DNA of 64,000 nt. Source: Alphaproteobacteria bacterium (lineage in GTDB: Bacteria; Pseudomonadota; Alphaproteobacteria; Micavibrionales; UBA2020). The DNA is taken from positions 2,819,530 through 2,883,529 of the forward strand of contig OZ257145.1 of assembly GCA_965279315.1 (NCBI GenBank). The letters are read 5' to 3'. This document shows, piece after piece, positions 1-64,000 of the stretch (position 1 is its first letter; the number at the start of each line of letters is the position of its first letter). Below the pieces are notes generated by a model. It saw nothing but the letters and a program-made list of their open reading frames with translations. It did not search any database and had not been told where the DNA came from. Made by a program: the position numbers and the translations under genes.

Positions 1-1
1 C

Positions 2-193
2 TTCTGGGGCTATATGATGGGATCTTCGGGCAACCGCAGCGGCGGATCGTCCGGCAGCTGGGGCAGTTCATCCAGCAGCAACGACAAGGGCGGTGCAGCC
101 GCCGCAATCGTGATTGTCGGCGCGGTCGCCCTCGCCGCCAGCGCGAGCGTCGTGACCTACAAGGCGATGAAGGCGAATTTCGGGAACGGCTAA
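2..193 (+). CDS. 3' end of a Gly/Ser-rich protein with a C-terminal transmembrane helix (partial; starts outside the window)
   Basis: Open frame from the window edge to TAA at 191-193. It translates to ..GSSGNRSGGSSGSWGSSSSSNDKGGAAAAIVIVGAVALAASASVVTYKAMKANFGNG. GC3-rich codons. Confidence 0.45.
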   Translation, partial: FWGYMMGSSGNRSGGSSGSWGSSSSSNDKGGAAAAIVIVGAVALAASASVVTYKAMKANFGNG

Positions 194-819
194 CTCAGGA
201 ACGACGCGGCGGGCAGTTCGACCAGGTTGTCGTCCAGCTCGTTGACGTCGTTGCGTGTTTCGGGGAAGTGTTGCACCAGCACCGTGCCGCAGGCGCGGAT
301 GGCGTTCAGGAAGGCGTCCTGCACTTTATCCGCCTGCACATCGGCAACCACAGTATCGACGATGCGCACCCATTCATTGGGCAGGACTTTGTCGTTGATG
401 CCCTTGTCCGCGATGATTTCGACATGGCGTTCGGCGAGCGATATGAACAGCATCACCCCGCTCCGTTTGTTTGTTTCGTTCATCTTCAGCGCGAAGAACT
501 GTTCAAAAGCATGACGGCGGCAATTCGTGAGGCGCAGGCCGCGCGGCGTTATGGCAACCCGCAAAGGAGTCAGCAAGAACACCGCCGCAAGAGCGATAAA
601 AGCGATACTCTGGATGCCGAACGAGATCGTGTTCACCGCCGCGATATTCACGACCGGCAGCACCAGCGCGATCATGGATGCCCAGACGAGCGGGAACAGC
701 ACATAACGGGCAGATGATTGCGCAACCACGCAGACCATTTCGCCCGTCGTGTTTTTTTCGAGCGCTTCCACGGCAACCCTGATATCGCGGCGCATGTCAT
801 CGGTCACTTTAAACGTCAT
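190..819 (-). CDS. TPM-domain-like membrane protein
   Basis: 209 aa ORF with central hydrophobic helices and a C-terminal segment (MLFISLAERHVEIIADKGI) typical of TPM/TLP18.3-type domains. Abuts the next TPM gene with no gap. Confidence 0.55.
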   Translation of the reverse strand: MTFKVTDDMRRDIRVAVEALEKNTTGEMVCVVAQSSARYVLFPLVWASMIALVLPVVNIAAVNTISFGIQSIAFIALAAVFLLTPLRVAITPRGLRLTNCRRHAFEQFFALKMNETNKRSGVMLFISLAERHVEIIADKGINDKVLPNEWVRIVDTVVADVQADKVQDAFLNAIRACGTVLVQHFPETRNDVNELDDNLVELPAASFLS

Positions 820-1464
820 TTACCACCTCTTGAACGCCCCGCCGCCGAAAATGCGGTCGGCATTGCCATCGCCGAACAGCACCTTCAGCAAAATCATGAT
901 GGGAAAAAGGATCAGGAACGGCAAATAGCGGCTACGTTTTTCGGTGGCGGTCAGGTATTCGCCCTTCAGCGCATCCGATACACCGCGCATCCCGTTGCGC
1001 AGGGCCTGCGCCACATCGCCCGTTTTCAGGTTCGGGCGCATATGGCTTTTAAGAATGTCCTTGATGATCGCGGGTGTCAAATATTGCTCCACCCCCGGCG
1101 CAAGGCTGAAGGCAACGGCGCCTTCCTGTTTTGATACCAGTACCAGCACACCGGGCTTGGTCGTGGCGACGCCCATCTGCTGCGCCGTGTATTGCGCGTA
1201 ATAATCGGCCTTCCATTTGCCGAGCGCGGGCAGGACGACAATCACGACCTGACGCCCTGTAGCGAATTCGGTATCATCGGCCAGTTCCAGCAACTCCTTG
1301 TACACGCGGTCATTCAGCAGGTTGCTGCTGTCGATCACCTGGCTGATGGATTTGTAATAGGGTGAAAAGGCATGCATGGCCTGCGCGCCCGTCGCGAACA
1401 GGCATATCATTAAAACCAGCAATATCAGGCGTGAAAGCCGCAAAGAAAATGCCCCTTTTCCCAA
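820..1464 (-). CDS. TPM domain-containing protein (YgcG-like), signal peptide plus C-terminal TM and Gly-rich tail
   Basis: 214 aa. N-terminal signal-like LLVLMICLFATGAQA, a VVIVVLPAL...GVLVLVSKQEGAVAF core, a C-terminal TM helix and a GGGAFKRW tail. Confidence 0.6.
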   Translation of the reverse strand: MGKGAFSLRLSRLILLVLMICLFATGAQAMHAFSPYYKSISQVIDSSNLLNDRVYKELLELADDTEFATGRQVVIVVLPALGKWKADYYAQYTAQQMGVATTKPGVLVLVSKQEGAVAFSLAPGVEQYLTPAIIKDILKSHMRPNLKTGDVAQALRNGMRGVSDALKGEYLTATEKRSRYLPFLILFPIMILLKVLFGDGNADRIFGGGAFKRW

Positions 1465-1591
1465 GCCCTATATTGCCACAACCGCCTTAACAACGGATTA
1501 CGCCAATTATGGCAATTTCGCGGGACGCATTGAGAAAATGTCCTATATAAGGCATGTTATCAGCAGTTTTCATCGCTTCAGGGAGCCCGTC

Positions 1592-3160
<1,569 letters not shown>

Positions 3161-3165
3161 AGAAC

Positions 3166-3462
3166 ATGAACGCCGGAATTGTTATGCTGCGGGATGGCAC
3201 ACCTTGCATCGCCTATGATGACAAGCTGCCCTATCCCATCAAGCATATCGAATTCTGCCGCGAGAATTTCCTGCTGACCTTGGTGTATAACGTGCCGGGC
3301 GTCAGCAAGATTTCGGGCAAGAAACAGGGCAAGACGTTCGAATACCCGCTCGACCATCCGTTTGTGAAGACATTGGAAGAAAAACGCGTCTGCGGCGTGG
3401 CGGCGATGGGTGACAAGGATCTCCTTGAAATTAAAATGTATTCCGTCGTTTTTACCAGTTAA
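3166..3462 (+). CDS. hypothetical small protein (98 aa)
   Basis: GC3-rich codon pattern on the + strand. The antisense alternative 3157..3483 is Arg/His-rich and less protein-like. Confidence 0.5.
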   Translation: MNAGIVMLRDGTPCIAYDDKLPYPIKHIEFCRENFLLTLVYNVPGVSKISGKKQGKTFEYPLDHPFVKTLEEKRVCGVAAMGDKDLLEIKMYSVVFTS

Positions 3463-3493
3463 CCTATAAATTTCCGTCGTCATGCCGCGCCTG

Positions 3494-3502
3494 TGGTATA
3501 AT
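3494..3502 (+). promoter_or_regulatory. extended -10 promoter element TGgTATAAT upstream of the 95 aa ORF
   Basis: TGGTATAAT lies about 40 nt upstream of the ATG at 3544. AAGGG Shine-Dalgarno-like sequence before the start. Confidence 0.3.
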
Positions 3503-3543
3503 GGTCATTACAATCAAACGGCATATTCCAAGGGCGGGCGATC

Positions 3544-3831
3544 ATGGCGAACGAGCAAAAACCACAAGGTTCTATTCTCGAAGGCGTTGCGGGCGAAAAA
3601 GCCGCCGGCGTCGTCAACCTGCTCTATAACGTGATGAAGATGGAATTGTGCCTTGGCCTTGCCAATACACTCGGCCTTGGGCTGAGCGGCCCTGTGAACA
3701 AGATGGAACTGGGGCAGTTGGGCAATGTCAGCCCGACCGCGCTTGGCATCAAGCCCGCGTTGAACAGCATGATGATGAAGAACGGCCTGTCAGCGCCGAA
3801 GCTGCCTTCGCCATCGAAAATTTTCAGCTAA
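3544..3831 (+). CDS. hypothetical small protein (95 aa)
   Basis: ORF with an SD-like AAGGGCGGG upstream. Contains the repeated segment MKMELxLG / NKMELGQLG. No recognisable domain. Confidence 0.45.
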   Translation: MANEQKPQGSILEGVAGEKAAGVVNLLYNVMKMELCLGLANTLGLGLSGPVNKMELGQLGNVSPTALGIKPALNSMMMKNGLSAPKLPSPSKIFS

Positions 3832-3837
3832 TAAAGA

Positions 3838-5166
3838 TTATCCCAATCCGGCAATTTTATTCGCCAGCGATGCGGGCGGTTTTTTCGGCGCGGTTGTATT
3901 GGCCTTCGCCTTGATGCCGTCACGTTTCTGGGCGAGCCAGAAGGCCATGGCAAGGCTTTTCATGTCGGTCAGCCGGCCGTCTTCGGCGCGGGCGATGAAT
4001 TCATCGGATGAAATCACGACCGTTTTAATGTCTTCGCCGAAGCCTGCGCGACCACGCACGCCGCCTGCATTGCTGCTGTCGACGATGCCGGTGACGAGGG
4101 CGATTTTCTCGGTGCTGCCGCCTGCGCTCACATACGCGCCCGCATGGATGACGCTGGCATTTTGCAGCGCAAGGCCGGTTTCGCGGTTTAAACGGTCGGA
4201 AGCAGCTGTCAGCAGGTCTTCGCCTTTTTTCAGCATCGCGGCGGGGACGGTGTCGCTATAGGGGTAATCACCCGCTGCCAGCATACCGGTGCGCATTTCA
4301 TTCACAAGCACCACTTCATCGCGCTTCGGGTCGTAGCCGAGGATGGCGATGGCGTCGCCGCGCTCGAAATTCAGGCGTTTTAATGTCTGCTTGCCGCCAT
4401 CATGCTTATCCTGTTCGACGGTCAGCTGCTCGATCTTGAACACACCGTCATAGAGCATTTCGCGGGACTTGATCTCGGCCTGCGGCGGGGCGGGTTGTTT
4501 TTTGGGGGCGAAAATATCGGTGATCTTGGCATCGACATCGGCGGGCGGTTTCGCATTCGGGTCGCGCAATTCGTCGCGGTGGTTGGCAAGCCAGAAGGCG
4601 GAGACGAGGCTTTTCATGTCCTTGATGCGGCCGTCATTCGCGCGTTCGATGAATTCATCGGCGGAGAGGATGACGGTCTTGATATTCTCCCCCTCGCCTT
4701 CCTTGCCATGCACGCCGCCAGCCTTCGACAAATCGACCTTGCCCATCACGAGCGCGATTTTTTCCGACGTGCCGCCCGCGCTAACATACGCGCCGGCATG
4801 GATGGTGACAGGATCGGTCAGCACCTGTCCGGTTTCTTCCTCCGTCTCGCGTAGGGCCGCATCGACATGCGTTTCGCCTTTGTCGATCATGCCGGCGGGC
4901 AGGCTGTCGTTGAACGGGTAATCGCCCGCAGCCAGCATGCCGGGGCGCATTTCATTTACCATCAGCACCTGGTCGCGCTGCGCGTCATAAGCAAGAATGC
5001 CGACCGCATGGCCGCGCTCGAAATGGATGCGCTTCACCGTCTCGCTGGTGCCGTCATGCTTGCCCATGTCGATGGTGAGTTCTTCAAGCTTGAAGAAGCC
5101 GCTATAGAGGCTCTTGCGGTCCGTGATGGTGGCTTGGGGTTTTTTCGGGTCAGTCACGTTCGGCAA
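3838..5166 (-). CDS. tandem double-Nudix protein (two ADP-ribose pyrophosphatase-like domains fused)
   Basis: 442 aa with two homologous halves. The N-terminal half has an intact Nudix box, GMIDKGETHVDAALRETEEETGQ. The C-terminal half has a degenerate one, AMLKKGEDLLTAASDRLNRETGL. TTG start preceded by TGAGGAT. Confidence 0.85.
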   Translation of the reverse strand: MPNVTDPKKPQATITDRKSLYSGFFKLEELTIDMGKHDGTSETVKRIHFERGHAVGILAYDAQRDQVLMVNEMRPGMLAAGDYPFNDSLPAGMIDKGETHVDAALRETEEETGQVLTDPVTIHAGAYVSAGGTSEKIALVMGKVDLSKAGGVHGKEGEGENIKTVILSADEFIERANDGRIKDMKSLVSAFWLANHRDELRDPNAKPPADVDAKITDIFAPKKQPAPPQAEIKSREMLYDGVFKIEQLTVEQDKHDGGKQTLKRLNFERGDAIAILGYDPKRDEVVLVNEMRTGMLAAGDYPYSDTVPAAMLKKGEDLLTAASDRLNRETGLALQNASVIHAGAYVSAGGSTEKIALVTGIVDSSNAGGVRGRAGFGEDIKTVVISSDEFIARAEDGRLTDMKSLAMAFWLAQKRDGIKAKANTTAPKKPPASLANKIAGLG

Positions 5167-5245
5167 TCCTCAATATAAATGATTGCCATAATATCAAAAT
5201 CCCACCCTTAAAGGAAGCGGGATAATGGTGAATGATTATAGAGAG

Positions 5246-5959
5246 TTACTTCCCGCCCGAACGCGCTTCACGCACCAGTTCCAGCACATCGACGCTGACG
5301 GGCGCGCGGTTGCGGAGGCTGCTGCGGCGGATATAGGGTTCGGGCTGCGCGGGTTTCATCTTTTCGCGGTTGCGGGCGAGCCACAGCGCGAAGACCATGC
5401 ATTTCATGTCGCGCAACTGGCCGCTTTCGGCCTGTGCGATATAGTCTTCGGCCTTCACGACGACGACGCGGATGTCTTCGCCTTCATTCGTCTTGCCCTG
5501 AATGCTGCCGTTCACGACCTTGCCCATGTCGAGCGTGCCGATGACGAGCGTGATTTTTTCGGATGTGCCGCCGGAAGATACATACGCGCCATCATGGATG
5601 ATGCGCGCGGAATTCAGTTGCGCGCCGGTTTCTTCATAAAACTCGCGGGCCGCCGCCTCCAATACCGCTTCGCCCGGATCGATCATGCCGGCGGGCAGTG
5701 CGTTGATGAAGGGATAGTCGCCCGCCGATAGCAGGCCGGGATGCATTTCGTTGACGAGCAGCACTTCGTCGGTCGCGGGATCATAGCCGAGGATGGCGAC
5801 CGCATGGCCGCGTTCGAACACCAGGCGCTTGATTTCCATCGAGCCGCCATTGTGGGTGTTCATGTTGATGGTGAGTTCGTCGACCTTGAAAAAGCCGTCA
5901 TAGACACGTTTGCGTTCGGTGATTTCGGCCTTCATCTTCTTCGGCATGCCATCGTCCAT
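5246..5959 (-). CDS. Nudix hydrolase (ADP-ribose pyrophosphatase-like), paralog of the adjacent fused gene
   Basis: Intact Nudix box GMIDPGEAVLEAAAREFYEETGA. Start chosen at MDDGMPKK with AAGGGG upstream. The ORF is open up to 6001. Confidence 0.85.
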   Translation of the reverse strand: MDDGMPKKMKAEITERKRVYDGFFKVDELTINMNTHNGGSMEIKRLVFERGHAVAILGYDPATDEVLLVNEMHPGLLSAGDYPFINALPAGMIDPGEAVLEAAAREFYEETGAQLNSARIIHDGAYVSSGGTSEKITLVIGTLDMGKVVNGSIQGKTNEGEDIRVVVVKAEDYIAQAESGQLRDMKCMVFALWLARNREKMKPAQPEPYIRRSSLRNRAPVSVDVLELVREARSGGK

Positions 5960-6122
5960 CGCACAAACCCCTTGTTGCGTTTGCTTAGATATTATTAGCA
6001 TAACCGGGGTGCAAGCGCTATCGAAAACGGGCGCTCAAATGCCAATTTATTTAATGATATCAATTAGTTGAGTATTGAGCATATCTGTGGCCATTTGGAG
6101 CATAAGGGCTAAGCCCTTGCTT

Positions 6123-8735
6123 TTACTTCACGACTTTGAGATGCGGCGCATCGTCGCCGTTTTCGCCGGAAGCCTTGGGCTCTTCGGTAATTTCCGGCTG
6201 CTGTAACGCAGCAGGCACGGAATCCATCAGCACGCGTGATGCCGGCATGATGACGCGGGCGGTGGTGCCCATGCCTTTCTGGCTGATAATCTTGAATTCG
6301 CCGCCATGCAGGCGCACGAGGGATTCGACGATCGTGAGGCCGAGGCCCGTGCCCGCCTTCATGCCGCTGAAGGTGGTGTCGACCTTGCCGAACGGCGTCA
6401 GCGCTTTCTTGATTTCATCTGCAGTCATGCCGATGCCGCTGTCGATCACGTCGATAAACATCTCGCCTGTTTTTTCGATGCTGGCGGTGACTTTGACCTT
6501 GCCGCCCTGCGGGGTGAATTTGATGGCGTTGCCGATGAGGTTCAACATGATCTGCTTGAAGCCCAGTTCCTCCGCCAGCAATTCCGGCAGGTCTTCGGGC
6601 AGTTCCACCTTCACTTCGACGCCCGCCTGGTCGATGCGGTTCATCATGATGGTCATGCAGGCCTTGACGGCCTTCATCAGCTTGAAGTTGCTGAGGTTCA
6701 ATTCGCGGTTGCCAGTCTCGATCTTGGAAACTTCCAGAATTTCCGAGATGATTTTCAGCAGGTAATTGCCGCTGTCGTAAATGTCTTGCGCATATTCCTT
6801 ATAGACCTTGATCTCGATCTGGCCCATCACCTCGTCCTTGATGATTTCCGAGAAGCCGATGACGGCGTTCAGCGGCGTGCGCAATTCATGCGACATGTTG
6901 GCGAGGAATTCCATGCGTGTGCGGCTGGAAATTTCCGCCTGCACGCGGGCATAGCGCATCGCCTCTTCCGCCTCTTTGCGCTCGGTCACGTCCCAGACGG
7001 AACCTTCGTAATAATCGACGCTGCCCTTTTCGTTGCGCACGACGCGGGCGTTTTGCAAAATCCAGATGATCTTGCCGTCGCGGCGCTTCACTTCGGCTTC
7101 GTTGCCGGATACACGTCCTTCGAACAGCAGTTTCTGCACGAATTCGGCACGCTCGTTCGGGCGCACATATAACTGGCCGCCGATATCGCTGACTTCATTC
7201 ATCATCTCGCCGGGGTTGCCGTAGCCGAGGATTTCGGCCAGCGCCATGTTGGCGGCGATAAAGCGGCCATCTGCGGAAATCTGGTAGATGCCGGAAACCG
7301 AGTTTTCAAAGATCGCGCGGAAACGCTGTTCAGCTTCGCGCACGGCCAATTCGGCGCGGCGGCGTTTTTCGATGTCGTGGATAGACCCCACCACACGGAT
7401 GCTCTTGTCTTCGGTCATGCGGAGCATGGAGAAAGCGATTTCCACCGGCTTGATCGCGCCATGGCCGAGGTTCAGCCTGGTTTCGGCGCGGTAGGCCTGA
7501 CGCTCGCCGCGCACCAGCTCGTCGAACATGTCGCGCTGCTTCGTCTGCTCCGACACATCCAGCATGGCGAACAGGGATTCACCCAAGGTGTCGGATGTTT
7601 CGCGCAGCGTCATTTTTTTCCATGTCTCGTTCAGAAACATGATGCGGCCGATTTCGTCGGTTTCGAAAATCACGTCGGAGACGGAGTTGATGACGGCCTT
7701 ATACTCGCGTTCAGACTTGCGCAGAGCGTGAAACAGCTTGTCGCGCTCGGAAATACGGCTTTGCAGTTCGGACTGGGTGCCCTCGAGGCTTTTCGACATT
7801 TCCTCCAGCTTCATGTCCTGCGCATGCTTGCGGTGCGCAATGCTGGATGCGATGCCGGTCAAAATCATGATGAGCGCAAGTGCGCCCCACGGCGTGAATG
7901 TCAGCAGTTTCGACATCAGCGTCGGGCGCACGCCGAACTTGATGTCCCACGACTGGTTGCCCAGCGTCAGCACGTAATTGACGGTTTCTGTCGAAGGGTC
8001 GGCATCATCCGACGCCAGCAACGACGATATGCGCGTATCGACCAGCACGAAATCTGTATCGCGGTCCTTGATCGTCACGCGATCGATGTCTTCGCGCTGC
8101 GTGGACCAGCTGTTCCCGAAAATCATGGCAGGCGTGGTGGCCACGAGCAGGATGCCGGTGCCGTTATCGGCCAAGCGCGATTTCAGCACCAACCCGACCG
8201 GTTCATCGGCGCTGTTTGCCGTTTTGACGTTAAACGCCGCCCAGGGCATATCGGGCAGGTAATCGATTTCGTTGAAGTTGACCTGCGCGGTTTCGCGCGT
8301 CAGTTCCTGAAAGCTCGGCCAGCCGGCGGCGGCGTCATAGGCCGTGCGTTCGGTCATGCTGCGCATGTCCTGCTGGCGCCAGACGCCCTTGTCTGTCGCC
8401 CAGAGCAGCGCAGTCAGCGGCGCATTGCCGGTCAGCAGTTTTTGCACGCCGCCGATGACGGAGGGCTGTTCCTGTGTCGCGGCATTCACGGATGAATGGA
8501 AATACTGCAGATTGCGGACGGTTTTTTCCATGTCCGTCAGCGATTGTTCTGTCGCGCGCAAAATATCGCGGGTGCGGCTGCGGGCCTCGAGGGTTTTCAT
8601 GTTGCCAACGGCGAAATGCAGCGCGACAAACGCAATCGCGGCGATGACCATGCCGTTCACGAGAATGAACGAAGCGACGGTATCCGTTTTCAAATACCGC
8701 TGTGATGCGGTCTGAGCTTTGTTCTCGGTCGTCAA
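6123..8735 (-). CDS. membrane sensor histidine kinase with a periplasmic domain, PAS domains, HisKA and HATPase_c
   Basis: 870 aa. Two TM segments flank a roughly 250 aa extracytoplasmic region. H-box FLANMSHELRTPLNAVIGFSE, N/G boxes NLIGNAIKFT, DSGIGM, GTGLGL. No receiver domain. Confidence 0.9.
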   Translation of the reverse strand: MTTENKAQTASQRYLKTDTVASFILVNGMVIAAIAFVALHFAVGNMKTLEARSRTRDILRATEQSLTDMEKTVRNLQYFHSSVNAATQEQPSVIGGVQKLLTGNAPLTALLWATDKGVWRQQDMRSMTERTAYDAAAGWPSFQELTRETAQVNFNEIDYLPDMPWAAFNVKTANSADEPVGLVLKSRLADNGTGILLVATTPAMIFGNSWSTQREDIDRVTIKDRDTDFVLVDTRISSLLASDDADPSTETVNYVLTLGNQSWDIKFGVRPTLMSKLLTFTPWGALALIMILTGIASSIAHRKHAQDMKLEEMSKSLEGTQSELQSRISERDKLFHALRKSEREYKAVINSVSDVIFETDEIGRIMFLNETWKKMTLRETSDTLGESLFAMLDVSEQTKQRDMFDELVRGERQAYRAETRLNLGHGAIKPVEIAFSMLRMTEDKSIRVVGSIHDIEKRRRAELAVREAEQRFRAIFENSVSGIYQISADGRFIAANMALAEILGYGNPGEMMNEVSDIGGQLYVRPNERAEFVQKLLFEGRVSGNEAEVKRRDGKIIWILQNARVVRNEKGSVDYYEGSVWDVTERKEAEEAMRYARVQAEISSRTRMEFLANMSHELRTPLNAVIGFSEIIKDEVMGQIEIKVYKEYAQDIYDSGNYLLKIISEILEVSKIETGNRELNLSNFKLMKAVKACMTIMMNRIDQAGVEVKVELPEDLPELLAEELGFKQIMLNLIGNAIKFTPQGGKVKVTASIEKTGEMFIDVIDSGIGMTADEIKKALTPFGKVDTTFSGMKAGTGLGLTIVESLVRLHGGEFKIISQKGMGTTARVIMPASRVLMDSVPAALQQPEITEEPKASGENGDDAPHLKVVK

Positions 8736-9059
8736 GGCGGAGCCCTCTCCCTTGACCCTTTCACAGATATTTCATCCGCTTGGGGGTCAGTTTTGCTGCC
8801 GTACCTCTATACTTATGTATTTCATTTAAACTTTTATTAAATTTAGTCTCAAATCCAAAAATAAAGATGACACACCCCGCTATGTGGCTGTTTTGTGTAA
8901 TCTTATTAGTCATTTATGTTAATAAATGTCGTTTTAGGGGATTGCCACGGTTCTATATTTCAATACACTTGTTCTACTTATAAGAAAAAAACGGCCTCAG
9001 AGTGTGTGCAAATTGGGGTTCGCAGCCGGAAACCGGCGCAACCTGTTCGGGGGCAGAAA

Positions 9060-10520
9060 ATGACCGAGAACAAGAAGAAACGCGTCTTCACAGTCCTGTC
9101 GATCGACGGCGGCGGCATCCGTGGCGTTGTGCCTGCGCGCATCTTGCAGGAAATCGAGGAGCGCACCGGCAAACCCATCGCCGAATTGTTCGACATGGTC
9201 GGCGGCACATCGACCGGCGCCATCCTCGGCGCAGGCCTTGTAGTGCCTGACGAGCAGAACCCGACCAAGCCGAAACATTCCGCGCAGGAACTGAAAAATT
9301 TTTACTACACCTTCGGCCCGAAAATTTTCCCGGAGCTGCGCTTCAAGAGCATACGCAAGCTGTCCTCCTCCGCCCTCTATGACCCCAAGCCGCTGGAAGA
9401 TGCGCTGAAGGAAAAGCTGGGCGATTACAAGATGAAGGATTCCCTGACCCACCTGCTGATCCCCGCGACGGACATCAAGAATTTCCGCCCGGTCTGGATC
9501 GCGCATATCAAGGGACAGAAAGACAAATCGCCGGAAGGCTGGTCGAGCATGCTGATGCGCGACGCCGTGCGCGCCTCCACCACCGCGCCCACCTATTTCC
9601 CGTCGAAATATTATTCGACCACGCCGAACGAAGACATGCCCAACGTCACGCACCGCCACGCGCTGATCGACGGCGGATTCTTTGCCGGCAATTCCATGCG
9701 CAGGCTGATGACGCAGGCACGGAAGCTCGCCCCGCCCGATGCGGAAATCGTGGTTGTGCACCTTGGCACCGGCAACGTCGAAAACTCGCTGTCACCGGAA
9801 GAATTCAACAAGCTCGGCCCCATCGGCATGATTTCGAAATCGAACGGCAATCTGCTGCTGTCGCTGGTCATCAACATGTCGCTGATGGATGTGGCGAATG
9901 ATATCCGCGACGAGATTGGCGACCGCTTCATCAGCTTCGACGGCATCCTGAACGGCGAGGCCGATCCCGCCGCGCCCACTTCGACGATGGACGATGCCAG
10001 CCTGAAAAACCTGAAGGCGCTTGAAAAATTTGCCGAGAAGATCATCAAGGACAACGATTCCGAAATGGACCGCCTCTGCGATATCCTGAAGCACCGCGTG
10101 TTCGCTGAAGAATACCATCAGGAAAGCAAGAACGCGCTGCTCAAGCTCACGGCCATCCTCGAAGACGTCAAGACCGTCAAGACGCTGGGCAAGACGTATA
10201 AAAAGATTTTGGGTTATGCGAGCGATATCGTGACCGACACGCCAGAGCCGGGCGACGCCGAAATGAAGACGCTGGCGCAGGCGCTGACCGAACAGCACAA
10301 ACACGACCTCGACCGTATCTATCATGTCGTGCAGGACAAGCTGGAGGGCCAGAACAAGATCCTCAACAGCATCAAGGAAGCGGGCGAAGATCTGACCAAA
10401 TTCGTCAAGAAGCTCGGCTCCCCCTTCCGTCCCCTTCCCCCTTCGCCCGACAACGACAATACCGAGGCGAATGCGCAGCCGTGGAAGCACCGCGCAGGCG
10501 ACAAGCCGAAGCAGCCCTAA
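9060..10520 (+). CDS. patatin-like phospholipase with a roughly 190 aa helical C-terminal extension
   Basis: DGGGIRG oxyanion motif, GGTSTG (GxSxG) nucleophile and DGG (catalytic Asp). Start at MTENKKK. The ORF is open from 8916, but its upstream part lies in AT-rich non-coding-looking DNA. Confidence 0.85.
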   Translation: MTENKKKRVFTVLSIDGGGIRGVVPARILQEIEERTGKPIAELFDMVGGTSTGAILGAGLVVPDEQNPTKPKHSAQELKNFYYTFGPKIFPELRFKSIRKLSSSALYDPKPLEDALKEKLGDYKMKDSLTHLLIPATDIKNFRPVWIAHIKGQKDKSPEGWSSMLMRDAVRASTTAPTYFPSKYYSTTPNEDMPNVTHRHALIDGGFFAGNSMRRLMTQARKLAPPDAEIVVVHLGTGNVENSLSPEEFNKLGPIGMISKSNGNLLLSLVINMSLMDVANDIRDEIGDRFISFDGILNGEADPAAPTSTMDDASLKNLKALEKFAEKIIKDNDSEMDRLCDILKHRVFAEEYHQESKNALLKLTAILEDVKTVKTLGKTYKKILGYASDIVTDTPEPGDAEMKTLAQALTEQHKHDLDRIYHVVQDKLEGQNKILNSIKEAGEDLTKFVKKLGSPFRPLPPSPDNDNTEANAQPWKHRAGDKPKQP

Positions 10521-10549
10521 AAATCTAAAACCGGTTTTGACCGCTATCG

Positions 10550-11671
10550 GTGATGCGTGTTATAAACACCATCATGTCTTTCGTTCACGATTTTATTTCC
10601 AAACATAAAGGCAAAATCCGCCTCTCCGTGCGCATCACGGTGTCGGCGCTGGCGGCCTATGCGATCAACACATGGCTGCAGCTGCCGCAGGGTTACTGGA
10701 TTGCCTTCACCGCGATCCTTGTCGTGCAGGCGAGCGTCGGCGGCTCGGTCAAGGCGGTGGTGGAGCGCATGATGGGCACATTCGCGGGCGCCGCCTATGG
10801 CGCGTTCATCGCGTCCGTCTGGGGGCACCTGCCGCATGAATATTATTTCGGGGCGATCATCGCGGGCATTGCGCCTATTTCGTTCATCGCCGCCCTCTAT
10901 CCCAGTTTCCGCATCGCACCGATCACGGTGGCCATCGTGCTGTTCAGCGATACCGCGCATAACATGAGCCCGCTTGTGTATGCCGAACACCGCGTCATGG
11001 AAATCGGCGTCGGCTGCCTGATCGGCCTTGTGGTCTCGCTGACCGTCCTGCCGTCACGCGCGCACAAGGTTCTGGCGAATGCGGCGTCGACCGTGCTTGG
11101 CACTTATGCCGACCTGCTGTCCAAGCTGCTGGATGTGGCGGCGGGCAAGCTGGATTATACCGAGGTCGAAAAACAGCATGCCGATATCCGCGCCGCCATC
11201 GGCCGCATGGAATTGGTGGGCGAAGACGCGACACGGGAACGCAAGAGCAAGCTGACCGACGAGCCGGACCCCGACCCCATCCTGCGCATGATCCGCCGCC
11301 TGCGTTTTGACCTTGTGATGATCGGCCGCGCGGTGATGCACCCGATGCCGCCCGCTGTCATGCAGGCATTGAACCCGCCGCTGACGGTTGTTGCCGCGGA
11401 ATCATCGACACTCATGCGCATGGCGGCTGCCACACTGTCCGGCAAGCCGGAAATAAAAGTGCCGGAAAGCCTTGAAATTGCCTATGGCGCGTTCGGCGCG
11501 GCGATGGCGGAACTGCACCGCACCCATGCTCTTGCCCCGCTGACCGAAGGCGAAACGGGGCGCGTGTTCACGCTCAGTTTTTCGCTGGAACAACTGCACC
11601 AGAACCTGCGCGACCTCGTCGCGCGCGCCAATGAATTTGGTGGCGAGGACGATACGGTTACGACCGGGTGA
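10550..11671 (+). CDS. FUSC-family / aromatic acid exporter-like membrane protein
   Basis: 373 aa. N-terminal multi-TM region contains YWIAFTAILVVQ..VGGS..K..ER..GT, typical of the FUSC family. Cytoplasmic helical C-terminus. Start could be GTG 10550, ATG 10553 or ATG 10574. Confidence 0.65.
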   Translation: MMRVINTIMSFVHDFISKHKGKIRLSVRITVSALAAYAINTWLQLPQGYWIAFTAILVVQASVGGSVKAVVERMMGTFAGAAYGAFIASVWGHLPHEYYFGAIIAGIAPISFIAALYPSFRIAPITVAIVLFSDTAHNMSPLVYAEHRVMEIGVGCLIGLVVSLTVLPSRAHKVLANAASTVLGTYADLLSKLLDVAAGKLDYTEVEKQHADIRAAIGRMELVGEDATRERKSKLTDEPDPDPILRMIRRLRFDLVMIGRAVMHPMPPAVMQALNPPLTVVAAESSTLMRMAAATLSGKPEIKVPESLEIAYGAFGAAMAELHRTHALAPLTEGETGRVFTLSFSLEQLHQNLRDLVARANEFGGEDDTVTTG

Positions 11672-11969
11672 TTTTCGTGAACTGCGCGGTTTTCGGCGCG
11701 GCTAATTCATGCGATGTGCCATGGCCGACAACGTCGGTAATGGTCGCAACAGTCTGCACATGATCCGCATGCTCGCGCTGCTTGCGCCCCGCGACGAGGC
11801 CTGCAAGAAAATCGCTGTCCTGCCGCCATTCGGTGATGGGGTCCACGGGTTCTTCATGCGACAAAACCGGCTGCTGCATTTTCAACAGGCGATCAGCGGT
11901 ATCTTCACCACGATCCGCAGAGCCAAAAATGCCCGTAAGCTTTTTCGTGATTTTTTCCCAAGCCGACAT
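11658..11969 (-). CDS. small protein A of the APxTAxF-tail family
   Basis: Start at MSAWEKITKK, 7 nt after the stop of gene B. Ends ..VATITDVVGHGTSHELAAPKTAQFTKITRS. The 3' end overlaps the FUSC gene convergently. Confidence 0.6.
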   Translation of the reverse strand: MSAWEKITKKLTGIFGSADRGEDTADRLLKMQQPVLSHEEPVDPITEWRQDSDFLAGLVAGRKQREHADHVQTVATITDVVGHGTSHELAAPKTAQFTKITRS

Positions 11970-11976
11970 AGGAAAA

Positions 11977-12297
11977 TTACAGGGTTTTCTTGAATGTCGC
12001 CGTTTTGGGCGCGGAAATGCCGCCCGCCGTCGCTTCGGGCTTGAAGCCAGTCGTTGCAACGACCGCATCGGCCTTGGCCTGCGCGGTTGCCTCTTCGGTT
12101 GCGAATTTCACCTGCCCCGATTCAACCATGCCGCGCCATTTCCAGTCGGAAATCGGTTCGGTCAATGCCTGTACGGTGGCAGCGTTTTCCCAAGGGCTCG
12201 GATCAGGCTTGCGCGCATATTCGTCGTTTTTCTTTTCCGACGACGTATTGAACGCGCCCATGAAATTCGAGATTGTGTCTTTAAAAGTCGTTCCCAT
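11977..12297 (-). CDS. small protein B of the APxTAxF-tail family
   Basis: ATG (MGTTFKDTISNFMGAFN) preceded by AGGGG. Ends ..AVVATTGFKPEATAGGISAPKTATFKKTL. Confidence 0.65.
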   Translation of the reverse strand: MGTTFKDTISNFMGAFNTSSEKKNDEYARKPDPSPWENAATVQALTEPISDWKWRGMVESGQVKFATEEATAQAKADAVVATTGFKPEATAGGISAPKTATFKKTL

Positions 12298-12341
12298 TCG
12301 CACCCCTGCACCCCCGCCGGATAATCGACAGGCATGAACAC

Positions 12342-12370
12342 ATTGTATCGCGAATGCACTATTATGTCAA
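12342..12370 (-). promoter_or_regulatory. sigma70-like promoter TTGACA-17-TACAAT (minus strand) upstream of small genes B and A
   Basis: The minus strand reads TTGACAtaatagtgcattcgcgaTACAAT. It lies in the only sizeable gap (about 95 nt) inside the array. Confidence 0.5.
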
Positions 12371-12392
12371 ATTTGACCGCTCGAGCAGGTTG

Positions 12393-12668
12393 CTAACGCC
12401 GAAAACGAGCCGTGCGGGGCGCGATGACGGGGATCTCTGTGCCCGTTGTCATGACGGCGGCAATGCCGGAAACCCGGGTCTGCCGTTCCTGCTTTTCCGC
12501 CTGCGCCGTAAAATGCCGCGCAAGTTCTTCTTCCGCGACAATCAGCTGATCCAGTCTCTCAACAGTCGCCTGCAGGCGCTGCGGGTTGATGCTCGACACA
12601 TAATTGCCGTTTTCATCGCGCTTGACGTTCGCGGCAGCTTTTTCAATCATGCTTTCGATATCGAACAT
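12393..12668 (-). CDS. small protein C of the APxTAxF-tail family
   Basis: GAGGA SD 7 nt upstream of the ATG. Ends ..IAAVMTTGTEIPVIAPRTARFRR. Confidence 0.7.
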   Translation of the reverse strand: MFDIESMIEKAAANVKRDENGNYVSSINPQRLQATVERLDQLIVAEEELARHFTAQAEKQERQTRVSGIAAVMTTGTEIPVIAPRTARFRR

Positions 12669-12678
12669 ATTTTATCCT

Positions 12679-12942
12679 CTAGAGGCTGACTGCTTTTTTG
12701 AATCGCGCGGTTTGCGGTGCGGCAACGGGCTTCTGCGCTCCCTTTCCGACCACCCACTGCACTTCGGCAAGGTTGCGCTTTTCCAGGTATTGCGTATATT
12801 CCGCCATCTTGCGCGCCTCCATTTCTTCTATCTCTCGTGTCCGGCGCCGGTCTTCCTCTTGCAGGCGCTGGTCCAGCGCGCGTTTGCGATCATCCGCTGA
12901 AGATCCTGCGAAGACGTTCCTGAACTGGTTGAAAATACTCAT
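12679..12942 (-). CDS. small protein D of the APxTAxF-tail family
   Basis: The ATG overlaps the stop of gene E (ATGA). Charged middle (EEDRRRTREIEEMEARK). Ends ..WVVGKGAQKPVAAPQTARFKKAVSL. Confidence 0.7.
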   Translation of the reverse strand: MSIFNQFRNVFAGSSADDRKRALDQRLQEEDRRRTREIEEMEARKMAEYTQYLEKRNLAEVQWVVGKGAQKPVAAPQTARFKKAVSL

Positions 12943-13334
12943 GACAGCACCCCGGCCCCGCGCTGTTTCCTGAAGCGCGCTGTTTGCGGCGCGGAAACCT
13001 GCCCCTGCATGCCATCGGAAACGATCGTGGCAACGGCCGTCATCCGCTGGTAATCAGCGATACGCGCGGCCTGTTGCTGCTGGAATTGCCATTGCTGCGT
13101 GCGCTGCTGTTCTTCCTCATGCGCCTGTTCGTGGAGTGCGTCTATTTTTCCCTGCAACACACGGCTTGCATTGTTGATCTGGCCGATAATTTCCTGCCGT
13201 GCTTTTCCTGTTCCGTCCACAGCGCCCTGCATGCGGTCATGCGCCGCGAGAAGCTTGGCGGTGTCGATCATTTTACGGTTTTCGAAACCGGCAGGCAGGT
13301 CAGGGAATGCGAAATCGTTGAATGAATCTTTCAT
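12939..13334 (-). CDS. small protein E of the APxTAxF-tail family
   Basis: The ATG overlaps the stop of gene F (ATGA). Q/E-rich coiled-coil-like middle. Ends ..AVATIVSDGMQGQVSAPQTARFRKQRGAGVLS. Confidence 0.7.
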   Translation of the reverse strand: MKDSFNDFAFPDLPAGFENRKMIDTAKLLAAHDRMQGAVDGTGKARQEIIGQINNASRVLQGKIDALHEQAHEEEQQRTQQWQFQQQQAARIADYQRMTAVATIVSDGMQGQVSAPQTARFRKQRGAGVLS

Positions 13335-13744
13335 GCCTGTCTGCCCATTTTCGTGAAGCGCGCAGTGCGCGGCGCCTTGACTTCGGCTTGCGTGCCGCCG
13401 GCCATGACGGTGGCAACCTGCGATGCGCGTTGCGCGGGCGTGGCGTCGGGCGCTTGCGCGACGGGAGGTGCATCACCGGACGGCAGGATGCCAATATTCG
13501 ATTTGGGTTTTGGCAGCCCGAAATTCTTGGCGGAGTTCATGAGCCTGTCATCATGCGCGCTGATATTCGCGTGGCTGATCTCGTGGCTGAAAATGAATGG
13601 GTCGAGCTGTTGTGTTTTGTTGATTTTATTATTTTCGAGTTCGAGTTTCTTGTCGGCCAGTTCCATGCGCTTCAGTTCATTCTCGCCATAAGGGTCGAGA
13701 TAGACCGACATCATCTTGGCCGCTTTGCTGAAAAATTCCTTCAC
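13331..13744 (-). CDS. small protein F of the APxTAxF-tail family
   Basis: The ORF is open to 13762 (GTG). I prefer the GTG at 13744 (VKEFFSKAAK), which has GGGGACGGGG upstream. An ATG at 13714 is also possible. Ends ..VATVMAGGTQAEVKAPRTARFTKMGRQA. Confidence 0.6.
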   Translation of the reverse strand: MKEFFSKAAKMMSVYLDPYGENELKRMELADKKLELENNKINKTQQLDPFIFSHEISHANISAHDDRLMNSAKNFGLPKPKSNIGILPSGDAPPVAQAPDATPAQRASQVATVMAGGTQAEVKAPRTARFTKMGRQA

Positions 13745-13789
13745 GATATACCCCGTCCCCACCGCGCTTTAATGCGCGGCATGGGAAAC

Positions 13790-13818
13790 AGTGTATCAAA
13801 ACTATCATATTATGTCAA
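13790..13818 (-). promoter_or_regulatory. sigma70-like promoter TTGACA-17-TACACT (minus strand) upstream of small genes F-E-D-C
   Basis: The minus strand reads TTGACAtaatatgatagttttgaTACACT. It shares the string ATTTGACATAAT with the promoter at 12342-12370. Confidence 0.5.
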
Positions 13819-13844
13819 ATATAAGCGTGTAAAAGCCTTTTATA

Positions 13845-14201
13845 TCAAGGCTTAGGAATACGCGGCGGGCTGGCGGCGGGCGGATTACGCTTTTCCGAGA
13901 TGACGGTGGTTTCGTTTGCCTTCGCTTCCCATGTGACGTGGAAATCCCAGTTGGGATCGAATTCCAGTTTGATGAGTTTCAGCGCCTTTGCCGCGTCGCA
14001 CGGCGGGATGCTGGCAGGCACGACGATCTGTTGCTGGTCGCAGGCTTTTTCCGCGCAGCGCAGGTCAACCTGCTTCGCCAGTTCTTCATATGCCGCTTTC
14101 TGGTCGGACGTCATAGTGGATTTCATGAACTGGATGCGCAACAGGCGGAGCAACGCTGGTTCGGAGAAGCTTCGCCGGAAATTGTTGAACATGCTCATCA
14201 T
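13845..14201 (-). CDS. small protein G; N-terminus resembles the array family, C-terminus differs (Cys-containing, ends PPRIPKP)
   Basis: AAGGAT SD upstream. The N-terminus MMSMFNNFRRSFSE is close to gene D's MSIFNQFRNVFAGS. There is no APxTAxF tail. Confidence 0.55.
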   Translation of the reverse strand: MMSMFNNFRRSFSEPALLRLLRIQFMKSTMTSDQKAAYEELAKQVDLRCAEKACDQQQIVVPASIPPCDAAKALKLIKLEFDPNWDFHVTWEAKANETTVISEKRNPPAASPPRIPKP

Positions 14202-14214
14202 ACAATCCTTGTTA

Positions 14215-16565
<2,351 letters not shown>

Positions 16566-16740
16566 TTTTTATGACCTTTTCGAAAACACCAGCAAATTAG
16601 CATTTTTGGATAAGGCTGGACAGAAAAAAACCCCGTCTTTTCATGAATTTCCGGTCAACTTGACCCCATGACTGTTTTAACATAAACTAGAGACAGATAA
16701 GGCTTCGGACGTGCTGCACAGCAACATCCAGGGTGCTTAA

Positions 16741-17184
16741 ATGGCAAAAGATTTCAAAGATTTATCGCTGCCCCTCAACAAGGTCATCGAGCTTGGCCAA
16801 GTGGATCGCTGGCTGCGCGGCATCGCCGATATCGTGCCCCACCCGACCGACCACAGCGAAGATGTGATGCAGGAGCGTGAATTGCACGCGTCGCTGCCCG
16901 GATTGACCGTCGCCGTGCTGGACAGCAACGCGCATATCCTGCCCTTCGCCGAAACCAATCTGGTGGAACAGGGAGACATCACGCGCATGAAGGGATTCCA
17001 CAACCTGATCCATTCCGCATCGCGCAACAACGTGCGCGTGGATGTGGATAGCGTGGGCGGCGCGGCACTGGAAGTGAATTTCGAACCGGACGAGCCGTTT
17101 TCGCGCAGCCGCGTTTTTGGCGGGACTTACGCGAATGTCATTCCCGCCGTGATTGGCGCGAAGCCGGCGGGCATCAGGAAATAG
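16741..17184 (+). CDS. hypothetical protein (147 aa)
   Basis: Strong GC3 bias on the + strand. The antisense ORF 16762..17277 is Arg-rich junk. No recognisable domain. Confidence 0.5.
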   Translation: MAKDFKDLSLPLNKVIELGQVDRWLRGIADIVPHPTDHSEDVMQERELHASLPGLTVAVLDSNAHILPFAETNLVEQGDITRMKGFHNLIHSASRNNVRVDVDSVGGAALEVNFEPDEPFSRSRVFGGTYANVIPAVIGAKPAGIRK

Positions 17185-17575
17185 GCGGCTTTTTATTCGC
17201 GTCGAATATGTCGCGCGCCTTCTGGATTTCCGGCCAGTTGCCCTGCACCCATTCCAGCATCGATTTGACAGGCACAAGCAGGCTTTTGCCGAGCGGCGTC
17301 AACTCGTATTCCACGCGCGGCGGCACTTCGGGGAAGAAATGACGGTCGACCGCGCCGTCACGCTCAAGGTTGCGCAGGGTCGTCGTCAACATGCGCTGCG
17401 AAATCCCCTCGATCGCGCGCATGATTTCGGAGAAACGCATCCGCTGCCCCGGCGCGTTGGCGAGGTTGAAAATCAGCAGGATCGACCATTTATCGCCCAC
17501 GCGGCTCAACATTTCCCTTAGGGGACATTTGTCGCCGCCAGCGTTTTTCAGGGCTTCTTTACATGTTTCCGTCAT
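17174..17575 (-). CDS. HxlR-family winged-helix transcriptional regulator
   Basis: CPLREMLSRVGDKWSILLIFNL...RFSEI...GISQRMLTTTLRNLERDG...RVEYELTPLG is the canonical HxlR signature. Confidence 0.85.
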   Translation of the reverse strand: MTETCKEALKNAGGDKCPLREMLSRVGDKWSILLIFNLANAPGQRMRFSEIMRAIEGISQRMLTTTLRNLERDGAVDRHFFPEVPPRVEYELTPLGKSLLVPVKSMLEWVQGNWPEIQKARDIFDANKKPPIS

Positions 17576-17577
17576 TG

Positions 17578-17593
17578 GTTACCTCAAAGTAAC
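17578..17593. promoter_or_regulatory. inverted repeat GTTAC-N6-GTAAC in the hxlR/azoR divergent region (candidate HxlR operator)
   Basis: GTTACctcaaaGTAAC lies immediately upstream of the hxlR start codon. A related half-site, TAGTAACCA, lies nearer azoR. Confidence 0.3.
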
Positions 17594-17678
17594 TAACTGA
17601 TTTAATTGTGCCTTCTTTTTTTATACCCAAGCGAATTATATCATCAAGTATTAAATAGTAACCAATAAAGGAAAGACC

Positions 17679-18302
17679 ATGCCTAAAAACATTCTTGTGA
17701 TCGACAGCAGCCCGAACGGCGCAAATTCCCTCTCCCGCAAAGTGACCGCCGATACAGTGGCGCAACTGCTGGCGAAATACCCGGGCAGCACGGTCACGAC
17801 CCGCGACCTCGACAAAAACCCCCTGCCCCACCTGACCGGCGAAACAGTGGCCGCATTCTTCACCCCGCCCGAAACCCGCACACCCGAACTGGCGGCGGCG
17901 ATCAAGCTGTCGGATGCGGCGACCGATGAATTGCTGGCAGCAGATATTATCGTGATCGGCGCGCCGATGTGGAATTTCAGCATACCTTCCGTGCTGAAGG
18001 CCTGGATCGATCATGTCGTACGCCGGGGCCGCACCTTCGCTTATTCCGCAACGGGTGCCGAAGGCCTTGTGAAAGGCAAGGCCGTATTCCTTGCCCTGTC
18101 GCGCGGCGCAAAATATGCGGAAGCGCCGTACAAGCAAATGGAATTCCATGAAACCTATCTGCGCGGCGTACTGGGCTTTATCGGCCTTACCGATGTGCAT
18201 GCCATTATTGCCGAAGGCGCATCAATGGGGCCGGATGGCACCAAGAACGCCATTACATCGGCCGAACAGCAGCTTGCGGCGGTGATGACAAAAGCGGCAT
18301 AG
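17679..18302 (+). CDS. azoR: FMN-dependent NADH-azoreductase
   Basis: 207 aa. ILVIDSSP..S.SR, PMWNFSIPS.LKAWID and the GF.G motifs are typical of AzoR. Confidence 0.85.
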   Translation: MPKNILVIDSSPNGANSLSRKVTADTVAQLLAKYPGSTVTTRDLDKNPLPHLTGETVAAFFTPPETRTPELAAAIKLSDAATDELLAADIIVIGAPMWNFSIPSVLKAWIDHVVRRGRTFAYSATGAEGLVKGKAVFLALSRGAKYAEAPYKQMEFHETYLRGVLGFIGLTDVHAIIAEGASMGPDGTKNAITSAEQQLAAVMTKAA

Positions 18303-18322
18303 TAACGCAAAGGACAAAAGCA

Positions 18323-19129
18323 ATGACAACGGCGAGCGCAAAACAACCCGCGATCTTTATTCCGCATGGCGGCGGCCCCTGTTTCTTTATGGACTGGAAC
18401 CCGCCTGATACGTGGAAAAAGATGGAGGCATATCTCGCCTCCCTCGCCGCTTCATTGCCCGCAAAACCTAAAGCCATGATCGTCATTTCCGCGCACTGGG
18501 AAGAAAACGAATTCACCGTTTCGACCAATCCGAACCCTGAAATGATTTACGATTATCACGGATTCCCCGAACATACGTTCGAGATTGAATGGAACGCGCC
18601 GCATGACGCGGCACTTGCGCAAAAGGTGCTGGAGCTCATCAGGGGTGAGGGCATTCCGGTGCGCGAAGACAAAACACGCGGCTATGACCACGGCGTTTTT
18701 ATTCCGCTGAAAGTTGCTTTCCCCGATGCCGATATTCCGGTCGTTGTCGTGTCGATGAAGCACGACCTTGACCCCGTCGAACACATTGCCCTTGGCCGCG
18801 CGCTTGCGCCGTTGCGTGATGAAAACGTGCTGATTCTCGGCAGCGGCATGAGTTACCACAACCTGCGCCAGTTTTTCGGCGGGCGGGAGAATACCGATGC
18901 CCAGAAATTTGACGAATGGCTGACGGCAGCATCGACCGCCGCACCGGAAACCCGCGATGACCGGTTGGCAGACTGGGAATCCGCCCCCGCCGCCCGCAGC
19001 TGCCATCCGCGCGAGGAACACCTGCTGCCGCTGATGGTAGCGGCTGGTGCGGCGGGCAGCGATATAGGCACGCATGAGTATGGCGACAAGGTCATGGGGC
19101 TCGCGGTGTCGGCCTATCGTTTTGGCTGA
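18323..19129 (+). CDS. class III extradiol dioxygenase (LigB/YgiD, 4,5-DOPA dioxygenase-like)
   Basis: 268 aa. FIPHGGGP, ISAHWE, YDYHGFP, DHGVFIPL and SGMSYHNL motifs. Confidence 0.8.
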   Translation: MTTASAKQPAIFIPHGGGPCFFMDWNPPDTWKKMEAYLASLAASLPAKPKAMIVISAHWEENEFTVSTNPNPEMIYDYHGFPEHTFEIEWNAPHDAALAQKVLELIRGEGIPVREDKTRGYDHGVFIPLKVAFPDADIPVVVVSMKHDLDPVEHIALGRALAPLRDENVLILGSGMSYHNLRQFFGGRENTDAQKFDEWLTAASTAAPETRDDRLADWESAPAARSCHPREEHLLPLMVAAGAAGSDIGTHEYGDKVMGLAVSAYRFG

Positions 19130-19163
19130 TTGACGAACGGGCAAGTTTCGATAAACTCGCTCC

Positions 19164-20075
19164 ATGAAACAAGACACGCTGACAGTCGCCCATTGGGCCG
19201 AAAACCTTGGCCACCCGCTCCGCTCCCTTGCAGATTGGGTGACGCTGGTCGATAAACAGGCCGCGGCAGCTGCAAAGAATAAAGCGGACATCCTGCTGAT
19301 GCCCGAACATACCGGCGAGCATTGGATGCATTTCGCGCCGAAACTGCTGCAGCTGGTTGATGAAACACGCTGGATTGCAGAACAGGCAGCGACAACGATG
19401 CCCGCAGTTGCGAAGATTGCGAAGAAATACAACATCGCTATCCTTGCGGGGTCAACATCCTGGGAGCACGAAAAAACCGGCAAGTTACGCAACCGCGCAT
19501 GGATGTTCTTCCCCGACCGCAAGCCCGTGTTCCACGATAAGCTGGTGATGACGCCGTCCGAAAAAGATCCCTGCGGCTGGGATTTTGAAACGGGCAGCGA
19601 TGTGAAGGTTTTCAAATGGCGCGGTTTCCGCCTGTCGATGGTCATCTGCCTCGATATCGAAATGCCGCATGTTGCGCATAAAATGGCGAGCGCCGATATC
19701 GACCTGCTGCTGGTGCCGTCGATGACGGTCAAGGAAGCCGGGTACCACCGCGTCTATTCCTGCGCCCGTGCACGCGCCGTTGAATTGATGACCGCCGTTG
19801 TGGTGGTCGGCAATGTGGGTGCGGCCAAAAAATACGGCAGGGCGCGCGACGTGTACCGCAGCGGCGCGGCAACCTATATCCCGTCAGAAGAAATTTTTGG
19901 CCATACCGGCATCTTCGCCAATATGCCGCTGCACGCCAAAACAACAGGCGCGGGAAAAATCCTTTATTCGCGCAACATTCCCGTCGGCAAAATCCGCGCC
20001 TTGCGGCATGGCAAACCTGAAGCATGGCCCGGCCCGTTCGATGCAATGCATGTGAAAATCGTTGATAACGCTTAA
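19164..20075 (+). CDS. carbon-nitrogen hydrolase (nitrilase superfamily) protein
   Basis: 303 aa with Glu (LLMPE), Lys (HDKLVMT) and Cys (MVICLDIE) triad contexts. Confidence 0.75.
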   Translation: MKQDTLTVAHWAENLGHPLRSLADWVTLVDKQAAAAAKNKADILLMPEHTGEHWMHFAPKLLQLVDETRWIAEQAATTMPAVAKIAKKYNIAILAGSTSWEHEKTGKLRNRAWMFFPDRKPVFHDKLVMTPSEKDPCGWDFETGSDVKVFKWRGFRLSMVICLDIEMPHVAHKMASADIDLLLVPSMTVKEAGYHRVYSCARARAVELMTAVVVVGNVGAAKKYGRARDVYRSGAATYIPSEEIFGHTGIFANMPLHAKTTGAGKILYSRNIPVGKIRALRHGKPEAWPGPFDAMHVKIVDNA

Positions 20076-21322
20076 TCCACGCGTTTAAGGCAGACGGTGC
20101 GGCCGGGTTTTTCCTTGGTGACGGTGACCTGCACCAGCGTGCGGCGGCCTTCGGCATCCGTATAATATTGGTCACCCGCCGTGACGGGCGCCTGCAGGCG
20201 TTCCTGAATGGCCTTCAGGTTATCATGCGGCGCGGTGGCGCGGATGGCGGCATCGAGCGCCAGCAGGTTTTTTGTCGCCACGATATCTTCCCAGCCCGCT
20301 GCCAGCCCCTGCCGCGCAAGGCGCACGACATTCGTCCAATAGGCGGTTTGCTGTTCCGGCTTTTTGAATGTCCTGGCTTTGGCGGTCAGCACGGCGATTT
20401 TTTCCGGGGCGAAGGTGCCGGGATTGATTGTCAGCACATTCAAGTCGTCGGGCTTGTCATCACCGCCCTCCAGCGCCATCAGCACATCGCCAAGGCCCGT
20501 GCCCGGCACTCCTGCCCGAATGGCGGCGTCCAGTTCCGGCACCAGCGGGTTCAACGGCGTCAGCGCGGCGCGCAGGATGCGCACGGCATTCTGCCAGAAT
20601 ACCAGCCTGGCCGCTTCATCCTTCAGGCCCGCAGACTGCGCGACCAGTTGGTCGAGCGATTTGCGGTTCAGTTCAACCTTGAAACCCGAAAGGATGCCGG
20701 ACGCGGTCGGCACATATAATTCCTGTGCGGGGCCCGACATGGCGAGCATGTAAAAATAAACATCCAGCATCTTGTCGAATGAATCCGCAAGATGCACGGA
20801 AGCGGGCGGCGTCGGGTTCGGGAATTCGCCCAGCTGCAGGTAACGCGCGCCGCCGAAACGCTCCATCGTCGCAATTTCGCGCGCATCGATGAAACGGCCA
20901 CGGCTGCCGGCCTCTACTTTGTCCGTCCCTGCCAGCAGGAATAAAATCTGGCGCGCTTCCTGCCGCATGCTGTCATCGGCGGTAAAAAAATCCGCGAAGG
21001 GATGGCTCTGGAACGCGACAACAGCCCTGATCAGCGCATCCGACCCCAGCGCCTTTTGCCGCGCAGCCTCGGCGCGCAAGGCAGGCATGGCTTTCAGCGA
21101 CGGCAGGTCGGGCAGCAACATCGCTTCGGATGCGATCAGCTCCGGCACCACGACGCTGGGCGGGGGCGGCAGTGCGATCGACTTCGGGTGCGGTGGCGGC
21201 AGTTCATCATAGCATTCGTCAAATCCCGCAGGACGCGCATAAAATGCATGATAAATATAGGCAGCCATGCCCAGAAGCAGCACAAGCGCACAGACGACAG
21301 CAATGACGGACGACTTTTTCAC
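20072..21322 (-). CDS. hypothetical N-terminally membrane-anchored protein (416 aa)
   Basis: N-terminal TM (VIAVVCALVLLLGMAAYIY), a Pro-rich linker and a large helical domain. No recognised family. Confidence 0.65.
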   Translation of the reverse strand: MKKSSVIAVVCALVLLLGMAAYIYHAFYARPAGFDECYDELPPPHPKSIALPPPPSVVVPELIASEAMLLPDLPSLKAMPALRAEAARQKALGSDALIRAVVAFQSHPFADFFTADDSMRQEARQILFLLAGTDKVEAGSRGRFIDAREIATMERFGGARYLQLGEFPNPTPPASVHLADSFDKMLDVYFYMLAMSGPAQELYVPTASGILSGFKVELNRKSLDQLVAQSAGLKDEAARLVFWQNAVRILRAALTPLNPLVPELDAAIRAGVPGTGLGDVLMALEGGDDKPDDLNVLTINPGTFAPEKIAVLTAKARTFKKPEQQTAYWTNVVRLARQGLAAGWEDIVATKNLLALDAAIRATAPHDNLKAIQERLQAPVTAGDQYYTDAEGRRTLVQVTVTKEKPGRTVCLKRVD

Positions 21323-21374
21323 GCCTCAAGTCTAGCCAATTTCGCCCGTCAAGTCACTATGCTGGCGTAAACCC

Positions 21375-22616
21375 TTATTTGGGGCCCGCCTGTACCGCAG
21401 GGGCGGCTTTTGGCTTGGCGTTGTCGTTGCCGCTGGTGGCTTGCAGGGGGATCGCCTCGATGCCCATCATGTCGCCGACGGTATTGCCGGAAAACGCGTC
21501 GGGATTAAATCGTTTGCCGCCGACATACTCTTCCATGAACAGCCATGCCCTGTCCTTCAGCCCCATGAAATCGAGTTTCGGCTTCACGGAAATCGTGCCT
21601 TCGAGTGCGGATGATTGCTTGATCCAGTCGGGATCGGCCTCCACCTCGTACTGACCCGCCGCCACAGAGCGGTCGAAGAAGTTATAAAGGTGGAAACGCA
21701 CGCTGTTCGCCGGAATGTCGGTCATGACCGTTTTCAATCCGCGGCCGCCATCCGGTGCCGGCACGCCGCGCGTGATGAGGTTCAATTCGTCGCTGGGCTC
21801 CCCGCCATCGGCGCGGGGTTCCAGCGGCAACTGGATGTAATCAAACGCCAGTTCGCGAAAACCAAGGCTTTCGTAATATTCGCGTCGCCAGAACTGGTCG
21901 GTCTTGGCACCTGCCGTATCGACCAGCATCGATTCCATCGACATCAGCAGCGGCGCGTTCTGTTCCGATATCTGCACCATGTCCATGCTGTCGGCGCTGC
22001 GGCCTTTATATGTAGATGCGAGGAATTGGCGTGCCTGGTTCTCGGCAATGCCCATCGTGAAATCGCCAAGCCCCATGGAGCGGAAGCGCGGATCGACGAA
22101 GCCGTAAATAAGGTGCTGCGTGCCATCGACTTCCTTCGACACTTTTTTGTCCTTCGCGGCACTGAATGTGATGACGTTGCGGGCGGCAATCACTTCGCCT
22201 GTGCTTGGATGCTGTAAGATGATCCATTGTTCACGGAACGGCGCGCCTGATGCCTGCAAATTTTTGTCGTGGTTCTTTTCCATGAGGGACAAAAGCTTGC
22301 CCAGCTCCTCGCGTTCTTCCGCGATGGGAAAGATTTTTTCGTAGAGGGAATACATCCGGGTCATAAGGCGGGTTGAATCGCCGATGGCGGGATTATCGAT
22401 GATGGTGACATTCAGGCTGTTCTGGAAGGTTTGCTTGGCGTGTTCGAGGTCGCCTTTATTACGCGGGTCGCCACCCATATCCACGGCAAGGAGTGCTAAA
22501 ACTTCTTTGGAGCCGATAAGTTGTTCCTTCATTTCCGCCATGGCGTCTTTGGCGGTCGTCAGCAATTCTTTCGCATGATGGCGTGACTCATCCGTAGTCG
22601 GTTTTTCTGCGCTCAT
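21375..22616 (-). CDS. hypothetical protein, possible GNAT-like acyltransferase core
   Basis: Start chosen at MSAEKPTT. The upstream part of the 528 aa ORF is Arg-rich and overlaps AT-rich intergenic DNA. YGFVDPRFRSMGLGD resembles the GNAT motif A. Ends in a Lys/Pro/Ala tail. Confidence 0.55.
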   Translation of the reverse strand: MSAEKPTTDESRHHAKELLTTAKDAMAEMKEQLIGSKEVLALLAVDMGGDPRNKGDLEHAKQTFQNSLNVTIIDNPAIGDSTRLMTRMYSLYEKIFPIAEEREELGKLLSLMEKNHDKNLQASGAPFREQWIILQHPSTGEVIAARNVITFSAAKDKKVSKEVDGTQHLIYGFVDPRFRSMGLGDFTMGIAENQARQFLASTYKGRSADSMDMVQISEQNAPLLMSMESMLVDTAGAKTDQFWRREYYESLGFRELAFDYIQLPLEPRADGGEPSDELNLITRGVPAPDGGRGLKTVMTDIPANSVRFHLYNFFDRSVAAGQYEVEADPDWIKQSSALEGTISVKPKLDFMGLKDRAWLFMEEYVGGKRFNPDAFSGNTVGDMMGIEAIPLQATSGNDNAKPKAAPAVQAGPK

Positions 22617-22821
22617 TGCCTGTGCCTTCTTTGAAATAGATTTGCACGCGGGTCTTCCCGGTCCTGCCGTTATTGTGCAGGCCGAGGGCGCGTGTGGAAT
22701 TATTTGCGTCAGTGTTTTGCATAATCTAATGGTATTTAAATACCACTCATCTGGCAAGCGATACCGGATAAGCAACTGTAATATCAGACATAAGTAATGC
22801 TGGAATTGAGCAGAATCGGGA

Positions 22822-23235
22822 TTATTTCTTCTTGCCCTTCGACCCACCGCCCTTTTGGGCAGCGGCGAGCGCGCGCATCGTGTCGATGTGCTTTTGGGAC
22901 GTTGTACCGGGGCGGCTGACAGCCCCATCGGGCTGGCCGAAAGCGACGCTGTCCGCGCCACCCTTCAATGCGCCCAGCATGACACCGCCGAATTCGCTTG
23001 TTTGCTTGGGCGCGATTTTCTTTGCGCCGGCAGGTGCTTTCTTCGCGCCTTCGGGAGCTGCGACATGGTTGATCGCATGGGTGATGATGCTTTGCAGGTG
23101 CGGCGTGACAAGGCCGAACAGCAGGCTCTGGTCCTTTTCCATCCATTGCAGCAGCAAGCGCTGCGCTTTCAGGTGGTTGCCATTCGATTTTTCCAGCGCA
23201 TCTTTGACGCGCGACATCGCATATTCACGGCTCAT
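22822..23235 (-). CDS. hypothetical protein (137 aa) with a basic Gly/Lys C-terminal tail
   Basis: ORF immediately downstream of mfd on the same strand. Coding-like GC3. No recognised domain. Confidence 0.5.
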   Translation of the reverse strand: MSREYAMSRVKDALEKSNGNHLKAQRLLLQWMEKDQSLLFGLVTPHLQSIITHAINHVAAPEGAKKAPAGAKKIAPKQTSEFGGVMLGALKGGADSVAFGQPDGAVSRPGTTSQKHIDTMRALAAAQKGGGSKGKKK

Positions 23236-23284
23236 GGAGGCCTCCCCTGTTGTGCATCCAGCATGGCATATCCCCTTATAAAAC

Positions 23285-26200
23285 TCAAACGAGGGCAGCC
23301 AGTTCCTTCATGATCTTATGGACACCACGCACCCGCACCGGCAGGTCGTCCCAGGGGCGCATAAAGACCAGTTTCTGGTCTTCGGGGCGGATTTTGGCGG
23401 TGCCGGTCTGTTTCTGGATATATTGCACCAGCTTTGGCAGGTTGATTTTGGCCGTGCGGTGGAAGGACAGCACCGCGCCCTTCGGCCCTGAATCCACCCG
23501 CTCTACCCCCGCCATGCGGCAGAGCTGCTTGATTTCGACAAGGTCGAGCAGGTTTTCGACATCCTTCGGAAGCGGGCCAAAACGGTCGATCAGTTCGGCT
23601 GCGAAAGCTTCAATCTCCGCGCGGTCGGCCAGCGCGGCGATGCGGCGATAGATCGACAGGCGCAGGTTGAGGTCGGGGATATACCCCTCCGGAATGACGA
23701 CCGCCATGCCGAGGTTGATGGTCGGCGCCCAATGGTCGCTCGACTGGATTTCGGTGAGGCCTTCGCGCGCGGCGGCGACCGCCTCCTCCAGCATTTGTTG
23801 ATAAAGCTCCACGCCGATTTCACGGATATGGCCGGACTGTTCCTCGCCCAGCAAGTTGCCTGCGCCGCGGATATCTAGGTCATGCGAGGCAAGCTGGAAG
23901 CCCGCGCCCAGCTGGTCAAGCTGCTCGATCGCGTGCAGGCGCTGCTCTGCCGTTTTGGTCAGTTTTTTGTCCTGCGCGAAAGTGAGGTAGGCATAGGCGC
24001 GCTGCTTTGCGCGGCCGATGCGCCCGCGCAATTGATAGAGCTGCGCAAGACCAAACATTTCGGCGCGGTGGATAATCATGGTATTCGCGTTCGGGATGTC
24101 GAGGCCGGATTCGACGATGGTGGTGGAAAGGAGGATGTCATACGCGCCCTCATAGAACGCGGTCATCTTGTCTTCCAGTTCCTCCGGCGTCATCTGGCCA
24201 TGGGCGACAACGACCTTCAATTCAGGCACAAGAGTCTTGAGGCGATCCTCGATCTCTTCAAGGTCGGAAATGCGCGGGCAGACATAGAAGCTCTGGCCGC
24301 CGCGATAATGTTCGCGCATCAGCGCATCGCGCAGCACGACGGGGTCATAGGGCAGCACGAATGTTTTTACCGCCAGCCGGTCGATGGGCGCGGTGGTGAT
24401 GAGGCTCAATTCCCGCACGCCCGACAGCGCCATTTGCAGCGTGCGCGGGATGGGCGTGGCGGTGAGCGTCAGGACGTGCAGGTTATCTTTCAGCGCCTTG
24501 ATCTTTTCCTTCTGCTTCACGCCGAACTTCTGTTCCTCGTCCACCACCAGCAGCGCAAGATTGGAGAACTTGATTTTTTCGGACAGCAGCGCGTGCGTGC
24601 CGACGAGGATATTGATATCCCCTTTCTCCACGCCGATGCGCACCTGCTCCGCCTCGCGCCCTGTCACGAAGCGCGACAGCAGCCCGACGCGGACGGGGAA
24701 ACCGTGAAAGCGGCGCGAAAAACCCTGATAATGCTGCCGCGCCAGCAGCGTGGTGGGCGCAATCACGGCGACCTGATATCCCGCCAGCGCGGTGACGGCG
24801 GCGGCGCGCATGGCGACTTCCGTCTTGCCGAAACCCACATCGCCGCAGACAAGGCGGTCCATCGCCATGTCCTTGTCGAGGTCTTCCAGTACATCCAGAA
24901 TGGCGCGTTGCTGGTCTTCGGTTTCGGGATAAGGGAAACCGGCGGAAAATTTTTCGTATGAACCGTCATGCACATGGATCGGCTCGGTCTTGCGCAGGAT
25001 GCGCAGCGCCGCAACCTTCAGCAATTCATTGGCGAGGATCAGCAGGTCGCGTTTGACGCGCGCTTTCCGCGCCTGCCATGCCGAACCGCCGAGGCGATCC
25101 AGCACCGCCCCCGCTTCGGCAGAGCCATAGCGCGACAGCACGTCGAGGTTTTCAACCGGCACGAACAGCTTGTCGCCGCCGGCATAGATCAGCTTCAGGC
25201 AGTCATGCGGGATGCCATCAACGATGACGGTTTCTAGGCTGTCATATTTACCGATACCGTGATCTTCGTGGACGACGTAATCGCCGTCATGCAGCTGGCT
25301 GATTTCAAAAACGAAGACGTCGCTTTTCTTTCTCTTCTTCGCCGCGCGGCTCAGCCGGTCGCCCAGCATATCCTGTTCGGTAAGGACCAGCAGGTTTTCG
25401 GTTTCAAAGCCGCGTTCCAGCCCCAGCACCGTAATGCCGACGGTTTTCGCATCAATCTTGTCGGGGCTTTCGACAGTTTCAATTTTTAGACCCTGCTCGC
25501 CAAAAATCGCCTGCAGGCGGTCAGCAGAGCCATTGCTGTACGCCGCCAGCAAAACTTTCTTGCCGCTAGCCGACAGTTTTTCGATATGTTCGCGGATGAC
25601 CCCGTAAATATCGGCATTCGGCAGCGCGCGGATATCGCCGAAATCGCGGCTCTTGCGCGCGCCGCCGTCTTTCTGCCCCGGCGCGGGGTTGAACGGCGAC
25701 AGGTCATAGACATCATGTTCGCGCAGCCGCACTTCCCATTCCGCATGGGGCAGGTACAGGCTATCCATCGGTACGGGACGATAGGCGGCGGACTGGTTAT
25801 CGTTTTTCTTGCGGTTGGCGGCTTCCGATTCCTGCATCGTGCGGCGCGCCTGATACAGGTCATCGACCGCCTTCATGCGTTCGATATGCGCGTGTTCCAC
25901 CTGATAATCCAGCGTCACCGTCGCGTCGGGCACATAATCGAACAGCGTATCCAGCTTCCCGTAGTACAGCGGCAGCCAGTGTTCCATGCCCGCATATTTG
26001 CGGCCTTCGCTTATCGCTTCATACAACGGGTCATCATCGCGCACGGTGCCGAAGGTTTCGCGGTAACCGGCGCGGAAACGGGCAATGTTTTCTTCAGTCA
26101 GCAATGCTTCCGACACGGGATAGAGCGTAAGTGCGTCCCGTTCCTCCGTCGTGCGTTGGCTGAGCGCATCGAAGGCGCGGATGTTTTCGATTTCATCGCC

Positions 26201-26761
26201 GAAGGTGTCGATGCGCAAGGGGTCGGGAGAGCCGGAGGGAAAAATATCGATCAGGCTGCCGCGGATGGCGTATTCACCGGCTTCTCGCACCGTTTCGGTC
26301 CGGTGATAGCCGTTGGCGGTCATAAATGCCTGCATCTGCGCCATGTCGAGGTCTTCGCCCTTGCGCGCGCTGAAGACGGAATTTTTCAGGACATCGCGCG
26401 GCGGCACGCGCTGGCCGACAGACGATACGGTCGTCAGAATAACAAGCGGTTTGCCAGGGTTGCGATGCAGCAGACGCGACAGGGTGCGCAGGCGCTCCCC
26501 CACCACATCGGATGTCGGCGAAATGCGGTCATAGGGCAGGCAATCCCATGCGGGGAAGCGCAGGACTTCGACTCCCGCGCCAAAAAACCGCAGGCCTTCG
26601 GAAATTTCCTCGAATCGCAGGTCATCGGAGCAGACATGGAGCACCGGCACCCGGCTCTCGCGTGCGAGCCTGGCCAGAAAAACGGAATCGTACCCCTCCG
26701 GTACGCCAAAAAGGGGGTACCGTTGCGGTTTTTCCTTCAGCTTGGGACTGCTGGTGGTCAT
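23285..26761 (-). CDS. mfd: transcription-repair coupling factor
   Basis: 1158 aa. UvrB-homology N-terminus, CarD-like RID, superfamily-2 helicase motifs (GDVGFGKTEV, DEEQKFG, TATPIPRT) and a TRG motif. Confidence 0.95.
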   Translation of the reverse strand: MTTSSPKLKEKPQRYPLFGVPEGYDSVFLARLARESRVPVLHVCSDDLRFEEISEGLRFFGAGVEVLRFPAWDCLPYDRISPTSDVVGERLRTLSRLLHRNPGKPLVILTTVSSVGQRVPPRDVLKNSVFSARKGEDLDMAQMQAFMTANGYHRTETVREAGEYAIRGSLIDIFPSGSPDPLRIDTFGDEIENIRAFDALSQRTTEERDALTLYPVSEALLTEENIARFRAGYRETFGTVRDDDPLYEAISEGRKYAGMEHWLPLYYGKLDTLFDYVPDATVTLDYQVEHAHIERMKAVDDLYQARRTMQESEAANRKKNDNQSAAYRPVPMDSLYLPHAEWEVRLREHDVYDLSPFNPAPGQKDGGARKSRDFGDIRALPNADIYGVIREHIEKLSASGKKVLLAAYSNGSADRLQAIFGEQGLKIETVESPDKIDAKTVGITVLGLERGFETENLLVLTEQDMLGDRLSRAAKKRKKSDVFVFEISQLHDGDYVVHEDHGIGKYDSLETVIVDGIPHDCLKLIYAGGDKLFVPVENLDVLSRYGSAEAGAVLDRLGGSAWQARKARVKRDLLILANELLKVAALRILRKTEPIHVHDGSYEKFSAGFPYPETEDQQRAILDVLEDLDKDMAMDRLVCGDVGFGKTEVAMRAAAVTALAGYQVAVIAPTTLLARQHYQGFSRRFHGFPVRVGLLSRFVTGREAEQVRIGVEKGDINILVGTHALLSEKIKFSNLALLVVDEEQKFGVKQKEKIKALKDNLHVLTLTATPIPRTLQMALSGVRELSLITTAPIDRLAVKTFVLPYDPVVLRDALMREHYRGGQSFYVCPRISDLEEIEDRLKTLVPELKVVVAHGQMTPEELEDKMTAFYEGAYDILLSTTIVESGLDIPNANTMIIHRAEMFGLAQLYQLRGRIGRAKQRAYAYLTFAQDKKLTKTAEQRLHAIEQLDQLGAGFQLASHDLDIRGAGNLLGEEQSGHIREIGVELYQQMLEEAVAAAREGLTEIQSSDHWAPTINLGMAVVIPEGYIPDLNLRLSIYRRIAALADRAEIEAFAAELIDRFGPLPKDVENLLDLVEIKQLCRMAGVERVDSGPKGAVLSFHRTAKINLPKLVQYIQKQTGTAKIRPEDQKLVFMRPWDDLPVRVRGVHKIMKELAALV

Positions 26762-26811
26762 ATCAATCCCTGTAGGGTTTTATCCCCGCCTTTGGCGGGA
26801 CGCAATTCGTA

Positions 26812-27090
26812 TCATTTATCCGCGTAAAACGCCAATAAAAGCCGCACAACCGCGTTATCCTCGGATGGCGGAACCGGCTCCTGCGCGGTTATCCAATTAT
26901 ATATGTCGGGGTCGCTGTTATTCAAAAAACGGTCATAGGCGGCCAGTTGCTCCTCGCCAAAACCGGCCATATGGGCATCGGCGAAGCGGCCGAGCAGCAA
27001 ATCGACCTCCCGCGTGCCGCGATGCCAGCTGCGAAAGCCCAACTGCTTGCGTTTTATGGATATATTGTCCTCGACCGGAACTTCGTGCAT
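26812..27090 (-). CDS. sdhE: succinate dehydrogenase assembly factor 2 (SdhE/DUF339)
   Basis: RGTREVDLLLGRF...D.DIY.WI signature. ATG at 27090 preferred over the TTG at 27111. Confidence 0.8.
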   Translation of the reverse strand: MHEVPVEDNISIKRKQLGFRSWHRGTREVDLLLGRFADAHMAGFGEEQLAAYDRFLNNSDPDIYNWITAQEPVPPSEDNAVVRLLLAFYADK

Positions 27091-27119
27091 ATTCAACCTG
27101 TTCAATTTCAAGGATCACA

Positions 27120-27740
27120 ATGATGTCCGACAAAAATTTCTTCAAGGATAATTTCGTTCTTATTATCGGCCTTGCCCTGCCCGTGCTGCTGATGGTGGGC
27201 TTCATGGTCGTGGCAAGCATGCCGCAAAAGATGGGCGACCCGCCCAAATATGACCTGATTTTCTGGACATCGGATTACTATTACAATGCGAATAACAACG
27301 GACGCCCCGTGAACGTGTCACTGGTCGTCAAGGACGGCGTGCTGAAAGCGCAGTACAACAAGGTGCCCGATCCCAAATACCCGAACACCCAATGGCTCAA
27401 GCTGTACCAGTTTGACGCAAAGACGCAGACCGTACGCCAACTTGAATTCGGCGATCCCTACGATATGGACAAGATCGACCCGTCGCGCGAAGACACCGTC
27501 GAGGCGACCAAGGGCATGAAGCTGGATACCACGCTGAAATCGCCCGACGGCTTTGAGCTCACGGCGGAAAACTATCGTCGCTACGGTTTGGTGAATGAAA
27601 TTTTCGGCAGCTGGCGCAATGATTACAACATGAAGCTGCGCAGCGGCATGACCGCCGTGCCGCTGAAAACGGGAAATCCCAACGATACATTTTACAACGG
27701 CTCGACCAATTTTCTCGGCTGGGTGACGGGGACCAATTAA
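27120..27740 (+). CDS. hypothetical single-pass membrane protein
   Basis: Start at MMSDKNFF. The upstream part of ORF 26742..27740 is antisense to sdhE and Arg-rich. One TM helix, then a soluble domain. Confidence 0.6.
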   Translation: MMSDKNFFKDNFVLIIGLALPVLLMVGFMVVASMPQKMGDPPKYDLIFWTSDYYYNANNNGRPVNVSLVVKDGVLKAQYNKVPDPKYPNTQWLKLYQFDAKTQTVRQLEFGDPYDMDKIDPSREDTVEATKGMKLDTTLKSPDGFELTAENYRRYGLVNEIFGSWRNDYNMKLRSGMTAVPLKTGNPNDTFYNGSTNFLGWVTGTN

Positions 27741-27741
27741 C

Positions 27742-28680
27742 ATGACCGCAAAACAGGACGCCCTTGTCGAAGTCGTCGACATCATCAAGCGCCACGGATT
27801 GACGCTGGAGGAAGTGTACGCAGCGCTGCAGGACACCGCCGAATTCAAGGCGCAGAAATCCAGCAGCCTGCTGATGCGCATCTTCGGTTATCTGGGCGGG
27901 CTGTTCGTCATTTCCGGGCTTGCCACGTTTATCGGCATGGCCTGGAACGACCTTGGCCCTGCAGGGCAGATCATGTGCACGCTTGGCATCGGGTTCTGCC
28001 TGTTCATCTCGGCGCTGACCTGCGCCATGAATGACAAGCTGGAGATGGCGGCGACGCCCCTGTTCCTGCTGTCTGCGGTTTTGCAGCCCATGGGCATCGC
28101 GGTCGTGATGGATATATTTTCGAACGGCGGCAACCCCGCGCATGGCGTGCTTTTCCTGACGGGCGTCATGATGGTCCAGCAGGGCTGCGCATTTATTGCC
28201 AAAGACCGCACGGTGCTGGCCTTCACGACGCTGGTGTTTTCAGGCCTGTTCCTGTTCACTGCGCTCGACATGCTGGAAATTCCGGCCGACCTGATCGGGC
28301 TGGTGATGGGCATATCCCTCACCTGCATCGGCTGGAGCCTTGATAAATCCAGGCACAAGCCGCTGGCATGGCTTTGCTACCTGATCGGCACCTGTCTGGT
28401 CCTGACCGTGGCGGCAGATGTCCTGCGCAACACGCCGTTTGAAATCCTGTTCCTCGGCCTGTCCTGCGGCGTGATCTTCCTGTCCACAGTGGCGCGTAGC
28501 AGGACTTTGCTTGTGGTCGGTACGATCGCGCTGCTCAGCTATGTCGGGTATTTCATGGACAAATACTTTGGCGGGCTGCTGGCGGGACCGATCGGGCTGA
28601 TACTGGTCGGCGTGTTGCTGATCGGCGCGGGCGTTGCCGCGGTCAAAGTGAACAACAAATATATCAAGCAAAAAGGATAA
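27742..28680 (+). CDS. hypothetical polytopic membrane protein (about 8 TM) with a short cytoplasmic N-terminal helix
   Basis: 312 aa of repeated hydrophobic helices. The start is 2 nt after the preceding gene, and the stop is 3 nt before recG. Confidence 0.65.
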   Translation: MTAKQDALVEVVDIIKRHGLTLEEVYAALQDTAEFKAQKSSSLLMRIFGYLGGLFVISGLATFIGMAWNDLGPAGQIMCTLGIGFCLFISALTCAMNDKLEMAATPLFLLSAVLQPMGIAVVMDIFSNGGNPAHGVLFLTGVMMVQQGCAFIAKDRTVLAFTTLVFSGLFLFTALDMLEIPADLIGLVMGISLTCIGWSLDKSRHKPLAWLCYLIGTCLVLTVAADVLRNTPFEILFLGLSCGVIFLSTVARSRTLLVVGTIALLSYVGYFMDKYFGGLLAGPIGLILVGVLLIGAGVAAVKVNNKYIKQKG

Positions 28681-28683
28681 GGC

Positions 28684-30774
28684 GTGACGGGGCGGCCCTT
28701 TATCCTCGACCCGCTGTTCCAAGCCGTCAAGACCGTGCCGGGCGTCGGCCCCCGCATGACCAAGCTGCTGGAAAAAGTGGCGGGGCCGCGCGTGTCCGAC
28801 CTCTACTGGCATTTACCCGCGGGCGTCATCGATCGCCGTTTTTCGCCCAAGCTGCGCGATTTGATCGGCGTGGCGGAGGCGGTTGCGACCGTCACCATCC
28901 GCATCGAAGGACATTTCCCGCCCAAGCGCCCCGGCCTGCCCTATCGCATCAAGGGCACGGACGGCACGGGCTGGATCGACCTGACATTCTTTCACGCGCT
29001 GGCGGATTACCTTGAAGTGCAGTTTCCGATCGGCGAAGACCGCGTGGTGAGCGGGCGTATCGAGCATTACAACGGCCTGCTCCAAATGCCGCATCCCGAT
29101 TATGTGGTGACGCCGGAGACCGCGCACCTGATACCCGCCATCGAACCCGTCTATCCGCTGACCGCCGGACTGACGCAAAAAGTATCCGCAAAAATCATGA
29201 AGGCGGCGCTCGCGAAAATTCCGGTGTTGGACGAATGGCTTGATCCTGCTTACCAGCAGCGCGAACAGATGCCACGCTGGCACGAGGCAGTCTACCAGGC
29301 GCACAATCCCGCCGATGCCGAGGGCATATCGCCCGAACACCCCGCCCGCCGCCGCCTTGCCTATGACGAGCTACTGGCAAACCAGTTGACGATGGCATTG
29401 ATGCGCGTCAACCAGCGGCAGCAAAAGGGCCGCGCGCTCCCGGGCGACGAAGCCCTGTTCCAGAAGGCATTGGCGGCATTCCCGTTCGAACTGACGGGTT
29501 CGCAAAAAGCCGCCGTCGCCCAAATTCGCGAAGACCTGCAAAAACCATTGCGGATGCACCGCTTGCTGCAGGGTGATGTGGGCAGCGGCAAGACGGCGGT
29601 CGCCTATTTGTCGATGATCCACGCCATCGGCAGCGGCTGCCAGGCCGCCATCATGGCACCCACCGAAATTCTGGCGCGGCAGCACGAAAAAACGGTCGGT
29701 GCATTGGCGGCGAAGATCGGGCTCAAGGTTGTAACGCTGACGGGGCGCGACAAGGGCAAGGCGCGCAACGCCATCCTTGAAGCGATTGCAGATGGTTCTG
29801 CCCATATCGTCATCGGTACACATGCGCTGTTTCAGGAAGATGTGATCTTCAAGGATCTTGCGCTTGTCATCATTGACGAACAGCACAGGTTCGGCGTGCA
29901 TCAGCGATTGTTGCTCAGCGAAAAGGGCCAGACCGCCGATATGCTGGTCATGACGGCAACGCCCATCCCGCGCACCCTCACCCTTACTGTTTATGGCGAC
30001 ATGGAGGTGAGCGTGCTGAACGAAAAGCCCGCAGGCCGCCAGCCCATTGATACGCGCCTTGTATCGGATGAACGGATCGGCGAAGTGCTGGAGGGATTGC
30101 AGCGAAAAATAGAAACCGGCGACCGCACTTACTGGGTCTGCCCGCTGGTCGAGGAATCGGAAAAGCTCGACCTTGCCGCCGCCGAAGAACGCTTCACGAT
30201 GATGAGCATGCGCTTTAACCGCGTCGGCCTGCTGCACGGGCGCATGAAGCCCGCCGAAAAAGATGCCGTGATGGATAAATTCTCGAAGGGCGAGCTGGAC
30301 ATCCTCGTCTCCACCACCGTCATCGAGGTCGGCGTCGATGTGCCGGAGGCGACGGTGATGGTGATCGAGCATGCCGAACGCTTTGGCCTTGCGCAGCTGC
30401 ACCAGCTGCGCGGCCGCATCGGGCGTGGGCCGGGGAAATCGGTCTGTATCCTGCTGTATAATTCGAAACTCAGCGAAATCGCGAAAAAACGGCTGTCCAC
30501 CATCCGCGATTCCGAAGACGGGTTTTTCATTTCCGAACAGGATTTGAAACTGCGCGGCGCGGGGGAAATGCTCGGCACGCGGCAGAGCGGGTTGCCGGAA
30601 TTCCGCCTTGCGCATCCCGAATTCCATACCGACCTGATACAGACCGCATTTGACGACGCGCGCCTGATCCTCGACCGCGACCCGCAATTATTGTCTGAAC
30701 GCGGGCTTGCCTTGCGCACTCTGCTCTATTTGTTCGAGCGGGACACGGCGATCAAATATCTGCGGTCGGGATAA
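28684..30774 (+). CDS. recG: ATP-dependent DNA helicase RecG
   Basis: 696 aa. Wedge domain plus helicase motifs GDVGSGKT, DEQHRFG, TATPIPRT and QLHQLRGRIGRG. GTG start with AAGGATAAGG upstream. Confidence 0.95.
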   Translation: MTGRPFILDPLFQAVKTVPGVGPRMTKLLEKVAGPRVSDLYWHLPAGVIDRRFSPKLRDLIGVAEAVATVTIRIEGHFPPKRPGLPYRIKGTDGTGWIDLTFFHALADYLEVQFPIGEDRVVSGRIEHYNGLLQMPHPDYVVTPETAHLIPAIEPVYPLTAGLTQKVSAKIMKAALAKIPVLDEWLDPAYQQREQMPRWHEAVYQAHNPADAEGISPEHPARRRLAYDELLANQLTMALMRVNQRQQKGRALPGDEALFQKALAAFPFELTGSQKAAVAQIREDLQKPLRMHRLLQGDVGSGKTAVAYLSMIHAIGSGCQAAIMAPTEILARQHEKTVGALAAKIGLKVVTLTGRDKGKARNAILEAIADGSAHIVIGTHALFQEDVIFKDLALVIIDEQHRFGVHQRLLLSEKGQTADMLVMTATPIPRTLTLTVYGDMEVSVLNEKPAGRQPIDTRLVSDERIGEVLEGLQRKIETGDRTYWVCPLVEESEKLDLAAAEERFTMMSMRFNRVGLLHGRMKPAEKDAVMDKFSKGELDILVSTTVIEVGVDVPEATVMVIEHAERFGLAQLHQLRGRIGRGPGKSVCILLYNSKLSEIAKKRLSTIRDSEDGFFISEQDLKLRGAGEMLGTRQSGLPEFRLAHPEFHTDLIQTAFDDARLILDRDPQLLSERGLALRTLLYLFERDTAIKYLRSG

Positions 30775-31194
30775 TCAGCGCTGCGACTGCTGCACAACCT
30801 GCAGCAATACGTCATTCACCTTGTCGGGGCCCAGCACCTTGACGGTGTTTTTAGACAGGCGCGCCTTGATGGCGGGAATGTCGATGACGTTGTTTTTCAT
30901 CAAACCGTGGCCTGTGCCCAGCGCGCCGTAAAGGTCGCTGATATAGGCGTCGGCCAGTTTCGGCTCCATCGCCTTGATATTGTCCTTGGTGCCGTACGGC
31001 ACTTCGAGCGAGATCACGAGGCTGACCTGCTGGGTCAGGCCTTTCTCGGTGATGATCGGCAGCACCAGTGGCTTCATGTCGAGATATTCGAAATCGGGCG
31101 TGGCGGCAGCGGGCGCTTCCTCCTCCGCCATGGCGATTGCGGGCGCCATCAGCACCATTCCCAAAAACCCGAGTAAAATCACGAAGCTACGCAT
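30775..31194 (-). CDS. secreted FliL-like protein (hypothetical)
   Basis: Signal peptide ..APAIAMA. The pattern YLDMKPLVLPI...QVSLVISLEV resembles the FliL C-terminal domain. Assignment is tentative. Confidence 0.45.
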   Translation of the reverse strand: MRSFVILLGFLGMVLMAPAIAMAEEEAPAAATPDFEYLDMKPLVLPIITEKGLTQQVSLVISLEVPYGTKDNIKAMEPKLADAYISDLYGALGTGHGLMKNNVIDIPAIKARLSKNTVKVLGPDKVNDVLLQVVQQSQR

Positions 31195-31276
31195 CCTGTC
31201 CCTGCCTTGAATAAGCCCATCTGCTATTTTATGGCAGTTAGGTTAAGCAAAGGTAAAGATGCGCGGATCGAGCGGG

Positions 31277-32761
31277 TTATGCGGCCTTGTTCAACGCGCT
31301 GTGGCGGATGCCGTAACCGAAATAGATCACGACGCCCACCGCCAGCCACAGCACAAAACGCAGATGCGTTTCAGGCGGCAGGAAGCAGATCAGCGCGCCG
31401 CAGGACAATACGCCGAGCGCCGGAACGGCCAGCCCGCCCGGCGTCTTGAAGGGGCGCGGCAGGTTCGGCTGTTTCACGCGCAGCATGATGACACCGCCGC
31501 ACACGAGCACGAAAGCGGCGAGCGTGCCGATATTCGTCAGTTCTGCCAGCGCGCCCAGTGGGATAAAGCCCGCCATGATCGCCATGATGACGCCGCAGAT
31601 GACGGTCGTGCGCACGGGCGTGCGGGTCTTTTCATTCACTTCGCCCAGCGATACAGGCAGCAGCCCATCGCGCGACATGGCGAAGATGATGCGGGTCAGG
31701 CCGTAATAAAGCACCAGCATGACGGTCGTCAGGCCGGCGATCACGCCCGCCGAAACCAATGCCGCACCCGCCTTGAAACCAATCGCGGAAAGCGCGTCCG
31801 CCACCGGCGACGAGGTGTTCAACGTGTCGTATTTCACGACCCCCGTCAGCAGGCCGGAAACCACGATATAGATGATTGTGCAGAAAATGAGCGAGGCAAG
31901 GATGCCGATGGGCACGTCTTTCTGCGGGTTGCGCGCTTCCTCGACCGCAGTCGAAACGGCGTCGAAACCGACATAGGCGAAGAACACCAGCGACGCACCG
32001 GCCAGAATGCCGAAATGCTTGCCGTCCTCGCCCGTGCCGAACCAGCCGAAGGGCATGAACGGCGTCCACAGCGCCTTCGCGGATTCAATGTCATTGAACA
32101 CGACGCGTCCGGCAACGAACACGAAAACACCAATCGTCAGCAGCTTGATAAAGACCATCGCCGCGTTCAGGCGCGCGCTTTGCTTGACGCCGATAATCAG
32201 CATGACCATCAGCAGCATGATGATAATCACGGCGGGCAGGTTCACGATGCCGCCATCGGCGACCGTCGTCTTGACGCCCTCCACAATCACATCCTTGGTC
32301 GCCCAAGGCCCCTTGGTCAGCATTTCCGGCAGCGCGATATCCAGCGACGCCATGCCGCGTTTCAGGTAACCCGACCAGCCATTCGCGACCGCCGCAACCG
32401 AAACGCCGTATTCCAGCACCAGATCCCAGCCGATCACCCAGGCGATGAATTCGCCGAAAGCGGCATAGGAATAACCATAGGCGCTGCCGCAACCGCCGAC
32501 GCTGGCGGAGAGTTCGGCATAGGCGAGCGCGGCGAAGGCGCAGGCGATGCCGGAGACGACGAAGGAGAGAACGACCGCAGGCCCGGACTGCGTTGCCGCC
32601 GCCACGCCCGTCAGAACGAAAATCCCCGTGCCGATGATTGCGCCCACACCCAGCAGGGTCAGGTCCCACGCGGAAAGGACGCGGTTAAGCGCCGGGCCTG
32701 TGGTTTCGCAATTTGCCGGTTTCTTGCGGAAAAAGGTTGCGGCGCTGAACAACGACGTCAT
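31277..32761 (-). CDS. APC-superfamily amino acid permease (cationic amino acid transporter-like)
   Basis: 494 aa with about 12-14 TM. N-terminal LSAWDLTLLGVGAIIGTGIFVLTG signature. Confidence 0.85.
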   Translation of the reverse strand: MTSLFSAATFFRKKPANCETTGPALNRVLSAWDLTLLGVGAIIGTGIFVLTGVAAATQSGPAVVLSFVVSGIACAFAALAYAELSASVGGCGSAYGYSYAAFGEFIAWVIGWDLVLEYGVSVAAVANGWSGYLKRGMASLDIALPEMLTKGPWATKDVIVEGVKTTVADGGIVNLPAVIIIMLLMVMLIIGVKQSARLNAAMVFIKLLTIGVFVFVAGRVVFNDIESAKALWTPFMPFGWFGTGEDGKHFGILAGASLVFFAYVGFDAVSTAVEEARNPQKDVPIGILASLIFCTIIYIVVSGLLTGVVKYDTLNTSSPVADALSAIGFKAGAALVSAGVIAGLTTVMLVLYYGLTRIIFAMSRDGLLPVSLGEVNEKTRTPVRTTVICGVIMAIMAGFIPLGALAELTNIGTLAAFVLVCGGVIMLRVKQPNLPRPFKTPGGLAVPALGVLSCGALICFLPPETHLRFVLWLAVGVVIYFGYGIRHSALNKAA

Positions 32762-32886
32762 TTGAATCTCGTCTCCTGAATGGATTTCGTTATGGTATTG
32801 ATAAGACTATAGATAAATAAAAACGTGCTGGGAAGCCGGAATATAATCAGTTATTCTCTTTTTGGTAAATAGAAGGTGTTCAAGTC

Positions 32887-33996
32887 ATGGCCGTGCTTCC
32901 CACCAATCCCAAGGATAAAGCGCAGATCTACCAGCTGGTCGTGGGCCTGACGGCGGTCACGCTCATTATCATCGGCTGCCTTATCATCCTGCTCCCCTTC
33001 TTCCCCGCCATTTTGCTGTCGACGATCTTCACGCTCGCCACATGGCCTGCGTTCGAGTGGATTTTGTCGCGCACCAAGAACCGCACGGTGCTGGCCTCCG
33101 CCCTTATGACGCTGCTCCTTGCCGCGTGTTTCATCGCGCCGCTGATCATCATCGGCACCAGCATCGCGGAAAACTACCAGAAGGTTTACGACGGCATCAT
33201 GGGTTTCCTGCAAGGGGATTCCAGCACGACCGCCGCCTCGCTCGCCTCCGTCAAATATGTCGGCCCTTACCTTGAAAAAGGCTGGATCATGTTCTCGACC
33301 GACAAGGCGCGCATGATGGAAACGCTGAAGGAATATGCAAGGCCGACATCGGCTGTGCTGCTCCGCATGGGTTCTACCATCGGTTACGGCATGCTCGACA
33401 TCTCGCTGGGCGTCATCATTTCCTACTTCTTCTTCCGCCACGGCACGCATGTTGCCGTGCGCATCCGCGCGCTGTCGGAGCGGTTCGGCGGCGAATACGG
33501 CAACAAACTGCTGGCCGTCACCACCAACACGCTGATCGGCGTCGTTTACGGTATCCTTGGCACGGCATTGTTGCAGGGGGTCGTCGCCGCGATCGGTTTC
33601 ATGATTGCGGGCATCCCCGGCGCGACATTCCTTGGCCTGATGACCTTCTTCCTGTCGCTGGTGCCGATGGGCCCGCCCTTGATCTGGGGCCCTGCCGCGC
33701 TGTGGCTGTTCTCCGAAGGAGAAACCGGCATGGCGATCTTCCTTGTCCTGTGGGGCGCGCTTGTCGTCGGCTCTATCGACAACTTCATGAAACCCTACTT
33801 CATCAGCCGCGGCTCCGACCTGCCCTTGCTCCTTGTCCTGCTCGGCATCATGGGTGGCATGGTGGCCTTCGGCTTCATCGGCCTGTTCATCGGCCCCACC
33901 TTGCTGGCGCTGGCCTATGCGATGGTGATCGAATGGTCGACCACGCGCAGCACCGCCAAACCGGTCGACGCCAAAATGAAAAACCTGCCTTCTTAG
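32887..33996 (+). CDS. AI-2E family transporter (PerM-like permease)
   Basis: 369 aa polytopic protein with a C-terminal FLSLVP.GP...P......G....A........D.F.KP motif. Confidence 0.85.
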   Translation: MAVLPTNPKDKAQIYQLVVGLTAVTLIIIGCLIILLPFFPAILLSTIFTLATWPAFEWILSRTKNRTVLASALMTLLLAACFIAPLIIIGTSIAENYQKVYDGIMGFLQGDSSTTAASLASVKYVGPYLEKGWIMFSTDKARMMETLKEYARPTSAVLLRMGSTIGYGMLDISLGVIISYFFFRHGTHVAVRIRALSERFGGEYGNKLLAVTTNTLIGVVYGILGTALLQGVVAAIGFMIAGIPGATFLGLMTFFLSLVPMGPPLIWGPAALWLFSEGETGMAIFLVLWGALVVGSIDNFMKPYFISRGSDLPLLLVLLGIMGGMVAFGFIGLFIGPTLLALAYAMVIEWSTTRSTAKPVDAKMKNLPS

Positions 33997-34030
33997 GGGC
34001 AGGTTTTTCACTTCGCTTATTTATTAAAAA

Positions 34031-34516
34031 TTAGTTCGTGCAGACGGGCGCCGTGGTCGTGCTGGTCTGCCAGGAATGCTGCGCCCATTGGCGGATCTTC
34101 GTCTTGTCCATCGACAGCGCCTGATCGATGCGCGGCGAGAAACGCTTGCAGAACGTCGAGGTCGACATTGCAATCGCATGCTGCGAAATCTGGTTGGCAA
34201 GGTTGGTGCGCAGCGTGTGCAACTTGATTTCGGGGTTGCCCGAACCGGAACGGCGGTAATAACCGATCAGGTCGTTTTCGTAGCCCGAGATCAGGCCTTT
34301 GTTCTTCTGCGTGAAGCTCTGGTACTTCATGTACATCTGGGGGCCTTGGGGCATTTTCATGCAGGTCAGGCCGATGACCATCAGCTCGCTATGGATGCGC
34401 AGTCCTTGTTCTGCTTCGAATTCCTTGGCGGTGTAGCAGCCGGAAGAACCTTTGGCGTTCGCGGCCGTGGCTGACAGGCAAAGGGACAACAGCAGAGCGA
34501 GGGCGATCTTTTTCAT
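34031..34516 (-). CDS. hypothetical secreted protein
   Basis: Start at MKKIALALLLSLCLSATAANA (signal peptide). Four or more Cys. No recognised domain. Confidence 0.55.
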   Translation of the reverse strand: MKKIALALLLSLCLSATAANAKGSSGCYTAKEFEAEQGLRIHSELMVIGLTCMKMPQGPQMYMKYQSFTQKNKGLISGYENDLIGYYRRSGSGNPEIKLHTLRTNLANQISQHAIAMSTSTFCKRFSPRIDQALSMDKTKIRQWAQHSWQTSTTTAPVCTN

Positions 34517-34596
34517 GCGGGGCATCCTATAAAACATATAGTCCGGAAATTGGTTCCGAGTTTTACAGCAAATGCCCTTTATTGTCCAGAACACGA

Positions 34597-35532
34597 TTAG
34601 ACGGGCGTCAAAACCTCAGCCTTTTCAAAGTACAAAAGCAGGTTATCCACCACCAGCTGCGCCATCGCGCCGCGCGTTTCATGCGTCGCGCTGCCCACAT
34701 GTGGCTGCAGCACGACGTTATCGAGTCTGCACAGCGCGCTCGGCACATCCGGTTCTTTTTCAAAGACATCGAGACCTGCACCCGCGATGCCGCCCGCCTC
34801 CAGCGCATCAATCAGCGCCTTTTCATCGACGATCTTGCCGCGCGCGATATTCACCAGCACGCCTTCGCGCCCCAATGCTTTCAACACCTTGGCATCAACA
34901 AGATGGTGCGTGTCGGCCGTATAGGGGCAGGCCACCATTAATATGTCCGATTTTGCGGCCATTTCTTCGAGGTTGTGGACAAAGGGGTACGAAACCTTTT
35001 TATCGCGCGGACCGTGATAGATGATGTTCAGGCCGAATGCTTCGGCGCGTTTGGCAATCGCCTGCCCGATCCGGCCCAGTCCGATAATCCCCATCGTCTT
35101 GCCGCGCAAGGAACGCCCCAGCGGCATCGGCCCTTTTTTGATCCATTGTCCGCTGCGGACATATATATCGCCCTCCACCGTCCGGCGGAATACCGCCAGC
35201 GTCAGGGCGATGCCGATATCGGCGGTGTCGTCGGTCAGCACATCGGGGGTATTGGTGACGATAATCCCCTGCTCTTTCGCCACCTTCACATCGACGCTGT
35301 CATAGCCGACGCCGAAATGGCTGATGATTTCGAGGTTGGGCAGCGCGCGGATGATCTTGGCGGTCACCCCAAAGAAGGCCGTGCTGACCATCCCGGTAAT
35401 ATTATTGCGCACTTCGTTGAGTTTCGCCTCGGGGTTTTCGGCCTGCCAGAGCTTGTGAATCCGGTAGTTTTTCTCCAGCTGTTCAAGCTGCGCGGCGGGA
35501 ATGGGGCCCATGACGAGAACTTCTTGAGCCAT
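34597..35532 (-). CDS. D-isomer-specific 2-hydroxyacid dehydrogenase (glyoxylate/hydroxypyruvate reductase-like)
   Basis: GIIGLGRIGQAIAKR NAD-binding motif, NIARG, and the catalytic PHVGSAT region. Start at MAQEVLVMG. Confidence 0.85.
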   Translation of the reverse strand: MAQEVLVMGPIPAAQLEQLEKNYRIHKLWQAENPEAKLNEVRNNITGMVSTAFFGVTAKIIRALPNLEIISHFGVGYDSVDVKVAKEQGIIVTNTPDVLTDDTADIGIALTLAVFRRTVEGDIYVRSGQWIKKGPMPLGRSLRGKTMGIIGLGRIGQAIAKRAEAFGLNIIYHGPRDKKVSYPFVHNLEEMAAKSDILMVACPYTADTHHLVDAKVLKALGREGVLVNIARGKIVDEKALIDALEAGGIAGAGLDVFEKEPDVPSALCRLDNVVLQPHVGSATHETRGAMAQLVVDNLLLYFEKAEVLTPV

Positions 35533-35650
35533 AACGGATTTTTCCACCCTAATTAGACATAAAATTATGGACAAGCCATAAAAGATATGGTTAATAGTCG
35601 CGAGCACCAGAACCACCGTTCAGAGTTTAAATTGCAGGATTAAGAATGCA

Positions 35651-37021
35651 ATGAGCAAAAAGCTCTACATCAAGACCTGGGGTTGTCAGATGAATGTCTA
35701 TGACAGCCAAAAGATGGCCGATGTTCTGGCCCCCCTCGGCTATGCGCCGGTGGATGCGCCCGAAGGCGCCGACCTGATGATCCTCAATACCTGCCATATC
35801 CGTGAAAAAGCGACTGAAAAGGTGTTCTCCGACCTCGGCCGCCTGCGCGACCATAAAGAAGCCAAGGCAGAAGCCGGCGAAAAAGCCTTGATCGCCGTCG
35901 CCGGCTGCGTGGCGCAGGCCGAAGGGCCTGTCATCCTTCAGCGTGCAAAATACGTCGATATGGTGTTCGGCCCGCAGACCTACCACCGCCTGCCTGAAAT
36001 GATACTGGCCGCGAATGGCGGGGAGCGTGTGGTGAACACCGATTTCCCCGTTGAATCGAAATTCGACAACCTGCCCGCCTCCACCAGCCAAGGCCCCTCG
36101 GCCATGCTGTCGGTACAGGAAGGCTGCGACAAATTCTGCACTTTCTGCGTTGTCCCCTACACCCGCGGCGCGGAATATTCGCGTCCCGTGCAGCAGATCC
36201 TCGACGAAGCCGCAAAATCCGTCGAACAGGGCGCGAAGGAAGTCATGCTGCTCGGCCAGAACGTGAATGCGTTCCACGGCGAAGGCGCAGGCGGATCATG
36301 GGATCTCGCGCGCCTGATCGATGCGCTGGCGCAGATCAACGGGCTGGAACGCATCCGCTACATGACCTCGCACCCCAGCGACATGAACGACGCGCTGATC
36401 GATGCGCATGGCAGCATCGCGAAACTGATGCCCTTCCTGCACCTGCCCGTTCAGAGCGGTTCCGACCGCATCCTCGACCTCATGAACCGCAAGCACACCG
36501 CCGCGCAGTACATCGACATCATCGCGCGCGTCAAGAAGGTGCGCCCCGATATTGCGCTGTCGTCCGATTTCATTGTCGGCTTCCCCGGCGAGACGGAAGA
36601 AGACCATGCGGCGACGGTTGAAATGGTGAAACAGGTCGGCTTCGCATCCTGCTATTCGTTTAAATACAGCCCCCGCCCCGGCACCCCCGGCGCAGTCATG
36701 GGCGGCATCGTTCCCGAAGCTGTGAAGGACACGCGCCTGCATGAACTGCAGGCGATTTTGTTTGCGCAGCAATCCGAATTCAACCAGCGCAGCGTGGGCA
36801 AAACCATGACCGTGCTGTTTGACCGCAAAGGCGACAAGGAAGGCCAGCTCCTCGGCAAATCACCGTGGAACCAGTCGGTCTATGTTACCGCGCCCGAGCG
36901 CCTCTACGGCCAAATGATTGACGTGACGATTGATAAGGCCTTCCAGAACGGGATGGCCGGTACTATCGCGACGACTGAAACAACAACAAAAAACCCCAGC
37001 CAGAAGAAGGAAGCAGCATGA
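35651..37021 (+). CDS. miaB: tRNA-2-methylthio-N6-dimethylallyladenosine synthase
   Basis: MTTase N-domain (TWGCQMN), radical SAM CDKFCTFCVVP, and a TRAM C-terminus. Confidence 0.95.
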   Translation: MSKKLYIKTWGCQMNVYDSQKMADVLAPLGYAPVDAPEGADLMILNTCHIREKATEKVFSDLGRLRDHKEAKAEAGEKALIAVAGCVAQAEGPVILQRAKYVDMVFGPQTYHRLPEMILAANGGERVVNTDFPVESKFDNLPASTSQGPSAMLSVQEGCDKFCTFCVVPYTRGAEYSRPVQQILDEAAKSVEQGAKEVMLLGQNVNAFHGEGAGGSWDLARLIDALAQINGLERIRYMTSHPSDMNDALIDAHGSIAKLMPFLHLPVQSGSDRILDLMNRKHTAAQYIDIIARVKKVRPDIALSSDFIVGFPGETEEDHAATVEMVKQVGFASCYSFKYSPRPGTPGAVMGGIVPEAVKDTRLHELQAILFAQQSEFNQRSVGKTMTVLFDRKGDKEGQLLGKSPWNQSVYVTAPERLYGQMIDVTIDKAFQNGMAGTIATTETTTKNPSQKKEAA

Positions 37022-38163
37022 GCAACTACAGCAACAAACAGCGCAATCCCAAGCCGGAAGGCACTCTTCACACCATTACGCTTGATTCTCCCAATGACAA
37101 ACGGCTGGCGAGCATCCTGTACCGTCAGGACCGTGGCCATCTGCATGTTTACATGGGCCAGAAATTCGGCGTCCAGCTGGATGTGAACTACAACCCCGAC
37201 AAAATCACCTTCTACGGCAGCGAAGAGAACGCGACCCGCATGAAGCGTGCATTCGACATGCTGTCCGGCCAGATCGAGACGAAGGCGCATATCGACAAGG
37301 ACGCGATCAGCAAGATCGCAGCACAGCTGAACCCCGCTGCAGGCCTCAGCGCAGCAACCCCTGCATCCGCTGCCTTCAAGGCCGCGAACCAGAACAAACG
37401 CCCTTCCCCGGGCGCTGCGAAGCACGAAGGCGGCTCGTCGGGCGCTGAATTCCAGGCGTTGAACCCCGCCCAGGAAAACCTTGCGAAACTGATCGCTGAA
37501 AACGACCTGATTTTCGCGCTCGGGCCTGCTGGTACCGGCAAGACCCACGTGGCCGTCGTGAAGGGCATCGAAGCCCTGAAAAGCGGCGCTGTGGAAAAAC
37601 TGCTGCTCGCACGTCCCGCTGCGGAAGCCGGCGAAAAAATCGGTTACCTGCCCGGCGACGCAAACGCGAAACTGGCTCCCTACATGCGCCCCATCTATGA
37701 CGAGCTGGACAAGGCATTCGGCCCTGGCAAATACAAGTCCATGATGGAAACCGGCGTTATCGAGATCGTGCCGATCGGTTACATGCGCGGCCGTACGTTT
37801 GATAATGCCTTCATCATCGTCGATGAATCGCAGAACCTGACCCGCGAACAGACCAAGATGGCCATTACCCGCATCGGTAAAGGCTCGAAAATGGTCATGA
37901 CCGGCGACCCCCAGCAGATCGACCTGCGCGACAAGAATGACTCCGGCCTGATCTGGGCTTCGCAGATCATGGAAGGTAAAAAAGGCGCTGCGACCCAGAC
38001 CTTCGAACAGACGCACGTTGTCCGTTCCGAGATCGTGATGTCGTTCGTTGCCGCCGTGGATGAATTTGAAGGCCTCGACAAGCCCAAGTTCGACGCCCCC
38101 GGCGCAACGCCCACACCGGCAAAAGGCCAAACAAATCAACCGCCTGCACCCGGTAAGTGGTAA
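37018..38163 (+). CDS. PhoH-family ATPase paralog with an inserted Ala/Pro-rich linker and a Pro-rich C-terminal tail
   Basis: The start overlaps the miaB stop (ATGA). Walker A GPAGTGKTH, Walker B IIVDESQN and the GD..Q.DL motif. The N-terminal KH-like region is homologous to that of the next gene. Confidence 0.8.
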   Translation: MSNYSNKQRNPKPEGTLHTITLDSPNDKRLASILYRQDRGHLHVYMGQKFGVQLDVNYNPDKITFYGSEENATRMKRAFDMLSGQIETKAHIDKDAISKIAAQLNPAAGLSAATPASAAFKAANQNKRPSPGAAKHEGGSSGAEFQALNPAQENLAKLIAENDLIFALGPAGTGKTHVAVVKGIEALKSGAVEKLLLARPAAEAGEKIGYLPGDANAKLAPYMRPIYDELDKAFGPGKYKSMMETGVIEIVPIGYMRGRTFDNAFIIVDESQNLTREQTKMAITRIGKGSKMVMTGDPQQIDLRDKNDSGLIWASQIMEGKKGAATQTFEQTHVVRSEIVMSFVAAVDEFEGLDKPKFDAPGATPTPAKGQTNQPPAPGKW

Positions 38164-38250
38164 TCGCGGCTGATTAACTAATATTTACGTTTTACTGTTA
38201 AAGTAGGGTTAGTGTACAACTAACCCTACTTTTCTTTTTGGGAGAACCAC

Positions 38251-39264
38251 TTGACCAAGCAAGCTGTCCGGCGCGTCGGACTTCAGTTCGATGACAATGC
38301 CCTCGTCCCCCTGCTTTTCGGCGAACATGACATGCATCTCGCCCAGATCGAGGAAGAACTCGACATCGAAATCGCCAGCCGCGGCAACGAAGTCGTGATC
38401 ATCGGGCCGAAGCCGAAAATCGTTGCGGCGCAGGCCGTGTTCGATGTGCTGTGGGAACGCCTGTTGAAGGGCCTGCCCGTCGTTACCGAAGACGTGACCG
38501 CCGCCATCAACGTCGTCAAAAGCCCGATGAACCAGGGCAGCCGCGACATGGCGATGGCCGCGCTGAAAGAACCGCAGGTCAAGCTGCAGACGAAAAACAA
38601 GCAGATCACGCCCCGCACGCCCAAACAGGCTGAATATCTTGAAGCCATCAAGAACAACGCCCTTGTCTTCGGCCTCGGCCCTGCCGGTACGGGCAAGACC
38701 TTCCTTGCCGTTGCGCAGGCCGTGACCATGCTGCAATCGGGCGAAGTCGACCGCATGATCCTGACCCGCCCTGCAGTGGAGGCCGGCGAAAGCCTCGGCT
38801 TCCTGCCCGGCACGATGCAGGAAAAAATCGACCCCTACCTGCGCCCGATTTACGATGCGCTGAATTACATGATGCCCGCCGAACAGCTGGCGCGCCGCTT
38901 GGCCGATGGCACGATTGAAATCGCGCCACTCGCCTTCATGCGTGGCCGCACGCTGGGTTCCTGCGTCGTCATCCTGGACGAGGCGCAGAACACCACGCCC
39001 ACGCAGATGAAAATGGCGCTGACCCGCATCGGGGAGAACAGCAAGATGATCATCACCGGCGACTTGTCGCAGACCGACTTGCCGAACAACCAGAAATCCG
39101 GCCTGCGCGATGCGGTCGAGGTGCTGAAGGGCGGCAAGGATATCGCCTTTATCGCCTTCGGCGATGCGGACGTCGTGCGTTCCCGCCTTGTGCGCGAAAT
39201 CGTCGCGGCCTACGAAAAACGCGACGCCGTGCAGCCCAATAAATACGGCAAGGACACGCCATGA
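38251..39264 (+). CDS. phoH: PhoH-like ATPase (YbeZ)
   Basis: GPAGTGKTF, VILDEAQN, GDLSQTDLP. Canonical position upstream of ybeY. TTG start in the ORF track. Confidence 0.9.
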   Translation: MTKQAVRRVGLQFDDNALVPLLFGEHDMHLAQIEEELDIEIASRGNEVVIIGPKPKIVAAQAVFDVLWERLLKGLPVVTEDVTAAINVVKSPMNQGSRDMAMAALKEPQVKLQTKNKQITPRTPKQAEYLEAIKNNALVFGLGPAGTGKTFLAVAQAVTMLQSGEVDRMILTRPAVEAGESLGFLPGTMQEKIDPYLRPIYDALNYMMPAEQLARRLADGTIEIAPLAFMRGRTLGSCVVILDEAQNTTPTQMKMALTRIGENSKMIITGDLSQTDLPNNQKSGLRDAVEVLKGGKDIAFIAFGDADVVRSRLVREIVAAYEKRDAVQPNKYGKDTP

Positions 39265-39806
39265 TCAGCCTGACGATCCAGATCGATTACGCGTCGCCCA
39301 AGTGGAAAAAAGCCTTCGCCAAGATGGACCGCAAGATCGAGGAGGCTGTCGCCGCCGCGTTCCTTGACGCAAAAAAACCGAAATCATTCGACAACCGCAA
39401 TTTCGACATCGCCGTTGTGCTGTCGGACGACAAGATGATGAAGGACCTGAACCACACCTTCCGCGCCAAGAACAAGGCGACCAACGTCCTGTCGTTCCCG
39501 CAGCTGAAAATAAAAGGCCTGAAGGCGAAAGAGCTTGATGCCTTCCCCAAGGTCGATGCCATTCCGCTCGGCGATATCGTGATTGCGCACCAGACGGTCG
39601 CCAAGGAATGCAAGGAGCAGAAAAAAACCATCGAAAACCACACGCTGCACCTTGTGATCCACGGGACGCTGCACCTGCTGGGCTATGACCACATGAATGC
39701 AAAAGACGCGAAAGCGATGGAAAAGCTGGAATGCGCAATCATGGCCAGCATGGGTTATCCCGACCCCTATGCGGAGCCCCAACCTGTAACGAAACGTAAG
39801 AAATAA
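39261..39806 (+). CDS. ybeY: rRNA maturation endoribonuclease YbeY
   Basis: HGTLHLLGYDH zinc-binding motif. The start overlaps the phoH stop. Confidence 0.9.
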   Translation: MISLTIQIDYASPKWKKAFAKMDRKIEEAVAAAFLDAKKPKSFDNRNFDIAVVLSDDKMMKDLNHTFRAKNKATNVLSFPQLKIKGLKAKELDAFPKVDAIPLGDIVIAHQTVAKECKEQKKTIENHTLHLVIHGTLHLLGYDHMNAKDAKAMEKLECAIMASMGYPDPYAEPQPVTKRKK

Positions 39807-39807
39807 C

Positions 39808-40746
39808 GTGGAAGACAACGCCCTTAAAAAACCCGAACCCACCATTGAACCCGCGCCGGAGGTAAAATCCGATGCGGACAAAGGCCTGTTCGGCTGGGTT
39901 AAAAACCTCCTTCCCGCCAAGGAAACAGGGCACGACAACGACAGCCTGCGCGATGCGATCGAGGAATTGATTGAGGAACAGACCGACACCCCGCAATCCG
40001 CCGTCGCCGCACATGAACGCCGCCTGATTTCAAACATCCTCGAACTGCGCGACCTGCCCGTGCTCGACATGATGGTGCCCCGCGCCGATATCGTGGCGAT
40101 CAGCATCGATGCGACGCGCGATGAACTCTACGCGCTGCTCGCCCAGAAACCGCACAGCCGCATCCCCGTTTACAAGGGCGACCTCGACAATATCCTGGGC
40201 GCCGTGAACATCAAGGACATCGTGGCGCATCTTGCGAACCACACGCCGTTCGAGATCAAGGAAGTCATGCGCGACGTGCTGGTGGTGTCGCCCGCCATGC
40301 GCGTGCTCGACCTGTTGCTGCAAATGCGCCAGTCCAAGGTGCATATGGCCTTTATCGTCGACGAATTCGGCGGTATCGACGGGTTGATCACCATCAACGA
40401 CCTTGTTGAATCGATCGTGGGCGAGCTGGACGACGAATATGATTTCGACCTGACCCCGCAATTGATAGAGCGCCCCGACGGATCGGCCATCGTCGATGGC
40501 CGCTATGCGATCACCGAATTCGAAAAGCAATACGGCGAGACATTTGCCGAGAACGAGGAATACGAGGAAGTCGACACCATGGGCGGCCTCGTCACCTTTA
40601 TCGCAGGGCACGTGCCGACGCGCGGCGAAGTCATCCGTCATGCCGCCAGCGGCGTTGAATTCGAGGTCATCGACGCCGACCCCCGCCGCGTGACCCGCAT
40701 CCGCCTGCGCAACCTGCCCAAGAAAGCGCCCGCAACCGCGTCATGA
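39808..40746 (+). CDS. corC: CBS-pair plus CorC_HlyC domain protein (CorC/TlyC-type Mg/Co efflux or hemolysin-like)
   Basis: CBS pair (MVPRADI...IPVY; VVSPAMRV...AFIVDEFGG.DGLIT.NDL) and a C-terminal transporter-associated domain. Confidence 0.85.
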   Translation: MEDNALKKPEPTIEPAPEVKSDADKGLFGWVKNLLPAKETGHDNDSLRDAIEELIEEQTDTPQSAVAAHERRLISNILELRDLPVLDMMVPRADIVAISIDATRDELYALLAQKPHSRIPVYKGDLDNILGAVNIKDIVAHLANHTPFEIKEVMRDVLVVSPAMRVLDLLLQMRQSKVHMAFIVDEFGGIDGLITINDLVESIVGELDDEYDFDLTPQLIERPDGSAIVDGRYAITEFEKQYGETFAENEEYEEVDTMGGLVTFIAGHVPTRGEVIRHAASGVEFEVIDADPRRVTRIRLRNLPKKAPATAS

Positions 40747-42278
40747 CCAAAATCACATCACTCGAAGCCCTGAGCGGTTTCCAACGTTACGCCGCCGCAT
40801 TCCTGCTGGGTGTATTGACTGTTCTTGCCATGCCGCCAGTCGGGCTGTTTCCGGTATTGCTGCTGACCGTGCCCGCCTTCGCCACCCTCGCCCGCTTTGC
40901 GCCGACGCGCGCGAAAAGTTTTGCGGTGGGCTGGGCATTCGGTGCGGGTTATTTCATTTTCGGCCTTTACTGGGTCAGCGCCGCGCTGTTCGTGGATATC
41001 GAGCAATGGAAATGGGTGCTGCCGCTGTCGCTCGTCGTCGGCCCCGCGGCTCTTGCGCTTTATTACGGCTTTATCCCGCTGCTGGCGCGCTGCTTCCGCA
41101 ACCATGAGTCGGCGCATGCGCTGGCGTTTGTCGCGGCCTGGGGCCTGGTTGAATTCGCGCGCGGCCATCTGCTGACGGGATTCCCGTGGAACTTGCCGGG
41201 TTATACATGGCATCACGTTTTGCCCGTGCTGCAATCAACCTCCGTCATCGGCATTTACGGCCTGACGCTGCTGACGCTGTTCTGGGCGATGATCCCCGTC
41301 TTCCGCGCACAACGCACGCTGCGCCATATCGCGGTCATGTCGCTGGTGTTTGTGACGGCGGCGGGCGCGGTGCGCCTCTCGATCCACCCGACATCTTATG
41401 AACCTGATGCGCCTTATATCCGCCTTGTGCAGGGGAATATCCCGCAGGAAACGAAATGGAACAAGGATGACGACTGGCGCAATTTCGACAAGCACCTTGC
41501 GCTGACCTCTGCCCGCAGCCAGCGCGCGCCCGATGCCGTGATCTGGCCGGAGACGGCGGTCAATGCCGATCTGTACCAGTTCCCCGAAATCGCGCAGCTG
41601 ATCGCGATGAAGCTGCCGGGTAATGCCGTCGGCCTGCTGGGCAGCCTGCGCGTCGATGTGCGCGATGCCAACCATCCGCTGTTTTACAACAGCGTGACCG
41701 CGCTGGATAAAAAAGCTGCCGTCATCGGCAACTACGACAAGCACCACCTTGTCCCCTTCGGCGAATTCATCCCCTACCGCGAAAAAATCGCCTTTACGCC
41801 CATCGCCATGGCGGTTTCCGGCGTGGGCGATTTCACGCGCGGTCCCGGCCCGCAGACGCTGCATGTGAACGGGTTGCCGGGTTTCAGCCCGCTTGTCTGT
41901 TACGAAGTCATCTTCCCGGGCGAAGTCGCCGACCCGTTCAACCGCCCCAAATGGCTGGTCAACGTGACCAATGACGGCTGGTACGGCAAGACCGCCGGCC
42001 CCCGCCAGCATTTTGCCATGGCGCGCGTGCGTGCCATCGAAGAAGGCCTGCCCCTCGCCCGCGCCGCCAATACCGGCATATCCGGCATGATCGATCCGCT
42101 GGGGCGTATCCTTGCAAAACAAAAACTTGGCACATCGGGCTATGTCGATGCCCTGCTGCCCTCTGCCCTGCCCGCCACGCCTTATGCCTTGTACAAAAAC
42201 ATTTTTTTCTGGATCTTACTTGTTGGCTTTGCCACTACGGCGCGTCAATTACGCGGTAAATGCTGCATTAAAACGTGA
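40743..42278 (+). CDS. lnt: apolipoprotein N-acyltransferase
   Basis: 511 aa. N-terminal polytopic region plus a CN-hydrolase domain (VIWPE, K, VCYE). Conserved position after corC. Confidence 0.9.
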   Translation: MTKITSLEALSGFQRYAAAFLLGVLTVLAMPPVGLFPVLLLTVPAFATLARFAPTRAKSFAVGWAFGAGYFIFGLYWVSAALFVDIEQWKWVLPLSLVVGPAALALYYGFIPLLARCFRNHESAHALAFVAAWGLVEFARGHLLTGFPWNLPGYTWHHVLPVLQSTSVIGIYGLTLLTLFWAMIPVFRAQRTLRHIAVMSLVFVTAAGAVRLSIHPTSYEPDAPYIRLVQGNIPQETKWNKDDDWRNFDKHLALTSARSQRAPDAVIWPETAVNADLYQFPEIAQLIAMKLPGNAVGLLGSLRVDVRDANHPLFYNSVTALDKKAAVIGNYDKHHLVPFGEFIPYREKIAFTPIAMAVSGVGDFTRGPGPQTLHVNGLPGFSPLVCYEVIFPGEVADPFNRPKWLVNVTNDGWYGKTAGPRQHFAMARVRAIEEGLPLARAANTGISGMIDPLGRILAKQKLGTSGYVDALLPSALPATPYALYKNIFFWILLVGFATTARQLRGKCCIKT

Positions 42279-42294
42279 TTGAATACCATTGTGT

Positions 42295-42323
42295 GTTGAC
42301 ATACTGATCAGTATGGTTTAATT
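42295..42323 (+). promoter_or_regulatory. TTGACA -35 box plus a perfect 16 bp palindrome CATACTGATCAGTATG (candidate autoregulatory operator) upstream of the XRE regulator
   Basis: TTGACA at 42295-42300. The palindrome at 42299-42314 occupies the spacer. AT-rich -10 candidates (TTTAAT/TAATTC) follow. Confidence 0.4.
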
Positions 42324-42366
42324 CGTTAAACACCAGTACGTAAGTATTCTGTAAGGTTATTTTTTA

Positions 42367-42795
42367 ATGCCGCGATCAGCTAAAACGCAAGAAGGTCCTC
42401 ACCCGGTCGATGTCCATGTTGGCAATAAAGTCAAAAACCGCCGCCTGATCCTGGGCATGAGTCAGGATGAACTGGCGAAATCCTGCGGCATCACTTTCCA
42501 GCAAGTCCAGAAATACGAACGCGGCACCAACCGCATCTCCGTCAGCCGCCTGACCGAAATCTCCTCCGCACTTAAATCCACTCTCGAATACTTTACGGAA
42601 GGCTGCGCAGCCCTGCTCCCCGGCGCGCCCAAGGGCGGCGCGCGCGGCATGGCCGACAACAAGCAGGCAGGCTTTGAATCCGAAGCCATGAGCCGCGACA
42701 AGATCGAGCTGCTGCGCGCCTATGACGCCATCGAAACCGCCGCGCACAAGCGTCAAGTGGTTGATATGGCGAAGGCTCTGGGCAAGAAGAAATAG
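42367..42795 (+). CDS. XRE-family helix-turn-helix transcriptional regulator
   Basis: VGNKVKNRRLILGMSQDELAKSCGITFQQVQKYERGTNRISVSRL is a canonical HTH_XRE. Conserved lnt-XRE-metK context in alphaproteobacteria. Confidence 0.8.
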   Translation: MPRSAKTQEGPHPVDVHVGNKVKNRRLILGMSQDELAKSCGITFQQVQKYERGTNRISVSRLTEISSALKSTLEYFTEGCAALLPGAPKGGARGMADNKQAGFESEAMSRDKIELLRAYDAIETAAHKRQVVDMAKALGKKK

Positions 42796-42895
42796 CCTTT
42801 TGGCCCGTATCTGAAAAAGCTTGTTGCCCTGCAATAATCGCTAAAGTATAAATAATCCCTGTAAATCATTCGCATTTAGGCACGAGGGCGACATC

Positions 42896-44113
42896 ATGGC
42901 TGACCAGAAATACATTTTCACGAGCGAGTCCGTTGGCGAAGGCCACCCCGACAAGGTATGCGACCGCGTGTCCGACGCCATCGTCGATGCCTACCTGAAC
43001 GCAGACCCCTATTCCCGTGTCGCGGCGGAATGCCTTGCGACCACCGGCTTCCTCTGCATCGCGGGCGAAACCCGCGGCCCCTCCTCGATCGACCGCGACC
43101 TGATCGAGACGATCGCCCGCCATGCCGTGCGCGACATCGGCTACAAGCAGGAAGAATTCCATTGGGAAAAAATCAAGGTTGATGTGCGCCTGCACGCACA
43201 ATCCGCCGACATAGCCGTGGGCGTTGATGCCTCGGGCGGCAAGGATGAAGGCGCTGGCGACCAGGGCATCATGTTCGGTTACGCCTGCCGCGAAACCGAA
43301 AGCCTGATGCCGGCTGCCATCCATTATTCCCACGCCATCCTGAAATCGCTGGCCGAAGCACGCCATTCAGGCGCTCTGTTCAAGCTGGGACCCGATGCAA
43401 AATCGCAAGTCTCGCTGGAATACGTGAACGGCAAGCCCGTGCGCGCAACCTCCGTTGTCGTCTCCACCCAGCATGATGCTTCCGCATCTCAGGAAGAAGT
43501 GCGCGAAATGGTGCGCCCGCACGTTGAAAACATCCTGCCTGCTGGCTGGATGTGCGACGAAGCACAGTTCTACGTCAACCCGACCGGCCGTTTCGTCATC
43601 GGCGGCCCCGACGGTGACTCCGGCCTCACCGGCCGCAAGATCATCGTCGACACTTACGGCGGTGCAGCCCCCCATGGCGGCGGCGCATTTTCGGGCAAAG
43701 ACCCGACGAAGGTTGACCGTTCTGCTGCTTACGCCGCGCGTCACGCAGCGAAAAACATCGTGGCGGCGGGCCTTGCCGACCGTTGCACCATTCAGGTGTC
43801 GTACGCCATCGGCGTGTCGCACCCGATCTCGCTCTACGTCAACACGCATGGCACCGGCAAATACAGCGATGAAGCAATCGCCGATGCGCTGCAGGCCGTG
43901 GCCGATTTCCGCCCCCGCGCGATCCGCGAACGCCTGAACCTGAACAAGCCCATCTATGCCCGCACGGCAGCTTACGGCCATTTCGGCCGCGCGCCCGAAG
44001 CGGATGGCGGCTTCACCTGGGAAAAGAACGACCTCGTGCAGGCGCTGAAGGATGAACTGGGTTCCAAAAAATACGCGCATGCCGAAGGCAAAGTGACCGA
44101 AATGAAGCGGTAA
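42896..44113 (+). CDS. metK: S-adenosylmethionine synthase
   Basis: [47 protein letters not shown]. Confidence 0.95.
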
Positions 44114-44117
44114 TAAA

Positions 44118-44780
44118 GTGCCCTTCAACAAACTCATCCAAGGCTACAAGGCGTTCCACAAGGAACATTTTGGCCCCGGCAAGAAGCTGTACCAGAGCCT
44201 TGTGCGCGACGGGCAGAACCCGGAAGTGCTGATGATCGGCTGTTCGGATTCACGCGCCGATCCCGCCATCATCATGCATGCAGCGCCCGGCGATATTTTC
44301 GTCGTGCGCAACGTGTCGGCCATCGTCCCCCCCTATACCCGCGACACCGGCCACCACGGCACCTGCTCCGCGATTGAATTCGCCGTGCGCGCGCTGAAGG
44401 TAAAGCAGATCGTGGTGATGGGCCACAGCATGTGCGGCGGCGTGCGCGCGCTGGCCGAGCGCGACCTGGTGGGCGAGCATTTCGAATTCCTGCCGTCATG
44501 GGTCGATATCGCCAAATCCGCGCTGGTCGTGACCAAGAAGGCGACCGAAAAACTGCCCGAGGAAGAACGCCACCGCGAACTGGAAAAGGCCGTCGTGCTG
44601 GTATCCTACCGCAACCTGCATACCTTCCCGTGGATCGAGGAACGCCTGATGAGCGGCGACCTGACGATCCATGCATGGTATTTCGACATGGGGAAGGGCA
44701 AGCTGCTGGAATACAACCCGCTGACAACAAGGTTCGAAGACCTTGATAACAGCAAGGGCATCAAAAAACGTGATAAATGA
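44118..44780 (+). CDS. beta-class carbonic anhydrase
   Basis: CSDSR...GD.FVVRN...GH..CGG zinc-ligand pattern. GTG start. Confidence 0.85.
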   Translation: MPFNKLIQGYKAFHKEHFGPGKKLYQSLVRDGQNPEVLMIGCSDSRADPAIIMHAAPGDIFVVRNVSAIVPPYTRDTGHHGTCSAIEFAVRALKVKQIVVMGHSMCGGVRALAERDLVGEHFEFLPSWVDIAKSALVVTKKATEKLPEEERHRELEKAVVLVSYRNLHTFPWIEERLMSGDLTIHAWYFDMGKGKLLEYNPLTTRFEDLDNSKGIKKRDK

Positions 44781-45465
44781 AGACGAGATCATCCGCTATT
44801 ACGGACGCCGTCGCGGCAAGGTACTGCGCCAGAACCGCCAGAGCGCCTATGACGAGATCATGCCGTGGGCGCAGATAAAGCTGCCTGAAGCCGGCACCAT
44901 CATCGACCCCCGCACGCTTTTCGATTTCCCGGTGCGCGAAGTCTGGCTGGAAATCGGCTTCGGCAACGGCGAACAGCTGATCCATCAGGCCACACAAAAC
45001 CCCGATATCGGCCTGATCGGCTGCGAGCCGTTCATGAACGGCGCCGCCGCATTGTGCCGCGACATGCGCGACAACAGCCTGCGCAATATCCGCATCTTTC
45101 AGGATGACGTCCGCCTGCTGATGCCGCACCTGCAGGAAAAAAGCATCTCGAAATTGTTCCTGCTGAATTCCGACCCGTGGCCGAAAACCCGCCATCACCG
45201 CCGCCGCGTGGTGCAGACCGAAAACCTCGACGCGTTCCACCGCCTGCTGAAACCGGGCGCAGAATTCCGCATGTCGTCGGATGTGCCGAGCCTGAATGCG
45301 TGGCAGCTTGAAAAAACCTTCCTGCATCCCGGCTTTGAATGGCAGGCGAACTGCGCCGCCGACTGGCGCACCCGCCCCGCCGATATGCTTGGCACCCGCT
45401 ACCAGGCCAAGGGACTCGTGCAGGGGCGCGAGACGATGTTCTTCAATTTTAAGACCCTGCCCTGA
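44743..45465 (+). CDS. trmB: tRNA (guanine46-N7)-methyltransferase
   Basis: LEIGFGNGE, DPWPK.RH.KRR motifs. The true start is probably the GTG at 44770, which reduces the overlap with the carbonic anhydrase gene. Confidence 0.85.
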   Translation: MITARASKNVINEDEIIRYYGRRRGKVLRQNRQSAYDEIMPWAQIKLPEAGTIIDPRTLFDFPVREVWLEIGFGNGEQLIHQATQNPDIGLIGCEPFMNGAAALCRDMRDNSLRNIRIFQDDVRLLMPHLQEKSISKLFLLNSDPWPKTRHHRRRVVQTENLDAFHRLLKPGAEFRMSSDVPSLNAWQLEKTFLHPGFEWQANCAADWRTRPADMLGTRYQAKGLVQGRETMFFNFKTLP

Positions 45466-45484
45466 CCCGTCCGCGAAAAAATCT

Positions 45485-45652
45485 TTTCCCCACGAATGAA
45501 CCAGATTAAACGCGAACGCCTTCGCGCCGCAGGCTTTTCGAATATAACGCGGAGATCCGGAGGTTCGGAGAAGCAAAGATAGCCTGCGGCGCTCCTTATC
45601 TTCTCCGAACCTCCGGATCTCCGCGTTGAAATTTCTTCGCGCTCATTCGGGC
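45485..45652. repeat. palindromic repeat element, copy 1 (27 bp perfect core stem ACGCGGAGATCCGGAGGTTCGGAGAAG / CTTCTCCGAACCTCCGGATCTCCGCGT)
   Basis: Shares TTTCCCCACGAATGAA, CGCGCCGCAGGC, the long core hairpin and GCCTGCGGCGC with the element at 61135-61303. Outer arms CACGAATGA/TCATTCGGG also pair. Confidence 0.75.
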
Positions 45653-45785
45653 AGAAAATGCTCTCATTAAGTTTTTTTGGGTAAAAAACATGGATTATGA
45701 AAATAAATAGCAAATAAATCCGGAATTATTTTCAATGAAACGGCGGCAAATCCTGCCCGAAATGCGCGTTTAACCCCTATTTCCC

Positions 45786-45813
45786 TTGCAAAACCGCATA
45801 GTTGATGTATAAA
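45786..45813 (+). promoter_or_regulatory. candidate sigma70 promoter TTGCAA-16-TATAAA for the rimP-nusA-infB operon
   Basis: The motifs lie about 95 nt upstream of the rimP ATG in an AT-rich intergenic region. Confidence 0.35.
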
Positions 45814-45908
45814 AGCACTCAAATATACCCGGCATAAACAAAAGGGTGGGCTCTGAAAAAGAGCCCGCCCTTTGTGCTGGATAAGGCCTAACGAAGCACA
45901 CGAGTAAA

Positions 45909-46415
45909 ATGGATAAATCGCCGCTGAGCAAAAAAGTCGAAAAAGCGATCACCCCCGCCGCAGAAGGCATGGGTTACGAAATCGTGCGCGTGTTGATGGT
46001 GGGCGTCGGCTCCGGCAAACCTACCTTACAGATCATGGCCGAAAAACCCGACGGCACGATGAACCTCGACGACTGCTCCAAGCTGTCGCAGGCCGTTTCC
46101 GCCGTTCTCGATGTCGAAGGCGTGATTGACTCGGCTTACTACCTCGAAGTCTCCTCCCCCGGCATCGACCGCCCGCTGACGCGCTTCAAGGATTTCGAGC
46201 GCTGGAAGGGTTTCGAGGCGAAGATCGAAGTAGACCAGCCCGTCGACGGGCAGAAAAAATTCAAAGGCATGCTGATGGGCACTGAAGGCAGTGACATCAT
46301 CAGCGTGCAGACCGAGGATGGCACCCTGCGCGGCCTTCCCTTCGGGCATGTCCAGAAAGCCAAATTGGTTTTGACGGACGAACTCCTCAAAGCAGCGCAG
46401 CAGAAAAAGGGATAA
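45909..46415 (+). CDS. rimP: ribosome maturation factor RimP
   Basis: 168 aa. LEVSSPGIDRPL motif. Conserved position upstream of nusA. Confidence 0.9.
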   Translation: MDKSPLSKKVEKAITPAAEGMGYEIVRVLMVGVGSGKPTLQIMAEKPDGTMNLDDCSKLSQAVSAVLDVEGVIDSAYYLEVSSPGIDRPLTRFKDFERWKGFEAKIEVDQPVDGQKKFKGMLMGTEGSDIISVQTEDGTLRGLPFGHVQKAKLVLTDELLKAAQQKKG

Positions 46416-46429
46416 CAAGGAAAACCGCC

Positions 46430-47947
46430 ATGCAAGAAATGCTCCAAGTCGCAGATGCCGTCGCCCGTGAAAAAAGCATCGACCGTGAAATCGTGATCCA
46501 GGCCATGGAAGAAGCCATCCAGAAGGCCGGCCGTTCCAAATACGGTTACGACCATGACATCCGCGCGACCATCGACCGCAAAACCGGCGAGATCGAGCTT
46601 TTCCGCTACCGCGAAGTCGTGGAAGCGTTCAACGAGGAAATCCCGGAAGCCGAAGCGCGCCAGATCCTCCTGAAGCCCGCAAAGAAAATCAAGGCTGACG
46701 CTGTCGTCGGCGAATTCCTCGTCGATAAACTGCCGCCGCTGGATTTCGGCCGCATCGCCGCCCAGACCGCAAAACAGGTCATCTTCCAGAAAGTGCGCGA
46801 CGCAGAACGCGACCGCATGTTCGAAGAATACAAGGACCGCACGGGCGAAATCGTTTCCGGCGTCGTCAAGCGCGTCGAATACGGCAACATCACCGTCGAC
46901 CTCGGCCGTGGCGAAGGCTACCTGCGCAGGCAAGATGCCCTGCCCCGCGAACATTTCAAAAACGGCGACCGCGTCCGCGCCTACATCTTCGATGTGCGCC
47001 GCGAACAGCGCGGCCCGCAGATTTTCCTGTCACGCGTGCACCCCGACTTCCTCGCCAAACTGTTCAAGCAGGAAGTGCCGGAAATTTATGACGGCGTCAT
47101 CGAGATCAAGGCGGTTGCCCGCGATCCCGGTTCGCGCGCGAAAATCGCCGTCATTTCCCGCGATTCCTCCATCGACCCCGTCGGCGCTTGCGTCGGTATG
47201 CGCGGCTCCCGCGTGCAGGCTGTCGTCGGCGAACTGCAGGGCGAAAAAATCGACATCATTCCGTGGACGAACGACGTTGCGACCTTCGTCGTCAACGCGC
47301 TTGCCCCCGCTGAAGTCACAAAGGTCGTCCTCGACCAGGACACGCACCGCCTCGACGTGGTTGTTCCCGATGAACAGCTCTCGCTCGCCATCGGCCGCCG
47401 TGGCCAGAACGTGCGCCTTGCAACCCAACTCTCCGGCTGGAACATCGACATCATGACCGAAGCAGAAGAAACCGAACGCCGCCAGACCGAATTCCGCACC
47501 CGTTCCGCCCTCTTCATCGAAGGCCTCGACGTTGATGAAGTCATCGCGCACCTGCTGGTGGTCGAAGGCTTCACCTCCATCCAGGACATCGTCGACACCT
47601 CCGTCGACGAAATGGCCCGCATCCAGGGCTTCGACGCCGACGTCGCGACCGAGCTGAAAAACCGCGCGTCCAGCTTCCTCGATGCGAAAACCGCCGAGTT
47701 CGACAAGAAATGCATCGAACTGGGCGTGAAGGCCGACCTTGCGAAGACCAAGGGCCTGTCGCAGGACATGATCATCGCGCTCGCGGAAAAAGGCGTGAAG
47801 ACGCTCGACGACCTGGGCGACCTCGCCGGCGACGAACTGCGCGAAATGGTGGGCAACGATGCGCTCACCGAAAGCCAGGCGAACAACATCATCATGGCGG
47901 CGCGTGCAAGCTGGTTCCCCGAGGAACCGCAAGCCGTGGCTGGATAA
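46430..47947 (+). CDS. nusA: transcription termination/antitermination factor NusA
   Basis: N-terminal domain, S1 and two KH domains ([13 protein letters not shown]), with a C-terminal acidic repeat region. Confidence 0.95.
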
Positions 47948-48008
47948 TGGCTGATGCATGACGAATTGATTTAAGGCATGAAACCTCAAGAAAGCTGAAG
48001 ACACCAAA

Positions 48009-50576
48009 ATGGCTGACAACGAAAAAGAACCGAAAAAGCTGACCCTGTCCGGCAAAGGCACCCTGAGCCTCAAGGCTCCCGTGGGGGCTGTGCCGCGCCA
48101 GAACATGGCCATGGGCCGCAGCGCAAAGCCTGTCGCCGTCGAGGTGAAGAAAAAACGCGGGGCGCAAGCCGAAGCCGCGCGTCAGGCCGAGGAAAAAGCC
48201 AATGGTGACATCCACCTGACGACGGCGGAGGCCGAAGCCCGCAAACGCGCACTTGCGCTGGCGCAGGCAAGCCCCCGCGACGCAGCAGCCGCCCCCCAAT
48301 ACCAGAAACTGGTCATCAAGAACCAGCCGGTCGAGGAAGAAACGCCCGCAGCAGCAGCCGCGCCCGTCGATACCATGTCCGCCGCCGACCGCGCGCGCGA
48401 ACAGGAAACCGCAAAACTCCGCCAGCTCAACCAGGCGGAAGATGCCGAACGCAAACGCCGCGACGCGACCCGCAGCGCGAACGCCACCAACAATCCCCGC
48501 GTGGGCGCGCCCGTCGCCCCCAACGCGCCGGATGAAGACCGCCGCGGCATGCCCGCAGGCCGCAAGGATTTCGGCCCCGATGCCGCGCCGTCCTCCGTCG
48601 TCGATGAGATCAACCGCAAGCGCGGGGCGGGCCGTTTCGGCGCGCAGCAGCAGCGCAAGCGCGGCGGCGGCAAGATGACCGTCAGCCAGGTCCTGAACGA
48701 CGGTTTCGAAGACCGCGATTCCAAGAGCCCCTCGATGGCGGCACAGCAGCGCGCCCGCGCACGCATGCGCGCCAAGATGATGGCGGAACAGCCCCAGACG
48801 AAGCAATACCGCGAAGTCATCGTGCCGGAAGTCATCACCGTGCAGGAACTGGCGAACCGCATGTCGGAACGCCTCGGCGACGTCGTGAAGAAACTCATGG
48901 GCCTCGGCATCATGGCGACCGGCAACCAGCCGATCGACCAGGACACCGCCGAGCTCGTCGTGCATGAATTCGGCCATACCATCAAGCGCGTGTCGGATTC
49001 CGACGTTGAAACCGGCCTGCGCGTCGAGGACAGCGAAACCGACCTGCTCGGCCGCCCGCCCGTCGTGACCATCATGGGCCACGTCGACCACGGCAAGACC
49101 TCGCTGCTCGACGCCATCCGCGCGACCGACGTTGTGTCGGGCGAAGCCGGCGGCATCACGCAGCACATCGGCGCGTACCAGATCACGACCAAGGCCGGCA
49201 AGAAAATCACCTTCATCGACACCCCCGGCCACGCGGCCTTCACCGAAATGCGCGCACGCGGCGCCGACGTGACGGATATCGTCATCCTGGTCGTCGCGGC
49301 CGATGACTCGGTCATGCCCCAGACGGTGGAAGCGATCAGCCATGCTAAAGCCGCAGGCAAGCCAATGATCATCGCGATCAACAAATGCGACCTGCCGACC
49401 GCGAACCCGAACAAGGTGCGCCAGGAACTGCTGCAATACGAAGTCGTCACCGAGAGCATGGGCGGCGACAGCCAGAGCGTGGAAGTTTCCGCGAAAACCC
49501 GCAAGAACCTCGACTCGTTGGAAGAAGCGATCCTGCTGCAGGCCGAAGTCCTGCACCTGCGCGCCAACCCGAACCGCGCCGCACAGGGCGCTGTCATTGA
49601 ATCGCGCGTCGAACAGGGCAAGGGCTCGGTTGCAACCGTCCTCGTCCAGTCCGGCACGCTGAAGCAGGGCGACATCTTCGTCTCCGGCACCGAATGGGGC
49701 CGTGTCAAGACGCTGCATGACGACCGCGGCACGCTCATCAAATTCGCCCTCCCCGGCCAGCCGGTGGAAGTGCAAGGTCTGACCGGCACGCCCGAAGCGG
49801 GCGATGATTTCTCCGTCGTCGCCGATGAAGCGAAGGCACGCGAGGTCGCCGAATTCCGCCTGCGCAAAAAACGCGCGCTTGCCGCCGCAAAAGGCAAGGG
49901 CCGCGGCATCGACCAGATGATCACCGACATCCAGGCGGGTTCCGCCAAGATGCTGAACGTCATCATCAAGGGCGACGTGCACGGCTCGATCGAGGCGATC
50001 GCGGGCGCACTGAACAAAGTGACCGAAGAAAACAAGGAAGTGAAAGTGCAGGTGCTGCATTCCGGCGTCGGCGCGATCACCGAATCCGACATCACCCTTG
50101 CGAACGCTTCCGGCGCGCTGATCATCGGCTTCAACGTCCGCGCGAACCCGCAGGCACGCGACCTTGCGAAACGCGACGGCGTCGAGATCCGCTACTACTC
50201 GATCATCTACGAAGTGATCGACGAAGTGAAACAGCTGCTCTCCGGCCTGCTCTCGCCCGAGATGAAGGAAAAGTTCATCGGCTACGCGGAAATCCGCAAG
50301 GTGTTCGAGGTCAGCAAGACAGGCAAGATCGCCGGCTGCTTCGTCACCGAAGGCCTCGTCAAGCGCGGCGCGAAAGTCCGCCTGCTGCGCGACAACGTGG
50401 TCATCCATACCGGCACATTGAAAACCCTGCGCCGCTTCAAGGACGAAGTCCGCGAAGTGCAGAAGGGTTATGAATGCGGCATGGCGTTCGAAAGCTATGA
50501 CGACATCAAGGACGGCGACGTGATCGAGGCCTTCGAGATCGAAAGCTCCGCACGCACGCTGGAAGGCACGGCGTAA
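48009..50576 (+). CDS. infB: translation initiation factor IF-2
   Basis: 855 aa. GTPase motifs [14 protein letters not shown] and NKCD. Basic, Ala-rich N-terminal region. Confidence 0.95.
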
Positions 50577-50586
50577 GGTTAAGACG

Positions 50587-51051
50587 ATGAAGCGCCGTAC
50601 GCCCACATCCCGCGCCGAACCCGGCCAGCGCCAGCTGCGCGTTGCAGAACGCATCCGCCATATCCTGTCGGCTGTCCTGCGCCGCGGGGAGCTGCACGAT
50701 CCTGTCTTGAGCCAGGCGAGCCTGATCACCGTCACCGCCGTCGAAATCGGCCCCGACCTGAAGCATGCGACCGCCTATGTGATGCCGCTCGGCGGCAAGA
50801 ACGCGGACGAGATCGTCCACGCGCTCAACCGCGCCGCCGGCTACTTCCGCTCCGAAATCGGGCCGGAACTTGACCTGCGTTACGCGCCCAAGGTGTCGTT
50901 CCGCTTCGACCACAGCTTCGCCAACGCCGCCCATATCGAAGGCATCCTCCGCCAGGACCGCGTCCAGAAAGACATCCACGCGCCGGTGCGGGATGATGAC
51001 GAAGAAGAAAACGTCGAAAACGACGACGAAGAAGACGATGATAACCGATAA
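50587..51051 (+). CDS. rbfA: ribosome-binding factor A, with an unusually acidic C-terminal tail
   Basis: RV.E.I...L......DP......T.VE...DL..A.V core. The tail is DDDEEENVENDDEEDDDNR. Confidence 0.9.
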   Translation: MKRRTPTSRAEPGQRQLRVAERIRHILSAVLRRGELHDPVLSQASLITVTAVEIGPDLKHATAYVMPLGGKNADEIVHALNRAAGYFRSEIGPELDLRYAPKVSFRFDHSFANAAHIEGILRQDRVQKDIHAPVRDDDEEENVENDDEEDDDNR

Positions 51052-51057
51052 GACGAC

Positions 51058-51458
51058 TCCCCCTCTCCCGCTGGCGGGAGAGGGTTGGGGAGAGGGTGGC
51101 TGGAAAACGATGCGCCACGACTCCACCGCAAAGGCCCAAGACCTGCGGCGGGAACAAACAGAAGCGGAAAAAATTATCTGGCACGCGCTCAAAGCCAAAA
51201 GATTTGACGGTTACAAATTCCGCCGCCAGTTTCTGATCAACCCTTACATTGCGGATTTCGCCTGTGTCGAAAAAATGATCGTCGTGGAAATCGACGGTGG
51301 GCAGCATTGCGAGAGCCTGCGGGATAACGCGAGAACGAAATTTCTCGAATCCAAAGGATGGCAGGTGGTTCGTTTCTGGAATAATGACGTCATGGGCAAC
51401 CTTGACGGCGTCCTGTCCACCCTCTCCCTAACCCTCTCCCGCAGGGCGGGAGAGGGGA
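51058..51458. mobile_element. inverted-repeat-bounded insertion carrying a DUF559 endonuclease gene
   Basis: About 42 bp imperfect terminal inverted repeats at 51058-51099 and 51417-51458. Each contains the hairpin CTCTCCCGC-n3/4-GCGGGAGAG. Located between the rbfA stop and the truB start. Confidence 0.5.
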
Positions 51459-51499
51459 CAATTGCGGCGCAAGACGATGGGAAACAGGACAATGGCTAG
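51110..51499 (+). CDS. DUF559 / Vsr-like endonuclease domain protein
   Basis: LRREQTEAEKIIWHALKAKRFDGYKFRRQ...DF......VVEIDGGQH......D..R...L...GW.V.RFWN..V is the DUF559 signature. The stop overlaps the truB start. Confidence 0.8.
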   Translation: MRHDSTAKAQDLRREQTEAEKIIWHALKAKRFDGYKFRRQFLINPYIADFACVEKMIVVEIDGGQHCESLRDNARTKFLESKGWQVVRFWNNDVMGNLDGVLSTLSLTLSRRAGEGTIAAQDDGKQDNG

Positions 51500-52424
51500 A
51501 AATAAAAAAGGCACCCCCATCCACGGCTGGCTCAACCTCGACAAGCCTCTGGGGATGACATCGACGCAGGCGATTGGCCGCGTGCGCAGGCTGACGCAGG
51601 CGCAGAAGCTCGGCCATGCGGGCACGCTCGACCCGCTCGCAACCGGCATCCTCCCCATTGCGCTGGGCGAGGCGACCAAGACCATCCCCTTCGTGCAGGA
51701 CAGCGACAAGATCTACAAATTTACCGTAAAATGGGGCGAGGCGCGCACGACCGACGATTGCGAAGGCGCGGTCACGCAAAGCTCCGACAAGCGCCCGACG
51801 GAGGCCGAGATCACCGCCCTAATCCCCCGCTTCATCGGCACGATTTCCCAGACCCCGCCGCAGTTCTCGGCCATCAAGATCGACGGCGAAAGGGCCTATG
51901 ATCTGGCCCGCGAAGGCGAAAAAGTCGATATCCAGCCCCGAAACGTGGTGGTTTACGACTTTAAACTGGTCAAAACGACCGAAAGTGACGCGGAATTCGA
52001 GCTAAACTGCGGAAAAGGCACCTATGTGCGCTCCATTGCCCGCGATATGGGCCAAATTCTGGGCTGTTTCGGCCATGTTTCCCTGCTCCGCCGCACGGCC
52101 GTTGGCGGTTTTACGGAAGAAAACTCGATTTCTCTGGACGAATTCGAGAAAATAATGCAATCTGCCGCTCCTGATCAGGTTCTGATGCCTGTGGAGACTG
52201 TGCTGGACGACATCCCGGCACTAGCCATGACAGCTTTGGAGATCAGCCGTATTAAGCAGGGTCAGACCCTGAAGTTTTTGTCGCGGCAGGATATCGAGCG
52301 CCTCACGGTTGCAGGTATCGACGAGACGACCACTTTGGTTCTGGCTGTTGGGGACAACAAGCCCCTCGCCCTTCTTGAGAAGAATGGGATAGAGCTTCAT
52401 CCGGTCAAAGTCTTTAACCTTTAA
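51492..52424 (+). CDS. truB: tRNA pseudouridine55 synthase
   Basis: [23 protein letters not shown] (catalytic Asp). In-frame alternative starts at 51462 and 51477. Confidence 0.9.
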
Positions 52425-52441
52425 TTTTAAAGGAGTATACG

Positions 52442-52711
52442 ATGTCGCTGACAAAGAGCACGAAGTCGGAAACGATCAAGAAATACGCAACCACCCCCAA
52501 GGACACCGGTTCCGCGGAAGTGCAAGTTGCCCTCTTGACCACGCGCATTAGCCAACTGACCGAACACATGAAGACGCACAAAAAAGACATGGGTTCGCGC
52601 CGTGGCCTGCTGCTGATGGTGTCCAAACGCCGCCGTCACCTCAACTACCTGAAAAAAGTTGACTCGAAAGGCTACGAAAAGCTGATCGACAGCCTCGGCC
52701 TCCGCCGCTAA
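52442..52711 (+). CDS. rpsO: 30S ribosomal protein S15
   Basis: 89 aa. GS.EVQVA.LT.RI..LT.H...HKKD..SRRGLL..V..RR.LL.YL. Confidence 0.95.
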
Positions 52712-52732
52712 TTTCAGATTTCAGATACATGG

Positions 52733-52768
52733 AAAAAGCCGCTGATTAGTCAGCGGCTTTTTCTTTTG
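52733..52768 (+). terminator. rho-independent terminator after rpsO
   Basis: AAAAAGCCGCTGA-ttag-TCAGCGGCTTTTT followed by CTTTTG. Confidence 0.7.
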
Positions 52769-52792
52769 CCGCGCCTGTTCTAAACTCGTCGC

Positions 52793-53821
52793 ATGTTGAA
52801 CACGCTTCCCATCCCCATCCTGCAGGCGCCGATGCTCGGCGTGTCGTCGTCCGCGCTGGCGGCTGCCGTGTCGAATGCAGGCGGGCTGGGGTCTGTCGCG
52901 CTCGGCGCGCTCGCGCCGGAAAAGATTGCGCCGCTTGCCGCTGAAATTCGCACGCTCACCTCACGCGCTTTCGGCATCAACCTTTTCATCCAGCGGCGCG
53001 CACCCGTCGATGATGCCGCCATCGCACTGGCGGTCGCGCGCCTGAAACCATGGCGCGACCGTTTCGGGTTGCCGGATATAGAATTTCCAAAAGACTGGTT
53101 CGCCGATTTTGACGGGCAGCTGCAGGCCGTGATCGAGTGCCGCCCCGCTGTCGCCAGTTTCACCTTCGGCTGCCTCACCCAGGATGAAACCGCCCGCCTG
53201 CACGCCGCCAATATTTATGTCATCGGCACGGCGACGACGGTTCGGGAAGCGCAAGCATGGAAATCGGTTGGCGCGGACGCGATCTGCCTGCAAGGCGGCG
53301 AGGCTGGCGGCCATCGCGGCAGCTTCACGCCCGAAGCGCAGATCAACCCTGTTCCGCTGCGCCAGCTTCTGCAGGAAACATCCGACAGCATCGCCCTTCC
53401 CCTGATCGCGGCGGGCGGGATCATGAACGGCCACGGCATCGCCGAAATGCTGAAAGCGGGCGCCGCCGCGGTACAGCTCGGCACCGCCTTCCTGCTCTGC
53501 CCTGAATCTACGACGAACGCGCCATGGCGTGCCGCACTCAAAAACACCGCACAGCCCACGCGCCTGACCCGCGCCTTTTCCGGCCGCTATGCGCGGGGCA
53601 TCGTCAACGCGTTCATGGAAGACTTGGTCGATATTGAAAAAGTCCTGCCCGATTATCCGGTGCAGAATATCCTGACATCCGGCCTGCGCGCCGCATGTGC
53701 AAAGGCGGGTTCACCTGATTGCCTGTCACTCTGGGCCGGAACAAATTACGCTGCCGCGCGCGAAATACCCGCAGGCGATCTGTTGTGTCAGCTGTGGCAG
53801 GAAGTTCAGGCAGCAGGTTGA
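52793..53821 (+). CDS. nitronate monooxygenase (NMO / 2-nitropropane dioxygenase family)
   Basis: PI.QAPM.GVS...LAAAVSNAGGLG; EAGGHRG; AAGGI..G......L..GA.AVQLGT. Confidence 0.85.
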   Translation: MLNTLPIPILQAPMLGVSSSALAAAVSNAGGLGSVALGALAPEKIAPLAAEIRTLTSRAFGINLFIQRRAPVDDAAIALAVARLKPWRDRFGLPDIEFPKDWFADFDGQLQAVIECRPAVASFTFGCLTQDETARLHAANIYVIGTATTVREAQAWKSVGADAICLQGGEAGGHRGSFTPEAQINPVPLRQLLQETSDSIALPLIAAGGIMNGHGIAEMLKAGAAAVQLGTAFLLCPESTTNAPWRAALKNTAQPTRLTRAFSGRYARGIVNAFMEDLVDIEKVLPDYPVQNILTSGLRAACAKAGSPDCLSLWAGTNYAAAREIPAGDLLCQLWQEVQAAG

Positions 53822-53825
53822 GCCG

Positions 53826-54236
53826 TTATTGAGCGGCGCGGAGCAATTCCGCTTTCTTGGGAAAATAATGTTCGCCATGCGATGCGGCCAGCAGCCATTC
53901 CAGCTTGCCGTTTTTCAGGGTCAGCGTGGCGGTGCCGGTGCCCCCGTCGGGGAAGGCGGAAGCAAAATCGATTTTCGCCATATTGCCTTCGACCAGACCG
54001 GTGATGCTGGGCACAAGTTCCTCGCCCGCATCATCCACTTTGTTCCCGTCCTGACCGATGGCGATGTGAAATCCCGTCAGCGCCTCGCCGTTCTGGTCAA
54101 GCGTCAACTCAAGGCTTTCCTTGCCTTGCGACCATGTCCATTTACCGTCAAAGGGATCTGCGCTTGCCTGCGCGCGCGCCGCTACCGGCAGCAAAAACAT
54201 CACGAAACCCAGAATAATAAAAACCGTACGCATCAT
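53826..54236 (-). CDS. hypothetical secreted protein
   Basis: Signal peptide MMRTVFIILGFVMFLLPVAARAQA. The ATG overlaps the bdhA stop (ATGA). Confidence 0.55.
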   Translation of the reverse strand: MMRTVFIILGFVMFLLPVAARAQASADPFDGKWTWSQGKESLELTLDQNGEALTGFHIAIGQDGNKVDDAGEELVPSITGLVEGNMAKIDFASAFPDGGTGTATLTLKNGKLEWLLAASHGEHYFPKKAELLRAAQ

Positions 54237-55015
54237 TCCATCACCCACCCATGGCTTACCAGCAGCGACTGCCCGGTCAGGGCGTTGGTTTTGAATTCGG
54301 CAAAAAATAGTGCGACGTCGGCGACGTCCTGCAACGTGGTGAACTCGCCATCGACCGTGTCTTTCAGCATGATCTTCTTGATCACTTCGTCTTCGGTAAT
54401 GCCGAGCGCCTGTGCCTGTTCGGGGATTTGTTTTTCAACGAGCGGGGTGCGGACGAAGCCGGGGCAGATGGTGTTGCAGCGCACGTTATGCTTCGCGCCT
54501 TCTTTCGCCACGACCTTGCCGAAGCCGATCAGCGCGTGTTTCGCGGTCACATAGGGCGCTTTCAGCAGCGACGCGGTTTTGGAATGCGCCGAGCCCATCA
54601 GGATGATGCTGCCGCCCCTGCCCTGTTTGTACATATGGCGCAACGCCGCGCGGGTGGTGAGGAACGCGCCGTCGACATGCACCGCCATCAGCAGCTTCCA
54701 TTTCGCGTAGTCGAATTCCTCGATCGGCGCCACGATCTGGATGCCCGCATTGCTGACAAGGATGTCGATGCCGCCCAGTTCTTTTGCCGCGCGGTCGATG
54801 CCGGCATCGACCTGTTCCTCGCTCGTCACATCCATGGCGATGCCGATGGCGCGCTTGCCGGTGGGGTCGAGCTGTTTGGCGGCGGCGTCCGCTGCGGCGG
54901 CGTTGAGGTCGGCCAGCGCAACCTTCGCGCCTTCGCGCAAATACGTGCGCGCGATTTCGAGGCCGAGGCCGCTGGCAGCGCCGGTAACGACGGCAACTTT
55001 ATCCTTGAGGCGCAT
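54233..55015 (-). CDS. bdhA: 3-hydroxybutyrate dehydrogenase (SDR)
   Basis: TGAASGLG, NAGIQ, S...YVTAKH and CPGFVRTPLVEKQI match BdhA-type SDRs. AAGGAG SD before the ATG at 55015. Confidence 0.85.
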   Translation of the reverse strand: MRLKDKVAVVTGAASGLGLEIARTYLREGAKVALADLNAAAADAAAKQLDPTGKRAIGIAMDVTSEEQVDAGIDRAAKELGGIDILVSNAGIQIVAPIEEFDYAKWKLLMAVHVDGAFLTTRAALRHMYKQGRGGSIILMGSAHSKTASLLKAPYVTAKHALIGFGKVVAKEGAKHNVRCNTICPGFVRTPLVEKQIPEQAQALGITEDEVIKKIMLKDTVDGEFTTLQDVADVALFFAEFKTNALTGQSLLVSHGWVME

Positions 55016-55304
55016 GATATTCTCCTTGATGCAGCGCACAAAATAAGCCCCTGCGGCTTCCAAGTCAACGAGAGGGCTTTGTCGCGCGGCGGAGAATTTC
55101 GCGGATATTGTTCGTTCCAATTCACAATGTTCAATAACCCATCATCCATTACCGTAACATATAAATGCGATAAACGCAATTAGAATCAGGCAAGCGGTTG
55201 GTATGCCGCGCTTATCCCTGCCGCGGTTTCAGGCGCGGGTGGATTGACTTGGGGGGCCATGCTTCCTAACATCATTCAACACCAAGAACTTGAAGGCAAA
55301 AGCC

Positions 55305-55922
55305 ATGAGATTCGCAGACACGAAACTGCCGCAGCACCCTGTTATCGAACAGGCCTTCAACGAGCTAACCCGTCTCGACACCGACAACAATTTCACCGAC
55401 CGCGGCGTGCGCATCGCGCAGATCATCGCCGCCGAAAGCCTGTCGAAAGACCCCGACGCGATTGCCGCCGGGCTGCTGGTGCCGATGGCGAGCGATACGG
55501 GGCAGGTTTTGCTGGCGCAGGCGACCCTGCCGCCCCGCGTGACGGAGATCATCCAGTCCGTGTTCGATATCGGCGGCATGACGATGCGCTGCGAACCCAT
55601 CGAGGCATTTTACAAGGAACTGGATGCGGGCGCGCGTTCCGTCATCCTCGCCTCCAGCTACCGCATGTTCGAAGTGATGGCGGCGGAGATGGAAGAAAGC
55701 CTGATCGCATCGCGCCGCGCAGGCGCGAAGGCCGATGCCGCGTTTTTGCAGGAAACGCTCGATCCCGTCAAGAAATTCACCGGCATGATATGCCGCGCGG
55801 AAACCGAGGAAAAACAGCTGGCGCAGAAATGCGACGATGCGGTCTTGCGCATCGAAACGCTGATCCACGGCGCAAACCCGCCTGCCCCGCCGAAGGCGAC
55901 GCCGGCAGCGCCTAAACCCTGA
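55305..55922 (+). CDS. hypothetical protein; weak resemblance to a degenerate RelA/SpoT-type HD domain; Pro/Lys tail
   Basis: ATG at 55305 (a TTG at 55290 is also open). RGVRIAQIIAAESLSKDPDAIAAGLLVPMASDT parallels HP..VA.ILA...D..T..AALLHD..EDT but lacks the His and Asp residues. Confidence 0.55.
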   Translation: MRFADTKLPQHPVIEQAFNELTRLDTDNNFTDRGVRIAQIIAAESLSKDPDAIAAGLLVPMASDTGQVLLAQATLPPRVTEIIQSVFDIGGMTMRCEPIEAFYKELDAGARSVILASSYRMFEVMAAEMEESLIASRRAGAKADAAFLQETLDPVKKFTGMICRAETEEKQLAQKCDDAVLRIETLIHGANPPAPPKATPAAPKP

Positions 55923-55929
55923 AAATATT

Positions 55930-56346
55930 TTATTGCGACCAGATCGTGACGGGCACGTCCATCGCGCTGCCGTTCAGCGACATCGCGACCGTGACCGTGT
56001 TGGGATAGGCGCAAGAGACGCAAGCCGTTTGCGTGCCGCGCACTTCCGCCGCTTCGCTGGGGGCGAAGCTGGGGCGCACGGTGTTGCGGCCGCTCATGTG
56101 GTTTCCCTTGAAGCAGGAAATGCTCATGGTATCCGGGGCGCGGCGCACCATCACGGCGCCGGGTGCCTTCACCGAATAGGTGTTCAACCCGCCCTGCATC
56201 ACGCAATTCGCGCCGGTCACGCCGGGGGTGTTGATGACGATGCTCTGGTACGGCGTGCGCGCAGGGGGCGCCATCGACACTTCTTTTTCGGCGCAGGCGG
56301 ATACCAGCATGGCCGCCGCCAGCACGAAAAATTTCATCTTGTTCAT
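55930..56346 (-). CDS. lipoprotein (hypothetical)
   Basis: MNKMKFFVLAAAMLVSAC lipobox. The ATG overlaps the upstream stop (ATGA). Confidence 0.6.
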   Translation of the reverse strand: MNKMKFFVLAAAMLVSACAEKEVSMAPPARTPYQSIVINTPGVTGANCVMQGGLNTYSVKAPGAVMVRRAPDTMSISCFKGNHMSGRNTVRPSFAPSEAAEVRGTQTACVSCAYPNTVTVAMSLNGSAMDVPVTIWSQ

Positions 56347-57212
56347 ACCGATGTATCCCTGTTGTGAAGCGCTTTTTTGATCGCGGGCGCCAGCGCCACG
56401 CCGATGATGATGAGGCCGATGCAAAGCGCCGCGACGAGCGACAGGTTCAGCAGGAAATCCATTTCGCCGCTGGTGTCCGTCGCCGGGTCCGCGATGGTGG
56501 CGGGGACGGCGCCGCCATTGGCGGCCAGCGTCCGGCGCGCATATTCCTTGGCGGCTTCCTTGACGAATTCGTTGTCCTCCGCGCCGGCGTATTGCGAATA
56601 GACGCTGTAGATCAACGCCTTGTTTTTCACGTTCAGCGCCGACATCGAAATCGCGATCGGGATATCCACCTGCTGGCCGTCCGGCGTTTTCATGCCGATA
56701 TTGGCGAGCATCGAGATGCCGATGGCGTTATCGAGGTTCATGAACGCGCCGAAGCTTTTGGATTCGCCGATGCTGACCTGTGCCGCGCTGCCCTTGTTGA
56801 TGTTGTCGAGCATTTCCTGCGCGGCGGCATCGGCATTCAGCACGCCGCCCGTTTCGCGGATGATCGCTTCCTTGAAGATATCGAAATCTTTCTGGTCCTT
56901 GATCGTCACGTCGGATTTGGTGGTCTGCACCAGAATATAACGCTTGATGCCGGAGGCGGGATTTTCCTCCATCGCCTTCAGGTCCTTGAACGACAGGTAG
57001 ACCGCCAGCAGGCGGTTTTCCGGCGGCACGAACTGCTTCACCAGCTTGTCGAATTCGGGGTTCTTGCCGTAGCGTTCCTCGAACCCCAATAAATTCGGCA
57101 GCGCGATTTCCTGGTCGCCGACAAACGAATTGCGCGCGACCGTTTCATCATCCGCCCGTGCAGGCATGGCGAAGGCCATCACGAAAACAAGTGCGAGAAG
57201 GATATGTTTCAA
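56343..57212 (-). CDS. hypothetical exported protein with a C-terminal membrane anchor
   Basis: Signal peptide ..AFAMPARA and a C-terminal TM LSLVAALCIGLIIIGVALA. The TTG start overlaps the stop of the upstream phosphatase gene. Confidence 0.6.
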   Translation of the reverse strand: MKHILLALVFVMAFAMPARADDETVARNSFVGDQEIALPNLLGFEERYGKNPEFDKLVKQFVPPENRLLAVYLSFKDLKAMEENPASGIKRYILVQTTKSDVTIKDQKDFDIFKEAIIRETGGVLNADAAAQEMLDNINKGSAAQVSIGESKSFGAFMNLDNAIGISMLANIGMKTPDGQQVDIPIAISMSALNVKNKALIYSVYSQYAGAEDNEFVKEAAKEYARRTLAANGGAVPATIADPATDTSGEMDFLLNLSLVAALCIGLIIIGVALAPAIKKALHNRDTSV

Positions 57213-57883
57213 GGCTTGGGTCCGTTATTTGCGGGTTTTGCGGGCTTTGGCTGCACCTGATAATGGTTCACCAGCTTGCCGTCTTCGTATTCATACACGA
57301 CCGGCGCCGCGTTCGGCACGCGCTGGCGGTTCGACCAGATATCTTCGGTGGGCACGGGCTTTGTGCCGATGGCGATTTCAAAGGCGACCATGATGCCGGA
57401 ATGGGACGCGACCAGAACCGTTTCACCGCGCTCCAGCCGCGGCACGATTTCCTCGTCATAGAATTTTTTCGTGCGCGCGACCATTTGCTCGTCGCTCTCC
57501 CCGTTCGGCAGCGCGATATTGTAGGCGCGCGGGTAATTCAGGATTTCGGGATCGGTCAGCTTGTTCCGCGCCGTGAAATCGCCGGAGTCACCCTCGACGA
57601 TCTCGATGCGTTTTTCGATGTTCCATGTGCCGTCGGGATTTTTCAGGTGGTCATTGCTGCCGGAGCTTTCCAGCGCGATCGCCGCCGTGTTGAAAGCACG
57701 CTGCAGGGTCGAGGCATAGGCCTTGTCGAAAACGAATTCACTGATAAGGCTGCCCGCCTCCCGTGCCTGTTCCTCACCCGTTTCGGTCAGGGGGATATCG
57801 TGCAGGCCGGTCATGAAATGTTTTTTGTTGTATTCCGTCTGTCCGTGACGGAACAGGACGAGCGTGCCTTTGGTCTTGGTCAT
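57209..57883 (-). CDS. histidine phosphatase family protein, paralog 1
   Basis: LFRHGQTEYN (RHG motif) and ASHSG second His. Pro/Lys C-terminal tail ..PKPAKPANNGPKP. ATG at 57883 (a TTG at 57913 is also open). Confidence 0.8.
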   Translation of the reverse strand: MTKTKGTLVLFRHGQTEYNKKHFMTGLHDIPLTETGEEQAREAGSLISEFVFDKAYASTLQRAFNTAAIALESSGSNDHLKNPDGTWNIEKRIEIVEGDSGDFTARNKLTDPEILNYPRAYNIALPNGESDEQMVARTKKFYDEEIVPRLERGETVLVASHSGIMVAFEIAIGTKPVPTEDIWSNRQRVPNAAPVVYEYEDGKLVNHYQVQPKPAKPANNGPKP

Positions 57884-57921
57884 GCCTGAAGCCTTTTTGA
57901 TTGGTTCAGGCAAATATAGCG

Positions 57922-58611
57922 TTATGGTTTCGGTTTGGAAACACCCGATTTCGGCGGCTGGAACGCTGCGGGAACCTTGGTATTTTCCAGCTGGTGATGG
58001 TCGGTCATGATGCCGTTTTCGTATTCGAAGATGATCGGGGTCGCATTCGCGATGCGATGGCCCGATCCCCAGATTCCCTTTTTCGGGTCGGGAATTTCGA
58101 GGCCCATCACGACATCGAACGCATGCACGATTCCCGCATGTGCGGCGACCAGTACCGTCTCGCCCCGCTCAACGCGCGGCAGGATTTCGTTGCGGTAAAA
58201 TTTCTCGACGCGCTGCACCACCTGCCAGTCGCTTTCGCCATTCGGCAGCGGCGTGATGTAGCTGCGCAGGTAACCCGTAATGCGCGGGTCATCCATATGC
58301 ATGCCCGTGAAATCGCCGGCGTCGCTTTCCATGATGACGGGGGATTGTTCGATCTCCCACACGCCATTTTTGTTGAGATGCGCGTTGTTTGCGGATGTTT
58401 CGAGCGCAAGCACGGCAGTATTAAATGCGCGGCTGAGCGTCGATGAATAAACCTTGTCAAACGCCAACGCACCGAGGCACAGCCCCGCTTCACGCGCCTG
58501 TTCTTCGCCGAGCGGCGTCAGCGGTGCGTCCGCCTGCCCCGTCATCAAATGCTGTTCGTTATATGTCGTTTGCCCGTGCCGGATCAGCACGAGTTTGCCC
58601 TTGATCGTCAT
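57922..58611 (-). CDS. histidine phosphatase family protein, paralog 2
   Basis: LIRHGQTTYN, AAHAG. Tail ..PPKSGVSKPKP. Confidence 0.85.
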   Translation of the reverse strand: MTIKGKLVLIRHGQTTYNEQHLMTGQADAPLTPLGEEQAREAGLCLGALAFDKVYSSTLSRAFNTAVLALETSANNAHLNKNGVWEIEQSPVIMESDAGDFTGMHMDDPRITGYLRSYITPLPNGESDWQVVQRVEKFYRNEILPRVERGETVLVAAHAGIVHAFDVVMGLEIPDPKKGIWGSGHRIANATPIIFEYENGIMTDHHQLENTKVPAAFQPPKSGVSKPKP

Positions 58612-58764
58612 TTTATCTGTGCCTTAGTCTTTTTCTTGATTATGGGCAATGTAACAGGTTTTCCTGCATAATGGAATACGGAAAACAATAATTTTAAGCC
58701 ATTGATATTACGTGTTACTTTTATGCCACTGGAAAGGTAAGGCCTTCAAATATCAGGGCAACAT

Positions 58765-58848
58765 CCCGCCCGCCTTAGGCAGCTTCGGCGGTGTGTTCTA
58801 GTTGGCCACTTCGAGTTCTTGGGGTTGTCGAGGCGGTATTGCGAACCG
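58765..58848 (-). pseudogene. decayed duplicate of the 3' end of a histidine phosphatase gene
   Basis: About 85 nt align by eye at roughly 80 percent identity to 59703-59790, the 3' end of paralog 3. The copy has an in-frame TAG and a 1 nt deletion. Confidence 0.55.
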
Positions 58849-58862
58849 GGTAGAAAAGATTT

Positions 58863-59648
58863 TTAGCCCGACGCCCACTCTATTTTATCAAATACTAAAT
58901 TTTTGACCGCGATATCCGGAGCAGCACCACGAATGAGGTCAAGAAGTTGCCTCTTCATTATCTGAAAGGGCTGTGATCCCGAGTGGTCTTGCTGATGAAT
59001 TTGTTCAGAGGCGTTGTCTAAAACTTTTGTTATCTGCGGCACAAGAGTTTGAAATAGTATTTGGTCCTCTTCCGTTTCCAGTTGAACTCTAAGTGACACT
59101 TTCCATGGACGTAATTTTTCAGGTGTGTTCGATGGTATTATGAATGCGGGAATGGAAACAAAAAATCCGTTATTAAAAGATATCCATGAAACTTCCTGAG
59201 AGTTGGGCTGACACTCTAGGATTGGTAGCTCCGGCGCGCTTTCTAATGCTAAAATCACCTTTTTTTGTGTCAGATTAGCCAGAAAATGCATGAAGCCGAC
59301 AATAGATTTTAAGTCATCTGCACAGGTCATCTCGTCTGGTGATAAATCAAACTCGATTTGGGAAGCATCATCCTTTGAGCCAAAAAAGTGACAACAAATT
59401 AAGAATTTTCCGATGGTGAAGGTAAGCATCGGACTTAAATGGGCACGTTTCTCAAAAATCTTTTCTACGCAATCCGGTATTTCAGTTGCCACGTTATCTT
59501 CGGTGTATATGGGCTGAGGGTCGAATCGCAGGATGGCGTCGAGGACTTTATTCCAAAGCTCTAGGTCTGTATCGAAGACATAGATATCCCGCAGTCCTCC
59601 ATCATACACGAAGTCAAGACTAGCGATTTTTTCCCAATCCAATGTCAT
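58863..59648 (-). CDS. hypothetical protein (261 aa) in an AT-rich, foreign-looking gene
   Basis: Uninterrupted ORF. Base composition is visibly AT-richer than the neighbours and codons are A/T-ending. No recognisable domain. Confidence 0.65.
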   Translation of the reverse strand: MTLDWEKIASLDFVYDGGLRDIYVFDTDLELWNKVLDAILRFDPQPIYTEDNVATEIPDCVEKIFEKRAHLSPMLTFTIGKFLICCHFFGSKDDASQIEFDLSPDEMTCADDLKSIVGFMHFLANLTQKKVILALESAPELPILECQPNSQEVSWISFNNGFFVSIPAFIIPSNTPEKLRPWKVSLRVQLETEEDQILFQTLVPQITKVLDNASEQIHQQDHSGSQPFQIMKRQLLDLIRGAAPDIAVKNLVFDKIEWASG

Positions 59649-59693
59649 ACGGCGGCATCGCCTTTGGTGGCTTTTAGGAACATGCCCCGAGAT

Positions 59694-60401
59694 TTAAGGA
59701 GAAACGCCGCCAGCCTTCGGCGGTTTCGGGGGCTTGTTCTGGTTGGCGGCCTCGAGTTCTTTGGGGTTGTCGAGGCGGTAGTGGCGCACCAGTTTGCCGT
59801 CTTCATATTCGGCAACCGTTGGCGTTGCGTTCGGCACGCGTGCCTTTTTCGTCCATCCTGCGTTGTCGGGCTGCGGTTGTTCCTGAAAACCCAGCACGAT
59901 GTCGAATGCGCGCATGATGCCGGAATGCGAAACGACCAATACCGTTTCACCGCGCGCGAGGCGCGGCTGCACTTCGGCATCGAAAAATTTCTGCACGCGG
60001 TCGACGACCTGCTGGTCGCTTTCGCCACCCGGCAGCGGCGTATCGAAGCGGCGGCCGTAATTCAAAATCTCCGGATCGGTCTTGTGGTTGCGCCCCGTAA
60101 AATCGCCGGTATGCAGTTCCGCGATTTCGGCGCGCTGCTCCACATCGTATTTGCCGTCTTTCAGCAGATGCGCCTGGTTGCCCGCGGTTTCCAGCGCGAG
60201 CGCCGCCGTGTTGAACGCGCGGCCGAGGTTGGAGGCGTAAGCCTTGTCGAACTGGAACACGCTGATCACGCGCCCGGCTTCCCGCGCCTGTTCCTCCCCC
60301 GTCGCGTTCAGCGGAATATCGCGCTGGCCGGTCATGAGGTGCTGGACGTTGTAATCGGTTTGTCCGTGGCGGAGGATGACGAGGGTGCCTTTGTTAGCCA
60401 T
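59694..60401 (-). CDS. histidine phosphatase family protein, paralog 3
   Basis: Start at MANKGTLVILRHGQTDYN, which overlaps the gpmA stop (ATGGCTAA). VSHSG. Tail ..NKPPKPPKAGGVSP. Confidence 0.85.
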   Translation of the reverse strand: MANKGTLVILRHGQTDYNVQHLMTGQRDIPLNATGEEQAREAGRVISVFQFDKAYASNLGRAFNTAALALETAGNQAHLLKDGKYDVEQRAEIAELHTGDFTGRNHKTDPEILNYGRRFDTPLPGGESDQQVVDRVQKFFDAEVQPRLARGETVLVVSHSGIMRAFDIVLGFQEQPQPDNAGWTKKARVPNATPTVAEYEDGKLVRHYRLDNPKELEAANQNKPPKPPKAGGVSP

Positions 60402-61011
60402 TCGCTGCTTTCTTGATGAAGTAATTCTTTTGCTTCTGCGCCTTGTCCATTTCGAACACCAGCGGCACGCCGGTCGGGATTTCCGCGCTGTTGATGTTTT
60501 CGGGCGTGTTTTCCTCGAGGATGATGAGCATCGCGCGGAGCGTGTTGCCATGCGCTGCCACCAGCACGTTTTTGCCTTCCTTCAGCAGCGGCTCGATATG
60601 CGCCTTGTAATACGGGCGCACGCGGTCAACCACATCCTTCAGGCTTTCGCCGTTGGGGGGCTGCACGTCATAGGAACGGCGCCAGATATGCACCTGCTCC
60701 TCGCCGAATTTTTTGCGCATCTCGTCCTTGTTCAGGCCGGTGAGGTCGCCGTAGTCGCGCTCGCGCAGGTCGTCGTCCTTGATGAAATCATGCTGCTGGC
60801 CTGCCTCTTTCATCGCAAGCGATGCGGTGTTGTAGGCGCGTTTCAGGGTGGAAGTGAAGACAGCGTCGAACTTGATGTTCTTCAGCGACTGGCCGGCGGA
60901 TTTCGCTTCCTCGATGCCGGTTGCGCTCAGGTCAACATCGGTGAAGCCGGTGAATTTGTTTTCCTTGTTCCATTCGCTTTCGCCATGGCGGAGCAGTACG
61001 AGGTAATTCAT
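60394..61011 (-). CDS. gpmA: 2,3-bisphosphoglycerate-dependent phosphoglycerate mutase (short form)
   Basis: LLRHGESEWNKENKFTG..D..L...G..EA; RSYD..PP.GESL.D...R; AAHGNTLRA. Confidence 0.9.
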   Translation of the reverse strand: MNYLVLLRHGESEWNKENKFTGFTDVDLSATGIEEAKSAGQSLKNIKFDAVFTSTLKRAYNTASLAMKEAGQQHDFIKDDDLRERDYGDLTGLNKDEMRKKFGEEQVHIWRRSYDVQPPNGESLKDVVDRVRPYYKAHIEPLLKEGKNVLVAAHGNTLRAMLIILEENTPENINSAEIPTGVPLVFEMDKAQKQKNYFIKKAANG

Positions 61012-61134
61012 TTTCAGGCCTCTTTTTCCAATGTTGTAAAGTTATGGTATATGCCGGACGGGTGTTTGACAACCTCAATCTGGCCGCTTTTTAACTAGCC
61101 AAATTCCCGTTGAATCACAACGACAATCGGGACA

Positions 61135-61303
61135 TTTCCCCACGAATGAACACGAATAAACACGAATGCGCGCCGCAGGCAATAAAGCATTGCACGCGGA
61201 GATCCGGAGGTCCGGAGGAGAAAGAAAGCCTGCGGCGCTACTTTCTTCTCCGGACCTCCGGATCTCCGCGTAAAAACTCTTCGCTTATTCGCGTTTAATC
61301 GTG
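61135..61303. repeat. palindromic repeat element, copy 2 (24 bp perfect core stem, extendable to 31 bp with one G-U)
   Basis: ACGCGGAGATCCGGAGGTCCGGAG / CTCCGGACCTCCGGATCTCCGCGT. Shares flanking blocks with copy 1 at 45485-45652. Confidence 0.75.
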
Positions 61304-61310
61304 AGCCAAA

Positions 61311-62360
61311 TTATTTCGCGACAATCGGTTTCCGGTATTTCGTTTTATACCGCTTGGCGAATTCCAGCGCGGGGCGTTCCAGCAGGAAATAGGAGAGACT
61401 GGCGGTGATGAGCGTCAGGACAATCGTGACCGGCAGCGTCACCGTCCAGTCGCGCCCGACAATCGTGTAGGCGGCAATCGGGTAATGATAAAGATAGATG
61501 CCGTAGGATATCCGCCCCAGATAGGCCGGCACGCGGCTGCCCAGCAATTTCACCGCCGCATTCGCATGATCGGTCATCACGGCATAGATCAGCAAAGCCG
61601 TGAAAATTTCCGTGACCGTCACGCCCAGCGCGAAAGACCACGATATGCGCGGCACCGCCGTCCACAGGCAGAGCAAAAACAGCCCGAAGAAAACGGCGAG
61701 CGGGATTTTGTAATCCGGCAGTTTGCCCCCGCCCTGCAAAAACGCCGCCACAAAACCGCCGAGGATCAGCCCGCTGATGCGGTAATCGAACCGCAGGTAC
61801 AGGGAATCCTTGAAATAGACGCAGCCAACCGCCTTCCACGCCAGCGACAGCAGGAACAGCCCGCCCAGTATCTTCGCCAGATGTTTCTTCTTCGCGCTGC
61901 GGCACAACAGCAGCAAAACGAAGGGCCAGATGATGTAATAATGCTCCTCGATCGCAATCGACCAGGTGTGCATGATGATCGATGTTTTCGGCATCCAGTC
62001 GAGCAGCAGCGCGACGTCGGTCAGGTAAAGCGCGGCGATGCCCGCATGGCGGTAATAATTCTGCGCCGCTGTCGGCGGGATGCCCAGCAAGCCCCAGAAC
62101 CCGATCAGCACCAGCAGCAATAACAGCAGCAGCGCCGGATACAGGCGGCAGATGCGGCGCAGGTAAAAGAACGGCAGGTTGATATGCCCTGTTTCTTCGT
62201 ATTCCTTCATCAGCAGCGTCGTGATGATAAAACCGCTGAGGACGAAGAATACATCCACCCCCAGATAGCCCGACCCCATGAATGGCACAGCCGTATGGAA
62301 CAGCATCACCAGCAGCACGGCGAAGGCGCGGATGCCATCGAGGGCTGGCGTGTATTTCAT
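61311..62360 (-). CDS. acyltransferase family 3 (OafA/YrhL-like) membrane protein
   Basis: LDGIRAFAVLLVMLFH...GYLGVDVFFVLSGF.IT; about 10 TM. Confidence 0.85.
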   Translation of the reverse strand: MKYTPALDGIRAFAVLLVMLFHTAVPFMGSGYLGVDVFFVLSGFIITTLLMKEYEETGHINLPFFYLRRICRLYPALLLLLLLVLIGFWGLLGIPPTAAQNYYRHAGIAALYLTDVALLLDWMPKTSIIMHTWSIAIEEHYYIIWPFVLLLLCRSAKKKHLAKILGGLFLLSLAWKAVGCVYFKDSLYLRFDYRISGLILGGFVAAFLQGGGKLPDYKIPLAVFFGLFLLCLWTAVPRISWSFALGVTVTEIFTALLIYAVMTDHANAAVKLLGSRVPAYLGRISYGIYLYHYPIAAYTIVGRDWTVTLPVTIVLTLITASLSYFLLERPALEFAKRYKTKYRKPIVAK

Positions 62361-62556
62361 GGAAGGGTTTTCTCCAGGGCTGGCGGCTTGTCTTTTCCGG
62401 ACAAGTTTAGCGAAGGAAACGGCAGGCTGAACGCAATTTTTGCAGTTTTCACCGGATATAGGGTTTTAGTTTACATATCTAGGCCATTTGGCTTTGACTT
62501 TCATCGGTATTAATGCGATTTATTCAATCGAAAATAAGGTGAAAAAGTAAGTAAAA

Positions 62557-62588
62557 GCCCCTTTTAGCAATCCTTATTGGCAAGGGGC
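62557..62588 (+). promoter_or_regulatory. hairpin in the pnp 5' leader (GCCCCTT...AAGGGGC with inner CAAT/ATTG pairing)
   Basis: Lies 20 nt upstream of the pnp ATG, just before the AAGGAAAG SD. A regulatory role is inferred only by analogy with pnp leader autoregulation in enterics. Confidence 0.25.
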
Positions 62589-62607
62589 GAATGTAAAGGA
62601 AAGACGA

Positions 62608-64000
62608 ATGTTCAATATCACGAAAAAAGAAATTAACTGGGCAGGCAAGAAACTGTCCTTTGAAACGGGCCGCATTGCCCGTCAGGCCGATGGCGCAGTC
62701 CTCGTGACCTATGGCGACACGACCGTGCTGGTGACTGCGGTCGCCGCGAAAACGGCAAAAGCGGGCCAGGACTTCTTCCCGCTGTCCGTCCACTACCAGG
62801 AAAAATACTTCGCAGCCGGCAAGATCCCCGGCGGCTTCTTCAAGCGCGAAGGCAAGCCGACGGAGCGCGACACCCTGATCTCGCGCCTGATCGACCGCCC
62901 CATCCGCCCGCTGTTCCCCAAAGGCTTCCTGAACGAAACGCAGATCATCGCGACCGTCCTGTCGTATGACCAGGTGCATGAGAGCGACATCTCCGCACTC
63001 TGCGCGGCTTCCGCGGCGCTCACCATCTCGGGCGTTCCCTTCATGGGCCCCGTGGGTGCTGCCCGCGTCGGTTACATCAACGACCAGCTGGTGCTGAACC
63101 CGACCATCGAGGAAATGAAAAACTCGAAACTCGACCTGATCGTTGCCGGTACCCGCGAAGGCGTGCTGATGGTTGAATCCGAAGCGCATGAACTTGACGA
63201 AGCGAAAATGCTCGAAGCTGTCATGTTCGGCTGGAAAGGCTTCCAGCCCGTCATCGACATGCAGATCGAACTGGCCGAAGCCTGCGCGAAAGACGCGTGG
63301 ATCCTGCCCGAAAAAGCATACGACGAAAAAGCGCTCGAGAAAAAAGTGCATGACCTCGTGGGCGAAGACTTCAAGGCCGCTTACGCAACCCGCGTGAAGC
63401 AGGAACGCGTCGCGAAACTCGACGCCGCCCGCGACAAGGCTGTCGAAGCCCTCGTGCCGAAAGACGACAAATCCGGCCCGATCACTTCGGCGCTCATTGA
63501 ATCGCTGTGCAAGCATGTCGAAGCCGACATCGTGCGCAACGGCATCCTCGACACCGGCAACCGCATCGACGGCCGCGACACGAAAACCGTCCGCGCCATC
63601 GTCTCGGAAGCAGGCTTCCTGCCCCGCGTCCACGGCTCGGCGCTGTTCACCCGCGGCGAAACGCAGGCTGTGGTTGTCACCACGCTCGGCACCGGCGACG
63701 ACGAACAGCTGATCGACGGCCTGCATGGCGAATCCCATGAAACCTTCATGCTGCACTACAACTTCCCTCCCTACTCGGTGGGTGAAGCTGGCCGCATGTC
63801 GGGTGCCGGCCGCCGCGAAATCGGCCACGGCAAGCTGGCATGGCGCGCAATCCGCCCCATGCTGCCGGAGAAAGAAAAATTCCCCTACACCATCCGCGTT
63901 GTCTCGGAAGTGACTGAATCGAACGGCTCGTCCTCGATGGCGACCGTTTGCGGCGGCGCGCTGTCCCTGATGGATGCGGGCGTTCCCCTGACCCGTCCCG
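62608..64000 (+). CDS. pnp: polyribonucleotide nucleotidyltransferase (PNPase), 5' portion
   Basis: [33 protein letters not shown]..., [28 protein letters not shown]. The frame is open to the window end. It is absent from the ORF track only because it has no stop. Confidence 0.95.

Follow-up and report, generated by a model that had tools for sequence, protein, structure and literature searches.

A C-terminal tail of about 27 residues most likely tags otherwise unrelated proteins of a single alphaproteobacterial lineage for one putative export or docking machine. The tail is a genuine module, conserved at the peptide level and portable: it ends six consecutive genes in the window (i.e., the whole 64-kb stretch of DNA analysed here), and in the same lineage it also ends further small proteins and proteins of the ankyrin-repeat type. 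With slightly less than even confidence, we read it as a C-terminal translocation or targeting signal shared by an effector-like repertoire.

The tail module and the array that carries it

In a six-frame translation of the whole window, the pattern AP.TA.F matched six times, only in genes A-F and always at the C-termini of these six consecutive minus-strand genes (11658-13744; Table 1), against a mean of 0.1 and a maximum of 2 matches in 200 shuffles. A preliminary description, made from the letters of the DNA, had listed six minus-strand open reading frames (ORFs) with these C-termini, and all are present with ends exactly as quoted; their extents, however, had to be redrawn once gene starts were set by Shine-Dalgarno sequences and orthologues, gene A encoding 103 aa instead of the 136-aa ORF. 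The genes form two operons, F-E-D-C with gene F at the head and B-A with gene B at the head. The start of E overlaps the stop of F and the start of D that of E (ATGA in both cases), a GAGGA Shine-Dalgarno sequence lies upstream of gene C, and the 3' end of gene A overlaps a convergent FUSC-family gene by 14 bp.

Table 1. Genes, C-terminal modules and promoters of the array and its neighbour G.
Feature	Position	Strand	Description	C-terminal module	Core	dN/dS
Gene A	11658-11969	minus	103 aa	11661-11747	APKTAQF, 11679-11699	0.16-0.19
Gene B	11977-12297	minus	106 aa	11980-12060	APKTATF, 11992-12012	0.07-0.23
Promoter ahead of B	12342-12370	minus	sigma-70-type; near-consensus TTGACA-17-TACAAT, 11/12 matches			
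Gene C	12393-12668	minus	91 aa	12396-12470	APRTARF, 12402-12422	0.16-0.32
Gene D	12679-12942	minus	87 aa	12682-12768	APQTARF, 12700-12720	
Gene E	12939-13334	minus	131 aa	12942-13040	APQTARF, 12972-12992	
Gene F	13331-13744	minus	137 aa, GTG start	13334-13423	APRTARF, 13355-13375	0.17-0.26
Promoter ahead of F	13790-13818	minus	sigma-70-type; near-consensus TTGACA-17-TACACT, TG before -10 hexamer			
Gene G	13845-14198	minus	117 aa; between aspartate aminotransferase gene and array			0.04-0.10

The conserved C-terminal part proposed earlier is real, but the nine-residue motif then given understates it: the module is about 27 aa long and runs from a hydrophobic stretch through G-(T), three variable residues, a hydrophobic and one variable position to A-P-x-T-A-x-F-basic-basic, with five positions almost invariant. 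As had also been noted, its codons differ synonymously among copies (Pro CCG/CCC; Thr ACC/ACG/ACA/ACT; Phe TTC/TTT; Arg CGC/CGA/CGT), and third-position identity at the invariant codons is 0.52, so the tail is conserved as a peptide. Over the last 14 residues, net charge amounts to +3 or +4. The hydrophobic stretch is helical in a low-confidence model of F, and the tail is disordered (pLDDT < 50) in the only AlphaFold2 model that resolves it, that of protein B. Because the distance from motif to C-terminus (2-10 residues in the window genes, 0-12 family-wide) and the terminal residues both vary, readers of C-terminal ends (PDZ, Tsp, ClpX and similar) are disfavoured.

The nearly invariant Thr, with Phe at +3, could be a phospho-acceptor, such that A-P-x-pT-A-x-F docks to, e.g., an FHA domain—FHA domains read pT-x-x-hydrophobic—and a Ser/Thr kinase switches small regulators. 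We consider this very improbable: natural Val or Pro replacements keep the rest of the motif (APGVARF in P0148, ASVARF in P0151, APKPAQF in P0019), and no such kinase or FHA gene is linked. From sequence comparison, the Val variants suggest instead that this position may have a β-branched packing role.

Bodies of the array proteins

The middles of the six proteins had been described as Q/E/R-rich and coiled-coil-like, which is true of C, D and E (D charged and helical, E Q/E-rich and helical) but not of A, B and F. A and B have in common a conserved core, P-I-[ST]-[DE]-W; A is a full-length paralogue of B that is His-rich ahead of the tail, and B, the most conserved and most widespread array member (core EPISDWKWRGMVESGQVKF), is modelled by AlphaFold2 as four short helices. 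F consists of an N-terminal amphipathic helix, an invariant HExxH and a Pro-rich linker followed by the module; its AlphaFold2 model is of low confidence throughout and contains no compact protease fold. Orthologues of F occur in loci L001-L003, L006, L008 and L014, along with P0054 and P0056; E-like relatives are P0050, P0051, P0052 and P0055, with further copies in L001, L005 and L006; and C has orthologues in P0020, P0022, P0026 and P0049 and in L002, L003 and L014. No orthologue of D was seen among the fetched loci.

The amphipathic N-termini proposed in the preliminary description are partly supported: the hydrophobic moment is 0.45-0.76 in most members, but individual shuffle tests are only marginal. 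They resemble the membrane-binding helix of PspA/Vipp1 and bear on a different reading of the tail, one that we judge rather unlikely: an intracellular docking peptide, by which small adaptors or regulators and ankyrin scaffolds would be tethered to one bacterial hub (a membrane complex, polar scaffold, compartment shell, chaperone or protease) and nothing exported. The helix would then add membrane binding, and the invariant HExxH of F and the His-rich A could mean metal-binding cargo. Against such tethering, Pfam gives no relationship of family members to PspA, encapsulins or bacterial microcompartments (BMC).

Distribution and portability

The preliminary description had recognised no named family in the motif, and the tail indeed lies outside characterised families, with sub-threshold matches or none in Pfam, NCBIfam, PHROGs and PADLOC; searches of PDB sequences gave no match, and literature searches nothing significant. 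When 1.84 billion representative proteins were searched with a profile, 14 were retrieved; every one is small, carries the tail and comes from one narrow clade of uncultured alphaproteobacteria. Beyond this genome, the motif is present in many metagenome-assembled genomes (MAGs) and metagenome contigs of the lineage.

At least 11 unrelated small bodies bear the module (A-F, P0053, E-like variants and the L015-L017 proteins of 102, 126 and 127 aa), which also ends at least six ankyrin-repeat proteins of the same lineage (Pfam Ank_2 scores of 52-138 bits). Among the best 120 ankyrin matches of 5.8 billion proteins, it occurs only on the lineage's small ankyrin proteins of 186-212 aa; one ankyrin carrier lies on a 2.41-Mb contig from the window's own genus, and MAG GCA_035626855.1 holds at least nine carriers over separate contigs. 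Carrier bodies span 87-240 aa, folded ankyrin domains among them. Portability of this kind is expected of a peptide for targeting or docking, and the earlier idea of variable bodies behind one fixed terminal docking peptide finds its strongest support in the module on ankyrin and further unrelated small proteins. Those refuting conditions of the preliminary description that were checked (selection, known families and distribution) all turned out in favour of its idea.

The ankyrin carriers would also suit a tail that mimics a eukaryotic host motif and acts after delivery, export being the work of something else. The basic tail resembles an NLS or, in B and some relatives of C and F, a terminal KKxx dilysine signal, and effectors often bear host-type motifs (PMC3814349). 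We nevertheless give this possibility little credence, as mimicry in which over 15 unrelated bodies share one host-binding motif, with a conserved helix before it, would be atypical. Nor, to our knowledge, does the tail match any eukaryotic motif (PP1 RVxF, 14-3-3, PIF, or dilysine in the correct context).

Selection and turnover

Values of dN/dS for the array genes are 0.07-0.32—not near 1, the value that the preliminary description had named as refuting its idea—and this purifying selection suggests that they are probably translated. The carriers are under purifying selection yet turn over quickly: array-gene dN is about 10 times that of flanking genes, and between lineages A (whose counterpart is P0048) is 43% and B 62% identical, vs. 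92% for the aspartate aminotransferase. Between near-identical flanks, array content varies from G and B only to G and six genes, copies being gained, lost and decaying between close relatives, with decaying copies present. To judge from the sequences, the array genes may evolve in an effector-like way. Housekeeping adaptors tethered inside the cell would not usually diverge so fast, change in copy number or decay.

Promoters and neighbourhood

The promoter ahead of F keeps its sequence across all related loci and is a paralogue of that ahead of B, itself conserved in L001-L005. Both look strong and constitutive, as a docking function in the cell might have it; near-consensus, apparently constitutive sigma-70 promoters are unexpected for tightly regulated effectors. 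Gene G accompanies the array at every syntenic locus. Its N-terminus (MSMFNNFRRSF) is family-like, but it lacks the tail; it is 74% identical in the sister lineage, hhalign found no relationship between G and the tail family, and G is at most a candidate member of the tail system. The array has kept its position beside G and the FUSC-family membrane protein in both lineages, which again fits tethering within the cell, but G is absent beside the dispersed carriers, and shell, scaffold and protease genes are unlinked in all loci.

In agreement with the preliminary description, no enzyme of ribosomally made, modified peptide (RiPP) loci was found among the ORFs scanned, roughly 8 kb either side of the array. 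These flanks encode two NUDIX proteins, a PAS histidine kinase, a patatin (a patatin-like phospholipase two genes from the array), the FUSC-family membrane protein, the aspartate aminotransferase, an APH-type kinase, LigB and a CN-hydrolase. Neither the scanned parts of the window nor the fetched loci contained a secretion system, a coupling protein or a receptor.

This neighbourhood bears on whether the tails are processing or degradation signals, i.e., a RiPP-type follower, a sortase- or exosortase-like sorting signal, a C-terminal degron or a translation-arrest peptide. Several precursor-like genes do stand in tandem, and the HExxH of F could be a peptidase motif. Sortase signals read LPxTG, or LP[QK]T[AS]T in Gram-negative bacteria, and the tail holds a look-alike x-P-x-T-A/G pentapeptide followed by basic residues, A-P-K-T-A superficially resembling LPxTG or LPxTA. 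The carriers, however, have no signal peptide, no transmembrane segment and no hydrophobic run of more than 8 residues, so defining features of a sortase signal, the signal peptide and the membrane segment after the motif, are missing. The scanned neighbours on either side of the array include no modifying enzyme, sortase or ABC exporter, and downstream there is no regulated gene; the conserved part is C-terminal, on bodies of 87-240 aa that include folded ankyrin domains; and the variable end and the model of F, given above, also count against processing, which we regard as scarcely credible.

Comparison with known export and docking signals

At least three H/R/K in the last 25 residues are found in 28/28 carriers and a charge of +2 or more in 24/28, the thresholds of the S4TE criteria for alphaproteobacterial type IV effectors (PMC3814349), although charge criteria of this type are unspecific. 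The likeness to VirB/D4 type IV substrates (Agrobacterium VirF, VirE2, VirE3; Anaplasma AnkA, Ats-1) extends to a C-terminal, unstructured, hydrophilic and uncleaved signal, net positive charge with Arg/Lys near the end, and presence on unrelated proteins, ankyrin-repeat proteins included. Among bacteria, ankyrin proteins that lack a signal peptide are typically exported by type IV or type I systems. Export of such proteins via an uncleaved C-terminal signal has been reported (PMC4315096). Eukaryote-type neighbours—a Sel1-repeat protein adjoining the ankyrin carriers and the phospholipase near the array—also suggest export, and the Sel1-repeat neighbour, with the ankyrin repeats, points to outward, eukaryote-type interactions rather than an internal hub. 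Known type IV signals, in contrast, have only a loose consensus (of the R-x7-R-x-R-x-R type), whereas the tail has its five near-invariant positions after a conserved hydrophobic stretch, and carriers additionally have the N-terminal helix. No type IV system was seen for this lineage. In Micavibrio aeruginosavorus, the only cultured possible relative, type I and II systems are reported and type III/IV absent (PMC3189940), and this absence of type IV counts against the export reading. The window's placement near Micavibrio comes from the NCBI label of a single MAG.

Type I ankyrin and tandem-repeat proteins of Orientia/Ehrlichia (HlyBD-compatible) likewise combine a C-terminal signal with ankyrin carriers; LDAVTSIF make up 38-60% of the carriers' last 60 residues, within the reported 37-63%, and type I secretion is reported for Micavibrio, a possible relative. 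C-termini here, however, are basic (mean pI 9.6) with K, P and M, whereas type I signals are usually acidic, KHPMWC-poor and without a sharp motif, and ABC/MFP genes are unlinked.

The looseness of known type IV and type I signals counts against export, a motif this sharp—SLiM-like, within a disordered tail—being more typical of peptide-domain docking, as in the chemoreceptor NWETF pentapeptide and encapsulin cargo peptides. C-terminal NWETF tethers CheR and CheB and is, like the tail, a short aromatic-containing peptide at a disordered end that offers variable proteins a common docking site; its sequence differs, its carriers are chemoreceptors, and the tail motif is not at the extreme C-terminus. 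In encapsulins and microcompartments, unrelated cargo, some of it small, helical and metal-binding, has one short terminal peptide behind a flexible linker. The tail carriers resemble such cargo in having one terminal peptide on unrelated proteins, but the tail lacks a GSL-x-IGSLK-type motif, no shell gene occurs in the examined loci, Pfam hits are lacking, and we know of no precedent for ankyrin cargo in either compartment.

Under the export reading, which we tentatively prefer, the signal would comprise the hydrophobic stretch, a Gly turn and an extended basic peptide (hydrophobic-x-A-P-x-T-A-R/x-F-basic-basic), read as a linear peptide by one receptor on an export machine; small helical and ankyrin-repeat proteins could therefore take the same route. 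In character, the signal would be closest to the basic, unstructured C-terminal signals that type IV coupling proteins read in Alphaproteobacteria, with a type I or an undescribed route as the alternative. The six genes would then belong to a repertoire that is confined to the lineage, evolves fast and consists of proteins made in the cytoplasm that would act outside the producing cell.

A Common C-Terminal Module on Variable Bodies

Six consecutive small minus-strand genes (A–F) encode proteins that end in the same module of ~27 residues, in which a hydrophobic stretch and G-(T) are followed by three variable positions, one hydrophobic residue, one further variable position and then A-P-x-T-A-x-F-basic-basic. 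The preliminary description had picked out these ORFs by their common C-terminal motif, and the core AP.TA.F indeed occurs six times in a six-frame translation of the 64-kb window, each time at the end of one of A–F (shuffle mean 0.1). Its statement that the tails are encoded by differing synonymous codons likewise holds, such that conservation resides at the peptide level. Among the bodies, A and B are full-length paralogues with a common core P-I-[ST]-[DE]-W, and C and E have in common the stretch [IV]-[DN]-P-x-[KR]-L...R-[LI]-Q. The N-terminal amphipathic pattern proposed at the same time was borne out in part: most members start with a short amphipathic helix.

Neither a signal peptide nor a transmembrane segment is found in A–F, and their last 14 residues carry a charge of +3 or +4. 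A sortase or exosortase sorting signal would combine an N-terminal signal peptide with a motif trailed by a hydrophobic transmembrane segment and a basic tail; with no signal peptide, hydrophobic runs of at most 8 residues and basic residues directly after the motif, it was rejected. The motif Phe is trailed by anything from 0 to 12 variable residues, with protein ends as diverse as TRS, KTL, RR, VSL, VLS and RQA; on account of this variable register and these differing ends, we also rejected a C-end degron or PDZ ligand (SsrA-like, Tsp, DegS-activating YxF). A processing or degradation signal is a minor alternative more generally, as its defining features were not found, and a phospho-Thr switch is another, weakened by natural Thr-to-Val and Thr-to-Pro variants. 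The best-kept part among natural variants is [TV]-A-[RK]-F-basic-basic. The tail core is in places duplicated in tandem (APKTARFKKTARFQ; in the E-like proteins P0050 and P0051 of related metagenomes, APKTARFKKTARFQTVTV), and this duplication hints that T-A-R-F-basic-basic may be the minimal functional unit.

AlphaFold2 modelled B and F with low confidence (pLDDT 58 and 59) and gave each a few helices, the N-terminal helix among them. In the low-confidence F model a helix lies within the module's first half, and the tail is disordered in the B model (pLDDT below 50). Such predicted disorder would fit a short linear motif that gains order only upon partner binding. All seven F-type proteins (window, L001–L003, L006, L008, P0054) keep an HExxH sequence unchanged at an overall identity of only 42–66%; a third His is not conserved among them, and F is without a Pfam match. 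A zincin would have HExxH in the active-site helix of a compact fold, plus a third zinc ligand. AlphaFold2 shows no compact fold for F (pTM 0.19, low-confidence model), which does not favor a mini-metallopeptidase; the HExxH may be a metal site or a peptidase motif.

Portability of the Tail

The main new result is that the tail is portable. Two related loci (L010 and L011) each encode a new carrier (i.e., protein ending in the module) of 156 aa, P0053, and after it an ankyrin-repeat protein of 186 aa that ends ...TGGTGSNLPAPKTARFKKTKPKP. JGI metagenomes were scanned with a custom DNA pattern and the matches scored by a local tail profile, which yielded five further proteins, each an ankyrin-repeat protein by Pfam with the module at its end; their source is a single metagenome, also home of the L017 array. 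About 90 of 100 pattern-scan matches were chance and were removed by the tail profile. Within the family's own loci this profile gave carriers 26–69 bits and background at most 9 bits; in motif-preselected loci, true ankyrin tails (15–42 bits) overlapped with chance matches (up to 23 bits), and ORF context was therefore used as well. Among the best 120 ankyrin matches to the six ankyrin carriers, only this lineage's 186–212-aa proteins bear the tail, and generic ankyrin proteins are without it. The preliminary view of variable bodies joined to one fixed terminal peptide withstood each test applied to it, and the ankyrin carriers lend it further weight.

One ankyrin carrier (P0062) sits on a 2.41-Mb contig from the window's own genus, where its neighbours are a P0053-like carrier, NrtR, a 481-aa Sel1-repeat protein, GapR and flagellar genes. 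At least nine carriers are dispersed over separate contigs of the MAG GCA_035626855.1. In two genomes, the P0053–ankyrin pair has a Sel1-repeat protein of 481 aa (TPR-like, peptide-binding type) at a distance of ~1 kb (L010 5926–7371; L118 11602–13047), and this protein is a candidate tail-binding partner.

Organization and Turnover of the Array

Promoters ahead of F and B imply that the array is divided into two operons, F-E-D-C and B-A, the former with ATGA overlaps between the F stop and E start and between the E stop and D start.

Features of the array region; starts of genes A–F were corrected from Shine-Dalgarno sequences and orthologues
Feature	Position	Strand	Description
Aspartate aminotransferase gene	14215–15492		followed by G; one boundary of the array region
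Gene G	13845–14198		small conserved gene between the aspartate aminotransferase gene and the array
Promoter of F	13818–13790	minus	near-consensus sigma-70-type, TTGACA-17-TACACT
Gene F	13331–13744	minus	137 aa, GTG start
HExxH of F	13571–13585	minus	F residues 54–58
Gene E	12939–13334	minus	131 aa
Gene D	12679–12942	minus	87 aa
Gene C	12393–12668	minus	91 aa
Promoter of B	12370–12342	minus	near-consensus sigma-70-type, TTGACA-17-TACAAT
Gene B	11977–12297	minus	106 aa
Gene A	11658–11969	minus	103 aa
FUSC-family membrane protein gene	10550–11671		convergent with the array, other boundary

The promoters and leaders of F and B are mutually paralogous and conserved across all related loci, with the pattern ATTTGACATAAT-N12-GATAYAAT followed by a T/CCATGCC box (window 13790–13833 and 12342–12375; same regions in L001–L005). 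Such paralogy and strong conservation suggest common regulation of the operons. A conserved leader RNA structure was not supported (consensus energy −0.4 kcal/mol), and Rfam gave no family match anywhere in the window.

The array is flanked by G and the FUSC-family gene in both lineages compared; dispersed carriers have neither alongside. Gene G bears no tail, and since hhalign detects no relationship between it and the tail family, it was rejected as a diverged member. The 3′ ends of A and the FUSC-family gene share 14 bp (window 11658–11671), an arrangement retained in related loci. Elsewhere in the window, paralogous PhoH-like ATPase genes adjoin each other (37018–38163 and 38251–39264) downstream of a MiaB-type radical-SAM gene. 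Several unrelated proteins of the lineage have Lys/Pro-rich ends (..DKPKQP, ..GGMKP, ..SKPKP, ..PPKPPK.., ..KTKPKP; window 8916–10520, 14215–15492, 57922–58611 and 59694–60551, also G and the ankyrin tails), which could reflect a habit of the lineage or constitute another terminal feature.

Against their orthologues, the array genes have pairwise dN/dS values of 0.07–0.32, consistent with purifying selection and not near 1, the value that the preliminary description had named as refuting. By comparison, values are 0.02–0.08 for flanking genes and 0.04–0.10 for G, and array-gene dN is about ten times that of the flanks. Between two lineages, identity falls from 92% for the aspartate aminotransferase to 74% for G, 62% for B and 43% for A, with the remaining array members swapped for unrelated bodies. 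Array content also varies among loci with the same flanks, and decay is visible in a B copy with an in-frame stop at codon 22 (L002, 10001–10321) and in an E-like copy with a degenerate and extended tail (L006, 5213–5599; APQNRAFSQK...). The array genes are genuine; they evolve fast and their number is unstable.

Array content among loci with the same flanks
Locus	Array
Window	G, F, E, D, C, B, A
L014	G, F, C, E, B, A
L001 and L006	G, F, E', B, A
L002	G, F, C, B, A
L008 and L009	G, F, B, A
L003	G, F, C, B
L004	G, B
L015–L017	G, 102-aa, 126-aa, 127-aa, A-like

Range of the Family

The tail family is new and narrow in range. Searches of Pfam, NCBIfam, PHROGs and PADLOC with A–G returned sub-threshold noise only, and neither the B profile nor the tail profile matched any PDB sequence, in agreement with the initial failure to place the motif in any named family. 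Out of 1.84 billion representative proteins, a profile search retrieved 14 at E ≤0.001, all of 87–156 aa and all tail-bearing, such that the motif, first described from one genome, extends to further members of the lineage. Relatives are restricted to MAGs and metagenome assemblies and are labeled “Alphaproteobacteria bacterium,” “bacterium,” “Bdellovibrionales bacterium” (NCBI classes Micavibrio under Bdellovibrionales) or, wrongly, “Patescibacteria group.” The last label is almost certainly an error in GCA_035626855.1 (L005, L016), to judge from an aspartate aminotransferase 92% identical to the window's and matching synteny. On such MAG labels, just one of which is “Bdellovibrionales,” a placement in Micavibrionales is conjectural.

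A tail-only word-indexed protein search returned a single 50-aa fragment and missed known members, and so says nothing on absence. A related-locus search with APKTARF[RKS]K gave 27 matching stretches, none of them confirmed, which is about the estimated chance level. Literature searches on motif strings, accession numbers and the lineage found nothing relevant. The principle that many cargoes can bear a single terminal address is already known.

Comparison With Known Signals

Several known systems were rejected. RiPP precursors, which have a conserved leader and a variable core, do not fit, as the conserved part is C-terminal, folded ankyrin proteins are among the carriers, and no modifying enzyme or transporter is found among the scanned neighbours (NUDIX, histidine kinase, patatin, FUSC, aminotransferase, APH), consistent with the earlier observation that no RiPP enzyme is adjacent. 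Likewise rejected, on sequence features, were an OMP beta-signal, SsrA/ClpX, clamp-binding, the FtsZ C-terminal peptide, myristoylation and PP1 RVxF (variable register, wrong residues, no signal peptide or transmembrane segment). Membership of PspA/Vipp1 (IM30) was dismissed for want of a PspA_IM30 Pfam match at E ≤1; the N-terminal likeness is confined to the first ~12 residues. As regards encapsulin or BMC cargo peptides, neither a match to a known targeting consensus nor a shell gene turned up in the window and related loci, a result that covers these stretches of the genome.

Type I signals lie in the last ~60 residues, which are LDAVTSIF-rich, KHPMWC-poor and usually acidic (PMC4315096). 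The last 60 residues of carriers are 38–60% LDAVTSIF, within the type I range, yet they differ from type I substrates in being neither acidic (mean pI 9.6) nor KHPMWC-poor (7–27%). No ABC transporter or membrane-fusion protein genes were found among the ORFs scanned on both sides of the array or in related loci; such linked genes are frequent, not obligatory, for type I substrates. Agreement is closer with alphaproteobacterial type IV effectors, which have an unstructured, hydrophilic C-terminus and for which S4TE-type thresholds are at least three H/R/K and a net charge of at least +2 in the C-terminal 25 residues (PMC3814349). At least three H/R/K are present in 28 of 28 carriers and a charge of at least +2 in 24 of 28, by criteria that are unspecific, and AlphaFold2 also leaves the tail of B disordered.

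Many unrelated hydrophilic proteins without leaders, eukaryote-type repeat proteins among them, share one C-terminal peptide that is disordered, basic and internally registered, and these carriers diversify and turn over fast. Taken together, this is how a set of substrates bound for a single machine looks. Given this pattern, the type IV-like charge and the departure from the type I profile, we favor the tail as a putative translocation signal, type IV-like in character, a reading that is plausible and just short of probable. Against it, no secretion component was seen among the ORFs scanned in the window or in the short related loci, the motif is far sharper than known secretion signals, and the promoters appear constitutive; furthermore, a possible relative, Micavibrio ARL-13 (M. 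aeruginosavorus), is reported to have neither type III nor type IV systems (PMC3189940). The main rival, which we consider unlikely, is that the tail docks proteins to an intracellular or membrane hub; this would still constitute a new peptide–domain interaction, one whose natural clients are of over 15 types. Mimicry of a host motif is a minor alternative.

Implications for the Lineage

Sequence-readable secretion or targeting signals are rare and useful; those of types I, III and IV mostly vary too much in sequence for motif-based listing of substrates. If the tail is a signal, a short profile would list the whole cargo set of an uncultured lineage, and the tail itself would serve as bait for finding the receptor and as a compact tag for export experiments.

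More broadly, the module, perhaps in concert with the amphipathic helix at the N-terminus, may be a putative address label for a previously undescribed delivery route, or for an unusually sequence-specific variant of a known one, in a lineage living with or preying on other cells—a reading we hold tentatively and as more doubtful than probable. If true, the motif alone would define the organism's full effector repertoire, i.e., the tiny diversifying array proteins plus the ankyrin-repeat set. Arrays of tiny, fast-evolving, strongly promoted proteins, with ankyrin, Sel1 and patatin genes nearby, suggest interaction with other cells in this metagenome-only group.
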